Source: Noviherbaspirillum sp. (GTDB taxonomy: Bacteria > Pseudomonadota > Gammaproteobacteria > Burkholderiales > Burkholderiaceae_D). From it: 24,000 nucleotides of DNA. Location of the stretch: positions 12,584 through 36,583 of the forward strand of contig NZ_DAIUCO010000018.1 of the NCBI RefSeq assembly GCF_036846085.1. Direction: 5' to 3'. The notes under the pieces were generated by a model. That model had not been told where the DNA came from and did no database searches. It saw only the letters and a list, made by a program, of their open reading frames with translations. A program made the position numbers and the translations under genes. Positions 1 through 24,000 of the stretch are shown piece by piece; the stretch's first letter is position 1, and every line of letters begins with the position of its first letter.

Positions 1-28
1 TGAAATCCTAGGGCATATCAAACACAGC

Positions 29-1510
29 CTAACCAAGCAAACGCGTAAAAATGCGCGTCGCCATCAGGCCTGGTGCGGTGTGGTGGCTGGCCGGCGACAT
101 CAGGCGCGTCAACAGCGCCATGGTCTCCGCCTTGTCGGACAGCGATGCAAGCTGCTCCTCCAGGCGGCGCAGGTCGGCGTTGAATTCGTTGCCGCTGTCA
201 TCGACACCATCGCGCGCGTAGTGCTGCCGAATGACGCCGCGCGCCATCGTGCGGTGCTGCCTGCCAGCCGTCTGCTGGCCGAGCGTATCCAGCAGTCTTT
301 GCTTGGCCTTGAACGTGAGCTGGCGCGGCTTTGCCTGCGGTGCCGGTTCGGCCGACATGTCGCCCGCAATCCAGTCGGCGATGATCTGCTGTTCGTATGC
401 GGTGAATACACCGAACATGTCGGCCCGGTCGCCCTGGATCAGCTTCCAGAAACGGCTGTGGCTCGGGTCCTGGTTGCGCTTGATCCAGCCTGCGTGTTCC
501 AGGCTTGCGAGGAAGTCCGGGATACGTGCCGGATCGGAGAGCCAGTCGTTGACGGTGCGTCCCGCCACCCGGCAATAATCGGAATGCAGGTGCTTGCCGA
601 CCGCGCTCTTGCGTTCGAAAATGCCGATCAGTTCCTTCTCCAGGTCGAACGAGGCGATCACCGACGTGGTGCCGGCGCCCAGCATGTTGAGCAGGTAACC
701 CTCCTTCACGCGCCGGTAGAAGTCCGCCGTGTCGCCGATGCGGGGGCGTGCATCCATCAATCCCTGCAGCGATTTCTGCGCATGGCCGGTATCGGCGTTG
801 TCGACCGTGACATGAAGCGTGAAGTAATAGGGATCGATGCCCAGTTCATTCAATTCATAGGCAGTGATCAGCAGATGCAGGGGGAGCTGTTCATACCCGA
901 GATTGAAGCCGATCACCTCGGGCAGGAATTCGTCCGCATGATGCGCCAGCGCGAGCTGGATCGCACCCTGCACAAAATGCTGGTCGGACAGCTTGTCCCA
1001 TTGCTCGCAACCATTCGACGCCAGCAATTCACGATAGAGCACCACGTGGTTCTTGGTCGGCAGTCCTTCTCCCAGTTCTTCCAGATAGATCCGGATCAGC
1101 GATGCAAAGCGGGCGTCGTTCCATCTCGACAGCACGCCGTAGAGCCATGCACCATCGACCAGCTTCGTCGGCGCAACGCATTTCAGGAAATACAGCGCGT
1201 GTGACTTGTTACGGAAGTAACGCCGTGCGCCGCCGGCCTTGCGGGCTTCGAGATACTCGTGGTACTGCCGTCCGACGCTCTCGGTGTTGGCATCGATCCA
1301 GGACGCCAGCATGCGCATATCGTCAGGCAGGTCGCAATCCAGGCCTTGCGTTTCTTTCAGCTTTGCACGCAGGAAATCGCGCGCCTGTTCCATCGCACCG
1401 TTGTCGGCCTCGGTGTCGAGCAGCGAAAAATACATCGACCGGACGGCGCTTCTGTCTACGTCCTTGTGCACCTCTTCAAGCAGAGTGTCTGCCTTGAAAT
1501 CCTGATACAT
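29..1510 (-). CDS. Heme-oxygenase-like iron-containing redox enzyme family protein (~493 aa), function unknown
   Basis: ORF track 29..1549(-). I prefer the ATG at 1510 (MYQDFKAD...) because AAGGA (revcomp of 1518-1522) lies 7 nt upstream; the longer form adds only 13 aa. The helical motifs IRIYLEELGEGLPTKNH and GYEQLPLH...YFTLHVTVDNADTGHA resemble the paired carboxylate/His ligand helices of the Pfam Haem_oxygenas_2 (CADD/HDO-type) family. The family call is from motif recall, not a search. Confidence 0.7.
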   Translation of the reverse strand: MYQDFKADTLLEEVHKDVDRSAVRSMYFSLLDTEADNGAMEQARDFLRAKLKETQGLDCDLPDDMRMLASWIDANTESVGRQYHEYLEARKAGGARRYFRNKSHALYFLKCVAPTKLVDGAWLYGVLSRWNDARFASLIRIYLEELGEGLPTKNHVVLYRELLASNGCEQWDKLSDQHFVQGAIQLALAHHADEFLPEVIGFNLGYEQLPLHLLITAYELNELGIDPYYFTLHVTVDNADTGHAQKSLQGLMDARPRIGDTADFYRRVKEGYLLNMLGAGTTSVIASFDLEKELIGIFERKSAVGKHLHSDYCRVAGRTVNDWLSDPARIPDFLASLEHAGWIKRNQDPSHSRFWKLIQGDRADMFGVFTAYEQQIIADWIAGDMSAEPAPQAKPRQLTFKAKQRLLDTLGQQTAGRQHRTMARGVIRQHYARDGVDDSGNEFNADLRRLEEQLASLSDKAETMALLTRLMSPASHHTAPGLMATRIFTRLLG

Positions 1511-1815
1511 GAGCTTATCCTTTTCATTTCCAATGCACGCCAGATGCATTTACGATCCGTATTGCTATGCATTCCCCGTGCCTGAACATTCCGTCGAAGG
1601 CAAATCTCCATCGGCAGGGGAAGGTTTGTTCAAGACAAGGCGCCATGCGGCTTGCCGGCCGGGATTGGTTTTCATGGACATGAGGAAACTGCGCGGCTTT
1701 ACCATCGACGCGACAAATTTACATATTGAATGTCCGCATGGCAGGCATTCATGTAGCGGCTCCCCGGCAAAATGCGGTTCCCTCCGGAAAGCTGTGGCTG
1801 CAATGGAATTCGTCT

Positions 1816-2373
1816 ATGATGGCAACCCGAATTCCTGCAAAAAGCGATGACACGATGAATCAAGATTCCGCATCCCCAGACGACCTGCCGGCCGATGAAA
1901 CAGCTGCCGAAGACGGCGTCATCCATGAAGCGCGCCTTTGGCGAGACGACGGCTGGACCGCCCGGGTCATCAAGAATGAAGACGATGACGGCTGGGCAGT
2001 GGAAATGATCAAGGATGGTGAAGCGGAGCCGGCACTGGTCGGCCCCTGGACCATGGGCCGCGACAAGAAAAATCCAAAGCCGCTCGACACCTCCGCGTTC
2101 CATACGCTGGTGAAGACGGCATCGGAAGTACTGCGCCGGCATGAGCAGCAGCTGCATGCGATGCTGCACAAGAGCGTCGATGTCGACACCGGCTCCGCAA
2201 GGATCACGGTCATGCTCGACATCGTGCCGGACGAGGACGATCCGTATGCGCTGCTGAGCGCACGCGACGAATCCGGCGAACAGCTTGCCCAGGTGACCGT
2301 CGCGCCGAACTTCAAGCTCAACCCGGGCAGCGCGGCGAAATGGATTGAAAACGAATTCCGCAAGCCCGACTAA
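1816..2373 (+). CDS. Acidic hypothetical protein (start uncertain: ATG 1816/1819 or 1855)
   Basis: ORF track 1726..2373(+). G/C-rich third codon positions run through most of the ORF. No strong Shine-Dalgarno precedes any candidate start. I recognise no domain. Asp/Glu-rich, with an internal repeat DDGWTARVIKNE / DDGWAVEMIKDG. The stop is 22 nt before thiD on the same strand. Confidence 0.55.
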   Translation: MMATRIPAKSDDTMNQDSASPDDLPADETAAEDGVIHEARLWRDDGWTARVIKNEDDDGWAVEMIKDGEAEPALVGPWTMGRDKKNPKPLDTSAFHTLVKTASEVLRRHEQQLHAMLHKSVDVDTGSARITVMLDIVPDEDDPYALLSARDESGEQLAQVTVAPNFKLNPGSAAKWIENEFRKPD

Positions 2374-2395
2374 GTAAGCAACCGCAGGGAACACA

Positions 2396-3256
2396 ATGAA
2401 CCCGACGAGCATGAACAATTCCGGCCTGCCGTTTCGTTATCCGCGCGTGCTCAGCATCGCCGGCTCCGACAGCGGCGGCGGTGCCGGCATCCAGGCCGAT
2501 CTGAAAACCTGTTCCGCACTGGGCTGCTATGGCATGACCGCCATCACGGCGATCACTGCGCAGAACACCCGCGGTGTCACCGGCATCCACGCGGTGCCGC
2601 CGACCATGCTGGAACAACAGATCGATGCGGTGATGGATGACATCGGGGTCGATGCCGTCAAGCTCGGCATGCTGCACGATCCGGAAGTGGTGCATGTGGT
2701 GGCGCGCGCCATCCGTCGCTACCGGTGGCGGAACGTCGTGCTGGACCCGGTGATGGTAGCCACCAGCGGCGACTGCCTGATCGCGGAGGAAACCGTTGCG
2801 GTACTGGTCAGGGAACTGTTTCCACTGGCGACGGTGGTGACGCCCAACCTCGATGAAGCTTCACTGCTGCTGAACCGACCGGTGCGCGAAGAGGCGCAAC
2901 TGGCGGATGCCGCCAATGACTTGCTGCGGCTCGGAACGCGCGCGGTCTTGCTGAAAGGCGGACATCTCGCCGGCGAGCGGCTTGTCGACCTGCTGCTGCA
3001 GGTCGACGCGCAACCTCTGCGCCTGGAAGGCGCGCGCATCGAAAGCCGCAACACCCATGGCACCGGCTGCACGTTGTCGACCGCGATTGCCTGCCGTCTC
3101 GCCCTCGGCGATTCGCTGGCGGAGGCGGTGACGCTCGCGCATGGCTATATCCGTGAATCGATCGCGCAGGGCGCCGATGTGCGTACCGGCGGCGGCCATG
3201 GGCCGTTGAATCACTTCCATGCGCCGCAAATCCTGCGCAAGTTGCGCACGGCGTGA
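2396..3256 (+). CDS. thiD: Bifunctional hydroxymethylpyrimidine kinase / phosphomethylpyrimidine kinase
   Basis: 286 aa. VLSIAGSDSGGGAGIQADLKT, TAITAQNT and the C-terminal GTGCTLS anion-hole motif are classic ThiD (ribokinase-fold) signatures. CAGGGA lies 5 nt upstream of ATG 2396. Confidence 0.93.
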   Translation: MNPTSMNNSGLPFRYPRVLSIAGSDSGGGAGIQADLKTCSALGCYGMTAITAITAQNTRGVTGIHAVPPTMLEQQIDAVMDDIGVDAVKLGMLHDPEVVHVVARAIRRYRWRNVVLDPVMVATSGDCLIAEETVAVLVRELFPLATVVTPNLDEASLLLNRPVREEAQLADAANDLLRLGTRAVLLKGGHLAGERLVDLLLQVDAQPLRLEGARIESRNTHGTGCTLSTAIACRLALGDSLAEAVTLAHGYIRESIAQGADVRTGGGHGPLNHFHAPQILRKLRTA

Positions 3257-3269
3257 TGGTCGAACGCTC

Positions 3270-3902
3270 CTATCCCGGCAGCTTGAGGTCGAAGCGTACC
3301 GACAGGTAACGCAACGCACAGGTCACGAATACGCTTGACCCGACCGCGACCGCCTGCGATACCGGCAGCCAGTCAAGCACGAGAAAGGTCCAGCAGCCGG
3401 CGAACGAGCAGGTCGCATACAGGTGCCCGCGCCGGAACACCAGCGGTATTTCGTTGCAGATGACATCGCGCAGCACGCCGCCGAAGATGCCGGTGATCAC
3501 CCCCATCATCACGCATACGAACACCGGCATCCCGGCGTCCACGGCCAGCGAGGTGCCGGCAACGCTGAATACTCCCAGCCCCACCGTGTCGGCGATGATG
3601 ATGATCTTTTCCGACAGCCCCGAACGGAGATGCGGCAGGATCGGGGTCGCCACCAGCGCAACGATAAAAACCATCAGGGTGTATTCGTGATGCTCTACCC
3701 AGAACAACGGCCTGCGGTCGAGCAGCAGGTCGCGCAGAGTCCCGCCGCCGAAGGCTGTGATGAAAGCGACGGTAAATACACCGACGATATCCATGTCCTT
3801 GCGCCGGGCCTCGATGAATCCGGAGCAGGCAAACGACAGGATGCCGAGCGCTTCGACAATGTGAAGCAGGGTAGTGATATTGATGCGGATGCCGATATTC
3901 AA
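3270..3902 (-). CDS. UPF0126 / TRIC-type (Pfam Gly_transporter, YadS/YicG-like) membrane channel protein
   Basis: 210 aa and strongly hydrophobic, with a two-fold internal repeat marked by GGGTLRDLLL and GGVLRDVI. The only in-frame start upstream of the first helix is TTG at 3902, with AAAGG 7 nt upstream. Confidence 0.82.
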   Translation of the reverse strand: MNIGIRINITTLLHIVEALGILSFACSGFIEARRKDMDIVGVFTVAFITAFGGGTLRDLLLDRRPLFWVEHHEYTLMVFIVALVATPILPHLRSGLSEKIIIIADTVGLGVFSVAGTSLAVDAGMPVFVCVMMGVITGIFGGVLRDVICNEIPLVFRRGHLYATCSFAGCWTFLVLDWLPVSQAVAVGSSVFVTCALRYLSVRFDLKLPG

Positions 3903-4859
3903 TTGCTTGCCTTTCAGCGGATATGGAAATGCGAATGTGCGTTATTCATTATTTAATATCAGCCTTTGCCATGTTCGGAACTCGTTTCATAAATAACCCC
4001 ATGCAACATTTTGTCACCCCTGTGTAGGGCAAAGCAGGGGTTTCGTGGAGCGAAGGCCCATGCTGCGTGACAGTCCGCGCCTGCAAGCACAGATGCGCGC
4101 TTAAAAAGGGGATTCAGGTTGACGGCGACGAGTGTAGCCAATTCTGCGTTTGTCATGCCGCTTTCGCCTTCAGCGTACCGACTGGGACCACCGGGTCCGC
4201 ATGGGGAAAAGAAGAGCAGTCATCTCCCAATAGTAGCAATGAAAAAGTGACTGCAAGTAGAGTTTGCCGCTCAAGAGTTAGCTGCTATCATCGATCGCAA
4301 CTGCTGCCCGCGCGGCGTCGACTCCGTAGCGAGACCGGGCAATGTCTACGATATCGAGGCCTGCTTAATCTGCCATGGTTGCTCGAACCAAGAAGCGGTA
4401 TCGCATCCCTTCTACTGCGGTAGGCGGCGCTCTTCACGTCCGCCGAATGCGGCAGGCTTCGTCCCGAAGTCTGGCGCCATGTGAAGCCGGCGGGTTGCCA
4501 AGGCAGCGATTTCCCGGCTTGTTGCCTGCAATCGGCAAAAGCGAGGTTCCGGCTTCTTCCCTATTCCGTGCCGCAATGGCAGCTACCGGAATAGACCTGC
4601 CCGCAATGAATTTCAATGGATTTTCGGCTGAATCCCCGGACGCTTTCCTTCGCCGGAATCAGCTTGATCTGTTCACCAGACTGAACCCTGCAATCCATTC
4701 AACCGACGGCCTCATTGCCCTGCATCCCGCCTGTATCGTTCAAGGCGGCGATCGTCAGGCCTGCAGGGTGATGGATGCCGCATCCATGCGTATCCGCCTG
4801 CAGCGGGCGATAGACGCCGCTGTTGTGGTTCGAAATGACATGCCATAAGGACGAACATC

Positions 4860-6671
4860 ATGGACAACGTATCGATCAGAATCCTGTTGATTGACGATAA
4901 TCCCGGCGATGCAATCCTGATCGAACGTATGCTGGCGCAGGTAAGAACGCCGCCAATGGAAGTCAGCTGGGCAAGCAACCTGAGTTCTGGCATCGAGCTG
5001 TTGAATGCGGGCAGCGCCGACCTGGTTTTGCTGGATCTGGGCCTGCCGGAAAGCATCGGCTTGGATACCGTCAGAAATTTGTACAGAAAGGTATCGACGA
5101 TACCTGCGGTCGTGGTGATGAGCGAACTCGCGGACGAGGACATCGCCGTGCAGGCAGTGCAGTGCGGCGCGCAAGACTATCTGATCAAAGGCGAGGTGAA
5201 CAGCGCCTTGCTGATCCGGTCCATCCGGTATGCACTGGAGCGCAGCCAGGCGAAAATTGCCCTGCAACAGGCCAACGACGAGCTGGAGCATCGGGTTCGG
5301 GAACGCACGACGCAGCTGGCGAAAGTCATCGAGGAACTCCATGAGGGCATCGCCAATCGGGAGCTTGCGGAACGCCGCATCCGCTACATGGCGCATTACG
5401 ATGAGCTGACCGGCCTGCCGAATCGGGTGCTGCTGCGCGACCGGATCATGCAGGCCATCGGCCAGGCTCGCTGCTGCAACACGCGCATCGCCATCGTGTT
5501 CATCGATCTGGATAATTTCAAGCACGTCAACGATTCGCTCGGGCACCAGGTCGGCGACCGCCTGCTGCAGGCTGTCGCCGGGCGGGTGCGTCAATGCCTG
5601 CGCAATGGCGATATCGGCGCGCGTCTTGGCGGCGACGAATTCGTGTTGATTCTTCCCCTCGTCGGCGAGGAAGACGATCCCGGTGCGATCGCGCAAGGGG
5701 TGCTGGACGCGCTGGCGCAGCCGTTCTCCATCGATGGCCACATGCTGCATATGGGCGCCAGCATCGGCATCAGCACCTATCCGAACGACGGCAATGATGT
5801 GGATACGCTGATGCGCGCCGCCGATACCGCGATGTATCACGCCAAGGGAAGAGGGCGCGGCAATTTCCAGTTTTTCACGCCGGCGCTCGACCGGGCCGCC
5901 CATGAGCGCCTGGACATCGAGAACCGGCTACGCAATGCGCTCGCGAACCATGAGTTCGTGCTCCATTATCAACCCCAGGTCGATATCAAAAGCGGCGCCA
6001 TCTTCAGCGCGGAAGCATTGCTGCGCTGGCGTCAGCCCGGCAAGGAGCCGGTCTCCTGCGAAGCATTCATCGCGAGCGCCGAGGACACCGGATTGATCCT
6101 GCCGCTCGGAGACTGGGTATTGCGGCAGGCATGCAATCAGCTGAAGCTATGGCGCGCCGAGGGTCATGCCGATCTACGGATCGCAGTCAACCTGTCGCCG
6201 CTCCAGATAGGCCGGCCCGGCTTTCCGGCGACGGTTGCCCGGATTCTTCATGAGACGGGATTGCCCGCCAATGCGCTGGATCTTGAAATCACCGAAGGTG
6301 TGATGATGCAGCGTAACGAGTTCACGCTTGCGACCCTGATCAGCCTCAGCACGATGGGCGTACAGCTTTCGGTTGATGATTTCGGCACCGGGTATTCCAG
6401 CTTGTCCTATCTGCAGCGTTTTCCTGTGCATGCGCTCAAAGTCGACCGCTCGTTCGTACGCGGCATCGGTCACGATATGAACAACACGACGCTGGTTACG
6501 GCAATCATCGCGATGGCAAAAAGCCTGCGGTTGAAGGTGCTCGCCGAAGGGGTCGAAACCGACGAGCAGGCGAGCTTTCTCCTGGCGCACGGCTGTCCGG
6601 CGGCACAGGGGTACTTTTACGGTGCCGCGGTATCGCCGGCAAATTTCTCCAGGCTCATGATGCGGTCCTGA
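4860..6671 (+). CDS. Response regulator with REC, GGDEF (diguanylate cyclase) and EAL (c-di-GMP phosphodiesterase) domains
   Basis: 603 aa. REC domain: ILLIDDNPGD, LVLLDLGLPE (acceptor Asp) and DYLIKG. A coiled-coil linker follows. GGDEF domain with an intact RLGGDEF and an RNGD I-site 5 residues upstream. EAL domain with EALLRW, DDFGTGYSSLSYL, KVDRSF and EGVET. AAGGA lies 8 nt upstream of ATG 4860. Confidence 0.95.
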   Translation: MDNVSIRILLIDDNPGDAILIERMLAQVRTPPMEVSWASNLSSGIELLNAGSADLVLLDLGLPESIGLDTVRNLYRKVSTIPAVVVMSELADEDIAVQAVQCGAQDYLIKGEVNSALLIRSIRYALERSQAKIALQQANDELEHRVRERTTQLAKVIEELHEGIANRELAERRIRYMAHYDELTGLPNRVLLRDRIMQAIGQARCCNTRIAIVFIDLDNFKHVNDSLGHQVGDRLLQAVAGRVRQCLRNGDIGARLGGDEFVLILPLVGEEDDPGAIAQGVLDALAQPFSIDGHMLHMGASIGISTYPNDGNDVDTLMRAADTAMYHAKGRGRGNFQFFTPALDRAAHERLDIENRLRNALANHEFVLHYQPQVDIKSGAIFSAEALLRWRQPGKEPVSCEAFIASAEDTGLILPLGDWVLRQACNQLKLWRAEGHADLRIAVNLSPLQIGRPGFPATVARILHETGLPANALDLEITEGVMMQRNEFTLATLISLSTMGVQLSVDDFGTGYSSLSYLQRFPVHALKVDRSFVRGIGHDMNNTTLVTAIIAMAKSLRLKVLAEGVETDEQASFLLAHGCPAAQGYFYGAAVSPANFSRLMMRS

Positions 6672-6945
6672 ACCTCGTACTCCTGCCGTGCCGGCGCCAT
6701 ACCCCGTTCATGCCGGTTATTGCGCTCGCGGAACGCGGAAGAATCCTCGCTTCGACGACGTCCCCATCCGTGGTGTCCAGACACGCGGTTACGCCGCGGC
6801 GCGTGCGCTCCTCGTCCCCATGATCCGTCTGTTTCCATAGCCTGCGACCACCGGCCCAGGGCAGGCATCTGCGCGCCGGCAATTCATTAAGCAGTCATAA
6901 AGCTTTCGTATGATTGCGCCAGTTTAATTTCATATAGGCAACATC

Positions 6946-8076
6946 ATGGCATTCGGATTCCATCGCGCGGCACGACGCCTCCTTCTCTCGGCCGCACTTT
7001 TCGCTCCCCTCCTGTCCAGCGCTTCGGCCGATCCCATCGTGATCGGCCAGGCCATCGACCTTTCCAGTTCGAATGCCGATATCGGCCGTGACTATGTGGC
7101 AGGAATAAAAACCTACTTCGACGCCCTCAATGCGGCAGGCGGCATCGGTGGCCGCCAGGTGCGGTACATTGCCCGTGACGACCAGGGCAAGCCGGAGGTG
7201 GCGGCAAAGGAAGTGAGCGAACTGATCGAACGCGACCGTATCGATTACCTGATCGGCGGCGTCGGCGAATCGTCGATGCAGGCGATCATCAATGCGCCCG
7301 CCTTCGGACGCAGCAACCTTACCCTGTTCGCGCCGCTTGCCGCCGCCAATGGACAGCCATCGCCGCGCGTCCTGTTCTGGCGCCCGAGCTATCAGCAGGA
7401 AATACGCTACCTGCTGTCGCATTTCGACCGCCTCGGTGCCAGGACCATGGGCATCGCCTACCAGGAATCGCTGACGAACAGGGAGGCGTACAACGGCCTG
7501 CTGGCCGTCGTCCGCGAACGCGGTATTGCCGTCACAGGCACTGCCCGATTGGCCGGCGACGGGCGTCCCAGCGAAGCGGAAATCAGAAGACTGGCCGGCT
7601 CAAGACCCGGTTTCGTCATCGTCATTGCCGACACGATCGCCACCGGGCTGTTTTTGAAGGAATTCCGCAGGCACGAAAGCCAGACCTTCGTCGCCAGCAC
7701 CTCGCTCATCAATCTCGCCACGCTGCGCGAAGTGGCAGGTCAGAAGGCAATCGAATGGACGGTGTTCTCGCAAGTGGTGCCGAATCCCGCCGGAACGGGC
7801 TCCATGATCCAGTCCGAGCATCTGAAGATGATGCGCAAGTTCCGCGACGAGTCCGTATCCTCGCTGACGCTGGAGGGGTTCGCGGTCGCGAAGGGATTGG
7901 CCAAGGCGATCGAACTGGCAAGGCCGGGCAGCCGCAATGCGCTGCAGGAATTGATGGCGAGGAAAGGGGAGGTCGATCTCGGCGGACTGTACCTCGTCTC
8001 GTCCGCTTCGACCGGCCATCTGTCGCCGTACCTCGATATCGCCTTGTTCCGCAAGGCGACGGGACTGCTGTTCTAA
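6946..8076 (+). CDS. ABC-transporter periplasmic substrate-binding protein, LivK/branched-chain amino acid-binding-like (Peripla_BP_6 type)
   Basis: 376 aa. Signal peptide MAFGFHRAARRLLLSAALFAPLLSSASA. The N-terminus of the mature protein, DPIVIGQAIDLSSSNADIGRDYVAGIKTYFDALNAAGGIGGRQV...DDQGKP, follows the typical LivK-family pattern. No permease or ATPase gene is adjacent. Confidence 0.82.
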   Translation: MAFGFHRAARRLLLSAALFAPLLSSASADPIVIGQAIDLSSSNADIGRDYVAGIKTYFDALNAAGGIGGRQVRYIARDDQGKPEVAAKEVSELIERDRIDYLIGGVGESSMQAIINAPAFGRSNLTLFAPLAAANGQPSPRVLFWRPSYQQEIRYLLSHFDRLGARTMGIAYQESLTNREAYNGLLAVVRERGIAVTGTARLAGDGRPSEAEIRRLAGSRPGFVIVIADTIATGLFLKEFRRHESQTFVASTSLINLATLREVAGQKAIEWTVFSQVVPNPAGTGSMIQSEHLKMMRKFRDESVSSLTLEGFAVAKGLAKAIELARPGSRNALQELMARKGEVDLGGLYLVSSASTGHLSPYLDIALFRKATGLLF

Positions 8077-8176
8077 AGGATCTGCCACATGGAAAAACCG
8101 TGATCCCGTTGCGGGCACCGGTCTTTCCACTTCCCGATGACGGGACCGGAATGGCCCCGTCATGCCATGAACCCGG

Positions 8177-9235
8177 TCAGCTTTTCGGCATCTCGTCTTC
8201 CGACGAGAACAAATCCCATGCGGCGATGAACAGGGCCGCGATGACCGGCCCGATGACGAAGCCGTTGAGGCCGAACATCGCGATGCCGCCGAGTGTCGAG
8301 ATCAGCACCACATAATCGGGCATCTGCGTGTCCTTTCCGACCAGGATGGGGCGCAGGATGTTGTCGACGAGGCCGATGACGAAGACGCCGAAAAGAATGA
8401 GCGCCACGCCTTGCCAGATCGCGCCGGTCACCAAGAAGTAGATCGCGACCGGCGCCCAGATGATGGCCGCGCCGATCGCCGGCAGCAGCGACAGGAAAGC
8501 CATCAGCGTGCCCCACAGCAGCGCGCCCTGGATGCCGAGGAACCAGAACATCAGGCCGCCCAGCACACCCTGCGTGCCGGCGACGACGATGTTGCCTTTG
8601 ACGGTGGCGCGGATGACGGTGGTGAATTTGCCGAACAGATTGCGCTTCTGTTCGACGCTCAGCGGGATCGCATGCTTGATCCGTACCGCCAGGACGGAGC
8701 CGTCGCGCAGCAGGAAAAACAGCAGGTAGAGCATCAGGCCGAAGCCGATCAGGAAGTCGAAGGTGTTCTGGCCGATGTAGACAGCCTGCTTGGCGACCAG
8801 CTGGCTGCCCTGCATGGCGCCGCTCGTCAGCCTTTCCTGCAGGGTGGCAATGCTGGTGATGCCGAAACGGTCGAGCAGGGTGACGATCCAGTCAGGAAGC
8901 GCATCGATCACCTGCTGGAAATAAAGACCGAAATTCAGTTCCCCCGACCGTATCCGTTCATACAACGCAGCGCCTTGCCGCAGGAGCGATGCGGTGATGA
9001 CCGACAGCGGAAAGATCACGATGACCAGTGACAGCAGCAGCGTGATCACGGCAGCCAGATTGCGCCGGTGATTCAGGTTGGCGACGAGGCGGCGGTAGAG
9101 CGGGGCAAACAGGATTGCCAGCGCCGTACCCCAGAATATCGCGCCGTAATAGGGCAGGAGTATCCAGATAAATGCGATTGTTACGACGGCCAGCAGAAGC
9201 AGGAAGACCTTGTGTTGGAGTTCGGGAGAATTCAT
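8177..9235 (-). CDS. AI-2E family transporter (PerM/UPF0118-like membrane protein)
   Basis: 352 aa. N-terminal TM cluster, a central less hydrophobic segment, and a C-terminal TM bundle (FLSLLPAIGAAIIWAPVAIYF...GKDTQMPDYVVLISTLGG), as in the AI-2E/PerM family. Called from overall pattern recall. Confidence 0.8.
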   Translation of the reverse strand: MNSPELQHKVFLLLLAVVTIAFIWILLPYYGAIFWGTALAILFAPLYRRLVANLNHRRNLAAVITLLLSLVIVIFPLSVITASLLRQGAALYERIRSGELNFGLYFQQVIDALPDWIVTLLDRFGITSIATLQERLTSGAMQGSQLVAKQAVYIGQNTFDFLIGFGLMLYLLFFLLRDGSVLAVRIKHAIPLSVEQKRNLFGKFTTVIRATVKGNIVVAGTQGVLGGLMFWFLGIQGALLWGTLMAFLSLLPAIGAAIIWAPVAIYFLVTGAIWQGVALILFGVFVIGLVDNILRPILVGKDTQMPDYVVLISTLGGIAMFGLNGFVIGPVIAALFIAAWDLFSSEDEMPKS

Positions 9236-9383
9236 TGTTGATCCGGTTAAGCGATCTTGTTGCCTGGGTGGAAATAAGGAATGTGCATGAAGCGGGCGCG
9301 CAATGCCCTGAAACGATAAAAAACGAACAACACTATAACCTTAACCGCGCATGGGAGCGGTGCTTTGACGAATGCATAGGGAT

Positions 9384-9420
9384 ATAGCGGCTCGCTATTT
9401 AATAAATAAAATCAATCAAT
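9384..9420. promoter_or_regulatory. Candidate OxyR/LysR-type operator upstream of the first catalase
   Basis: Reads ATAG-N7-CTAT-N7-ATAA-N7-CAAT. That matches 14 of the 16 tetranucleotide core positions of the E. coli OxyR consensus ATAGnTnnnAnCTAT-N7-ATAGnTnnnAnCTAT. It sits directly upstream of a sigma70-like -35/-10 pair. Confidence 0.35.
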
Positions 9421-9449
9421 TTGGTGAAATTGATAGTTTTCAATATGCT
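9421..9449 (+). promoter_or_regulatory. Candidate sigma70-type promoter for katA (TTGGTG-N17-TATGCT)
   Basis: -35-like TTGGTG at 9421-9426, a 17-nt spacer, and -10-like TATGCT at 9444-9449, about 140 nt upstream of ATG 9589. Sequence match only. Confidence 0.3.
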
Positions 9450-9588
9450 TGCCGCTAACCAACCCATCCATGCGAGACGACCCCATGCACACCGCCGCAC
9501 ATACCGCCGATTCCATGGATGCAAGCTGGCTTGCCCTATTGGCAGCCATCGCGTTGGCTTACTGATCTTTCACCTTCACGAGGCATGC

Positions 9589-11037
9589 ATGAACGAGACA
9601 ACCACATTGACGACGGCTTCCGGCATACCGGTCGACGATAACCAGAACAGTTTGACCGCCGGTCCGCGTGGTCCGGTACTGCTGCAGGATTTTCACCTGA
9701 TCGAAAAGCTGCAGCATTTCAACCGCGAGCGGATTCCGGAGCGTGTGGTACATGCTAAAGGCTCGGGCGCCTACGGCACCTTCATCGTGACACACGACAT
9801 CAGCCATTTCACCAAGGCGAAGCTCTTTGCGCAGATCGGCAAGCAGACGGAAACCTTCGTGCGTTTCTCGACCGTCGGCGGCGAGCGCGGGTCAGCCGAT
9901 ACCGAGCGCGATCCGCGTGGCTTCGCGGTGCGTTTCTATACCGAGGAAGGCAACTGGGATCTGGCCGGCAACAACACGCCGATGTTTTTCATCAAGGACC
10001 CGATCAAGTTCCCGGATTTCGTGCATACGCAGAAGCGCTGCCCGATGACCAATCTGAAATCGGCGACGATGATGTGGGACTTCTGGAGCAATGCGCCGGA
10101 GTCGCTGCACCAGGTGACGATGCTGTTTTCCGATCGCGGCACGCCGGACGGCTACCGGCATATGGACGGCTTCGGCAGCCATACCTTCAGCCTCATCAAC
10201 CATGCCGGCCAGCGCGTCTGGGTCAAGTGGCACCTGAAAACCCGCCAGGGGATCAAGAACCTGTCGGCCGCCGACGCGGTCCGCCTTGCCGGCGAGGACC
10301 CGGACTATGCGCAGCGCGACCTGTTCAATGCGATCGCCGGCGGCGATTTCCCGAAGTGGGATGTGTTCATCCAGGTGATGCGCGAAGACGAGGCAGCCGC
10401 CTGGGCGGCGAGGACAGGCTGGAATCCGTTCGACCTGACCAAGATCTGGCCGCACAAGGATTTCCCGCGCATTCCCGTCGGCACGCTGGAACTGAACCGC
10501 AACCCGGAGAACTATCACGCCGAGGTGGAGCAGGTCGCGTTCTCGCCCGCCAACATCGTTCCCGGCATGGGCTATTCGCCGGACAAGATGCTGCAGGGAC
10601 GCTTATTCGCCTATCACGACGCACAGCTCTATCGCGTGGGTACCAATCACCAGCAGCTGCCGGTCAATCGTCCTCGCTGCCCGGTCAATCACCAGCAGCG
10701 CGACGGTGCGATGGCGATCAACAATTTCGGCTCGCAACCCAACTACGCGAATGTTCACGGCAAGGGTGTGCCGTCCCGCGGATTCGGACATGGCGATGCC
10801 GGCTGGCCGCTCGTCGGCGAAGCCGGACGTTACGATCCGCGCGGCGAGGACGACGACACGACCCAGGCCGGCAACCTGTTCCGCCTGATGAGCAGCGGCG
10901 AGCAGGACCGTCTTGCTACCAACATCGCCAATGCGATGCGCGGTGTTGCCGCCGAGATCCAGCAATGCCAGCTGGCGCATTTCGATAAGGCGGACCCGGC
11001 GTATGGCGCGGCGGTGAGGACCAAGCTGGCCGCCTGA
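9589..11037 (+). CDS. katA: Monofunctional heme catalase, small-subunit type (~482 aa)
   Basis: [18 protein letters not shown] (distal His), RFSTVGGERGSADTERDPRGFAVRFYTEEGNWDLAGNNTPMFFI, and RLFAYHDAQLYRVG (proximal Tyr). The ORF track starts at TTG 9421, but ATG 9589 (MNETTT...), with GAGG 5 nt upstream, gives the canonical catalase N-terminus. Confidence 0.95.
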   Translation: MNETTTLTTASGIPVDDNQNSLTAGPRGPVLLQDFHLIEKLQHFNRERIPERVVHAKGSGAYGTFIVTHDISHFTKAKLFAQIGKQTETFVRFSTVGGERGSADTERDPRGFAVRFYTEEGNWDLAGNNTPMFFIKDPIKFPDFVHTQKRCPMTNLKSATMMWDFWSNAPESLHQVTMLFSDRGTPDGYRHMDGFGSHTFSLINHAGQRVWVKWHLKTRQGIKNLSAADAVRLAGEDPDYAQRDLFNAIAGGDFPKWDVFIQVMREDEAAAWAARTGWNPFDLTKIWPHKDFPRIPVGTLELNRNPENYHAEVEQVAFSPANIVPGMGYSPDKMLQGRLFAYHDAQLYRVGTNHQQLPVNRPRCPVNHQQRDGAMAINNFGSQPNYANVHGKGVPSRGFGHGDAGWPLVGEAGRYDPRGEDDDTTQAGNLFRLMSSGEQDRLATNIANAMRGVAAEIQQCQLAHFDKADPAYGAAVRTKLAA

Positions 11038-11064
11038 TCAATCCTCTCCAGGCCGACTTAACGT

Positions 11065-11109
11065 GACGAAGGCGCTGCGGCATATCTGCCGCAGCGCCTT
11101 CGTCGTTTT
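11065..11109 (+). terminator. Rho-independent terminator after katA
   Basis: Perfect 18-bp stem: GACGAAGGCGCTGCGGCA (11065-11082) pairs with TGCCGCAGCGCCTTCGTC (11087-11104). The loop is TATC and the stem is followed by GTTTT. Confidence 0.85.
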
Positions 11110-11335
11110 GCATGCCGGTATTTATCCCCTGTCCCGGGTGGACACACATCGATCGAAGGAACTGATCGATTGCGATTTTCTCTATATGCCTACGGTGTTG
11201 ATCGCATTCTGCATTGCGCAGTAGAAAGCTATCGAACGCATCAAATGATCAAATTAGGAGGACCGGCGCGTCGCCGCGTATCTTGTCTGTCTCATCAGAT
11301 CATTCTCACGCCACTTCCGACCAGAGAGGAAAGCC

Positions 11336-12961
11336 ATGAATACCGATCGACTCGAGCGCCCGACGCTCACCACCCGCCAGGGGCATCCCGTCAGCGACAA
11401 CCAGGCATTGCGCTCCGTCGGCGAGCGCGGCCCGGCAACGCTGGAAAACTATCAGTTCATTGAAAAGATCACCCACTTCGACCGCGAACGCATTCCCGAG
11501 CGCGTCGTCCATGCGCGCGGCACCGGCGCCCATGGTTACTTCGAACCCTACGGCAAAATCGGCAACGAGCCCGTTTCGAAATACACGCGCGCAAGGGTGC
11601 TCAATGAAGTAGGCGTGCGCACGCCGATCTTCCTTCGCTTCTCTACCGTGATCGGTTCGAAGGATTCGCCGGAGACGGCGCGCGATCCCCGCGGCTTCGC
11701 GATCAAGTTCAAGACCGTCGAAGGCAACTGGGACCTCGTCGGCAATAACCTGAAGGTGTTTTTCATCCGAGATGCGATCAAGTTTCCGGACATGATCCAC
11801 GCCTTCAAGCCCGACCCGGCGACGAACCGGCAGGAGCCCTGGCGCTTCTATGACTTCGTCTCGCAGTCGCCGGAGGCGCTGCACATGGTTACCTGGGTCA
11901 AGAGCCCATGGGGTATTCCCGCCAACTATCGGGAGATGGAAGGCTCGGGCGTAAACACCTACAAGTTCGTCAACGACCAGGGCGTTGCCCATCTCGTCAA
12001 ATTCCACTTCCAGCCGAAGCAGGGTGTGCGCAATCTCACCAGTGCGCAGGCCGCCGAGATCCAGGCGCAGGAAGTCGGTCATGCGACAAAGGATTTGTAC
12101 GAGGCGATCGAGCGCGGCGATTTCCCGGAATGGGAGTTCTGCGTGCAATTGATGACCGACGACGAGCATCCCGAACTGGACTTCGATCCGCTCGATGACA
12201 CCAAGCGCTGGCCGGAAGACAAGTTCCCGCTGCTGCCGCTCGGCCGCATCGTGCTCGACCGCAATCCCGACAATGTCTTTGCCGAGACGGAGCAGTCGGC
12301 GTTCGGTACCGGTGTGCTGGTCGACGGCATCGATTTTTCCGACGACAAGATGCTGCAGGGGCGCACGTTGTCCTACTCGGATACCCAGCGTTACCGCGTC
12401 GGTCCCAATTACCTGCAACTGCCGATCAACGCGCCGCAGGAAAAAGCCCGCGCGCACACCAACCAGCAGGGCGGCGCCATGGCCTACTACGTCGACCCCA
12501 ACGGCGGCAACCGTCACATCAACTATGAGCCCAGCCTCATGGGCGGACTGCAGGAAGCGCCCAAGCCGGAAAAGGATTATCACCAGTGGGTGGAGGGCCA
12601 TCTCGGGCGCTACCAGACCACCCGCACCGCCGACGACTACAAGCAGGCGGGCGAGCGTTACCGGACCTTCGAGGAATGGGAGCGCGAGGACCTGGTCAAC
12701 AATATCGGCAACGACCTGAAGCAATGCCCGGAGCCGATCCAGCTGCGCATGGTCTGGCATCTGTGGCACTGCGATCCGGACTACGGCACCCGCGTGGCAA
12801 AGATCGCCGGCATCGATCTGTCGCGGGCGAAGGACCTGCCGCCGCTGCCGGGCAAACCGGCGCCGCACCAGGCACGCCAGGCGACGACGTACACCAGCGG
12901 GCAGAAAGAGGAATCCGCAGGCGTGGAGACGCGTTCGGAAGAAACGAGCGGCGCCAAGTAG
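11336..12961 (+). CDS. katB: Monofunctional heme catalase, second paralog (541 aa, KatB-like) with a Pro/Lys-rich C-terminal tail
   Basis: [62 protein letters not shown] and [24 protein letters not shown] precedes ATG 11336. The katB symbol follows the P. aeruginosa katB-ankB arrangement, because an ankyrin gene follows. Confidence 0.93.
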
Positions 12962-13032
12962 CAACAGGCACTGCAACGCTACCGGAGATGCGCGAGCGGC
13001 GGATGGCCGTGCATCTCCCTCGAGGAGTGAAC

Positions 13033-13587
13033 ATGCAGGAACCTGCCAACGAAACACCATCGAACGAAACACAACCGGCGGCCGCCAGGATACCGGACGA
13101 AGAAACGATTGCATTTGCGCAGAAGGTATTTCATCTCGTCCGGAGCGGCGATGCCGTCATACTGGCCGCGCTGCTGGAACAGGGGCTGCCGCCGAATCTA
13201 TGCAACCACAAGGGCGACAGCCTGCTGATGCTGGCCAGCTACCATGGACATGTCGATGCCGCGCGGATCCTGCTGGAGTACGGGGCCGACACCGAAATCC
13301 GCAACGACCATGGACAGACACCGATCGCCGGCGCTGCCTATAAAGGCGATGTGGCGATGGTGAGACTGCTGCTGGAGCACGGCGCCGATGTGGAAGGCGC
13401 CGCCCCGGACGGCAAGACCGCGCTGATGCTGGCGGCGATGTTCAACCGCGTCGATGTGGTTGACGTGCTGGTCGCGGAAGGCGCGAACATCGAGGCGCGC
13501 GATGCGAAGGGCATGTCGGCGCTGGATGCGGCGCGGGCGATGGGCGCGGCGGATACGCCGGCGCGGCTGGTGAGGGTGGTGCATTAA
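13033..13587 (+). CDS. ankB: Ankyrin-repeat protein, AnkB-like catalase accessory candidate (184 aa)
   Basis: Three to four ankyrin repeats: GDSLLMLASYHGHVDAARILLEYGADTEIRN, HGQTPIAGAAYKGDVAMVRLLLEHGADVEGAA, DGKTALMLAAMFNRVDVVDVLVAEGANIEARD, and KGMSALDAARAMG. The ORF track begins at 12586 inside katB. ATG 13033, with GAGGAG 5 nt upstream, is the credible start. Confidence 0.85.
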   Translation: MQEPANETPSNETQPAAARIPDEETIAFAQKVFHLVRSGDAVILAALLEQGLPPNLCNHKGDSLLMLASYHGHVDAARILLEYGADTEIRNDHGQTPIAGAAYKGDVAMVRLLLEHGADVEGAAPDGKTALMLAAMFNRVDVVDVLVAEGANIEARDAKGMSALDAARAMGAADTPARLVRVVH

Positions 13588-13617
13588 CCACTTCCAGCCG
13601 CAAGCCGGCTCACCGGA

Positions 13618-14310
13618 TTATTTCGTTTCCGCCACCTTTGTGTAGTCCGGACTTTGAAGATGGTGGTAGTGATGCCGGCTGCGTGCTTCATCCATGCGCG
13701 CCCCGCCACGGATGGCTTCCCGGATCGCATTCTCTTCCGCGGTAATCTGCTCGGCGTCGGACAGGATCTTTTCCTGCATCGATTGCGGAATGACGACAAC
13801 GCCGTCGGCATCACCGCGCAGCAGGTCGCCGGGGTGAACGGTGACGCCGCCGATCTGAACCGGCACTTGCAAGCCGGCCAGCTGGATGCGGCCTTTACCG
13901 GTTCGCATCCAGTTTCCCTTGCTGAAAATCGGATAGTTCAGTTCGCTGCACAAGGCCACGTCGCGGTTGATGCCGTCGATGACCGTTCCCGCCATCTTGC
14001 GGCGATGCGCCATCTCGGTAAGGATGTTGCCCCAGGTGCCGACATCGTCCCGGCCGCGATTGTCGATCACGATCACGCTTCCCGGGGCCACATCGTCAAT
14101 GAAGTCCCCGACGTGGCCATCGTCGCCGTGGCCGGCCGGCCGGTATAGCACCGTGTACGCATGTCCGGCCATGCGGAATTTCCGGTCGCACGGGGCGATC
14201 TTGTAGCATTGGCCGACAATGCCGGAACGGTCCAGGGCATCACTGATGGCTGCGCAGTCCAGCCGCAGTGCGCGCGCGACGAAGGACGCGGAGGAATCGG
14301 AAATAGTCAT
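13618..14310 (-). CDS. RraA-fold family protein (RNase E regulator-like / class II HMG-CHA aldolase-oxaloacetate decarboxylase family)
   Basis: 230 aa. GTWGNILTEMAHRRKMAGTVIDGINRDV and GDLLRGDADGVVVIP are typical of the RraA-like fold. It starts 44 nt downstream of the Bug gene stop on the same strand. Confidence 0.82.
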   Translation of the reverse strand: MTISDSSASFVARALRLDCAAISDALDRSGIVGQCYKIAPCDRKFRMAGHAYTVLYRPAGHGDDGHVGDFIDDVAPGSVIVIDNRGRDDVGTWGNILTEMAHRRKMAGTVIDGINRDVALCSELNYPIFSKGNWMRTGKGRIQLAGLQVPVQIGGVTVHPGDLLRGDADGVVVIPQSMQEKILSDAEQITAEENAIREAIRGGARMDEARSRHHYHHLQSPDYTKVAETK

Positions 14311-14354
14311 ATCGAATAAAGCCTATGGATGAAGGGGAAAATGGTCGATGACGA

Positions 14355-15323
14355 TCAGTCGGCGCGGATATTGGCGGTCTTGATCACTTTGGACCAGTAC
14401 TCGATGTCCTTGCGCACCACGGAGTCCAGTTCCTTGGGCGGCATGTAGCGGATTTCGACGCCGGCCGTTTCGGCCGACTTCCGGACCTGTGGCGATTCGA
14501 GCGCGATCTTCAACGCGTCGGTCAGCTTCGCGACCGCAGCAGGAGGCGTATTGGCCGGCGCGAACAGTGCGACCCATGCCTCGAGTTCAAAGCCGGGAAA
14601 TCCCGCTTCGGCGGCTGTCGGCACATCCGGCATCTGGGCCAGCCGGTTTTTCGCGGCTACCGCCAGCGGACGAACCTTGCCGTTTTGCACGAAACCCAAT
14701 ATGGACGGCGGTGTGGCAACCGTCATCTGCACATTGCCTGCCGCGACGTCGAGCATCGCGGGACCGGCGCCGCGATAAGGGACATGGGAGATATCCAGGC
14801 GGTTTTGCTGCTTGAAAAGCTCGACGCCGACGTGCGGCACCGAGCCATTGCCGGATGTCGCGTAGTTCAGCTTGCCGGGATTGGCTTTTGCGTAATCCAC
14901 GAATTCACGCAGGGTCTTCGCGGGAACCGACGGATGCACTGCCAGCACGTGGGGGGCGACGGCCAGCATGCCGACCGGGACGAAATCGCGGATCGGATCC
15001 CAGGCGAGATTGGTATACATGGAGGGATTTCCGACGTGGAACATCGAATAGCCGACCAGCACGGTGTAGCCGTCAGGCGCGGCCCGCGAAACCGCGGTCG
15101 CCGCAATGTTGCCGCCGGCGCCGGACTTGTTCTCGATCATCACCTGCTGACCAAGGGTCTGGGACATCGACGGTGCCACCATCCGGGCAACCGTATCCAG
15201 GATGCCGGCGGGCGGAACGGGGACGACCAGCGTCACGGGCTTGGAAGGAAATGCCGGCTGTGCTAGGGCAGGGGCGGCATAAGCCGCCATGCAGAGCGCG
15301 AGCGCGCAGAATTTATGTAGCAT
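14355..15323 (-). CDS. Bug family (TctC-like) tripartite tricarboxylate transporter substrate-binding protein
   Basis: The ORF track extends to 15830. The credible start is ATG 15323 (MLHKFCALALCMAAYAAPALA signal peptide), with AAGGAGA 8 nt upstream. FPSKPVTLVVPVPPAGILDTVARMV...IENKSGAGGNIAA...PDGYTVLV...VPYRGAGPAMLDVAAGNV is the Bug/TctC family pattern. 322 aa. Confidence 0.9.
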   Translation of the reverse strand: MLHKFCALALCMAAYAAPALAQPAFPSKPVTLVVPVPPAGILDTVARMVAPSMSQTLGQQVMIENKSGAGGNIAATAVSRAAPDGYTVLVGYSMFHVGNPSMYTNLAWDPIRDFVPVGMLAVAPHVLAVHPSVPAKTLREFVDYAKANPGKLNYATSGNGSVPHVGVELFKQQNRLDISHVPYRGAGPAMLDVAAGNVQMTVATPPSILGFVQNGKVRPLAVAAKNRLAQMPDVPTAAEAGFPGFELEAWVALFAPANTPPAAVAKLTDALKIALESPQVRKSAETAGVEIRYMPPKELDSVVRKDIEYWSKVIKTANIRAD

Positions 15324-15370
15324 GTGCAGTGTCTCCTTATGTAATGTATGACGATCGACCAAGCCGTAAA

Positions 15371-15393
15371 ATATCATTGCGTTCATATGATAT
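15371..15393. promoter_or_regulatory. AT-rich inverted repeat in the gntR / bug divergent intergenic region (candidate operator)
   Basis: ATATCAT (15371-15377) and ATGATAT (15387-15393) form a 7-bp inverted repeat with a 9-nt spacer. It overlaps the 8-bp palindrome TCATATGA (15383-15390). The repeat lies in the 89-bp gap between the two divergent start codons. No function has been demonstrated. Confidence 0.25.
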
Positions 15394-15412
15394 ATCAAAT
15401 AAAGAATCTGAT

Positions 15413-16120
15413 ATGCAGAAAACCCCATCCGAGAATTTATTGATGCTAGACACGACGGGCAGCCAGCTGGACCGCATTCGTGCGGCCCTGCAACATGACA
15501 TCGAGACCGGGCTGCTGCGGCCGGGAACGCCGGTCGATGAAAAGGAACTCGCCGACCGCTTCGGCGTATCGCGCACCCCGGTGAGGGAAGCCTTGCTGAC
15601 CCTGGCCGCGCATAACCTCGTGCGCATCGTGCCCCGCTCCGGGATATACGTGTATTCACCTGAGCCGGCTGAATTGGTGAGCATGCTGGAGGCGCTCGCG
15701 GAGCTAGAAGCCGTCGTGGTGCGAATGAGCACGCTGCGCATGGACCAACGTGAACGGGATGAACTGCAGCGACTGTGCACATTGACTCACGAGGCGGCGC
15801 TTCGGGGTGATCGCCATGCTTACGAAACATCCAACCAGGCGTTCCATGAAGCGCTGTACAACGGCGCCCGCAATGACATCATCGTCGAGCAGGTGCGTCA
15901 GCTCAGGTTGCGGCTTGCCGCTTTCCGCCGCAAGGTAAGGGACCAGCCCGGACGGCTCCAATCCGCGGCGGAGGAGCACAACCATATCGTCGAGAGCTTG
16001 CTGCGCAACGATACCGAGCGGGCGGCACAGGGAATGCGTGAACATATCCTTGCCAAGGGACGGGCTTTCGCGGACCTGCTGTTTGCTTCGCCTGGCGGGA
16101 TGGCGCCGGGAAAAGTTTGA
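15413..16120 (+). CDS. GntR family transcriptional regulator, FadR/FCD subfamily
   Basis: The ORF track starts at 14855, antisense to the Bug gene. The credible start is ATG 15413 (MQKTPSE...), with MLDTTG 10 codons later as an alternative. Winged HTH: EKELADRFGVSRTPVREALLTLAAHNLVRIVPRSGIYV. The C-terminus is an all-helical FCD-like domain (HEALYNGARND..., EEHNHIVESL). Confidence 0.9.
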   Translation: MQKTPSENLLMLDTTGSQLDRIRAALQHDIETGLLRPGTPVDEKELADRFGVSRTPVREALLTLAAHNLVRIVPRSGIYVYSPEPAELVSMLEALAELEAVVVRMSTLRMDQRERDELQRLCTLTHEAALRGDRHAYETSNQAFHEALYNGARNDIIVEQVRQLRLRLAAFRRKVRDQPGRLQSAAEEHNHIVESLLRNDTERAAQGMREHILAKGRAFADLLFASPGGMAPGKV

Positions 16121-16191
16121 GCGGACGCGCATCTTTCTCCATGAAAGAATGTCGGGAATGCAGCTGATCGAAGGCAATGGCGCCTGCGGGC

Positions 16192-17442
16192 CTACTTGCA
16201 ATCGGCCATACCCTGCGTATCCGGCGACAGCGCCCAGTCGGCATGTTTTCCAGCAGCGTTGGTCGGCAACCGGTAACCGAAAGTGAACGCTTTCGGGCGC
16301 TCCGGCGTCGCCAGATGCGTCAGCGCCCAAGCCTCAAGCCGGATGCGCAGTCCGGCAAGGTCGGCATCGGGATGGCGAGGGACGATGAATGCCTTGAGCC
16401 GGTTGCCTTCATCGGCGCGCATCAGCCGCACCGACGCGTCGAACACGTCCGGATGCTGCATCAAGGCATGCCGTACTTTGGCCGGGAAGACATTGATGCC
16501 GCCAACCTGCACCGCATCGTCGATACGGCCAGTCGGGAGAAAAGCGCGTGCATCCTTCCACGCCAGCGTATCCCGGCATGCAATCACTTCCCGCCGCCCA
16601 TCGGCGTGACGGCGCTTCAGTGCGCCTGGCTGTCCGTCGATCCGCTCCCAATGGGAAAGGAGGCGGTATTGGTCCGTTGCCCGCACCCGCCAGCCCACGC
16701 CGGCGGTTTCCGAGCTGCCGTAGATTTGCACCAGGGTCTCCATGCCGGCATGGACAAGCGCGATGCTGACGTCATCCGGGCAGGGGGCGGTCGAGGTGAC
16801 GCCCATGACACCGGCGGGCATGGAAGGCAACAGCCGTACGGCCGCGCGCCAGAATTCCGGATGCCCGATCACGAGGTCGCCGTCCCGCAGTTCGCGTGCC
16901 AGCGCGGCAGGCGAACTGCCTCGCAAATCGATGACAGGTACGCAGGACAACCCGAGCATACGGGGCAGCAGGATGGTGAAGATGAATCCGTAGATGTGGT
17001 GGCTGGGGACGGCGGACAGGATGCGCCGGCGCGCCGGAAACAGCGCCGCCAGCTCCCGCGCCTCCTGCAGGAGTATGGCTGCAGGATGTGTGCACCGCTT
17101 GGGCGTGCCGGTGCTGCCCGATGTCGTGAAGGTGAGCCGCTCCGAAAAGCGCTGCAGTCCCGCGTGCGCCACCGCGATCCAGTCTTCCATCGTCGGTCGG
17201 GCCAGCAAGTAGTCTTCGATGCCGGATTCCTGCAAATGCAGGGCTTCCGCAAGCGCACTGGCAATCGCCAGGAGTTCGAGCGAGTCGACGCCGAGATCCC
17301 GGACGATGTGCGTGTCATTTCGCCATGGCCGCTGCGGAAGCGACGCGCCGGTCGGCCGCAGCAGCGCAACCTCGGCGGCGACGAGGTCGCTGATGAATCG
17401 CCGCAGGACTTCCTCGTCATCCCACCATGCCATGTCGGCCAT
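16192..17442 (-). CDS. pcl: 4-coumarate-CoA ligase-like adenylating enzyme of the PYP-activation type (pCL), with an N-terminal carrier-protein-like region
   Basis: 416 aa. The start lies 3 nt after the pyp stop. ANL motifs present: TFTTSGSTGTPKR, QIYGSSETAG, GRIDDAVQVGGINVFP and LPTNAAGKHADW. The N-terminal ~95 aa contain VRDLGVDSLELLAIASALAEAL. The function is assigned from its position next to pyp and from the known pyp-pcl linkage in other bacteria. Confidence 0.8.
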   Translation of the reverse strand: MADMAWWDDEEVLRRFISDLVAAEVALLRPTGASLPQRPWRNDTHIVRDLGVDSLELLAIASALAEALHLQESGIEDYLLARPTMEDWIAVAHAGLQRFSERLTFTTSGSTGTPKRCTHPAAILLQEARELAALFPARRRILSAVPSHHIYGFIFTILLPRMLGLSCVPVIDLRGSSPAALARELRDGDLVIGHPEFWRAAVRLLPSMPAGVMGVTSTAPCPDDVSIALVHAGMETLVQIYGSSETAGVGWRVRATDQYRLLSHWERIDGQPGALKRRHADGRREVIACRDTLAWKDARAFLPTGRIDDAVQVGGINVFPAKVRHALMQHPDVFDASVRLMRADEGNRLKAFIVPRHPDADLAGLRIRLEAWALTHLATPERPKAFTFGYRLPTNAAGKHADWALSPDTQGMADCK

Positions 17443-17445
17443 GAT

Positions 17446-17832
17446 TCAGATTCGCTTGACGAAAATCCAGTAGGAGCCGCCGCTCAGGGCTTTTTTCATG
17501 TGCACCTTCACCTTGGTCGGTTTCATCTCGTGATCGAACAGGTACTCGAACATGGTATTGAGATTGTCCGCTTTCACGCCGGCGTCGAATACGCCCTTGA
17601 AGCGGGTGGTTGCCGTGCAGGGCGCCACGTCACGGAAAAAATTCTTGCCGATCACCGATGCCGGATCGCGTCCGGTGATTGCACCTTCCGCAGCGTTGTA
17701 CTTTAGGACGGTGCCGTTCCTGTCGAGTTCAATCGCGCCGAAGGCAAGCTTGTCGATCTCTTTTCCCGACATTCGGTTCATGACGTTCTCGATATCGGTT
17801 TTGCCGAAACCGATCAGCTCAAGTTCTTTCAT
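17446..17832 (-). CDS. pyp: Photoactive yellow protein (PAS-fold blue-light photoreceptor, p-coumaric acid chromophore)
   Basis: 128 aa. [50 protein letters not shown] and [39 protein letters not shown] align gap-free with H. halophila PYP as I remember it. Equivalents of Tyr42, Glu46, Thr50, Arg52 and Cys69 are all present (Y45, E49, T53, R55, C72). GAGGA lies 7 nt upstream of the ATG. Confidence 0.95.
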
Positions 17833-17857
17833 ACTGGATCCTCAAGGATTGAATGTT

Positions 17858-17867
17858 TATGGATAGG
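17858..17867. repeat. Left copy of a 10-nt inverted repeat (TATGGATAGG) in the pyp 5' leader
   Basis: Exact reverse complement of 18123-18132. It lies 25 nt upstream of the pyp start codon. The repeat is seen directly; its function is unknown. Confidence 0.5.
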
Positions 17868-18122
17868 CTCTGAATGAAATATTTCCCTGCGGTAACATCA
17901 CCCATTCTGGCAGCTTGATTTCCTTGAGTCAAGTTTGTATTAGACAAAATGAGCTTTTTGTACCTCGGTTGTCCATAATTCCCAACCAGTCATTCACGAT
18001 TAAAATGCTTATCTTCATTGAGGTTTATCGAGAAGAAGCTGTTTGAAACGTTATTTTCGATATCATCGGCAAAAATAGTGTATTTCTGATTTGGCCTATA
18101 CAAAGGCGCTTTGCATGCGGTT

Positions 18123-18132
18123 CCTATCCATA
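18123..18132. repeat. Right copy of the 10-nt inverted repeat (CCTATCCATA) abutting the TAXI gene ribosome-binding site
   Basis: Exact reverse complement of 17858-17867. AGGGGGAG and ATG 18140/18146 follow immediately. Confidence 0.5.
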
Positions 18133-18139
18133 GGGGGAG

Positions 18140-19108
18140 ATGTTCATGATCTGTTTTTCGCGTTTCAAAATTCATGCAGCCTGGCTTCTTGCCGGCCTGA
18201 TGCTCTGCATGCCAGCCGCAGCAAGCGACCCGATGCCAGTCGTGATGGGAACCGCCACGCCCGGAGGCGGCTTTCCTGTTTTCGGCGATGCGGTCCTGCG
18301 CACAGTTGCCAGGACCGATCCCACGCTGCAGATCGACGCGAGGAACACCAGGGGCAGCACCGAAAACATTCCCCTGCTCGAAGCCGGCAAGCTCGATATC
18401 GCGCTGGTGCAGGGTGAAGCCGCCTATGAGGCGCTGCAGGGCGTGGGGCGCCCGCCGTCAAATGTGAAAATCATCGCGGCCATGTACTCCACGCCCGGTA
18501 TGTTCGTCGTGCGCGGCGACAGTCCCTATCGCAGCATCGACGACCTGCGCGGCAAGCCGGTGGCCTTCGGCGCCAAGGGCTCCGGCCTCGTGATCCTCGC
18601 CCGCTATGTGCTGAATGGCCTCGGACTGGACATGGACAAGGATTTCCAGGCGGTGTACCTGGAGCGTGCGGGCGACGGCCCGGCGATGGTGGCGGATGGT
18701 CGCGTGGCGGCGCTGTGGGGTGGCGGCAGCAGCTGGCCGGGATTCGTCGCCGTCACCGATGCACCATCGGGCGGGCGCTTCATCGCGCCGACCGAAGCGG
18801 AGATCGCAAAAATCCGTGAGCGCCATGGTTTCCTGAAGCAACTCACCCTGCCAGCCAACAGTTTCAGAGGCCAGACGGTGCCGCTGTCGTCGGTCGGCTC
18901 ATGGAGCTTCATCATGGCGCGCCAGAACCTGCCGGACGAGACCGCATACCGACTGACGCGGGCACTGCATAAGGGCGAAGACATCATTGCCGGACTGCTG
19001 CCGCAGGCGAAGGAAACCAGGGCCGCGAATACTGCATCGGCGGCGCCGGAGGAACGCATGCTGCATCCCGGGACGCTCAAGTACCTGCGCGAAATCAAGT
19101 TGAAATAA
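18140..19108 (+). CDS. TAXI family TRAP-transporter solute receptor (orphan; no membrane subunit adjacent)
   Basis: 322 aa with signal peptide ...LLAGLMLCMPAAA. MGTATPGGGFPVFGDAV...NTRGSTENIPLLEAGKLDIALVQGEAAYEA...DDLRGKPVAFGAKGSGL...LHPGTLKYLREI follows the TAXI family pattern. The start may be ATG 18146, which has better spacing from the GGGGGAG Shine-Dalgarno. Confidence 0.85.
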   Translation: MFMICFSRFKIHAAWLLAGLMLCMPAAASDPMPVVMGTATPGGGFPVFGDAVLRTVARTDPTLQIDARNTRGSTENIPLLEAGKLDIALVQGEAAYEALQGVGRPPSNVKIIAAMYSTPGMFVVRGDSPYRSIDDLRGKPVAFGAKGSGLVILARYVLNGLGLDMDKDFQAVYLERAGDGPAMVADGRVAALWGGGSSWPGFVAVTDAPSGGRFIAPTEAEIAKIRERHGFLKQLTLPANSFRGQTVPLSSVGSWSFIMARQNLPDETAYRLTRALHKGEDIIAGLLPQAKETRAANTASAAPEERMLHPGTLKYLREIKLK

Positions 19109-19195
19109 GCACGGAAAAATCGGAAGCCGTAATATATCCGGGCGTCCAACGCACCACCCCGCCCGAACCATAACCACAATCTGGAGTTGAGAGAC

Positions 19196-19699
19196 ATGGC
19201 GAAACTGAACGTGAACGGAACATTGCGTGAATTTGAGGCGGAGGGTGATACGCCGCTGCTTTGGGTGCTGCGAGAGCAGCTCGGCCTGACGGGAACGAAG
19301 TACGGCTGCGGCGTAGCGATGTGCGGCGCCTGCACCGTGCATATCGACGGCGAACCGACCCGCAGCTGCGTGCGTCCGGTCTCGTCGGTCAATGCGGAGC
19401 AGAAGATCGTGACGATCGAGGGCCTGTCCAAGGACGGCTCGCATCCGGTGCAGAAGGCCTGGGTGGCGCTCGATGTGCCGCAATGCGGGTTTTGCCAGAG
19501 CGGGATGATCATGGCGGCCGCCGCGCTGCTCAAGCAGAAACCGAATCCCACCGACGCCGACATCAACGAATCCATCACCAATATCTGCCGCTGCGGCACC
19601 TACAACCGGGTGCGCGCCGCGATCAAGGTCGTTGCCAAGGGCGGGGATGCGCGCAGCGCCGGCCTGTCGATCAAGCATGTTGACGGGAGCACGACATGA
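19196..19699 (+). CDS. [2Fe-2S]-binding small subunit of an IorAB / aldehyde oxidase-type molybdenum hydroxylase
   Basis: The ORF track starts at TTG 19187. ATG 19196 (MAKLNVNG...) has GGAG 9 nt upstream. Two cluster motifs are present: [22 protein letters not shown] and [10 protein letters not shown]...CRCGTY. The stop overlaps the next start (ATGA at 19696-19699). Confidence 0.9.
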
Positions 19700-21897
19700 G
19701 CCGCGCCGTCTCCGATACCGCCGTGGCGAGCCCGTCGCGGCGCCGCTTTCTCGGTACCTCGGCTGCCGCGTTCGGCGGACTGATGGTCGGCTTTCACGTA
19801 CCGTTGACCGCCGCCGCGCAGAATGCGGCGGCCGGCGCGGTGCCGGAGGTTAATGCCTGGGTAGTGGTGAAGCCGGACGACACCGTGGTCATCCGCATTG
19901 CCCGCTCCGAGATGGGACAGGGGTCGCTGACCGGGCTGGCCCAGCTCGTCGCGGAAGAGCTGGACTGCGATTGGGCGAAAGTCACCACCGAATATCCGAC
20001 GCCCGGACAGAACCTTGCGCGTAACCGTGCCTGGGGCAATTTTTCGACCGGCGGCAGCCGCGGCATACGCGAGTCGCATGACTACGTGCGCAAGGGCGGC
20101 GCGGCGGCCCGCATGATGCTCGTGCAGGCGGCCGCGGACGAATGGAAGGTGCCGGCCGCCGAATGCCGCGCCGCCAACAGTGTCATCACCCATGGCCCGT
20201 CGAACCGCACCACTACCTATGGCAAGGTTGCCGCTGCCGCTGCGAAGCTGACGCCCCCGACGGATGTGGTGTTGAAAGACCCGAAAGAGTGGAAGGTCGC
20301 CGGCAAGCGCCTGGCACGCCTCGATACGGTGGAAAAGACCACCGGTGCGCAGATCTACGGCATGGACCTCACAATGCCCGGGATGCTGAACGCGGCGATC
20401 AAGGATTGCCCGGTATTCGGCGGCAGGGTAAAAAGCTTCAAGGCCGCCGAAATCCAAGGCCGCCCCGGCGTAAAGAAAGTGGTGCAGGTCGGCGACAGCG
20501 CCGTCGCCGTGGTGGCGGATACATGGTGGCACGCCAAGACGGCGCTGGACGCACTGACGATCGAATGGGACAACGGGCCGAACGCCAAGGTATCGAGCGC
20601 CGGCATCGCCGAGACGCTGAAGGCGGGACTTGACGCGAACGACGCGGCGGTCGGCAACCAGAACGGCGACGTGCGCGCCGCGCTGAATTCCGCGGCGCGC
20701 AAGATCGAAGCGGTTTATTCCTACCCATACCAGAACCACGCGACGATGGAGACCATGAACGCCACGGCGAAATGGACACCGGAGCGCTGCGAAGTCTGGA
20801 CGCCGACGCAGAACGGCGAAGCGGCATTGGCCGCCGCGGCCGAGGCGGCGGAACTGCCGCCGTCGAAATGCGAGGTGTACAAGATTCACCTCGGCGGCGG
20901 CTTTGGCCGGCGCGGCGCGGTACACGACTGGGTGCGGCAGGCGGTGGCGATCGCGAAGGAAATGCCCGGCACGCCCATCAAGCTGATCTGGTCGCGCGAA
21001 GAGGACATGCTGCATGGCCGCTACCATCCGGTCACGCAATGCAAGCTGACGGCCGGTCTCGATGCGCAGGGCAATATCACCGGACTCCATATGCGCATTT
21101 CCGGTCAGTCCATCCTCGCAGGGGTGTTCCCCCAGAACATCAAGGACGGCAAGGATCCGGTCGTGTTCCAGGGCCTGAATCCGCCCGGCCCGGAAGCATC
21201 GATCGGTTACAGTTTCCCGAACCTCCTGATCGACCACGCGATGCGCAATCCGCCGGTGCCGCCCGGCTTCTGGCGCGGCGTGAACCTGAACCAGAACACC
21301 ATCTATCTCGAATGCTTTCTCGACGAGATCGCTCATGCGACGAAGCAGGATCCGCTGGCCCTGCGCCGCAAGCTGATGGCCAATCATCCGAAGCATCTCG
21401 CGGTACTGAACGCGGCCGCCGATCGCGCCGGCTGGGACAAGCCGCCGCCGAAGGGCGTGTTCCGCGGACTGGCGCAGACGATGGGCTTCGGCAGCTATGT
21501 GGCGGCGGTGGCGGAAGTATCGGTCAGCGACGAGGGTGGCCTGAAAATCCATCGCATCGTGGCGGCCACCGACCCGGGCCATGCATTGAACCCGCAGCAG
21601 ATCGAAGCCCAGGTGGAAGGGTCGTTCGTGTACGGCCTGTCGGCGGCGCTGTATGGCGAATGCACGGTCAAGGACGGCCGCATGGAGCAGGACAACTTCA
21701 CCAGCTACCAGGTGATGCGGATGGATGAAATGCCGCCGGTGGAAACCGTGCTCGTTCCTTCGGGCGGATTCTGGGGCGGGGTGGGCGAGCCGACCATCGC
21801 GGTGGCGGCGCCGGCGGTGCTCAATGCCATCTTCGCCGCCACCGGCAAGCGCATCCGCGACTTGCCGTTAAAAAACCATAGCCTGAAGAAAGCGTAG
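19696..21897 (+). CDS. Molybdopterin-binding large subunit of an IorAB / xanthine dehydrogenase-family oxidoreductase, TAT-exported
   Basis: 733 aa. Twin-arginine signal [22 protein letters not shown]. Its length and sequence blocks ([47 protein letters not shown]) fit the CoxL/IorB family. GGGAG lies 6 nt upstream of the ATG. Confidence 0.9.
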
Positions 21898-21952
21898 GGC
21901 ATGAGCATGCGGAGGCGCGAATGCGTCTCCGCGATACCGCCGGACACAAGCC

Positions 21953-22417
21953 ATGTGGTTATTCGTCACCGCGCTTTTACTCGCATCAAGCGGCACCGCA
22001 TGGGCTGCCGGCGAGACGGCCTTGCCTTACCGCATCGTCGGCGATGCGATACCCGATTCCCTGACCGGCGCGCCCGGTGACGCGGCAAGGGGCCGTGCGA
22101 TCGTTGCGAACCGGCAGGTCGGCCTGTGCCTGTTGTGCCATGCCGGGCCGCTGCCGGAAGAACGCTTCCAAGGCAATCTCGCACCCGACCTCGCCGGGAC
22201 GGGCGCGCGCTGGAGCGAAGGGCAATTGCGCCTGCGCATCGTCGATGCCGGCCGCGTCAATCCGGCGACCATCATGCCGCCGTATTACCGTACCGATGGC
22301 TTGGTCCGGGTCAATCCCGCGGTGCAGGGAAAGCCCATACTGGATGCAAGGCAGATCGAAGATGTCGTTGCCTACCTGCGCACATTGCGCGAGCCGCCAC
22401 AACAGAAAGCTGAGTGA
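21953..22417 (+). CDS. soxX: SoxX-like monoheme c-type cytochrome
   Basis: 154 aa. Signal peptide MWLFVTALLLASSGTAWA. A single CLLCH heme motif. APDLAGTG...LRLRIVDAGRVNPATIMPPYY...LDARQIEDVVAYLRTL follows the SoxX pattern. The stop overlaps the next gene's start (TGATG). Confidence 0.8.
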   Translation: MWLFVTALLLASSGTAWAAGETALPYRIVGDAIPDSLTGAPGDAARGRAIVANRQVGLCLLCHAGPLPEERFQGNLAPDLAGTGARWSEGQLRLRIVDAGRVNPATIMPPYYRTDGLVRVNPAVQGKPILDARQIEDVVAYLRTLREPPQQKAE

Positions 22418-22899
22418 TGTCCGATCCACATGAATTTTCTTCCGGAACCGACCGCAAGCGCCGCAGGCTGCTGGCGGCAGGGGCCGGCCTCGGGGCCTGG
22501 CTGATCGTCCGGCCCGCAAGCGCGACGCCGGATGAGATGGCCGCCGCCATCAGGTCCTATACCGGCGGTGCGAAAGTGAATGCCGGCAAGGTGAAGCTCG
22601 ACGTGGCGGCGCTGGTCGATAACGGCAACGCCGTACCGGTCACGGTTGCCGTCGACAGTCCCATGACCGCCGCCGACCATGTCGCCGCCATCGCGATCTT
22701 CAACGAGCGCAATCCGCAGACCGATGTCGCCCGCTTTACCCTCGGGCCGCGCGCCGGCAAGGCGAGCGTATCCACCCGCATGCGGCTGGCGACGTCGCAG
22801 AAGCTGACGGCGGTGGCGAAACTGAGCGACGGCAGTTACTGGTCCCACACCATCGACGTGGTGGTGACCCTGGCTGCCTGCATCGAAGGCGAGACCTGA
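22417..22899 (+). CDS. SoxY-related sulfur-carrier-like protein with a non-canonical C-terminal arm (...VVVTLAACIEGET)
   Basis: ORF track 22414 (GTG); the ATG is at 22417. TAT-type signal DRKRRRLLAAGAGLGAWLIVRPASA. The body (KVKLDVAALVDNGNAVPVTVAVDSPMTAADHVAAIAIFNERNP...AVAKLSDGSYWSHTIDVVVT) follows SoxY. The canonical C-terminal GGCGG is replaced by AACIEGET. I recall an NCBI family name 'SoxY-related AACIE arm protein' but cannot verify it here. Confidence 0.85.
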   Translation: MSDPHEFSSGTDRKRRRLLAAGAGLGAWLIVRPASATPDEMAAAIRSYTGGAKVNAGKVKLDVAALVDNGNAVPVTVAVDSPMTAADHVAAIAIFNERNPQTDVARFTLGPRAGKASVSTRMRLATSQKLTAVAKLSDGSYWSHTIDVVVTLAACIEGET

Positions 22900-22900
22900 C

Positions 22901-23224
22901 ATGGCACGCACACTCATCAAAGTACCGGCCACCGCGAAGCGTGGCGAGGTGATTGAAATCCGCACGCTCATCGCCCATCCGATGGAAACCGGCTACCGCC
23001 CCGGCGCCGACGGCCAGGTCGTGCCGCGCGACATCCTGCGGCGCTTCACCTGCCGTTACAACGGCGAGGTGGTGTTCAGCGCCGAATTGTTCCCGGCCAT
23101 CGCTGCCAATCCCAGCATCAACTTCCATACCGTCGCCACCGACAGCGGCACGCTGGCGTTCACCTGGGAGGGCGACAAGGGATTCACGCAGACGGCGTCG
23201 GTGGCGATCACCGTCACCGGCTAG
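22901..23224 (+). CDS. soxZ: SoxZ-like thiosulfate-oxidation carrier complex subunit
   Basis: 107 aa. KVPATAKRGEVIEIRTLIAHPMETGYR...RFTCRYNGEVVFSAELFPAIAANP is the SoxZ pattern. It starts 1 nt after the SoxY-like stop. Confidence 0.9.
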   Translation: MARTLIKVPATAKRGEVIEIRTLIAHPMETGYRPGADGQVVPRDILRRFTCRYNGEVVFSAELFPAIAANPSINFHTVATDSGTLAFTWEGDKGFTQTASVAITVTG

Positions 23225-23229
23225 GCGCG

Positions 23230-24000
23230 ATGCGGATGGCCGCGATGCTGATGGTCCTTGCCGCTTGCGGCCCGTCGGCACATGCGCAGCCGACGGGCGA
23301 TAGCCGCCTGCCCGGTTCCGCGTTCATGGGCACATCGACGCAGAAGATGCAGCGCGACGACAGCCTCAATCCCGGCATGCTGTGGGTGCAGGAGGGTGAG
23401 GCGCTGTGGAGCCGTAGTGCGGGGAAGAGCGATCGTTCCTGCGCAAGCTGTCATGGCGATGCAAAGACATCGATGCGCGGCGTGGCGGCGCGCTATCCCG
23501 CCTTCGATGCGAAGAGCAAGCGCCTGCTGAATCTCGGCCAGCGCATCAACCAGTGCCGGCAGGAGCGCCAGCAGGCGCCGGCCTTCGCGGCGGAAAGCGA
23601 AGCCTTGCTCGGGCTGGAGAGTTATGTCGCCCTGCAGTCGCGCGGCATGCCGGTGACGCCACCGGGCGATGCGGCGCTGCAGGCGTTTTATGCGCGGGGC
23701 GAGCAGCGCTGGCGACAGCGCATGGGGCAGCTCAATCTCTCCTGCGCGCAATGCCATGATGACTATTGGGGCAAGCGACTTGGGGGCAGCATCATCCCGC
23801 AGGGCCATGCCAGCGGATATCCAATCTATCGTCTCGAATGGCAGGGGATGGGATCGTTGCAGCGGCGCTTGCGGAATTGCATGACAGGCGTGAGGGCGGA
23901 GCCGTTCGCGCTCGGGTCGCAGGAGCTGGTGGAACTGGAGTTGTACCTGGCGAAGAGGGCGAAGGGGATGGCGATGGAGGCGCCGGGGGTGAGGCCTTGA
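23230..24000 (+). CDS. soxA: SoxA-like diheme c-type cytochrome
   Basis: 256 aa with signal peptide MRMAAMLMVLAACGPSAHA. Two heme motifs, CASCHG and CAQCHD. The conserved LQRRLRNCMTGVRAEP block contains the active-site Cys. The stop codon occupies the last three bases of the window. Confidence 0.9.
   Translation: MRMAAMLMVLAACGPSAHAQPTGDSRLPGSAFMGTSTQKMQRDDSLNPGMLWVQEGEALWSRSAGKSDRSCASCHGDAKTSMRGVAARYPAFDAKSKRLLNLGQRINQCRQERQQAPAFAAESEALLGLESYVALQSRGMPVTPPGDAALQAFYARGEQRWRQRMGQLNLSCAQCHDDYWGKRLGGSIIPQGHASGYPIYRLEWQGMGSLQRRLRNCMTGVRAEPFALGSQELVELELYLAKRAKGMAMEAPGVRP

Follow-up and report, generated by a model that had tools for sequence, protein, structure and literature searches.

The photoactive yellow protein-linked ligase has an acyl-carrier-protein-fold module in place of its usual N-terminal part and may carry the chromophore itself

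Few model photoreceptors have been studied as much as photoactive yellow protein (PYP), and holo-PYP is routinely produced by co-expression of TAL and pCL, the ligase encoded next to pyp. According to the textbook scheme, pCL releases coumaroyl-CoA, by which the protein is then acylated. With simple thioesters, the transthioesterification of apo-PYP is known to be spontaneous. Whether the ligase indeed lets go of a free CoA thioester, or holds the coumaroyl group on a carrier domain of its own, is the question raised by a pyp-pcl locus of Noviherbaspirillum sp., located in a 24,000-nucleotide stretch of DNA that was analysed as a whole (the window). From the sequence alone, residues ~8-95 of this ligase had been read as resembling an acyl/peptidyl carrier protein, either serving as a tether for the chromophore or as an unmodified docking module for apo-PYP. 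In the literature, apo-PYP has been reported to acquire its chromophore from thioesters via transthioesterification (PMC6273459). According to a 2025 review, pCL activity has been shown by experiment, and the accepted scheme is a CoA ligase (PMC12826048). A 2014 paper speaks of no more than 'hints' that the PYP ligase has 4CL activity (PMC3992019).

The pyp gene (17446..17832, minus strand) codes for a protein of 128 amino acids with the chromophore-binding Cys72, which scores 181.9 bits to TIGR02373 (cutoff 143) and matches the Pfam PAS fold. Its TGA stop codon is located at 17446-17448 and, after a 3-nt spacer, ATC (17443..17445, minus strand), the ligase gene pcl begins with an ATG at 17442, as the sequence-only reading had it. 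The two genes are probably translationally coupled across this spacer. The pcl gene (16192..17442, minus strand; 416 amino acids plus stop) scores 340.2 bits to TIGR02372, the pCL model that the sequence-only reading had rightly named, and so exceeds the curated cutoff of 334.7. With residues 9-400 matching profile positions 4-385 of 386, it belongs to this family over its full length. It is the single TIGR02372-type gene in this genome, where the other ANLs score at most 54 bits to this model, and its neighbours in the window are pyp and unrelated genes. A large ORF on the opposite strand (16177-17706, plus strand) was disregarded as a GC-rich shadow frame, and homology backs the minus-strand gene.

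The activity of TIGR02372, i.e. the conversion of 4-coumarate, ATP and CoA into 4-coumaroyl-CoA, is assigned by annotation, and the public annotation of pcl lists PF00501 and PF13193 only. The window ligase has the same size, the same ANL motifs and the same position directly downstream of pyp as the pCLs of Halorhodospira halophila and Rhodobacter capsulatus (TIGR02372), and there is no architectural difference from this family. What is new relative to TIGR02372 as known is the reading of the first ~98 residues as a carrier domain whose attachment serine is invariant. No mention of a carrier domain or phosphopantetheine in PYP ligases was found in the PYP literature accessible to search, and a prior description of the pcl carrier domain was not found in the searchable literature.

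The larger part of the protein is a shortened ANL (adenylate-forming) core (residues 102-416; 16195..17139, minus strand), in which Pfam AMP-binding covers residues 107-252 and AMP-binding_C residues 325-399. All adenylation motifs that had been noticed were found again: TFTTSGSTGTPKR (104-116), QIYGSSETAG (239-248), GRIDDAVQVGGINVFP (305-320), and LPTNAAGKHADW (392-403). They include, all on the minus strand, the A3 P-loop TSGSTGTPK (residues 107-115; 17098..17124) with G109 invariant, the A5 motif YGSSET (residues 241-246; 16705..16722) with G242 and E245 invariant, the A7/hinge motif GRIDD (residues 305-309; 16516..16530) followed by the A8 hairpin VQVGGINV, with R306, D308, and N317 invariant, and the A10 catalytic lysine K399 (16246..16248), invariant among 35 diverse full-length sequences. 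The core is without the canonical ~150-residue N-terminal part (the A1/A2 region) ahead of the P-loop. The full protein matches the AMP-binding model (PF00501, 49.6 bits) as well as the pCL model, but the former solely from profile position 170 (to 330) of 384; AMP-binding_C (PF13193) scores 27.5 bits. The ANLs in the PDB align to the family only from their own residue ~150 on. The suspicion that the P-loop lies unusually early in the protein was borne out, since it starts at residue 107, whereas the equivalent position in the alignment is residue ~174 in the benzoate-CoA ligase 4rlf and ~151-160 in MatB (3nyq).

In a Foldseek comparison, the AlphaFold model of pcl matched ANL ligases across ~340 columns, with E 1e-18 for benzoate-CoA ligase. 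The model was closest to thioester-forming conformers, with an rmsd of ~5 Å to 3cw9, 5x8f, and 3nyq, versus 12-13 Å to adenylate-state structures. The predicted position of the C-terminal domain is that of the thioester-forming state, a geometry that hints at the carrier reading. One of the top structural matches was PDB entry 4gs5, a 358-amino acid 'acyl-CoA synthetase/AMP-acid ligase II-like protein' from Dyadobacter fermentans. This functionally uncharacterised mini-ANL is truncated like the pcl core and aligns with family profile positions 99-400, but it has only ~32 residues ahead of the core and no carrier module.

The N-terminal module of pcl comprises residues 1-98 (17149..17442, minus strand), and was modelled by AlphaFold with high confidence, both as part of the whole protein (pLDDT 94.6, pTM 0.91) and alone (pLDDT 95.2, pTM 0.86). 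According to DSSP, the model contains helices at residues 10-28, 54-68, 78-81, and 85-98, with a long loop between the first two. On the minus strand, helix I (residues 10-28) is encoded by 17359..17415, helix II (residues 54-68), which corresponds to the 'recognition helix' of carrier proteins and starts at Ser54, by 17239..17283, and helix IV (residues 85-98), with a near-invariant W88 (140 of the 144 representatives described below), by 17149..17190. A connection of only three residues (99-101; 17140..17148, minus strand) links the end of helix IV to the first strand of the core (residues 102-106). This is the four-helix carrier fold that structure prediction had been expected to reveal if the N-terminus resembled a carrier protein, and it matches solved ACPs: the top 50 Foldseek hits in the PDB for the module were all ACPs, including ApeE, with a target TM of up to 0.78, and the rmsd to E. 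coli AcpP was 2.1-2.7 Å. A profile of the module matched almost exclusively ACPs in the PDB.

A check against the PP-binding family, suggested in the sequence-only reading, gave a split result. As a single sequence, pcl remained below the gathering score of Pfam PP-binding (PF00550; 20.8), reaching 15.4 bits over its full length and 18.3 bits when only residues 1-96 were scanned, and the match spanned just 28 residues. In contrast, hhalign of the module profile with 22 stand-alone ApeE-type ACPs gave a 70-column alignment in which the DS pairs coincide, at a probability of 94.3% (E 9.7e-08). Single-sequence Pfam and NCBIfam scans yielded only sub-threshold, partial carrier matches, and profiles and structure were required. 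PP-binding was also the sole recurrent Pfam match among the modules of the family (34 of 74 members at E<=1, best 1.2e-05). The TIGR02372 model itself includes the N-terminal module (profile positions 4-87), so the curated family already comprises the module. Based on the structure model and these profile comparisons, residues 1-98 are a genuine carrier-protein domain that replaces the canonical ANL N-terminal subdomain, and that is predicted to be packed onto the core.

The candidate phosphopantetheine attachment motif, D53-S54-L55 (17278..17286, minus strand), coincides in alignments with the DS pair of genuine ACPs; the numbering given before, with the Ser54 codon at 17281-17283 and Cys72 as the PYP cysteine, is correct. 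When 74 N-modules from at least six phyla (Pseudomonadota, Acidobacteriota, Verrucomicrobiota, Planctomycetota, Spirochaetota, and Thermodesulfobacteriota) were compared, D53 and S54 were the only invariant module columns. S54 is also one of 14 columns, K399 being another, that are invariant in 35 full-length sequences 35-53% identical to the query. Whether this serine is conserved in pyp-linked ligases had been put forward as a decisive point, and it proved to be present in 132 of the 144 representatives of 50%-identity clusters and at all 70 PYP-linked genome loci. PYP is encoded within 4 kb of 70 of the 73 DSL-bearing family loci, often only a few nucleotides away. Among the 144 representatives, L79 and L80 are conserved besides W88, and position E56, which corresponds to AcpP D38, carries an acidic residue in 122. 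Judged by this conservation, S54 is under very strong selection in the family.

Coevolution was analysed by mean-field DCA on 333 sequences (Meff 275). The coevolving pairs 8-97, 13-92, and 18-85 place helix I antiparallel to helix IV, as in the packing of ACPs. There were only three strong inter-domain pairs, 66-106 (z 11.2), 69-104 (z 8.5), and 72-102 (z 7.8-11.2 for the three together), which couple the C-terminal end of helix II in an antiparallel pattern to strand 102-106, the strand that leads into the P-loop. Since helix II runs antiparallel to this strand, its other end, with Ser54, would be directed at the active-site side. Residues flanking Ser54 also showed couplings to the A5 and A8 regions (55-314, 52-253, and 47-305), with z values of 4.8-5.6 that are at noise level, like many scattered pairs, and as these regions were chosen post hoc, after inspection of the data, the couplings are a lead only.

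A clade of ligases from Desulfovibrionales (seven loci; L046, L064, L065, L076, and L078-L080), scoring 267-298 bits to TIGR02372, bears on the role of the serine. These proteins belong to the same family as pcl, have the same length and contain a homologous N-terminal module (hhalign 89.6%, 92 columns), but they do not have the Asp-Ser pair and their similarity to ACPs is gone (hhalign 0.4%). Since the module persists here without the serine, the fold itself does not require this residue. At all seven loci a stand-alone ACP is encoded, and genes for a KS, a CLF-like KS, an LpxL-like acyltransferase, and DUF2062 adjoin, as in aryl-polyene-like clusters, and no PYP was found near any of the seven ligases. 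Conversely, neither a stand-alone ACP nor a KS was found at any of the 73 serine-bearing loci. The carrier signature is thus kept exactly where there is no ACP in trans, but the serine-less clade is one lineage and this complementarity counts as a single evolutionary event. Because the module is of ACP origin, the absence of the serine is read as a loss. Quick maximum-likelihood trees, with either canonical ANL or ApeH-type outgroups, nested the clade beside the pCLs of Idiomarina and Marinospirillum. Monophyly of the DSL-bearing ligases was compatible with the AU test (p 0.655) and the constrained tree scored higher, so a nested position of the clade within the pCLs was rejected as a claim, nested and sister placements both fitting the data.

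The nearest outgroup by HMM score is formed by the canonical aryl-polyene (ApeH-type) ligases, whose genes lie next to those of ApeE-type ACPs and whose cores match TIGR02372 with 90-150 bits. ApeH has been proven to act as a benzoyl-ACP synthetase, and it can also charge holo-ApeE with p-coumarate, using ATP but no CoA (PMC12624758). Like pcl, the ApeH/ApeE system activates a small aromatic acid, and the N-terminal module of pcl is homologous to ApeE-type ACPs. The two differ in that ApeH has a reduced canonical ANL N-terminus, with 130-170 residues before the P-loop, and a carrier that is a separate protein, and in that its context is a type II PKS (KS/CLF) and that of pCL a photoreceptor; neither type II PKS genes nor a stand-alone ApeE-type ACP were found near the window gene. 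By analogy with ApeH, and from the sequence relationship, pCL may load the pantetheine of a carrier rather than CoA. In NRPS A-PCP didomains, EntE/EntB, and DhbE, an ANL core likewise loads the pantetheine thiol of a four-helix carrier, with its C-terminal subdomain in the thioester-forming position. However, the carriers of these NRPS and aryl-carrier systems are either attached behind the A domain through a flexible linker or are proteins of their own, and the N-terminal part of the A domain is complete, whereas the pcl carrier lies ahead of the core, where it takes the place of ~150 residues, with a connection of three residues between the two.

As its usual front part is replaced by a carrier domain whose serine is invariant, the ligase may hold the chromophore on its own arm. 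In the mechanism that we propose, a cellular PPTase would phosphopantetheinylate Ser54 at the start of helix II. The core (residues 102-416), judging from its motifs, would bind ATP and p-coumarate and form coumaroyl-AMP. Once the C-terminal domain has taken up the thioester-forming position, the thiol of the pantetheine arm could enter the active site in cis and take over the coumaroyl group, and the resulting coumaroyl-S-pantetheinyl enzyme would pass it to Cys72 of apo-PYP by transthioesterification. The chromophore would thus be delivered from protein to protein, and free coumaroyl-CoA would be no obligatory intermediate. The phosphopantetheinylation of Ser54, the product of the enzyme, and the change that both would bring to the 'free coumaroyl-CoA' picture are what we infer. 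That pcl is a self-loading coumaroyl carrier which hands the chromophore to Cys72 we regard as evenly balanced between right and wrong. The genome encodes one HetI/Sfp-like PPTase of 248 amino acids and one AcpS, and no PPTase gene linked to pyp-pcl was found among 80 loci. PPTase genes are mostly unlinked, so this absence is uninformative.

A more complete version of the carrier reading describes PYP maturation as carrier-mediated protein acylation by a minimal T-A synthetase, with a phosphopantetheinylated Ser54, no release of coumaroyl-CoA and direct transfer to PYP, which originated when an ApeH-type ligase was fused with its ApeE-type ACP and the ACP replaced the N-terminal subdomain. This version we propose tentatively, with somewhat less than even confidence. 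Classical carrier domains shuttle between their partners on flexible linkers, and the linker of only three residues, as well as the rigid docking of the module in the model (pTM 0.91), would argue against the carrier reading. The sub-threshold PP-binding score of pcl, the noise-level couplings of the residues around Ser54, and the accepted CoA-ligase scheme weigh on that side too.

The short linker and the rigid docking also speak for the alternative that survives best, in which the module is an ex-carrier that remains unmodified and acts as a structural stand-in for the ANL N-terminal subdomain. The protein would then be an ordinary 4-coumarate-CoA ligase releasing coumaroyl-CoA to apo-PYP, with Asp53-Ser54 kept for local reasons, such as capping of helix II or contact with a CoA phosphate. 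A CoA ligase is the accepted scheme in the PYP literature (PMC12826048; PMC6273459), helix II coevolves strongly with the first core strand, the conserved W88, L79, and L80 suit a fixed interface, and the persistence of a homologous module without serine in Desulfovibrionales indicates that the module has a structural role. That clade weighs on the other side as well, since it shows that the fold tolerates the loss of D53 and S54, the only two module positions that never vary in at least six phyla, a fact this alternative does not explain. Nor does it explain why the whole ACP signature was kept solely in lineages without an ACP in trans. A helix cap could equally be provided by T, N, D, or G, and the nearest characterised relatives load ACPs and not CoA. 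Taken together, we consider this alternative unlikely, albeit one that deserves serious weight.

The docking option of the sequence-only reading would make the enzyme a PYP:coumarate ligase, in which the helix II/III face (Asp53, Ser54, and Glu56) of the unmodified module binds apo-PYP and positions Cys72 where the active site opens to the outside, so that its thiol can attack coumaroyl-AMP or enzyme-bound coumaroyl-CoA. The tight genetic linkage of ligase and PYP (70/73 loci) is consistent with such a platform, as are the charged surface residues R15, E24, and R29 of helix I, which are conserved here, unlike in ordinary ACPs, and the loss of the conserved module face in the PYP-less clade. 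However, an invariant Asp-Ser exactly at the attachment position of carriers is an unlikely requirement for docking, and the clade that lost this pair gained an ACP in trans and did not merely lose PYP. The comparative evidence, i.e. the serine-less clade with its stand-alone ACP and the ApeH-type outgroup, favours the carrier over the docking option, which we find rather improbable. Finally, the idea that the DSL tripeptide arose by chance, in a helical extension of the N-terminus unrelated to carrier proteins, for which the short, sub-gathering PP-binding match might speak, is refuted by the Foldseek and hhalign results, the recovery of ACP helix packing by DCA, and the family-wide invariance of the motif.

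If the carrier reading is correct, delivery of the chromophore from protein to protein would be insulated from CoA metabolism, and efficient heterologous production of holo-PYP should need a suitable PPTase. It could also explain why plant and Streptomyces 4CLs, and not pCL, are used in the metabolic engineering of coumaroyl-CoA, which was our impression from the literature search. At 416 amino acids, pcl would be a minimal, self-loading adenylation-carrier unit, with the carrier first and without a linker, which is relevant for enzyme engineering and for PYP-tag labelling. PYP chromophore activation would also be tied evolutionarily to aryl-polyene biosynthesis. Even if the carrier hypothesis fails, an unannotated, family-wide domain derived from an ACP has been recorded in a curated enzyme family. 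As regards the domain composition of other family members, longer ORFs at three loci (L024, L012, and L077) were ruled out as informative fusions, as they are ORF-extension artefacts. One protein, P0161, is a fusion of the ligase with a histidine kinase and a PAS domain, an observation without bearing on the carrier question.

The pyp gene (17446-17832, minus strand; TIGR02373, 181.9 bits), whose product PYP carries the cysteine Cys72, is followed after 3 nt, counted from its TGA to the next ATG, by the ligase ORF pcl (16192-17442, minus strand), which encodes 416 residues. This spacing, Cys72, four adenylation motifs and the codon of Ser54 (17281-17283, minus strand) had been described in the sequence-only reading, and all were recovered. 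As was also anticipated there, the ligase (pCL) belongs to TIGR02372, scoring 340.2 bits at a cutoff of 334.7 over the whole length of the profile (residues 9-400 on profile positions 4-385), and it is the only gene of this type in the genome. The family is already known and correctly named in databases, and the public domain annotation of the ligase comprises PF00501 and PF13193 only. What is new here is an ANL ligase with a carrier domain in place of its N-terminal subdomain. The ANL core motifs are present, the P-loop begins at residue 107, as early as had been noticed, the Pfam AMP-binding match starts only at profile position 170 of 384, and the alignable part of solved ANL enzymes opens only at their own residue ~150-175, indicating that the ligase lacks the canonical N-terminal ~150 residues.

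The proposal that this N-terminus is a carrier protein was only partly borne out by direct profile search, since PP-binding reached 15.4-18.3 bits on the single ligase sequence, below the Pfam cutoff of 20.8. The weak PDB matches of this sequence were nearly all ACPs. At the family level the proposal stood: PP-binding was the sole recurrent Pfam family among the N-terminal modules (residues 1-98), in 34 of 74 members, and a profile of these 74 modules found ACPs almost exclusively in the PDB (best E-value 0.0023). An AlphaFold2 model of the whole ligase, based on a 98-sequence alignment (mean pLDDT 94.6, pTM 0.91), placed module helices at 10-28, 54-68, 78-81 and 85-98, with the second one opening at Ser54, and the module folded by itself reached a pLDDT of 95.2. 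The 50 best Foldseek matches of the module in the PDB were all acyl carrier proteins (probability up to 1.00, target TM up to 0.78); the rmsd to E. coli AcpP was 2.1-2.7 Å, and the aryl-polyene starter ACP ApeE was among the matches. Using hhalign, the module profile aligned to 22 stand-alone ApeE-type ACPs over 70 columns (94.3% probability, E 9.7e-08), with the Asp-Ser pairs in register. The ACP helix packing also emerged from an independent analysis, mean-field DCA on 333 family members, with helix I against helix II and helix IV antiparallel to helix I. By both fold and homology, residues 1-98 therefore constitute a carrier-protein domain related to real ACPs.

The serine at the candidate attachment position is conserved throughout the family. 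The family comprises 663 clusters at 50% identity, below an E-value of 1e-30, and among 144 representatives D53 was kept in 129 and S54 in 132, a level equal to that of the P-loop residues. A set of 35 sequences with 35-53% identity to the window ligase has 14 invariant columns, S54 among them, and in the 74 modules no column other than D53 and S54 is invariant. Scanning one genome per species yielded 80 ligase loci, from Pseudomonadota, Acidobacteriota, Verrucomicrobiota, Planctomycetota, Spirochaetota and Thermodesulfobacteriota. Ligase and PYP show genetic linkage: a PYP HMM found a match within 4 kb at 70 of the 73 serine-bearing loci, the others being L030 and L044, with little upstream DNA in the survey, and L042, with a full 4-kb flank. 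In Massilia and relatives (L011, L012, L017, L020, L021, L022, L024, L026, L028 and L032), the PYP-like neighbour shares only 25-34% identity with the window PYP and is found upstream of the ligase on the opposite strand, whereas at most other loci PYP is 60-75% identical and co-directional with the ligase; the former seems to be another, divergent type of PYP that goes with ligases of the same family.

Asp-Ser is absent from all seven Desulfovibrionales ligases (L046, L064, L065, L076, L078, L079 and L080), which score 267-298 bits to TIGR02372 and at most 75 bits to any other model. Homology between their N-terminus and the pCL module extends over the entire length of the former (89.6%, 92 columns), so the fold is retained even where the serine is missing; no similarity to ACPs is left (0.4%). 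A stand-alone ACP lies ~2.3 kb upstream of the ligase at 7/7 of these loci and at 0/73 serine-bearing loci; serine-bearing modules and stand-alone ACPs were mutually exclusive in the surveyed loci, and the carrier signature is thus kept only where no ACP comes in trans. PYP was found near none of the seven. The gene order (DUF2062, LpxL-like acyltransferase, ACP, KS, CLF-like KS, ligase; e.g., L076:15-4888) is that of an aryl-polyene-like type II PKS cluster. In ML trees the serine-less ligases form a single clade (SH-aLRT 94), and therefore reflect one evolutionary event. A position inside the pCLs and one as their sister group were both compatible with the AU test (p 0.655). Since the module derives from an ACP, the serine has been lost under either placement.

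Among 400 genomes of the window organism's class, a few contained full-length pCL-type matches, and ~56 contained 90-150-bit matches covering only profile positions ~95-385. These second-tier ligases, a tier to which the Desulfovibrionales ligases do not belong, adjoin ApeE-type ACPs (GLGLDSIDALE), and are thus canonical aryl-polyene ligases (ApeH-type). Ahead of the P-loop they retain a canonical N-terminus reduced to 130-170 residues, whereas in pCL this region is the carrier module. The remaining ANLs of the window's genome score at most 54 bits to TIGR02372, and ApeH-type aryl-ACP ligases are the nearest outgroup of pCL. ApeH is a benzoyl-ACP synthetase by experiment: given ATP but no CoA, it charges holo-ApeE with p-hydroxybenzoate and also with p-coumarate (PMC12624758). 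Among characterised enzymes, the nearest relatives of pCL thus load carrier proteins.

We give an even chance to a mechanism in which Ser54 would be phosphopantetheinylated, its arm would take up coumarate in cis, and the chromophore would pass to PYP Cys72 by transthioesterification. Apo-PYP undergoes spontaneous transthioesterification with thioesters (PMC6273459). The genome encodes two PPTases, AcpS and a HetI/Sfp-like protein of 248 residues near NRPS genes, so a broad-specificity PPTase is available. The C-terminal domain of the model is in the thiolation state, given an rmsd of ~5 Å to the thioester-forming conformers 3cw9, 4rm3, 5x8f and 3nyq versus 12-13 Å to adenylate-forming conformers. 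The strongest inter-domain couplings (66-106, z 11.2; 69-104, z 8.5; 72-102, z 7.8) set strand 102-106, the one running into the P-loop, antiparallel to the end of helix II, and by inference the Ser54 end of this helix would face the active-site side. Couplings of residues 44-55 to the A5 and A8 regions were weaker and at noise level. Several lineages have large, variable insertions directly ahead of the DSL motif, and the tip at that point may, as this suggests, be solvent-exposed.

The main points against loading of the Ser54 arm are the predicted rigid docking and the linker of 3 residues between helix 85-98 and strand 102-106, as well as pCL activity, which a 2025 review calls experimentally demonstrated (PMC12826048). 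A 2014 paper speaks only of 'hints' of such activity (PMC3992019). A module that is an unmodified structural relic, with free coumaroyl-CoA as the product, is a less probable reading, to be weighed against the family-wide serine. An unmodified PYP-docking module, considered beside both the linkage to PYP and that same serine, seems improbable. The PYP literature searched makes no mention of a carrier domain or phosphopantetheine, nor does it tie PYP to phosphopantetheine in the carrier sense or to aryl polyenes.

No TAL gene adjoins pyp-pcl in the window; a TAL-like gene lies near the ligase at 11 of 80 loci. The only aromatic ammonia-lyase of the genome is on another contig (G000:C241:6599-8068; L003:1378-3003, minus strand), where it neighbours a guanine deaminase and not hut genes. 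Its best match is HAL, under both cutoffs (486 versus 539, and 491 versus 524), and it may be an unlinked TAL supplying p-coumarate. NRPS/PKS carrier domains are plentiful in this genome (22 PP-binding matches on contigs C1, C8, C124, C225, C264, C286, C335 and C343), and the HetI/Sfp-type gene is close to one of them on C8.

Of note, the window ligase clears the TIGR02372 cutoff by only 5.5 bits, and this cutoff leaves out many genuine PYP-adjacent ligases (L035, L067 and other loci; e.g., Allochromatium, 322 bits, and Idiomarina, 280 bits), many of which automatic annotation would name merely 'AMP-binding protein'. A 509-residue frame antisense to pcl and part of pyp (16177-17706, plus strand) was rejected as a GC-rich shadow frame lacking homology support. 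In one metagenomic family member of 1080 residues (P0161), a histidine kinase ATPase domain and a C-terminal PAS domain are joined to the ligase, either genuinely or through the gene call. The 414-position 'acyl-CoA synthetase' model NF006167 (PRK08308) of NCBIfam aligns with the same offsets to the ligase core (residues 92-399 on profile positions 94-401), and this family may likewise carry a short, non-canonical N-terminus of ~90 residues.

Follow-up and report, generated by a model that had tools for sequence, protein, structure and literature searches.

The pyp-pcl operon

The stretch of DNA considered here (24 kb, "the window" throughout) comes from a Noviherbaspirillum sp., a member of the Oxalobacteraceae (Burkholderiales, Betaproteobacteria). 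On its minus strand, an ATG-to-TGA open reading frame of 128 aa (17446–17832) encodes a single PAS/PYP domain, and is read as pyp, the gene for a photoactive yellow protein (PYP). An initial annotation had described the product as a stand-alone PYP with a complete p-coumarate pocket, and had proposed a search with the TIGR02373 profile and a comparison with characterized PYPs as checks. Both peptides quoted there are found in the translation, and both checks bear the description out: the protein scores 181.9 bits (E = 4.2e-54) against this equivalog model, whose curated cutoff is 143.05, covering model positions 2–124 of 124 (123/124), and a phmmer search of the PDB matches it to Halorhodospira halophila PYP chains with E = 1e-52 to 1e-53.

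The adjacent ligase gene of the initial annotation is also there: pcl (16192–17442, minus strand) encodes a PYP-associated 4-coumarate-CoA ligase (pCL) of 416 aa with Pfam AMP-binding and AMP-binding_C domains. Its TIGR02372 score, 340.2 bits, is only just above the cutoff (334.7). Just 3 nt separate the pyp stop from the pcl start, which implies co-transcription and translational coupling; pyp itself is preceded by a Shine-Dalgarno sequence (GAGGA, 17839–17843, minus strand), read from the sequence 6 nt upstream of the ATG. In 78 of the 80 other genomes compared, the gene directly downstream of pyp is a pcl homolog; these orthologs have 34–63% identity. Judged by profile scores and alignments, the identity of the two genes as pyp and pcl seems nearly certain, and gene order and spacing make the locus a pyp-pcl operon of the canonical two-gene kind.

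Upstream of pyp is a 307 bp intergenic region (40% GC), across which a gene for a TAXI-family TRAP solute-binding protein diverges; a GntR/FCD regulator gene lies downstream, converging on pyp-pcl. The other genes of the window encode a TctC/Bug binding protein, an RraA-like protein, two catalases, an ankyrin-repeat protein, an AI-2E transporter, a periplasmic binding protein, ThiD, an IorAB-like molybdenum oxidoreductase, SoxX/Y/A, and a receiver-GGDEF-EAL protein (RR-GGDEF-EAL; 4860–6671), the last about 11 kb and eight genes from pyp. As the initial annotation had noted, the window has no photosynthesis genes. The neighbors are solute-binding proteins, a molybdenum oxidoreductase and Sox genes. 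No RNA family reached the Rfam gathering threshold anywhere in the window. A scan for a terminator after pcl did no better than on shuffled sequences, both of its matches being inside the pcl coding region.

The overall GC content of pyp is low (0.535), owing to the first and second codon positions. At third positions it is 0.73, compared to 0.73–0.83 for the neighboring genes; pyp therefore looks native, and a recent horizontal transfer was rejected on this ground.

Chromophore pocket and predicted photocycle

The window PYP aligns with that of H. halophila without gaps at an offset of +3, as had been claimed, with 81 of 125 positions identical (64.8%); against PDB entries of the 1OTD/1KOU type, residues 5–128 fall on chain positions 2–125 in one gapless stretch. 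As far as sequence can show, it is a single-domain PAS fold of ~125 aa with an N-terminal cap, as in the PYP family sensu Xing et al. 2022. The five residues singled out by the initial annotation are all as described. Cys72 is the equivalent of Cys69, the thioester site for p-coumarate (pCA), and is invariant in 116 of 116 close homologs; Tyr45 and Glu49 correspond to Tyr42 and Glu46, the hydrogen-bonding partners of the phenolate, and are likewise invariant in close homologs; and Thr53 and Arg55, together with Met103, correspond to the tuning residues Thr50, Arg52, and Met100. The rest of the H. halophila pCA pocket (Ile31, Phe62, Val66, Ala67, Pro68, and Phe96) is present as Ile34, Phe65, Val69, Ala70, Pro71, and Phe99, and Asn46, Thr73, Tyr97, Asp100, and Trp122 are also kept. 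Every chromophore-pocket residue is invariant across the 116 close homologs of 128 aa. From its family, a chromophore bound at Cys72, absorbance somewhere in the range of ~435–465 nm, and a photocycle are predicted for this protein; PYPs with Thr50 absorb at 445 ± 3 nm (surveyed in PMC9664959 and PMC12826048).

The sole notable change around the active site is His101, where H. halophila has Tyr98. This position is Tyr in 106 of the 116 close homologs and His in nine. In the H. halophila protein, mutations of Y98, as of M100, greatly lengthen the pB lifetime (preprint 10.1101/2021.06.01.446672), making a slower photocycle a reasonable prediction here: His101 may give the window PYP a longer-lived signaling state, with slower recovery. 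As a natural Tyr98-to-His variant, beside the Met100 position, it would be an inexpensive protein in which to study kinetic tuning.

The window PYP is a real PYP, known in kind, and correctly auto-annotated in this very instance: NCBI and UniRef already list a 100% identical protein under the name "photoactive yellow protein [Noviherbaspirillum sp.]". The same protein database search gave 1,588 homolog clusters, among which 128-aa proteins at 75–86% identity are densely represented, from Glaciimonas, Herbaspirillum, Herminiimonas, Massilia, Bordetella, and Pusillimonas. When 185,579 species genomes were scanned by pattern, at least 319 stretches with confirmed relatives were found, a lower bound given this method, and published surveys have cataloged 789 (PMC9664959) and 984 (PMC12826048) PYP homologs. 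The characterization of PYP as rare and patchy in the initial annotation therefore stands as a fraction of genomes, and does not otherwise.

Chromophore supply

The complete pyp-pcl-tal operon of the H. halophila type is not found in the window: none of its open reading frames has the TAL domain (PF00221, Lyase_aromatic), and a Glaciimonas TAL query had no tblastn match in it. TAL adjoins pyp in 18 of the 80 relatives, none of them a Noviherbaspirillum locus. According to the surveys, TAL occurs in only 5–10% of pyp neighborhoods and pCL in ~30%; they propose either a TAL gene at some other place in the genome or uptake of environmental pCA (PMC9664959; PMC12826048). With no TAL in the window, p-coumarate would here too come from a TAL encoded outside it or from the environment.

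It might be asked whether the organism can make p-coumarate at all, in which case the protein could be an apo-protein, a PAS protein with no photosensory role. The missing TAL, in the window and beside pyp in every Noviherbaspirillum locus examined, points in that direction, but pyp neighborhoods without TAL are the norm, and a dedicated, translationally coupled pCL has been retained. The invariance of the pocket in 116 close homologs moreover implies purifying selection for pCA binding. Altogether, an apo-protein seems highly improbable.

Neighboring genes and the search for a partner

The signaling chain is the main gap in the PYP field according to the surveys, and the point made in the initial annotation, that single-domain PYPs have no settled downstream partner, was still being made in 2025 (PMC12826048), although a candidate binding protein exists for the PYP of Rhodobacter capsulatus. 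Recurrent associates of PYP in the literature are GGDEF/EAL proteins, histidine kinases, and MCPs (PMC9664959; PMC12826048).

Candidates in the window itself would be the TAXI-TRAP binding protein, the GntR/FCD regulator, the TctC binding protein, or the RR-GGDEF-EAL protein. These have physical proximity to recommend them and, for the last, the published association of PYP with GGDEF/EAL proteins. To set against this, 20 window proteins were compared by tblastn with the 80 genomic pyp loci, including 10 kb of flank on either side, and only pcl recurred; TAXI, GntR, TctC, RraA, and IorAB were within 10 kb of pyp in none of the 80 other genomes. This absence argues against the window neighbors as partner candidates.

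De novo clustering of open reading frames at the 80 loci gave three recurrent flanking families: TAL (18 loci), GGDEF-EAL proteins (16), and a MerR/B12-binding regulator (nine Massilia loci; ten by tblastn). None of TAL, GGDEF-EAL, or LitR, the regulator family discussed below, is found in the immediate pyp context of the window. The recurrent neighbors in relatives point to c-di-GMP enzymes, as has also been suggested in print, with the caveat that GGDEF-EAL genes near pyp in 17 of 80 genomes are, by a rough rather than a computed estimate, about what chance would give in large GGDEF-rich genomes. The sensor modules of these GGDEF-EAL proteins vary (none, HAMP, MASE11-PAS, or PAS-PAS) and include no receiver domain. 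The RR-GGDEF-EAL protein of the window was rejected as a partner, being ~11 kb and eight genes away and having a different type of sensor from its pyp-linked counterparts. A partner role for any of the window neighbors is very unlikely on these data, and the comparison indicates that no conserved neighbor encodes the output partner of the window PYP.

This bears on the suggestion in the initial annotation that the locus would be useful for finding the partners and role of PYP. With an identical protein already annotated, surveys that cover loci of this type, and no neighbor other than pcl recurring in 80 genomes, this claim of significance is overstated.

The pyp promoter and its palindromes

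A σ70-type promoter is predicted upstream of pyp on the minus strand (17904–17932), with a −35 box TTGACT (17932–17927), a 17-nt spacer, and a TG-extended −10 box CAGAAT (17909–17904). The consensus scan that found it is not above background taken alone (2 found, 0.8 ± 0.9 expected). The TTGAC box does align with a TTGAC kept in the regions upstream of orthologous pyp genes in Noviherbaspirillum, Herbaspirillum, and Glaciimonas. In an alignment of the window with 12 close relatives, three elements are conserved upstream of pyp: this −35 box; immediately 5′ of it, a palindrome with the consensus TTTGTCC-A-GGACAAA; and, in several Noviherbaspirillum species, another palindrome past the −10 box.

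The window copy of this palindrome (17934–17948; TTTGTCTAATACAAA as read on the minus strand, the element itself being assigned to neither strand) is separated by a single base from the −35 box, on its upstream side, and has one mismatch, in the GAC core, to the consensus TTTGTC-N3-GACAAA. It resembles an operator of the LitR/CarH type, for reasons given below. At up to one mismatch it is the single match to this consensus in the 24-kb window, where 0.02 would be expected by chance.

A second, degenerate palindrome (ATGTTACCGCAGGGAAATAT, 17879–17898, minus strand) covers about +1 to +19, and could be a second operator or a 5′ RNA hairpin. Three Noviherbaspirillum species have it in the form of a perfect 8-bp stem (ATGTTTTC-N4-GGAAACAT), following the −10 box. 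By RNA folding the hairpin is predicted for three relatives (L006, L013, and L016) but not for the window sequence, and none of the z-scores is significant.

Distribution of the palindrome and its association with LitR

The 80 pyp loci together comprise 1.43 Mb. Exact TTTGTC-N3-GACAAA occurs 24 times in this sequence, and 21 of these are just upstream of pyp; 29 control palindromes with permuted half-sites have no matches. Two of the three remaining copies share one intergenic region in Glaciimonas, between a TAL-pyp-pcl cluster and a divergent second pyp, which is followed by PAS-GGDEF and GGDEF-EAL genes; the third is elsewhere. By genus, the palindrome is found at pyp promoters of Oxalobacteraceae and of Verticiella and Pusillimonas; in the 80-locus set it was not found at the pyp loci of Ramlibacter, Idiomarina, Halomonas, or alphaproteobacteria.

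A connection to a specific regulator is suggested by Massilia, whose operon runs pyp-pcl-(TAL)-regulator, the last gene encoding a protein with MerR_1, B12-binding_2, and B12-binding domains. All nine clustered Massilia regulators combine MerR and B12-binding domains with Wx9EH and ExHxxG motifs, which we take to be the signatures of AdoB12-dependent photoreceptor-repressors of the CarH/LitR family. Of the 80 loci, ten have a LitR homolog within 10 kb of pyp (all Massilia, with litR in the operon), and all ten have the palindrome upstream of pyp. The Massilia pyp promoters with an in-operon litR are bracketed by two copies ~51 bp apart; the window, by comparison with these litR-linked promoters, has one.

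The association also holds away from pyp. LitR orthologs in Accumulibacter and in a Rhodocyclales genome (61% identity) are encoded divergently from a cluster of DUF1365, CFA-synthase-family, amine-oxidase, and GSH-peroxidase genes, and the sole copies of the palindrome in these 15-kb loci (one exact, one with one mismatch, 74 bp apart) are in the litR promoter region. LitRs linked to pyp and those that are not differ hardly at all in the HTH region, and all have the same B12 motifs.

Metagenomes were scanned for two exact palindromes 30–60 bp apart, a pattern with 24 specified bases, so that well under one chance match was estimated. At least 120 contigs matched, of which 80 were analyzed; 51 of these have a GC content of at least 0.54. 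Among the matches listed, 42 of these 51 high-GC contigs encode a LitR homolog, in 39 cases starting within 600 bp of the paired sites. In four of the 51, again among the matches listed, pyp starts at the paired sites; three of these have the order pyp-pcl-(TAL)-litR, and one ends at the contig edge. The 29 low-GC contigs among the matches listed have paired palindromes with no LitR, and heterogeneous, unrelated flanking genes. The palindrome is therefore not exclusive to LitR across bacteria.

On the basis of this co-occurrence, TTTGTC-N3-GACAAA may be assigned to the betaproteobacterial LitR/CarH clade, as the putative operator of its AdoB12-dependent repressor. The site published for the class II LitR of Pseudomonas is a different one, TGTACA-N12-TGTACA (PMC9758184). 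No paper with the palindrome sequence, or with any link between PYP and LitR/CarH, was found in the searchable literature. MerR, LitR, CarH, and B12 are never mentioned in the two PYP surveys (PMC9664959; PMC12826048).

Possible light control of pyp-pcl

The explanation that accounts best for the locus as a whole, to which we would give a probability of roughly 0.9, is a canonical Noviherbaspirillum pyp-pcl operon, probably LitR-controlled, whose partner is not a conserved neighbor. Transcription would begin at the σ70-type promoter, whose −35 box the palindrome abuts. If the palindrome is rightly assigned to LitR/CarH, the operon is probably repressed in the dark and induced by light: a LitR encoded elsewhere in the genome would repress pyp-pcl in darkness and release it on illumination. 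Going by what is known of the two families, pCL would then adenylate p-coumarate to yield p-coumaroyl-CoA, which would acylate Cys72 of apo-PYP. Absorbance of the holo-protein is expected near 445 nm, as in characterized Thr50 PYPs; blue light would isomerize the chromophore, Glu49 would protonate the phenolate, and a partly unfolded signaling state would result, with Met103 present for recovery and His101 perhaps prolonging that state.

That PYP belongs to an AdoB12-LitR/CarH light regulon in the Oxalobacteraceae and allied Betaproteobacteria generally, so that one photoreceptor would gate the synthesis of another, has, on the sequence comparisons above, an even or slightly better than even chance. 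For the window itself, whose 24 kb contain no litR, light-induced control of pyp-pcl by a LitR encoded outside it is about a toss-up.

The main competitor, somewhat short of even odds, is that the palindrome is not a LitR site here, but that of another regulator or a vestige, with pyp-pcl expressed constitutively or under some unrelated control. The window has a single copy with a core mismatch and no litR; the second palindrome of Noviherbaspirillum promoters is a different one, rather than a second LitR-type site; low-GC contigs have paired copies without LitR; and the published LitR operator differs (PMC9758184). It is harder to explain in this way why the position beside the −35 box is conserved across genera, why the palindrome is almost exclusive to pyp and TAL promoters in 1.43 Mb of loci, and why it is so tightly coupled to litR in independent loci.

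As a further possibility, the Massilia-type operons might reflect a direct interaction, with PYP acting as a blue-light-dependent anti-repressor of LitR, and LitR being the missing partner of single-domain PYPs. The genes pyp-pcl-(TAL)-litR are co-directional and closely spaced, suggesting an operon, in ten Massilia genomes and several metagenome contigs, and one stand-alone photoreceptor, the short LOV protein PmSB-LOV, provides a precedent by its action on the class II LitR PmlR2 (PMC9758184). If this were so, LitR would be the long-sought signaling partner of a single-domain PYP. One argument against it is that the AdoB12 photoreceptor signature (Wx9EH and ExHxxG) is complete in these LitRs, which should therefore work unaided. 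The data are also explained if the operon simply regulates itself and includes pyp by chance, and most pyp loci with the palindrome, the window included, have no litR nearby. The idea appears unlikely.

Comparison with known systems

One of the closest known counterparts of the window genes is the H. halophila pyp-pcl-tal operon (PMC12826048), which they resemble in the single domain of ~125 aa, the identical chromophore pocket, and pcl immediately downstream. The window PYP differs in three extra N-terminal residues and in the substitutions Tyr98 to His101, Thr95 to Leu98, and Gln99 to Glu102; its operon lacks tal, and has a LitR-type palindrome at the promoter. The hosts differ as well, a non-phototrophic soil-type betaproteobacterium in one case and a halophilic purple sulfur bacterium in the other.

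Closer in lifestyle are the PYPs of non-phototrophs, including those of Idiomarina loihiensis and of Burkholderiales (PMC9664959; PMC12826048), which are likewise stand-alone proteins of chemotrophic hosts with pcl nearby and usually no TAL. The I. loihiensis PYP has been linked to light-regulated biofilm; Idiomarina and Aliidiomarina loci are among the 80 relatives, at 65–71% identity. In contrast to the surveyed examples, the window operon has no GGDEF/EAL, histidine kinase, or MCP gene with it, and none is conserved beside it. Experimental data for an Oxalobacteraceae PYP were not found in the searchable literature. Since pyp-pcl operons without TAL, and PYPs in non-phototrophs, have both been described already (PMC9664959; PMC12826048), the window PYP adds little in either operon type or host type.

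The nearest signaling precedent is the PmSB-LOV/PmlR2 pair of Pseudomonas mendocina, in which a small stand-alone blue-light PAS photoreceptor is genetically linked to a LitR-family repressor (PMC9758184). PmlR2, a class II LitR, does not bind B12 and depends on the short LOV protein, whereas the pyp-linked LitRs look self-sufficient; and the corresponding linkage of pyp to litR is found in the Massilia-type operons, not in the window.

On the regulatory side, the likeness is to class I LitR/CarH. The regulator of the relatives has the same MerR HTH, B12-binding_2, and B12-binding architecture with Wx9EH and ExHxxG motifs, and looks autoregulatory, with paired operators bracketing the promoter; the CFA-synthase/DUF1365/amine-oxidase cluster of the relatives also resembles the light-induced LitR region of Pseudomonas. 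Compared to these regulons, the window has the site and not the regulator, and pyp as a regulon member is absent from the PYP surveys. A conserved LitR-type operator at pyp promoters, together with litR in the pyp operons of Massilia, would nevertheless provide a concrete and testable link between two bacterial photoreceptor systems.

Palindromes at pyp promoters

The palindrome TTTGTC-N3-GACAAA adjoins the -35 box of the window pyp promoter (17934-17948), and conserved copies abut this box in pyp promoters of Oxalobacteraceae, Verticiella, and Pusillimonas; among the 80 genomic pyp loci of relatives, it is also found upstream of pyp in L002-L019 and L024-L069. In independent loci and in metagenome contigs it tracks litR/carH genes, whose products are AdoB12-dependent photoreceptor-repressors. 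It is probably an operator for a betaproteobacterial AdoB12-LitR; no mention of this palindrome was found in the searchable literature.

In the Massilia-type operons the gene order is pyp-pcl-(TAL)-litR (pcl, 4-coumarate-CoA ligase; TAL, tyrosine ammonia-lyase); these operons lie at about 11.6-14.1 kb in ten of the loci (L024, L027, L030, L038, L040, L044, L052, L053, L061, and L069) and occur as well in metagenome contigs L087, L089, L111, L122, and L129. Their litR encodes a protein with a MerR domain, B12-binding domains, and the Wx9EH and ExHxxG motifs, and a MASE11-PAS-GGDEF-EAL gene is often convergent with the operon. Since pyp and litR share one operon here, two photoreceptor systems are physically linked, a linkage not mentioned in two PYP family surveys (PMC9664959 and PMC12826048).

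Glaciimonas has two pyp genes (L003 and L004, 4570-10390), one in a TAL-pyp-pcl string and a second, divergent one encoding 130 aa, followed by PAS-GGDEF and GGDEF-EAL genes; the intergenic region common to both divergent units contains the LitR-type palindrome.

Exact pairs of this palindrome are also found, at a frequency greater than chance, in low-GC metagenome contigs: among the matches listed, 29 contigs have GC < 0.54 (L093-L167), and LitR is absent from all of these. The flanks of these pairs are heterogeneous, including peptidase S46, LysM/SLT, YchF, and polysaccharide deacetylase genes.

Directly downstream of the -10 box, Noviherbaspirillum pyp promoters have a second palindrome, ATGTTTTC-N4-GGAAACAT (window 17879-17898, a degenerate copy; relatives' loci L006, ~892-911, L013, ~697-716, and L016, ~9919-9938). 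It may act as an additional operator or form a 5′-terminal mRNA hairpin; RNA folding of these four copies gave no significant signal.

A natural variant of PYP

The window PYP has a natural Tyr98 to His change (Halorhodospira halophila numbering; His101 codon region, window 17530-17544) neighboring Met100, accompanied by Thr95 to Leu and Gln99 to Glu. Among 116 close homologues, a minority of 9 carry His at this position. Mutation at Tyr98 is reported to prolong the signaling-state lifetime (10.1101/2021.06.01.446672).

Other genes in the window

An IorA/IorB-like pair (2Fe-2S and molybdopterin oxidoreductase) is followed by SoxX, SoxY, and SoxA (19187-24000), with soxZ probably in the gap at 22900-23230; this gene set points to a thiosulfate-oxidizing capacity in this Noviherbaspirillum. 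A 506-aa Haem_oxygenas_2 (iron-containing redox enzyme) domain protein is encoded at 29-1549 (-), and Pfam gave no match for the ORFs at 1699-2418 (239 aa) and 4375-4848 (157 aa).

Tandem catalase genes (9421-11037 and 11336-12961) precede an ankyrin-repeat protein ORF. As called (12586-13587), this overlaps the second catalase, and its true start is therefore probably later than 12586. The catalase-ankyrin block (9421-13587) resembles the katB-ankB arrangement.

Follow-up and report, generated by a model that had tools for sequence, protein, structure and literature searches.

A molybdenum enzyme belonging to the xanthine oxidase (XO) family, exported by the twin-arginine (Tat) pathway, and a SoxYZ-like carrier of its own form the conserved core of a gene cluster that spans two proteobacterial classes and considerably more than a hundred bacteria of soil and fresh water. 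We analysed this cluster in a 24,000-nucleotide stretch of Noviherbaspirillum DNA (the window), where six co-directional, tightly packed genes at 19196–24000 are arranged as iorA-iorB-soxX-soxY'-soxZ-soxA, with SoxY' a variant of the carrier protein. Judging from sequence, we give even chances to a SoxB-free periplasmic module of eight genes in which the molybdenum enzyme would act on sulfur carried by the SoxY' cysteine.

The six-gene locus and its products

The first gene, iorA (19196–19699; forward strand, as are all features described here), encodes a 167-residue small subunit with two [2Fe-2S] domains (Pfam Fer2 and Fer2_2). IorA has no signal peptide and is therefore presumably co-exported with IorB by the Tat pathway. 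Its best NCBIfam matches are iron–sulfur subunits of XO-family enzymes, all below the equivalog cut-offs, and omega against four relatives is 0.05–0.13. The stop codon of iorA overlaps the start of iorB (19696–21897) as ATGA. IorB, the 733-residue molybdopterin-binding large subunit, contains both cofactor-binding domains (Pfam MoCoBD_1 and MoCoBD_2) and the twin-arginine signal SRRRFLG. Its best match among solved structures is the large subunit of the Gluconobacter membrane aldehyde dehydrogenase (8GY3_C), and the alignment covers the whole of IorB (E = 1e-73). The catalytic glutamate and the molybdenum-site motifs GQG, GGGFGRR and GxGEP are present in the IorB of the window and are invariant or nearly so among 88 clade members; Q75, R405, R527 and E698 (within GVGEP) are invariant in 88/88, and the arginine pair of the Tat signal is found in 79/79 clade sequences with the N-terminus covered. 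With regard to an isoquinoline or aldehyde substrate, no NCBIfam equivalog was matched at cut-off by IorAB. The enzyme resembles the Gluconobacter dehydrogenase and the IorAB isoquinoline 1-oxidoreductase in its small subunit with two [2Fe-2S] clusters, the lack of an FAD subunit and Tat export. It differs from them in its partner, a SoxYZ-like carrier, and in that the locus holds no cytochrome c subunit gene for IorAB, soxX being the next gene after iorB; the three-subunit 8GY3 enzyme includes a cytochrome c.

After a gap of 55 nt (21898–21952) follows soxX (21953–22417), encoding a monohaem cytochrome c with a Sec signal and the motif CLLCH (TIGR04485, 76.4 bits against a cut-off of 61). The ATG of soxY' (22417–22899; Tat signal RRRLL) shares its A with the TGA of soxX in a TGATG overlap and gives a protein of 160 residues; an in-frame GTG at 22414 is an alternative start. 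One nucleotide separates soxY' from soxZ (22901–23224; 107 residues, no signal peptide; TIGR04490, 81.5 bits against 76, and Pfam SoxZ), and five nucleotides separate soxZ from soxA (23230–24000), whose stop codon closes the window. SoxA is a cytochrome c with two haems (CASCH and CAQCH; TIGR04484, 237.7 bits against 110). Full-length alignment to the SoxA proteins of Rhodovulum (1H31) and Paracoccus (2C1D) brings the two haem motifs and the two cysteine haem ligands (INQC and LRNC) into register. These coordinates, the two overlaps, the 55-nt gap and a 10-bp hairpin within it that lacks a T-tract had all been given correctly in an earlier note on this DNA.

SoxY' is assigned to the NCBIfam family TIGR04487, ‘SoxY-related AACIE arm protein’ (217.9 bits against a cut-off of 172, E = 4.6e-65), whereas the canonical SoxY model TIGR04488 gives 93.2 bits, under its cut-off of 125. 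The C-terminus of the protein is VVVTLAACIEGET, and in its arm, VTLAAC156IEGET, AACIE replaces the canonical GGCGG. Cys156 occupies the position of the carrier cysteine in an alignment with Paracoccus SoxY (2OXG), and both C156 and E158 are invariant among 22 relatives. The set has in common with the canonical Sox system (the Kelly–Friedrich pathway of Paracoccus pantotrophus and Rhodovulum sulfidophilum) a dihaem-type SoxXA with all haem ligands, a SoxYZ carrier cysteine at the homologous position, a periplasmic location and the inclusion of a molybdenum enzyme. In contrast, AACIE(GET) takes the place of GGCGG in the arm, the sulfate thiohydrolase SoxB is absent, and the molybdenum enzyme belongs to the XO family and not, like the sulfane dehydrogenase SoxCD, to the sulfite oxidase family.

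The description of the module as undescribed in the earlier note was too strong, since the carrier is a curated and named NCBIfam family and the cluster was mentioned once, in 2013; that report gave it no function (PMC3797975). It concerns Starkeya novella, in which a second sox cluster, soxX2Y2Z2A2F2 (Snov_1982-1977), and an XO-family molybdenum enzyme (Snov_1975/1976) were described as one operon (Kappler and Nouwens 2013, PMC3797975). By its described inventory, that cluster likewise comprises SoxXA, SoxYZ, a SoxF/FccB-type flavoprotein and a two-subunit XO-family enzyme, and lacks SoxB and SoxCD.

Conservation of the gene pairing

Co-localisation of AACIE-type soxY with iorAB, which the earlier note had put forward for comparison across genomes, was strongly upheld in three nested samples, consisting of the 80 closest loci, 301 genomes of the order and 401 genomes of the phylum. 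The six genes occur in identical order in 78/80 of the closest loci. In the order sample, iorAB lies within 5 kb of the variant-arm soxY at 31 of 35 loci, with contig ends interrupting two of the four exceptions, and is adjacent at all 29 loci of a second, ‘GCG-arm’ type (29/29; ~60/64 for both arm types). The phylum sample contributed ten new variant-arm loci, including those of Bradyrhizobium and Hyphomonas, and all have iorAB nearby (10/10); no IorB was found within the 1.5-kb flanks of its canonical GGCGG loci (0/16). The adjacency is repeated in more than 130 loci, and in several gene orders iorAB is always near the carrier. The gene pairing is not due to chance.

The constant partner of the molybdenum enzyme is the SoxYZ-like carrier and not SoxXA, which the earlier note had placed in the position of a third, cytochrome c subunit. 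In the corresponding electron-transfer reading, the substrate of IorAB would be some small molecule in free form (an aldehyde, for instance, or an N-heterocycle), and SoxXA, perhaps together with the Fcc cytochrome, would be a mere acceptor replacing the missing subunit. Among solved structures the nearest relative, 8GY3, comes from an aldehyde dehydrogenase in the same subfamily, only 55 nt lie between iorB and soxX, and an IorAB with neither an FAD subunit nor a cytochrome gene of its own requires an external acceptor. However, the constant neighbour SoxYZ carries no redox cofactor. Twenty-nine related loci consist of iorAB-soxYZ without soxXA, no CxxCH ORF was found near them, and a sister clade has this four-gene form, with no cytochrome gene. 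The gene order of Bradyrhizobium and Hyphomonas places fccAB between iorB and soxX. Five genes from the IorB clade studied here occur on their own, with no carrier genes beside them, which counts against a role on the carrier, but no cytochrome gene was found beside them either. Finally, the IorB tree is split by carrier-arm type, the partners of GCG arms forming one clade (27 rows, support 100) and those of A-type arms the remainder, and this would be left unexplained if the Sox-like proteins did no more than accept electrons. We consider such a role unlikely.

Dedicated carriers of this kind are found with other periplasmic enzymes. In the Campylobacterota, the molybdenum enzyme SoxCD is reported to be encoded together with a separate soxY2Z2 pair and away from soxABXY1Z1; there too a periplasmic oxidoreductase is encoded with a dedicated SoxYZ-type carrier, the enzyme in that case being of the sulfite oxidase type. 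The name of TIGR04557, ‘quinoprotein dehydrogenase-associated SoxYZ-like carrier’, also implies a dedicated carrier, although with a PQQ dehydrogenase. TIGR04557 is itself an uncharacterised family.

Genome inventory and a candidate sulfur pathway

The assembly is interrupted after soxA by a dispersed repeat. The earlier note had pointed to this downstream region as a place to look for soxB and soxCD; beyond the gap we found instead a small cytochrome c and an FccB-type sulfide dehydrogenase flavoprotein, encoded on a second contig (C126). The end of C126 matches the region 3' of soxA in the closest relative (L005), and we infer that the six genes and those on C126 belong to one eight-gene locus that is probably joined across the repeat. 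The six genes of the window and the two on C126 make up the eight-gene content of the Starkeya-type cluster. The cluster also includes fccAB in the closest relative and in alphaproteobacteria.

Neither soxB nor soxCD is present in the window, as the earlier note had stated, or 3' of soxA. In the 97%-complete genome there is no SoxB candidate at all, no SoxC above cut-off (the best score against the SoxC model being 166.9 bits against 420) and no canonical SoxY; SoxY' is the only SoxY. Starkeya differs in this respect, having a complete canonical Sox system as well. The module is independent of SoxB and SoxCD, and the conserved synteny together with the lack of soxB and soxCD after soxA makes a functional link between the molybdenum hydroxylase and the Sox-like set very likely. 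The further idea that the enzyme replaces SoxCD or SoxB, as the complement to a truncated Sox pathway, was not borne out, since SoxC occurs in about half and SoxB in about 60% of module-bearing genomes, no lower than the background of 25% and 50%.

The absence of SoxB, SoxC and any other SoxY from the genome points to a self-sufficient module, and the presence of FccAB in the cluster, retained beside soxXY'ZA even at a locus without iorAB (L079), points to sulfur. In the reading we favour, SoxXA, possibly with FccAB, would oxidatively load a reduced sulfur species (sulfide or polysulfide, perhaps thiosulfate) onto Cys156 of SoxY'. The arm would then bring the adduct to the molybdenum centre of IorB for oxidation, the two [2Fe-2S] clusters of IorA passing the electrons on to c-type cytochromes. 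That IorB acts on a group bound to the carrier, which compound is the substrate and how the product is released are likewise inferred. The established chemistry of the XO family is the hydroxylation of carbon centres, and we know of no member that oxidises sulfur or a protein-bound substrate; this, and the lack in the cluster of a hydrolase such as SoxB for product release, count against the proposed action on the carrier. The broader claim, that IorAB is the first XO-family molybdenum enzyme to oxidise sulfur on a carrier's cysteine arm and forms with SoxXA, SoxY'Z and FccAB a self-contained sulfide or sulfane pathway, free of SoxB and SoxCD and widespread in heterotrophic soil and freshwater Proteobacteria, is offered tentatively and with rather more doubt than confidence.

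The sulfur on the carrier might alternatively serve the cofactor. XO-family enzymes depend on a labile terminal sulfido ligand (Mo=S), which the cytoplasmic XdhC/NifS machinery cannot replace in the periplasm; a SoxY'Z persulfide, loaded by SoxXA or Fcc, could restore it, and IorAB would in that case act on a substrate that has nothing to do with sulfur. This would account for the specific association of a sulfur carrier with an XO-family enzyme and for its persistence where SoxXA is missing, and the sulfide-oxidising FccAB fits as the sulfur source. Six accessory genes would, however, be a costly repair system for one enzyme, the IorB clade has stand-alone members, and other periplasmic XO-family enzymes, for example PaoABC, are not known to have anything of the kind. 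We think cofactor maintenance very unlikely.

It has also been suggested, for Starkeya novella, that the Sox-like genes are redundant paralogues of canonical Sox without a function of their own; the adjacency to iorAB would then be merely historical. Hardly any expression of the Starkeya cluster was seen with glucose, methanol or thiosulfate as growth substrate (PMC3797975), and thiosulfate oxidation in Bradyrhizobium diazoefficiens requires only soxY1, leaving dispensable a soxY2 that may not be of the variant type (PMC5748708). Both observations also count against the carrier reading. Yet in this genome and in 11 other sampled module-bearing genomes that lack SoxB there is nothing to be redundant with. 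Omega values of 0.04–0.22 indicate purifying selection on all six genes, the catalytic residues are invariant and synteny is held across both classes, making silent duplication highly improbable.

The hairpin in the gap between iorB and soxX lies at 21909–21932 (GCGGAGGCGC-GAAT-GCGTCTCCGC) and has a stem of 10 pairs, including one G-U, with a GAAU loop in the transcript. No T-run was found 3' of it and no terminator pattern matched. The 71-nt hairpin region folds at -28.3 kcal/mol (z = -1.6); equally stable folds were obtained for 15/200 shuffles, so that the hairpin is real yet unexceptional at the local G+C content. It is retained in the closest relative, where two one-sided changes leave the pairing intact, and the gap sequence of more distant relatives is unrelated to it, with other hairpins in some. 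Although a stable hairpin in so short a gap might separate independent operons, iorAB and soxXY'ZA, brought together by chance or mere co-regulation, this is scarcely credible given the missing U-tract and terminator match, the repeated adjacency in several gene orders, and the one to three IorB-family genes per genome of several Mb, from which far fewer than 1% of random 10-kb neighbourhoods would be expected to include one.

Implications for sulfur oxidation

If the molybdenum enzyme works on the SoxY' arm, this would be a new kind of chemistry for the XO family. Such a route would explain many of the ‘orphan’ soxA, soxX, soxY and soxZ paralogues in surveys, about 1000 to 1300 of each having been reported from genomes (PMC13500833). 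It would also add to the bacterial sulfur cycle a second oxidation route based on a carrier, one that occurs in abundant heterotrophs of soil and fresh water, such as Noviherbaspirillum, Massilia, Polaromonas and Bradyrhizobium, which are left out of counts of sulfur oxidisers for want of the usual marker gene, soxB.

A molybdenum enzyme encoded ahead of a variant sox cluster

ORF listing and the raw sequence place six genes in one direction at 19196-24000. The first two, which overlap by ATGA, are an iorA-like gene (19196-19699, + strand) with Fer2 and Fer2_2 domains, and an iorB-like gene (19696-21897, +) with both MoCo-binding domains and a twin-arginine signal. They are followed by soxX (21953-22417, +), a soxY-like gene (22417-22899, +), soxZ (22901-23224, +) after a 1-nt gap, and, 5 nt further on, soxA (23230-24000, +), whose stop is the final codon of the window. 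The ATG of the soxY-like gene and the soxX stop have an A in common (TGATG); a second in-frame start candidate, a GTG, lies at 22414. SoxX, SoxZ and SoxA all pass their equivalog cut-offs. The carrier, here called SoxY', scores 217.9 bits (cut-off 172) with the NCBIfam model TIGR04487, ‘SoxY-related AACIE arm protein’, and just 93 bits (cut-off 125) with that of canonical SoxY. The SoxA signal peptide MRMAAMLMVLAACGPSAHAQ (window 23230-23290) has a lipobox-like LAAC inside, and SoxA might therefore be lipid-anchored instead of soluble.

The module proteins look functional. The IorB sequence can be aligned throughout with 8GY3_C (E 1e-73), which is the large subunit of the membrane aldehyde dehydrogenase from Gluconobacter, and Q75 (GQG), R405 (GGGFGRR), R527 and E698 (GVGEP) are invariant in 88/88 clade members, with the other GGGFGRR positions invariant or nearly so. 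E698 is the catalytic base of the family. All sequences in which the N-terminus is covered carry the RR pair of the Tat signal. The alignment of SoxA with its dihaem counterparts from Rhodovulum and Paracoccus spans the entire protein and shows both CxxCH motifs conserved, as well as the two cysteine haem ligands, among them the active-site cysteine in LRNC. In SoxY', Cys156 falls at the position of the carrier cysteine in Paracoccus SoxY when the two are aligned; compared with canonical SoxYZ the position of the cysteine is the same, whereas the arm is bulkier and acidic. Purifying selection acts on all six genes (omega 0.04-0.22 against four relatives; dS is near saturation for the more distant ones).

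The 55-nt gap between iorB and soxX holds a hairpin (GCGGAGGCGC/GAAU/GCGUCUCCGC, 21909-21932) of ten pairs, one of them G-U, with no U-tract downstream and no match to a terminator pattern. For the region, the folding energy is -28.3 kcal/mol, which improves on shuffled sequences by just 1.6 sd. The hairpin is also present in the closest relative, a Noviherbaspirillum MAG (L005), where two changes, each on one side of the stem, leave the pairing intact; in the remaining relatives the iorB-soxX intergenic region runs from ~3 to 260 nt and is unrelated in sequence, some having hairpins of their own. The element may adjust how much the two halves of the transcript are expressed relative to each other, or their relative stability. 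A simple scan around the genes found no sigma-70-like promoter, and no known RNA element, such as a Moco riboswitch, was found there. The gene names, coordinates, overlaps and gaps of the earlier note, and its hairpin, were all borne out by the ORFs, sequence, profile searches and fold.

Elsewhere, the window carries a gene for a 127-aa photoactive yellow protein (17446-17832, - strand) that matches PYPs of solved structure at E 1e-53 and contains VAPC, the chromophore cysteine motif. The gene directly downstream (16192-17442, -) encodes an AMP-binding ligase, which looks like a p-coumarate-CoA ligase for chromophore attachment; the pair is unusual in an Oxalobacteraceae soil bacterium. There are also tandem monofunctional catalase genes (9421-11037 and 11336-12961, both +; Pfam Catalase E 4e-192 and 1e-166).

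Pairing of the molybdenum enzyme with the carrier

The earlier note had proposed testing whether AACIE-type soxY genes co-localise with iorAB, and they do so in three samples. An alignment of 22 carriers gave 581 loci in one-genome-per-species contigs. The best 80 of these 581 were kept; they come from Noviherbaspirillum, Massilia, Duganella, Undibacterium, Polaromonas, Hylemonella, Curvibacter, Rhizobacter and others. Searching them by tblastn with the six proteins of the window showed iorB adjoining the carrier genes in 78/80, and the full six-gene order wherever the contig permits. The exceptions are a locus cut by a contig end (L052) and one with a divergent fccB in place of iorAB (L079). 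For a sample at the level of the order, 301 genomes were searched with TIGR04487 and all 64 loci of at least ~100 bits were fetched. Those of the A-arm class, defined by [AS]AC plus a hydrophobic residue, usually then an acidic one, have iorAB within 5 kb in 31/35 cases, with two cut by contig ends and two without iorAB. Loci of the GCG-arm class, ending in ..GCG, ..SSCG or ..ACGG, have it adjacent in 29/29. At the level of the phylum (401 genomes), iorAB is nearby in all 10 new variant-arm loci, which belong to Bradyrhizobium spp. and Hyphomonas, and in 0/16 canonical GGCGG loci (1.5-kb flanks). Reciprocally, ~29 of the IorB matches of at least 58% identity adjoin a carrier gene, 4 lie on broken contigs and 5 stand alone. 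Since genomes of several Mb hold one to three IorB-family genes, chance adjacency within 10 kb is expected well under 1% of the time per locus, and the pairing of carrier and iorAB is conserved far beyond chance.

Apart from FccAB, the flavocytochrome c sulfide dehydrogenase, no regulator, transporter or other gene was found as a conserved companion of the set. A gene for a TAXI/NMT1-type periplasmic solute-binding protein (18140-19108, +) ends 87 nt before iorA; among the best 80 of 581 loci it is complete only in L005, with a short fragment match in L008, so it probably lies outside the module. One further locus, L011, is labelled as an Asaia bogorensis MAG. It encodes an IorB that nests in Comamonadaceae and is almost identical to the one from a Polaromonas MAG (path length ~0.11), so the organism label or the binning is probably wrong.

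According to the earlier note, two-subunit IorAB-type enzymes in proteobacteria are very often encoded with a cytochrome c gene; beside the two other IorB paralogues of the Noviherbaspirillum genome none was seen. SoxX and SoxA had been proposed to occupy the place of that third subunit. The comparative evidence does not support this. The 29 GCG-arm loci (L093-L134) form a sister module, iorA-iorB-soxY-soxZ (e.g. L108 6967-10460), its IorB ~50% identical to that of the window, and none of the 29 has soxX, soxA or any nearby CxxCH ORF. Three A-arm loci (L086, L088, L154) lack soxX, and in another (L087) the genes run iorAB-Y-Z-X-A. Alphaproteobacteria have fccAB placed between iorB and soxX; in Bradyrhizobium and Hyphomonas the cluster reads iorA-iorB-(cytochrome c)-fccB-soxX-soxY'-soxZ-soxA, with the eight genes of the Noviherbaspirillum cluster in a different arrangement. 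A maximum-likelihood tree built from 88 IorB sequences groups the GCG-arm partners into one clade (27 rows, SH-aLRT 100) and the A-arm partners into the other main branch, within which stand-alone genes are scattered. Being essentially one deep split, the tree fits enzyme and arm having diversified together and is not statistical proof of it. Together these patterns argue against SoxXA merely filling a cytochrome slot: the constant partner of the Mo enzyme is the carrier.

A single genome, G237, splits the parts among three contigs. One locus (L125, G237:C5:49800-69700) carries soxX-soxY'(TACLD)-soxZ-soxA ~3.5 kb from a SoxC-family gene (G237:C5:53569-54780), a second contig carries iorAB-soxY'Z (L088), and a third a stand-alone iorAB (L149).

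Relation to canonical Sox

The window spans G000:C18:12584-36583. Its contig (C18) ends 168 bp past soxA, inside a dispersed repeat of ~90 bp (locus L001 2580-2669 = G000:C18:36662-36751, just beyond the window end); the genome has >50 copies of this repeat, and many of them lie at contig ends. In L005, whose proteins are 96-98% identical to those of the window, the two genes next after soxA encode a cytochrome c of 118 aa and an FccB/SoxF-type sulfide dehydrogenase flavoprotein of 421 aa. The same cytochrome c and fccB, then a MatE gene, lie in matching orientation at the end of another contig (C126) of the window's genome; the repeat accounts for the assembly break between soxA and these genes. 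The search for soxB or soxCD past 24000 thus turned up neither; recovered indirectly via L005, the cluster would continue with cytochrome c and fccB. The genome (97% complete) has no SoxB candidate whatever and no SoxC at cut-off (top match 167 bits vs 420), and it encodes one SoxY, the window copy, and one SoxA.

We also compared the module with SoxB and SoxC across the order sample by a hand cross-tabulation, giving descriptive counts only as related genomes are non-independent. SoxB is found in 152/301 genomes of the background, in 18/30 with the A-arm module (12 without) and in 21/29 with the GCG-arm module; for SoxC the figures are 74/301, 15/30 and 12/29. Dependence of the module on SoxB was rejected on these counts, as was, as a phyletic pattern, replacement of SoxCD by IorAB in a truncated Sox system. 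Some genomes have the module alongside full Sox; others, the window's genome among them, have it alone. In a simple phyletic sense it neither depends on nor replaces SoxB/SoxCD, which speaks against the earlier suggestion that the Mo-hydroxylase acts in their place, where this is read as making up for a truncated Sox system.

Proposed role and precedents

The set comprises a periplasmic xanthine oxidase (XO)-family enzyme whose catalytic residues are intact, intact SoxXA, the variant carrier and usually FccAB, with no FAD or cytochrome subunit for the enzyme. SoxXA and/or FccAB would load a reduced sulfur species onto Cys156 of SoxY', the arm would present it to IorB's Mo centre, and electrons would exit via IorA to c-type cytochromes. 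The principle would be that of the Sox carrier, with a Mo enzyme of a different family. We give about an even chance to the enzyme acting on a carrier-bound group. Against it, no member of the XO family is known to oxidise either sulfur or a group bound to a protein, and the cluster lacks a gene for a release enzyme.

That IorAB oxidises a free small molecule with SoxXA as just its electron acceptor is unlikely, the sister module having no SoxXA at all. We consider it more doubtful still that SoxY'Z maintains IorAB by restoring its sulfido ligand; such a role would involve the carrier, the constant partner. A silent duplicate is very improbable for genes under purifying selection, and chance neighbours are slightly less likely again at the adjacency expected. 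The remainder of our expectation falls to something not yet thought of. The observation behind the earlier note is confirmed, and its interpretation partly supported.

Kappler and Nouwens (Front Microbiol 2013, PMC3797975) described in Starkeya novella a second sox cluster, soxX2Y2Z2A2F2, in an operon that also holds an XO-family Mo enzyme (Snov_1975/1976). Its expression was barely present on glucose, methanol and thiosulfate, and they proposed that it may be without functional significance or active under other conditions. According to Masuda et al. (2017, PMC5748708), B. diazoefficiens has two soxY genes, of which soxY1 alone is needed to oxidise thiosulfate; soxY2 may or may not be of the variant-arm type. 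A 2026 survey of Sox evolution (PMC13500833) counts about a thousand out-of-cluster paralogues each of soxA, soxX, soxY and soxZ, and the Mo enzyme is absent from its account. Nothing relevant on AACIE, or on isoquinoline 1-oxidoreductase in connection with sox, came out of the literature searches. Precedents for an oxidoreductase with its own carrier are the soxCDY2Z2 clusters of Campylobacterota and the NCBIfam family ‘quinoprotein dehydrogenase-associated SoxYZ-like carrier’. The module had been called undescribed; it has indeed never been characterised, although NCBIfam curates the family of its carrier and such a cluster is in print. The cluster in the window is a new member of this widespread type.

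What the first reader, a model, noticed from the sequence alone, without database searches (positions are those of the whole stretch)
22417..22899. SoxY-like carrier whose swinging arm is ...VVVTLAACIEGET instead of the canonical ...GGCGG
Seen: the protein has a TAT signal and a SoxY-like body and is followed by soxZ. Its C-terminus, however, is TLAACIEGET. The single arm cysteine is flanked by Ala-Ala and Ile-Glu and sits 6 residues from the C-terminus. No alternative frame near 22870-22899 encodes GGCGG; the neighbouring frames hit stops. Established: in the Sox pathway, sulfur intermediates are carried on the Cys of the flexible Gly-rich C-terminal GGCGG arm of SoxY. SoxXA, SoxB and SoxCD all act on that arm. 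Inference: a stiffer, charged and longer arm is unlikely to be interchangeable with the canonical one. This SoxXYZA-like set therefore probably handles a different adduct or uses different partner enzymes. I recall that NCBI has a computational family name for AACIE-arm SoxY relatives, but I know of no experimental characterisation.
Basis: partly seen in the sequence, partly recalled or inferred. Interest (0 to 1): 0.7.

Follow-up and report, generated by a model that had tools for sequence, protein, structure and literature searches.

The report
AACIE-arm SoxY beside a molybdenum enzyme
This gene encodes a real, conserved variant of the sulfur-carrier protein SoxY that belongs to an already named but untested family, and it is almost always encoded beside a molybdenum enzyme rather than the usual sulfur-oxidation enzymes.

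Summary
ORF 22417-22899(+) encodes a 160-aa SoxY-fold protein with a twin-arginine leader and one cysteine (Cys155) in the tail ...VVVTLAACIEGET. It is flanked by soxX, soxZ and soxA.

It is not new as a family. It passes NCBIfam TIGR04487, "SoxY-related AACIE arm protein" (218 bits, cut-off 172), and fails the true-SoxY model. The tail is conserved in 120/120 close homologues and 92/118 distant cluster representatives, so it is not an error.

In 95 of 96 informative loci from Beta- and Alphaproteobacteria and metagenomes, a [2Fe-2S] subunit and a xanthine-oxidase-family molybdenum subunit lie immediately upstream. SoxB and SoxC are absent from all 166 loci. Flavocytochrome c sulfide dehydrogenase is present in about 40%.

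The same cluster was noted in Starkeya novella in 2013, where it was barely expressed and its function was left open.

Two observations complicate a simple carrier-substrate model. Sinorhizobium carries near-identical Mo enzymes with no carrier. A few contigs have the Mo enzyme plus SoxY*Z but no SoxXA.

"Stiffer arm" is not supported: AlphaFold leaves the tail unstructured.

Verdict: a new member of a known, uncharacterised family. Interest is moderate.

The parts
22417..22899 (+). SoxY-related AACIE-arm carrier protein (SoxY*), 160 aa, with a twin-arginine leader and the tail ...TLAACIEGET
   Evidence: TIGR04487 217.9 bits (cut-off 172) and PF13501 SoxY 103 bits. Fold matches PDB SoxY. Tail conserved in homologues.
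22879..22881 (+). Codon of Cys155, the only cysteine and the presumed carrier site
   Evidence: Aligns with the carrier Cys of Paracoccus SoxY (...VTIGGC). Invariant in alignment A1, as are A153 and E157.
22901..23224 (+). SoxZ partner subunit, 107 aa
   Evidence: TIGR04490 81.5 bits (cut-off 76) and PF08770. Lies directly downstream of SoxY* in 143 of 144 testable loci.
21953..22417 (+). SoxX monohaem cytochrome c (CLLCH). Its stop overlaps the SoxY* start by one base.
   Evidence: TIGR04485 76.4 bits (cut-off 61). Lies upstream of SoxY* in 137 of 138 testable loci.
23230..24000 (+). SoxA dihaem cytochrome c, 256 aa. It is complete and its stop codon is the last codon of the window.
   Evidence: TIGR04484 237.7 bits (cut-off 110). 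Full-length alignment to Rhodovulum (1H31) and Paracoccus (2C1D) SoxA, with both CxxCH motifs and both Cys ligands (INQC, RLRNC) conserved.
19696..21897 (+). Molybdopterin-binding large subunit of a xanthine-oxidase-family enzyme, 733 aa, with a twin-arginine leader ([15 protein letters not shown]) and a GVGEP catalytic-Glu motif
   Evidence: PF02738 and PF20256. Best solved relative is 8GY3_C, the large subunit of membrane-bound aldehyde dehydrogenase (252 bits, full length). Present upstream of SoxY* in 95 of 96 testable loci at 51-99% identity.
19187..19699 (+). [2Fe-2S] small subunit of the Mo enzyme. The likely start is the ATG at 19196. Its stop overlaps the Mo-subunit start.
   Evidence: PF01799 and PF00111. 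NCBIfam hits to the XdhC/PaoA/gamma-subunit class, all below cut-off. Syntenic in all loci that carry the Mo subunit and have enough sequence.
18140..19108 (+). TAXI-family TRAP solute-binding protein, 78 nt upstream. It is a neighbour only, and membership of the module is doubtful.
   Evidence: TIGR02122 229 bits. Found upstream only in the closest relatives L002-L004, not in the other loci.

Best explanation
The gene encodes a genuine member of the "SoxY-related AACIE arm" paralogue family. It is a periplasmic, Tat-exported SoxY-fold protein that pairs with the SoxZ encoded next to it. It carries a single reactive cysteine on an unstructured C-terminal tail, at the same position as the carrier cysteine of canonical SoxY.

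It is the carrier of a conserved operon-like module: [2Fe-2S] subunit, xanthine-oxidase-family Mo subunit, SoxX, SoxY*, SoxZ, SoxA, with or without a small cytochrome c plus flavocytochrome-c sulfide dehydrogenase. This module is distinct from the thiosulfate-oxidising Sox system because it has no SoxB or SoxCD.

The most likely mechanism is as follows.
- The cognate SoxXA oxidatively couples a sulfur nucleophile to Cys155. The nucleophile is probably sulfide or sulfane sulfur, which the co-encoded sulfide dehydrogenase would supply, and possibly thiosulfate.
- The loaded arm is then serviced by the Mo enzyme in place of SoxB/SoxCD.
- The Mo enzyme either oxidises the bound sulfane to a labile oxidised adduct that leaves as sulfite, or takes the sulfur.
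- Electrons leave through the [2Fe-2S] clusters and the haems to soluble c-type cytochromes.

Shown here: family membership, fold, position and conservation of the Cys tail, the gene module and its conservation, local absence of SoxB/SoxCD, and intact haem and Cys-ligand motifs in SoxA.

Inferred: that SoxXA loads Cys155, what is loaded, and that the arm enters the Mo enzyme.
For: - Family membership: TIGR04487 is above its cut-off and TIGR04488 is below it.
- Fold and Cys position: SoxY fold and homologous Cys.
- Selection on the tail: A153, C155 and E157 are invariant in A1. The motif is present in 120/120 close homologues and 92/118 distant representatives.
- Operon-like packing: the Fer2/Mo and SoxX/SoxY* junctions overlap, and 1-5 nt gaps separate SoxY*, SoxZ and SoxA.
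- The Mo enzyme is upstream in 70/71 Burkholderiales genomes, 5/5 alphaproteobacterial loci (Neorhizobium, Methylobacterium, Roseomonas, Bradyrhizobium and one metagenomic contig) and 20/20 metagenome loci retrieved with a divergent query.
- SoxB and SoxC are found in 0/166 loci (1.9 Mb), with positive controls in the GGCGG loci L086, L087 and L089.
- Minimal clusters Fer2-Mo-SoxY*-SoxZ without SoxXA (L121, L108, L100) tie the carrier to the Mo enzyme rather than to SoxXA.
- The FCSD flavoprotein is present in 33/77 loci with enough flank.
- SoxA appears catalytically intact.
- Starkeya novella has the same gene set (Snov_1975-1982), and it is not induced by thiosulfate (PMC3797975).
Against: - Orthologues of the Mo enzyme (68-70% identical) occur in Sinorhizobium and Rhizobium plasmids with only a cytochrome c2-like gene and no SoxXY*ZA within the 8 kb flanks examined in two of them. 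They nest inside the linked clade. They differ at only 2 of 214 highly conserved columns.
- The Mo enzyme therefore probably has a free, diffusible substrate and does not need the carrier.
- No xanthine-oxidase-family enzyme is known to act on a protein-bound sulfur atom.
- Without SoxB, a thiosulfate adduct would have no known route off the carrier.
- SoxX, SoxZ and SoxA are indistinguishable from canonical ones by the NCBIfam models, so canonical loading chemistry cannot be excluded.
- The second cluster in Starkeya was barely expressed under all conditions tested.
- No whole-genome check for soxB/soxCD elsewhere was possible.
Confidence: 0.5

Rival explanations
1. Indirect metabolic coupling. 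The Mo enzyme oxidises a free small molecule, as it presumably does in the carrier-free Sinorhizobium clusters. SoxXA and SoxY*Z, with or without sulfide dehydrogenase, handle a sulfur-containing product or by-product of that reaction, or supply its substrate. The arm never enters the Mo enzyme.
For: Carrier-free orthologues have an essentially unchanged set of conserved residues. The dependence is one-sided: SoxY* almost never occurs without the Mo enzyme (95/96), but the Mo enzyme does occur without SoxY*. The closest solved relative is an aldehyde dehydrogenase that acts on free substrate and passes electrons to a cytochrome c subunit.
Against: No candidate substrate or product is identifiable from the neighbourhood. 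Beyond the module, only unrelated genes recur. Without SoxB or another releasing enzyme, anything SoxXA puts on the carrier has no evident exit. Minimal clusters keep SoxY*Z next to the Mo enzyme while dropping SoxXA, which is odd if SoxXA chemistry is the purpose of the carrier.
Confidence: 0.2
2. Accessory or repair role. SoxY*Z carries a persulfide, made by SoxXA and/or the sulfide dehydrogenase. It delivers this persulfide to the periplasmic Mo enzyme to restore the labile terminal sulfido ligand that xanthine-oxidase-family cofactors need.
For: It fits the one-sided dependence: the enzyme can exist alone, but the carrier almost never exists without the enzyme. It also fits the frequent presence of a sulfane-generating sulfide dehydrogenase and the low constitutive expression in Starkeya. 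From established knowledge, xanthine-oxidase-family enzymes lose activity when the Mo=S ligand is lost, and the cytoplasmic sulfuration machinery cannot reach an exported enzyme.
Against: There is no precedent for periplasmic cofactor re-sulfuration. Whether this subclass of enzyme carries a sulfido ligand was not tested. A six-gene haem-dependent apparatus seems large for a repair task. There is no direct evidence.
Confidence: 0.12
3. Redundant isoform. SoxY*Z is loaded with thiosulfate by SoxXA and is processed in trans by a canonical SoxB/SoxCD encoded elsewhere. The odd arm only tunes affinity.
For: SoxX, SoxZ and SoxA pass the canonical equivalog cut-offs. The SoxA active-site motifs are intact. 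The Cys is at the homologous position. Starkeya and Bradyrhizobium species that carry such second clusters also have a full sox cluster.
Against: Four of the five arm residues differ, and the differences are conserved family-wide. SoxB and SoxC are never linked (0/166), whereas the Mo enzyme nearly always is. The Starkeya second cluster is not induced by thiosulfate. Deleting B. japonicum soxY2 did not affect thiosulfate oxidation, while deleting soxY1 abolished it (PMC5748708 citing Masuda 2010). I could not verify that soxY2 has this arm.
Confidence: 0.13
4. SoxX and SoxA merely serve as the c-type cytochrome electron acceptors of the Mo enzyme, replacing the trihaem subunit of related aldehyde dehydrogenases. 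On this view SoxY*Z is a relic.
For: The closest solved relative uses a cytochrome c subunit. SoxX plus SoxA contribute three haems.
Against: The SoxY* tail is under strong purifying selection. Clusters exist with SoxY*Z but without SoxXA. Separate cytochrome c2-like genes accompany several clusters.
Confidence: 0.04
5. The unusual C-terminus is a sequencing, assembly or frameshift artefact of a canonical soxY.
For: None found.
Against: The identical protein was found on an independent contig assembled from a public sequencing run. 96%-identical copies are found in two other assemblies. The motif is conserved in hundreds of species. No alternative frame encodes GGCGG.
Confidence: 0.01

Closest known systems
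NCBIfam TIGR04487 (SoxY_para_1), "SoxY-related AACIE arm protein"
   Same: The protein scores 217.9 bits against a cut-off of 172 over the whole model and has the eponymous A-A-C-I-E tail. Near-identical database proteins already carry this name.
   Different: Nothing differs. This protein is an ordinary member. The family is defined by computation only, and I found no experimental work on it.
Canonical SoxY of the Sox thiosulfate-oxidising system (Paracoccus pantotrophus SoxYZ, PDB 2OX5/2OXG; TIGR04488)
   Same: It shares the Ig-like fold (TM 0.84-0.85), the Tat leader and a SoxZ partner encoded next door. The carrier Cys sits at the same position after the last strand, and cognate SoxX and SoxA are present.
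   Different: The arm is T-L-A-A-C-I-E-G-E-T rather than T-I-G-G-C-G-G. Both glycines before the Cys become alanines, a hydrophobic and then an acidic residue follow it, and three extra residues are present. It scores below the TIGR04488 cut-off. No soxB or soxCD lies nearby, and a xanthine-oxidase-family Mo enzyme is present instead.
Second sox cluster of Starkeya novella (soxX2Y2Z2A2F2 plus xanthine-oxidase-family Mo enzyme, Snov_1975-1982; Kappler et al. 2013, PMC3797975)
   Same: It has the same gene set: Mo enzyme, flavocytochrome c, SoxXA and SoxYZ, with no SoxB or SoxCD. It matches the alphaproteobacterial order I found in Methylobacterium, Neorhizobium and Bradyrhizobium.
   Different: In this window the flavocytochrome genes would lie after soxA, as in relative L002, rather than between the Mo enzyme and soxX. 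I could not retrieve the Starkeya SoxY2 sequence to confirm its arm.
Membrane-bound aldehyde dehydrogenase of acetic acid bacteria (PDB 8GY3) and the IorAB-type two-subunit Mo hydroxylases
   Same: The neighbouring Mo subunit aligns over its full length (252 bits). It has a Tat leader on the large subunit, a separate [2Fe-2S] subunit, no FAD subunit and c-type cytochromes as presumed acceptors.
   Different: There is no trihaem cytochrome subunit. Instead it is linked to SoxX, SoxA and a Cys-carrier protein. No NCBIfam equivalog model reaches its cut-off. The substrate is unknown.
Quinoprotein-dehydrogenase-associated SoxYZ-like carrier (TIGR04557)
   Same: It is another SoxY/SoxZ-derived protein recruited next to a periplasmic dehydrogenase outside the Sox pathway. 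It is a precedent for SoxYZ being reused with non-Sox enzymes.
   Different: That family is a fused Y-Z protein. The scores here are 52.8 (SoxY*) and 38.8 (SoxZ) against a cut-off of 140. The partner enzyme class is also different.

Membership tests
TIGR04487 SoxY-related AACIE arm protein | Whole-protein HMM score at or above the curated cut-off (172 bits) | tested here: met
   217.9 bits, E 4.5e-65, covering model positions 2-146 of 146.
TIGR04487 SoxY-related AACIE arm protein | C-terminal A-A-C-I-E motif in place of GGCGG | tested here: met
   ...VVVTLAACIEGET. The same motif class is found in 120/120 close homologues.
Canonical SoxY (TIGR04488, thiosulfate oxidation carrier protein) | HMM score at or above the curated cut-off (125 bits) | tested here: not met
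   93.2 bits.
Canonical SoxY (TIGR04488, thiosulfate oxidation carrier protein) | Gly-rich GGCGG swinging arm at the C-terminus | tested here: not met
   The tail is LAACIEGET, and no frame encodes GGCGG.
Canonical SoxY (TIGR04488, thiosulfate oxidation carrier protein) | SoxY Ig-like fold with the carrier Cys just after the last beta-strand, and SoxZ encoded adjacently | tested here: met
   PF13501 103 bits. Foldseek to 2OX5/2OXG gives TM 0.84-0.85. The Cys aligns. SoxZ is at 22901-23224.
Canonical SoxY (TIGR04488, thiosulfate oxidation carrier protein) | Cys is thiosulfonated by SoxXA and the adduct is processed by SoxB and SoxCD | not testable with these tools
   This needs biochemistry (intact-mass spectrometry with purified components).
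Sox multienzyme system (SoxXA, SoxYZ, SoxB, with or without SoxCD) | SoxXA cytochrome complex with a Cys-ligated active-site haem | tested here: met
   SoxX 76.4 (cut-off 61) and SoxA 237.7 (cut-off 110). Both CxxCH motifs and both Cys ligands align with 1H31 and 2C1D.
Sox multienzyme system (SoxXA, SoxYZ, SoxB, with or without SoxCD) | SoxB thiosulfohydrolase encoded with the carrier | tested here: not met
   There is no SoxB hit in the window or in 166 related loci. Positive controls L086, L087 and L089 were detected. Presence elsewhere in the genome was not testable.
Sox multienzyme system (SoxXA, SoxYZ, SoxB, with or without SoxCD) | SoxCD sulfane dehydrogenase encoded with the carrier (complete systems only) | tested here: not met
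   There is no SoxC hit in the window or in 166 related loci.
Xanthine-oxidase-family Mo hydroxylase, two-subunit IorAB/AldH type (the neighbouring genes) | Molybdopterin-binding domains, a separate double [2Fe-2S] subunit and the conserved catalytic Glu | tested here: met
   PF02738, PF20256, PF01799 and PF00111. Full-length alignment to 8GY3_C includes GVGEP aligned to GLGEP. Assigning that Glu as the catalytic base rests on my knowledge of the family.
Xanthine-oxidase-family Mo hydroxylase, two-subunit IorAB/AldH type (the neighbouring genes) | Membership of a characterised equivalog (xanthine, aldehyde, CO, nicotinate or 4-hydroxybenzoyl-CoA enzymes) | tested here: not met
   All NCBIfam hits are far below their cut-offs, for example XdhA 182 against 780 and PaoC 130 against 1180.
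TIGR04557 quinoprotein dehydrogenase-associated SoxYZ-like carrier | Fused SoxY-SoxZ protein scoring at or above 140 bits | tested here: not met
   52.8 bits (SoxY*) and 38.8 bits (SoxZ). The two are separate genes.

The most novel reading that the evidence does not exclude
The AACIE-arm SoxY*Z is the dedicated protein partner of a periplasmic xanthine-oxidase-family molybdenum enzyme. The Mo centre might oxidise carrier-bound sulfane sulfur, giving a SoxB/SoxCD-independent and oxygen-independent route from sulfide to sulfite. Alternatively the carrier might re-sulfurate the enzyme's Mo=S ligand in the periplasm. Either would be a type of chemistry or maturation not described for this enzyme family, in a module present in at least about 600 sequenced species.
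Probability: 0.3. Interest if true: 0.75.

Novelty: new member of a known kind. Interest (0 to 1): 0.5.

Why it matters
Sox carrier proteins are the textbook example of a swinging-arm substrate carrier in the periplasm. This family keeps the carrier, its SoxZ partner and the loading cytochromes. It swaps the arm sequence, and it swaps the processing enzymes for a molybdenum hydroxylase.

The module is widespread in soil, freshwater and marine Alpha- and Betaproteobacteria: the genome scan stopped at its 600-match limit, and 595 of those matches encode relatives. Sulfur-cycle gene surveys count its soxX/Y/Z/A genes as Sox genes, or, in one published SoxY phylogeny, discard them for lacking GGC. 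Its real function therefore affects how sox gene counts are read in metagenomes.

If the arm does feed the Mo enzyme, that would add a new reaction type to the xanthine-oxidase family. If instead the protein is only a redundant isoform, the finding is ordinary.

Tried and rejected
- Literature: searches for "AACIE", SoxY paralogue terms and co-mention of isoquinoline oxidoreductase with Sox genes found no study of the family. Masuda 2010 (PMC2849208), which has the soxY2 knockout, is not held. I could therefore not confirm that the B. japonicum or Starkeya SoxY2 has this arm.
- Other conserved neighbours: clustering all flanking ORFs of 80 genomes found only FccB, its cytochrome and housekeeping or unrelated genes (Bug-family binding protein, NlpC/P60, pyruvate dehydrogenase E2/E3, chemoreceptor, OmpW). 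These give no clue to the substrate.
- Monophyly of the AAC-arm class: a body-only NJ tree gives a pure clade of 13 of the 14 GGC representatives. Bootstrap resamples do not reproduce it reliably (best-split F1 0.58-0.85), so I make no claim.
- Promoter and terminator scan of 17700-24000: counts were at or below the shuffled expectation, so it says nothing about operon boundaries.
- "Stiffer arm": it could only be addressed through AlphaFold confidence, which shows an unstructured tail. This is weak evidence either way.
- Frameshift or assembly error: rejected.
- Obligate carrier substrate: the idea that the Mo enzyme acts only on the carrier was weakened by the carrier-free Sinorhizobium orthologues.
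Full report
**Observation.** The ORF at 22417-22899 on the + strand encodes 160 residues ending in IDVVVTLAACIEGET.
- The N-terminus (RKRRRLLAAGAGLGAWLIVRPASA) has the twin-arginine pattern. The two arginines are nearly invariant in an alignment of 24 homologues.
- Cys155 (22879-22881) is the only cysteine, and five residues follow it.
- soxX ends one base into the start codon. soxZ begins one base after the stop. A complete soxA follows and ends with the window.
- No frame on either strand around the 3' end encodes GGCGG.

**Family.** NCBIfam places the protein in TIGR04487, "SoxY-related AACIE arm protein", at 217.9 bits against a cut-off of 172. The true-SoxY model TIGR04488 reaches only 93.2 against 125.
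- Pfam SoxY matches.
- phmmer against the PDB aligns the protein with Paracoccus SoxY, placing VVVTLAAC on VKVTIGGC.
- An AlphaFold model (mean pLDDT 73.7) superposes on solved SoxY chains with TM 0.84-0.85.
- The last strand ends at T151, and C155-T160 have pLDDT below 50.
- Database proteins that are 71-76% identical already carry the NCBI family name. The window most resembles Noviherbaspirillum (96% identity to a MAG of that genus).

**Conservation of the arm.** All 120 best homologues end in [LI]-A-[AS]-C-[ILVM]-E plus one to four mostly acidic or small residues.
- A profile search of 1.84 billion cluster representatives found 218 proteins at E <= 1e-30.
- Among the 118 full-length tails in the best 150, 92 have x-A-C-x-[E/D], 14 have GGC and 12 have near variants.
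- The motif is therefore a selected, family-wide feature and not an error.
- The identical protein is also on an independent contig assembled from a public sequencing run.

**Gene context in the window.**
- Immediately upstream lie a [2Fe-2S] subunit (19187-19699) and a 733-residue molybdopterin subunit with its own twin-arginine leader (19696-21897).
- The Mo subunit's best solved relative is the large subunit of the membrane-bound aldehyde dehydrogenase 8GY3 (252 bits, full length, GVGEP aligned to GLGEP).
- No NCBIfam equivalog reaches its cut-off.
- In a 96%-identical relative, the genes after soxA are a small cytochrome c and the flavoprotein of flavocytochrome c sulfide dehydrogenase.

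**Gene context elsewhere.** I mapped these proteins onto three sets of loci.
- 80 genome loci, all Burkholderiales, taken from a scan that stopped at its 600-match limit, with 595 matches encoding relatives.
- Five alphaproteobacterial loci: Neorhizobium, Methylobacterium, Roseomonas, Bradyrhizobium sp. LHD-71 and one metagenomic contig.
- 80 metagenome loci retrieved with a deliberately divergent A-C-x-D query.

The Mo subunit lies within 2.6 kb upstream of SoxY* in 95 of 96 loci with enough sequence. The only exception is L064. The other counts are:

| Feature | Loci with it / testable loci |
|---|---|
| Mo subunit upstream of SoxY* | 95 / 96 |
| SoxX upstream of SoxY* | 137 / 138 |
| SoxZ downstream of SoxY* | 143 / 144 |
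| SoxA downstream of SoxY* | 116 / 121 |
| FCSD flavoprotein in the locus | 33 / 77 |
| SoxB or SoxC (Paracoccus queries) | 0 / 166 (1.9 Mb) |

The SoxB and SoxC queries did detect both genes next to GGCGG-type soxY in Paracoccus, Indioceanicola and Methylosinus. Clustering of all other flanking ORFs found nothing else conserved.

**Two complications.**
- First, a tblastn of the Mo subunit against plasmids found 35 records at 60-80% identity, most of them Sinorhizobium and Rhizobium. In the two whose annotation I examined, the cluster is a cytochrome c2-like gene, the [2Fe-2S] subunit and the Mo subunit, with no SoxXY*ZA within the 8 kb flanks.
- These enzymes nest within the SoxY*-linked clade in an NJ tree. 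They differ at only 2 of 214 columns that are at least 97% conserved among 94 linked sequences, which is no more than linked controls differ.
- The Mo enzyme therefore does not need the carrier, and it probably has a free substrate.
- Second, three metagenome contigs (L121, L108, L100) have Mo enzyme, SoxY* and SoxZ with no SoxX between them and no SoxA after them.
- The dependence is thus one-sided. The carrier follows the Mo enzyme, but the enzyme does not follow the carrier.

**Literature.**
- The same gene set was described in Starkeya novella as a second sox cluster, soxX2Y2Z2A2F2 plus a xanthine-oxidase-family Mo enzyme (Snov_1975-1982). It lacks SoxB and SoxCD, its SoxAX and SoxYZ proteins were not detected, and its transcripts were very low on thiosulfate, methanol or glucose. 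The authors left its role open (PMC3797975).
- In Bradyrhizobium, soxY1 but not soxY2 is needed for thiosulfate oxidation (PMC5748708 citing Masuda 2010). I could not confirm the arm of soxY2, although a Bradyrhizobium strain does carry the module.
- A 2024 SoxY phylogeny removed sequences lacking "GGC" as poor quality, so this family was excluded by design (PMC11237559).
- A 2026 survey counts about 1,000-1,300 soxA/X/Y/Z paralogues outside sox clusters without analysing them (PMC13500833).
- I found no biochemical or genetic study of the family.

**Interpretation.** What is shown:
- a conserved Cys-bearing tail on a SoxY fold;
- an intact SoxZ, SoxX and SoxA (SoxA keeps both CxxCH motifs and both cysteine ligands);
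- tight, operon-like linkage to a periplasmic Mo hydroxylase;
- consistent local absence of SoxB and SoxCD.

What is inferred: that SoxXA loads Cys155, what it loads, and that the Mo enzyme is the arm's partner.

I consider direct servicing of the arm by the Mo enzyme the single most likely mechanism. It could take the form of oxidation of bound sulfane or of sulfur transfer. I give this reading about even odds overall, because the carrier-free orthologues fit an indirect or accessory relationship at least as well. The rivals are indirect metabolic coupling, periplasmic re-sulfuration of the Mo cofactor, a redundant thiosulfate carrier working with SoxB in trans, and SoxXA acting only as cytochromes.

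**Verdict.** The protein itself is an ordinary member of a family that NCBI already names, and its gene cluster was noticed in 2013. What this analysis adds is threefold: how strict and widespread the link to the Mo enzyme is, the complete absence of SoxB and SoxCD nearby, and the one-sided dependence. Novelty: a new member of a known but uncharacterised kind. Interest: moderate.

Noticed in passing
L172 7046-10166 and L173 7044-10166 (Sinorhizobium plasmids): These loci carry carrier-free orthologues of the Mo enzyme: a cytochrome c2-like gene, a [2Fe-2S] subunit and a Mo subunit at 68-70% identity to the window, with no Sox genes. They nest within the SoxY*-linked clade and differ at only 2 of 214 highly conserved columns.
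   Followed up: yes
L121 5192-8676; L108 6-1218; L100 2-869 (metagenome contigs): These are minimal clusters in which the Mo enzyme is followed directly by SoxY* and SoxZ, with no SoxX or SoxA anywhere on the contig.
   Followed up: partly
L174 7908-10349 (S. meliloti pSymA): This is a four-gene cluster of a SoxY-like protein, SoxZ, a cytochrome c and an FCSD flavoprotein. The SoxY-like protein ends ...VAVATNGCL, a third kind of arm, yet it is annotated as canonical SoxY.
   Followed up: partly
L113, L128, L169 (metagenome contigs): A second copy of the Mo subunit (about 50% identical to the window's) lies just upstream of the [2Fe-2S] gene, so two Mo subunits flank one iron-sulfur subunit.
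   Followed up: no
L084 7734-9894 (Neorhizobium galegae VafX2 plasmid): The Mo subunit matches in two adjacent tblastn pieces and has no CDS in the plasmid gene table. It may be a frameshifted pseudogene in this strain.
   Followed up: no
window 9421-11037, 11336-12961, about 12961-13587: Two catalase-like genes lie in tandem on the + strand, followed by an ankyrin-repeat ORF. From memory, this resembles the katB-ankB arrangement of Pseudomonas.
   Followed up: no
window 4860-6671: This ORF encodes a receiver-GGDEF-EAL protein (cyclic-di-GMP turnover) and is unrelated to the Sox-like module.
   Followed up: no
window 18140-19108: An orphan TAXI-type TRAP solute-binding protein lies 78 nt upstream of the module. 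It is conserved there only in the closest Noviherbaspirillum relatives, and no transporter membrane subunit was seen nearby.
   Followed up: partly
PMC11237559 (methods): A published SoxY phylogeny removed all sequences lacking a "GGC" motif as poor quality. That filter excludes the whole AACIE-arm family from its picture of SoxY diversity.
   Followed up: yes
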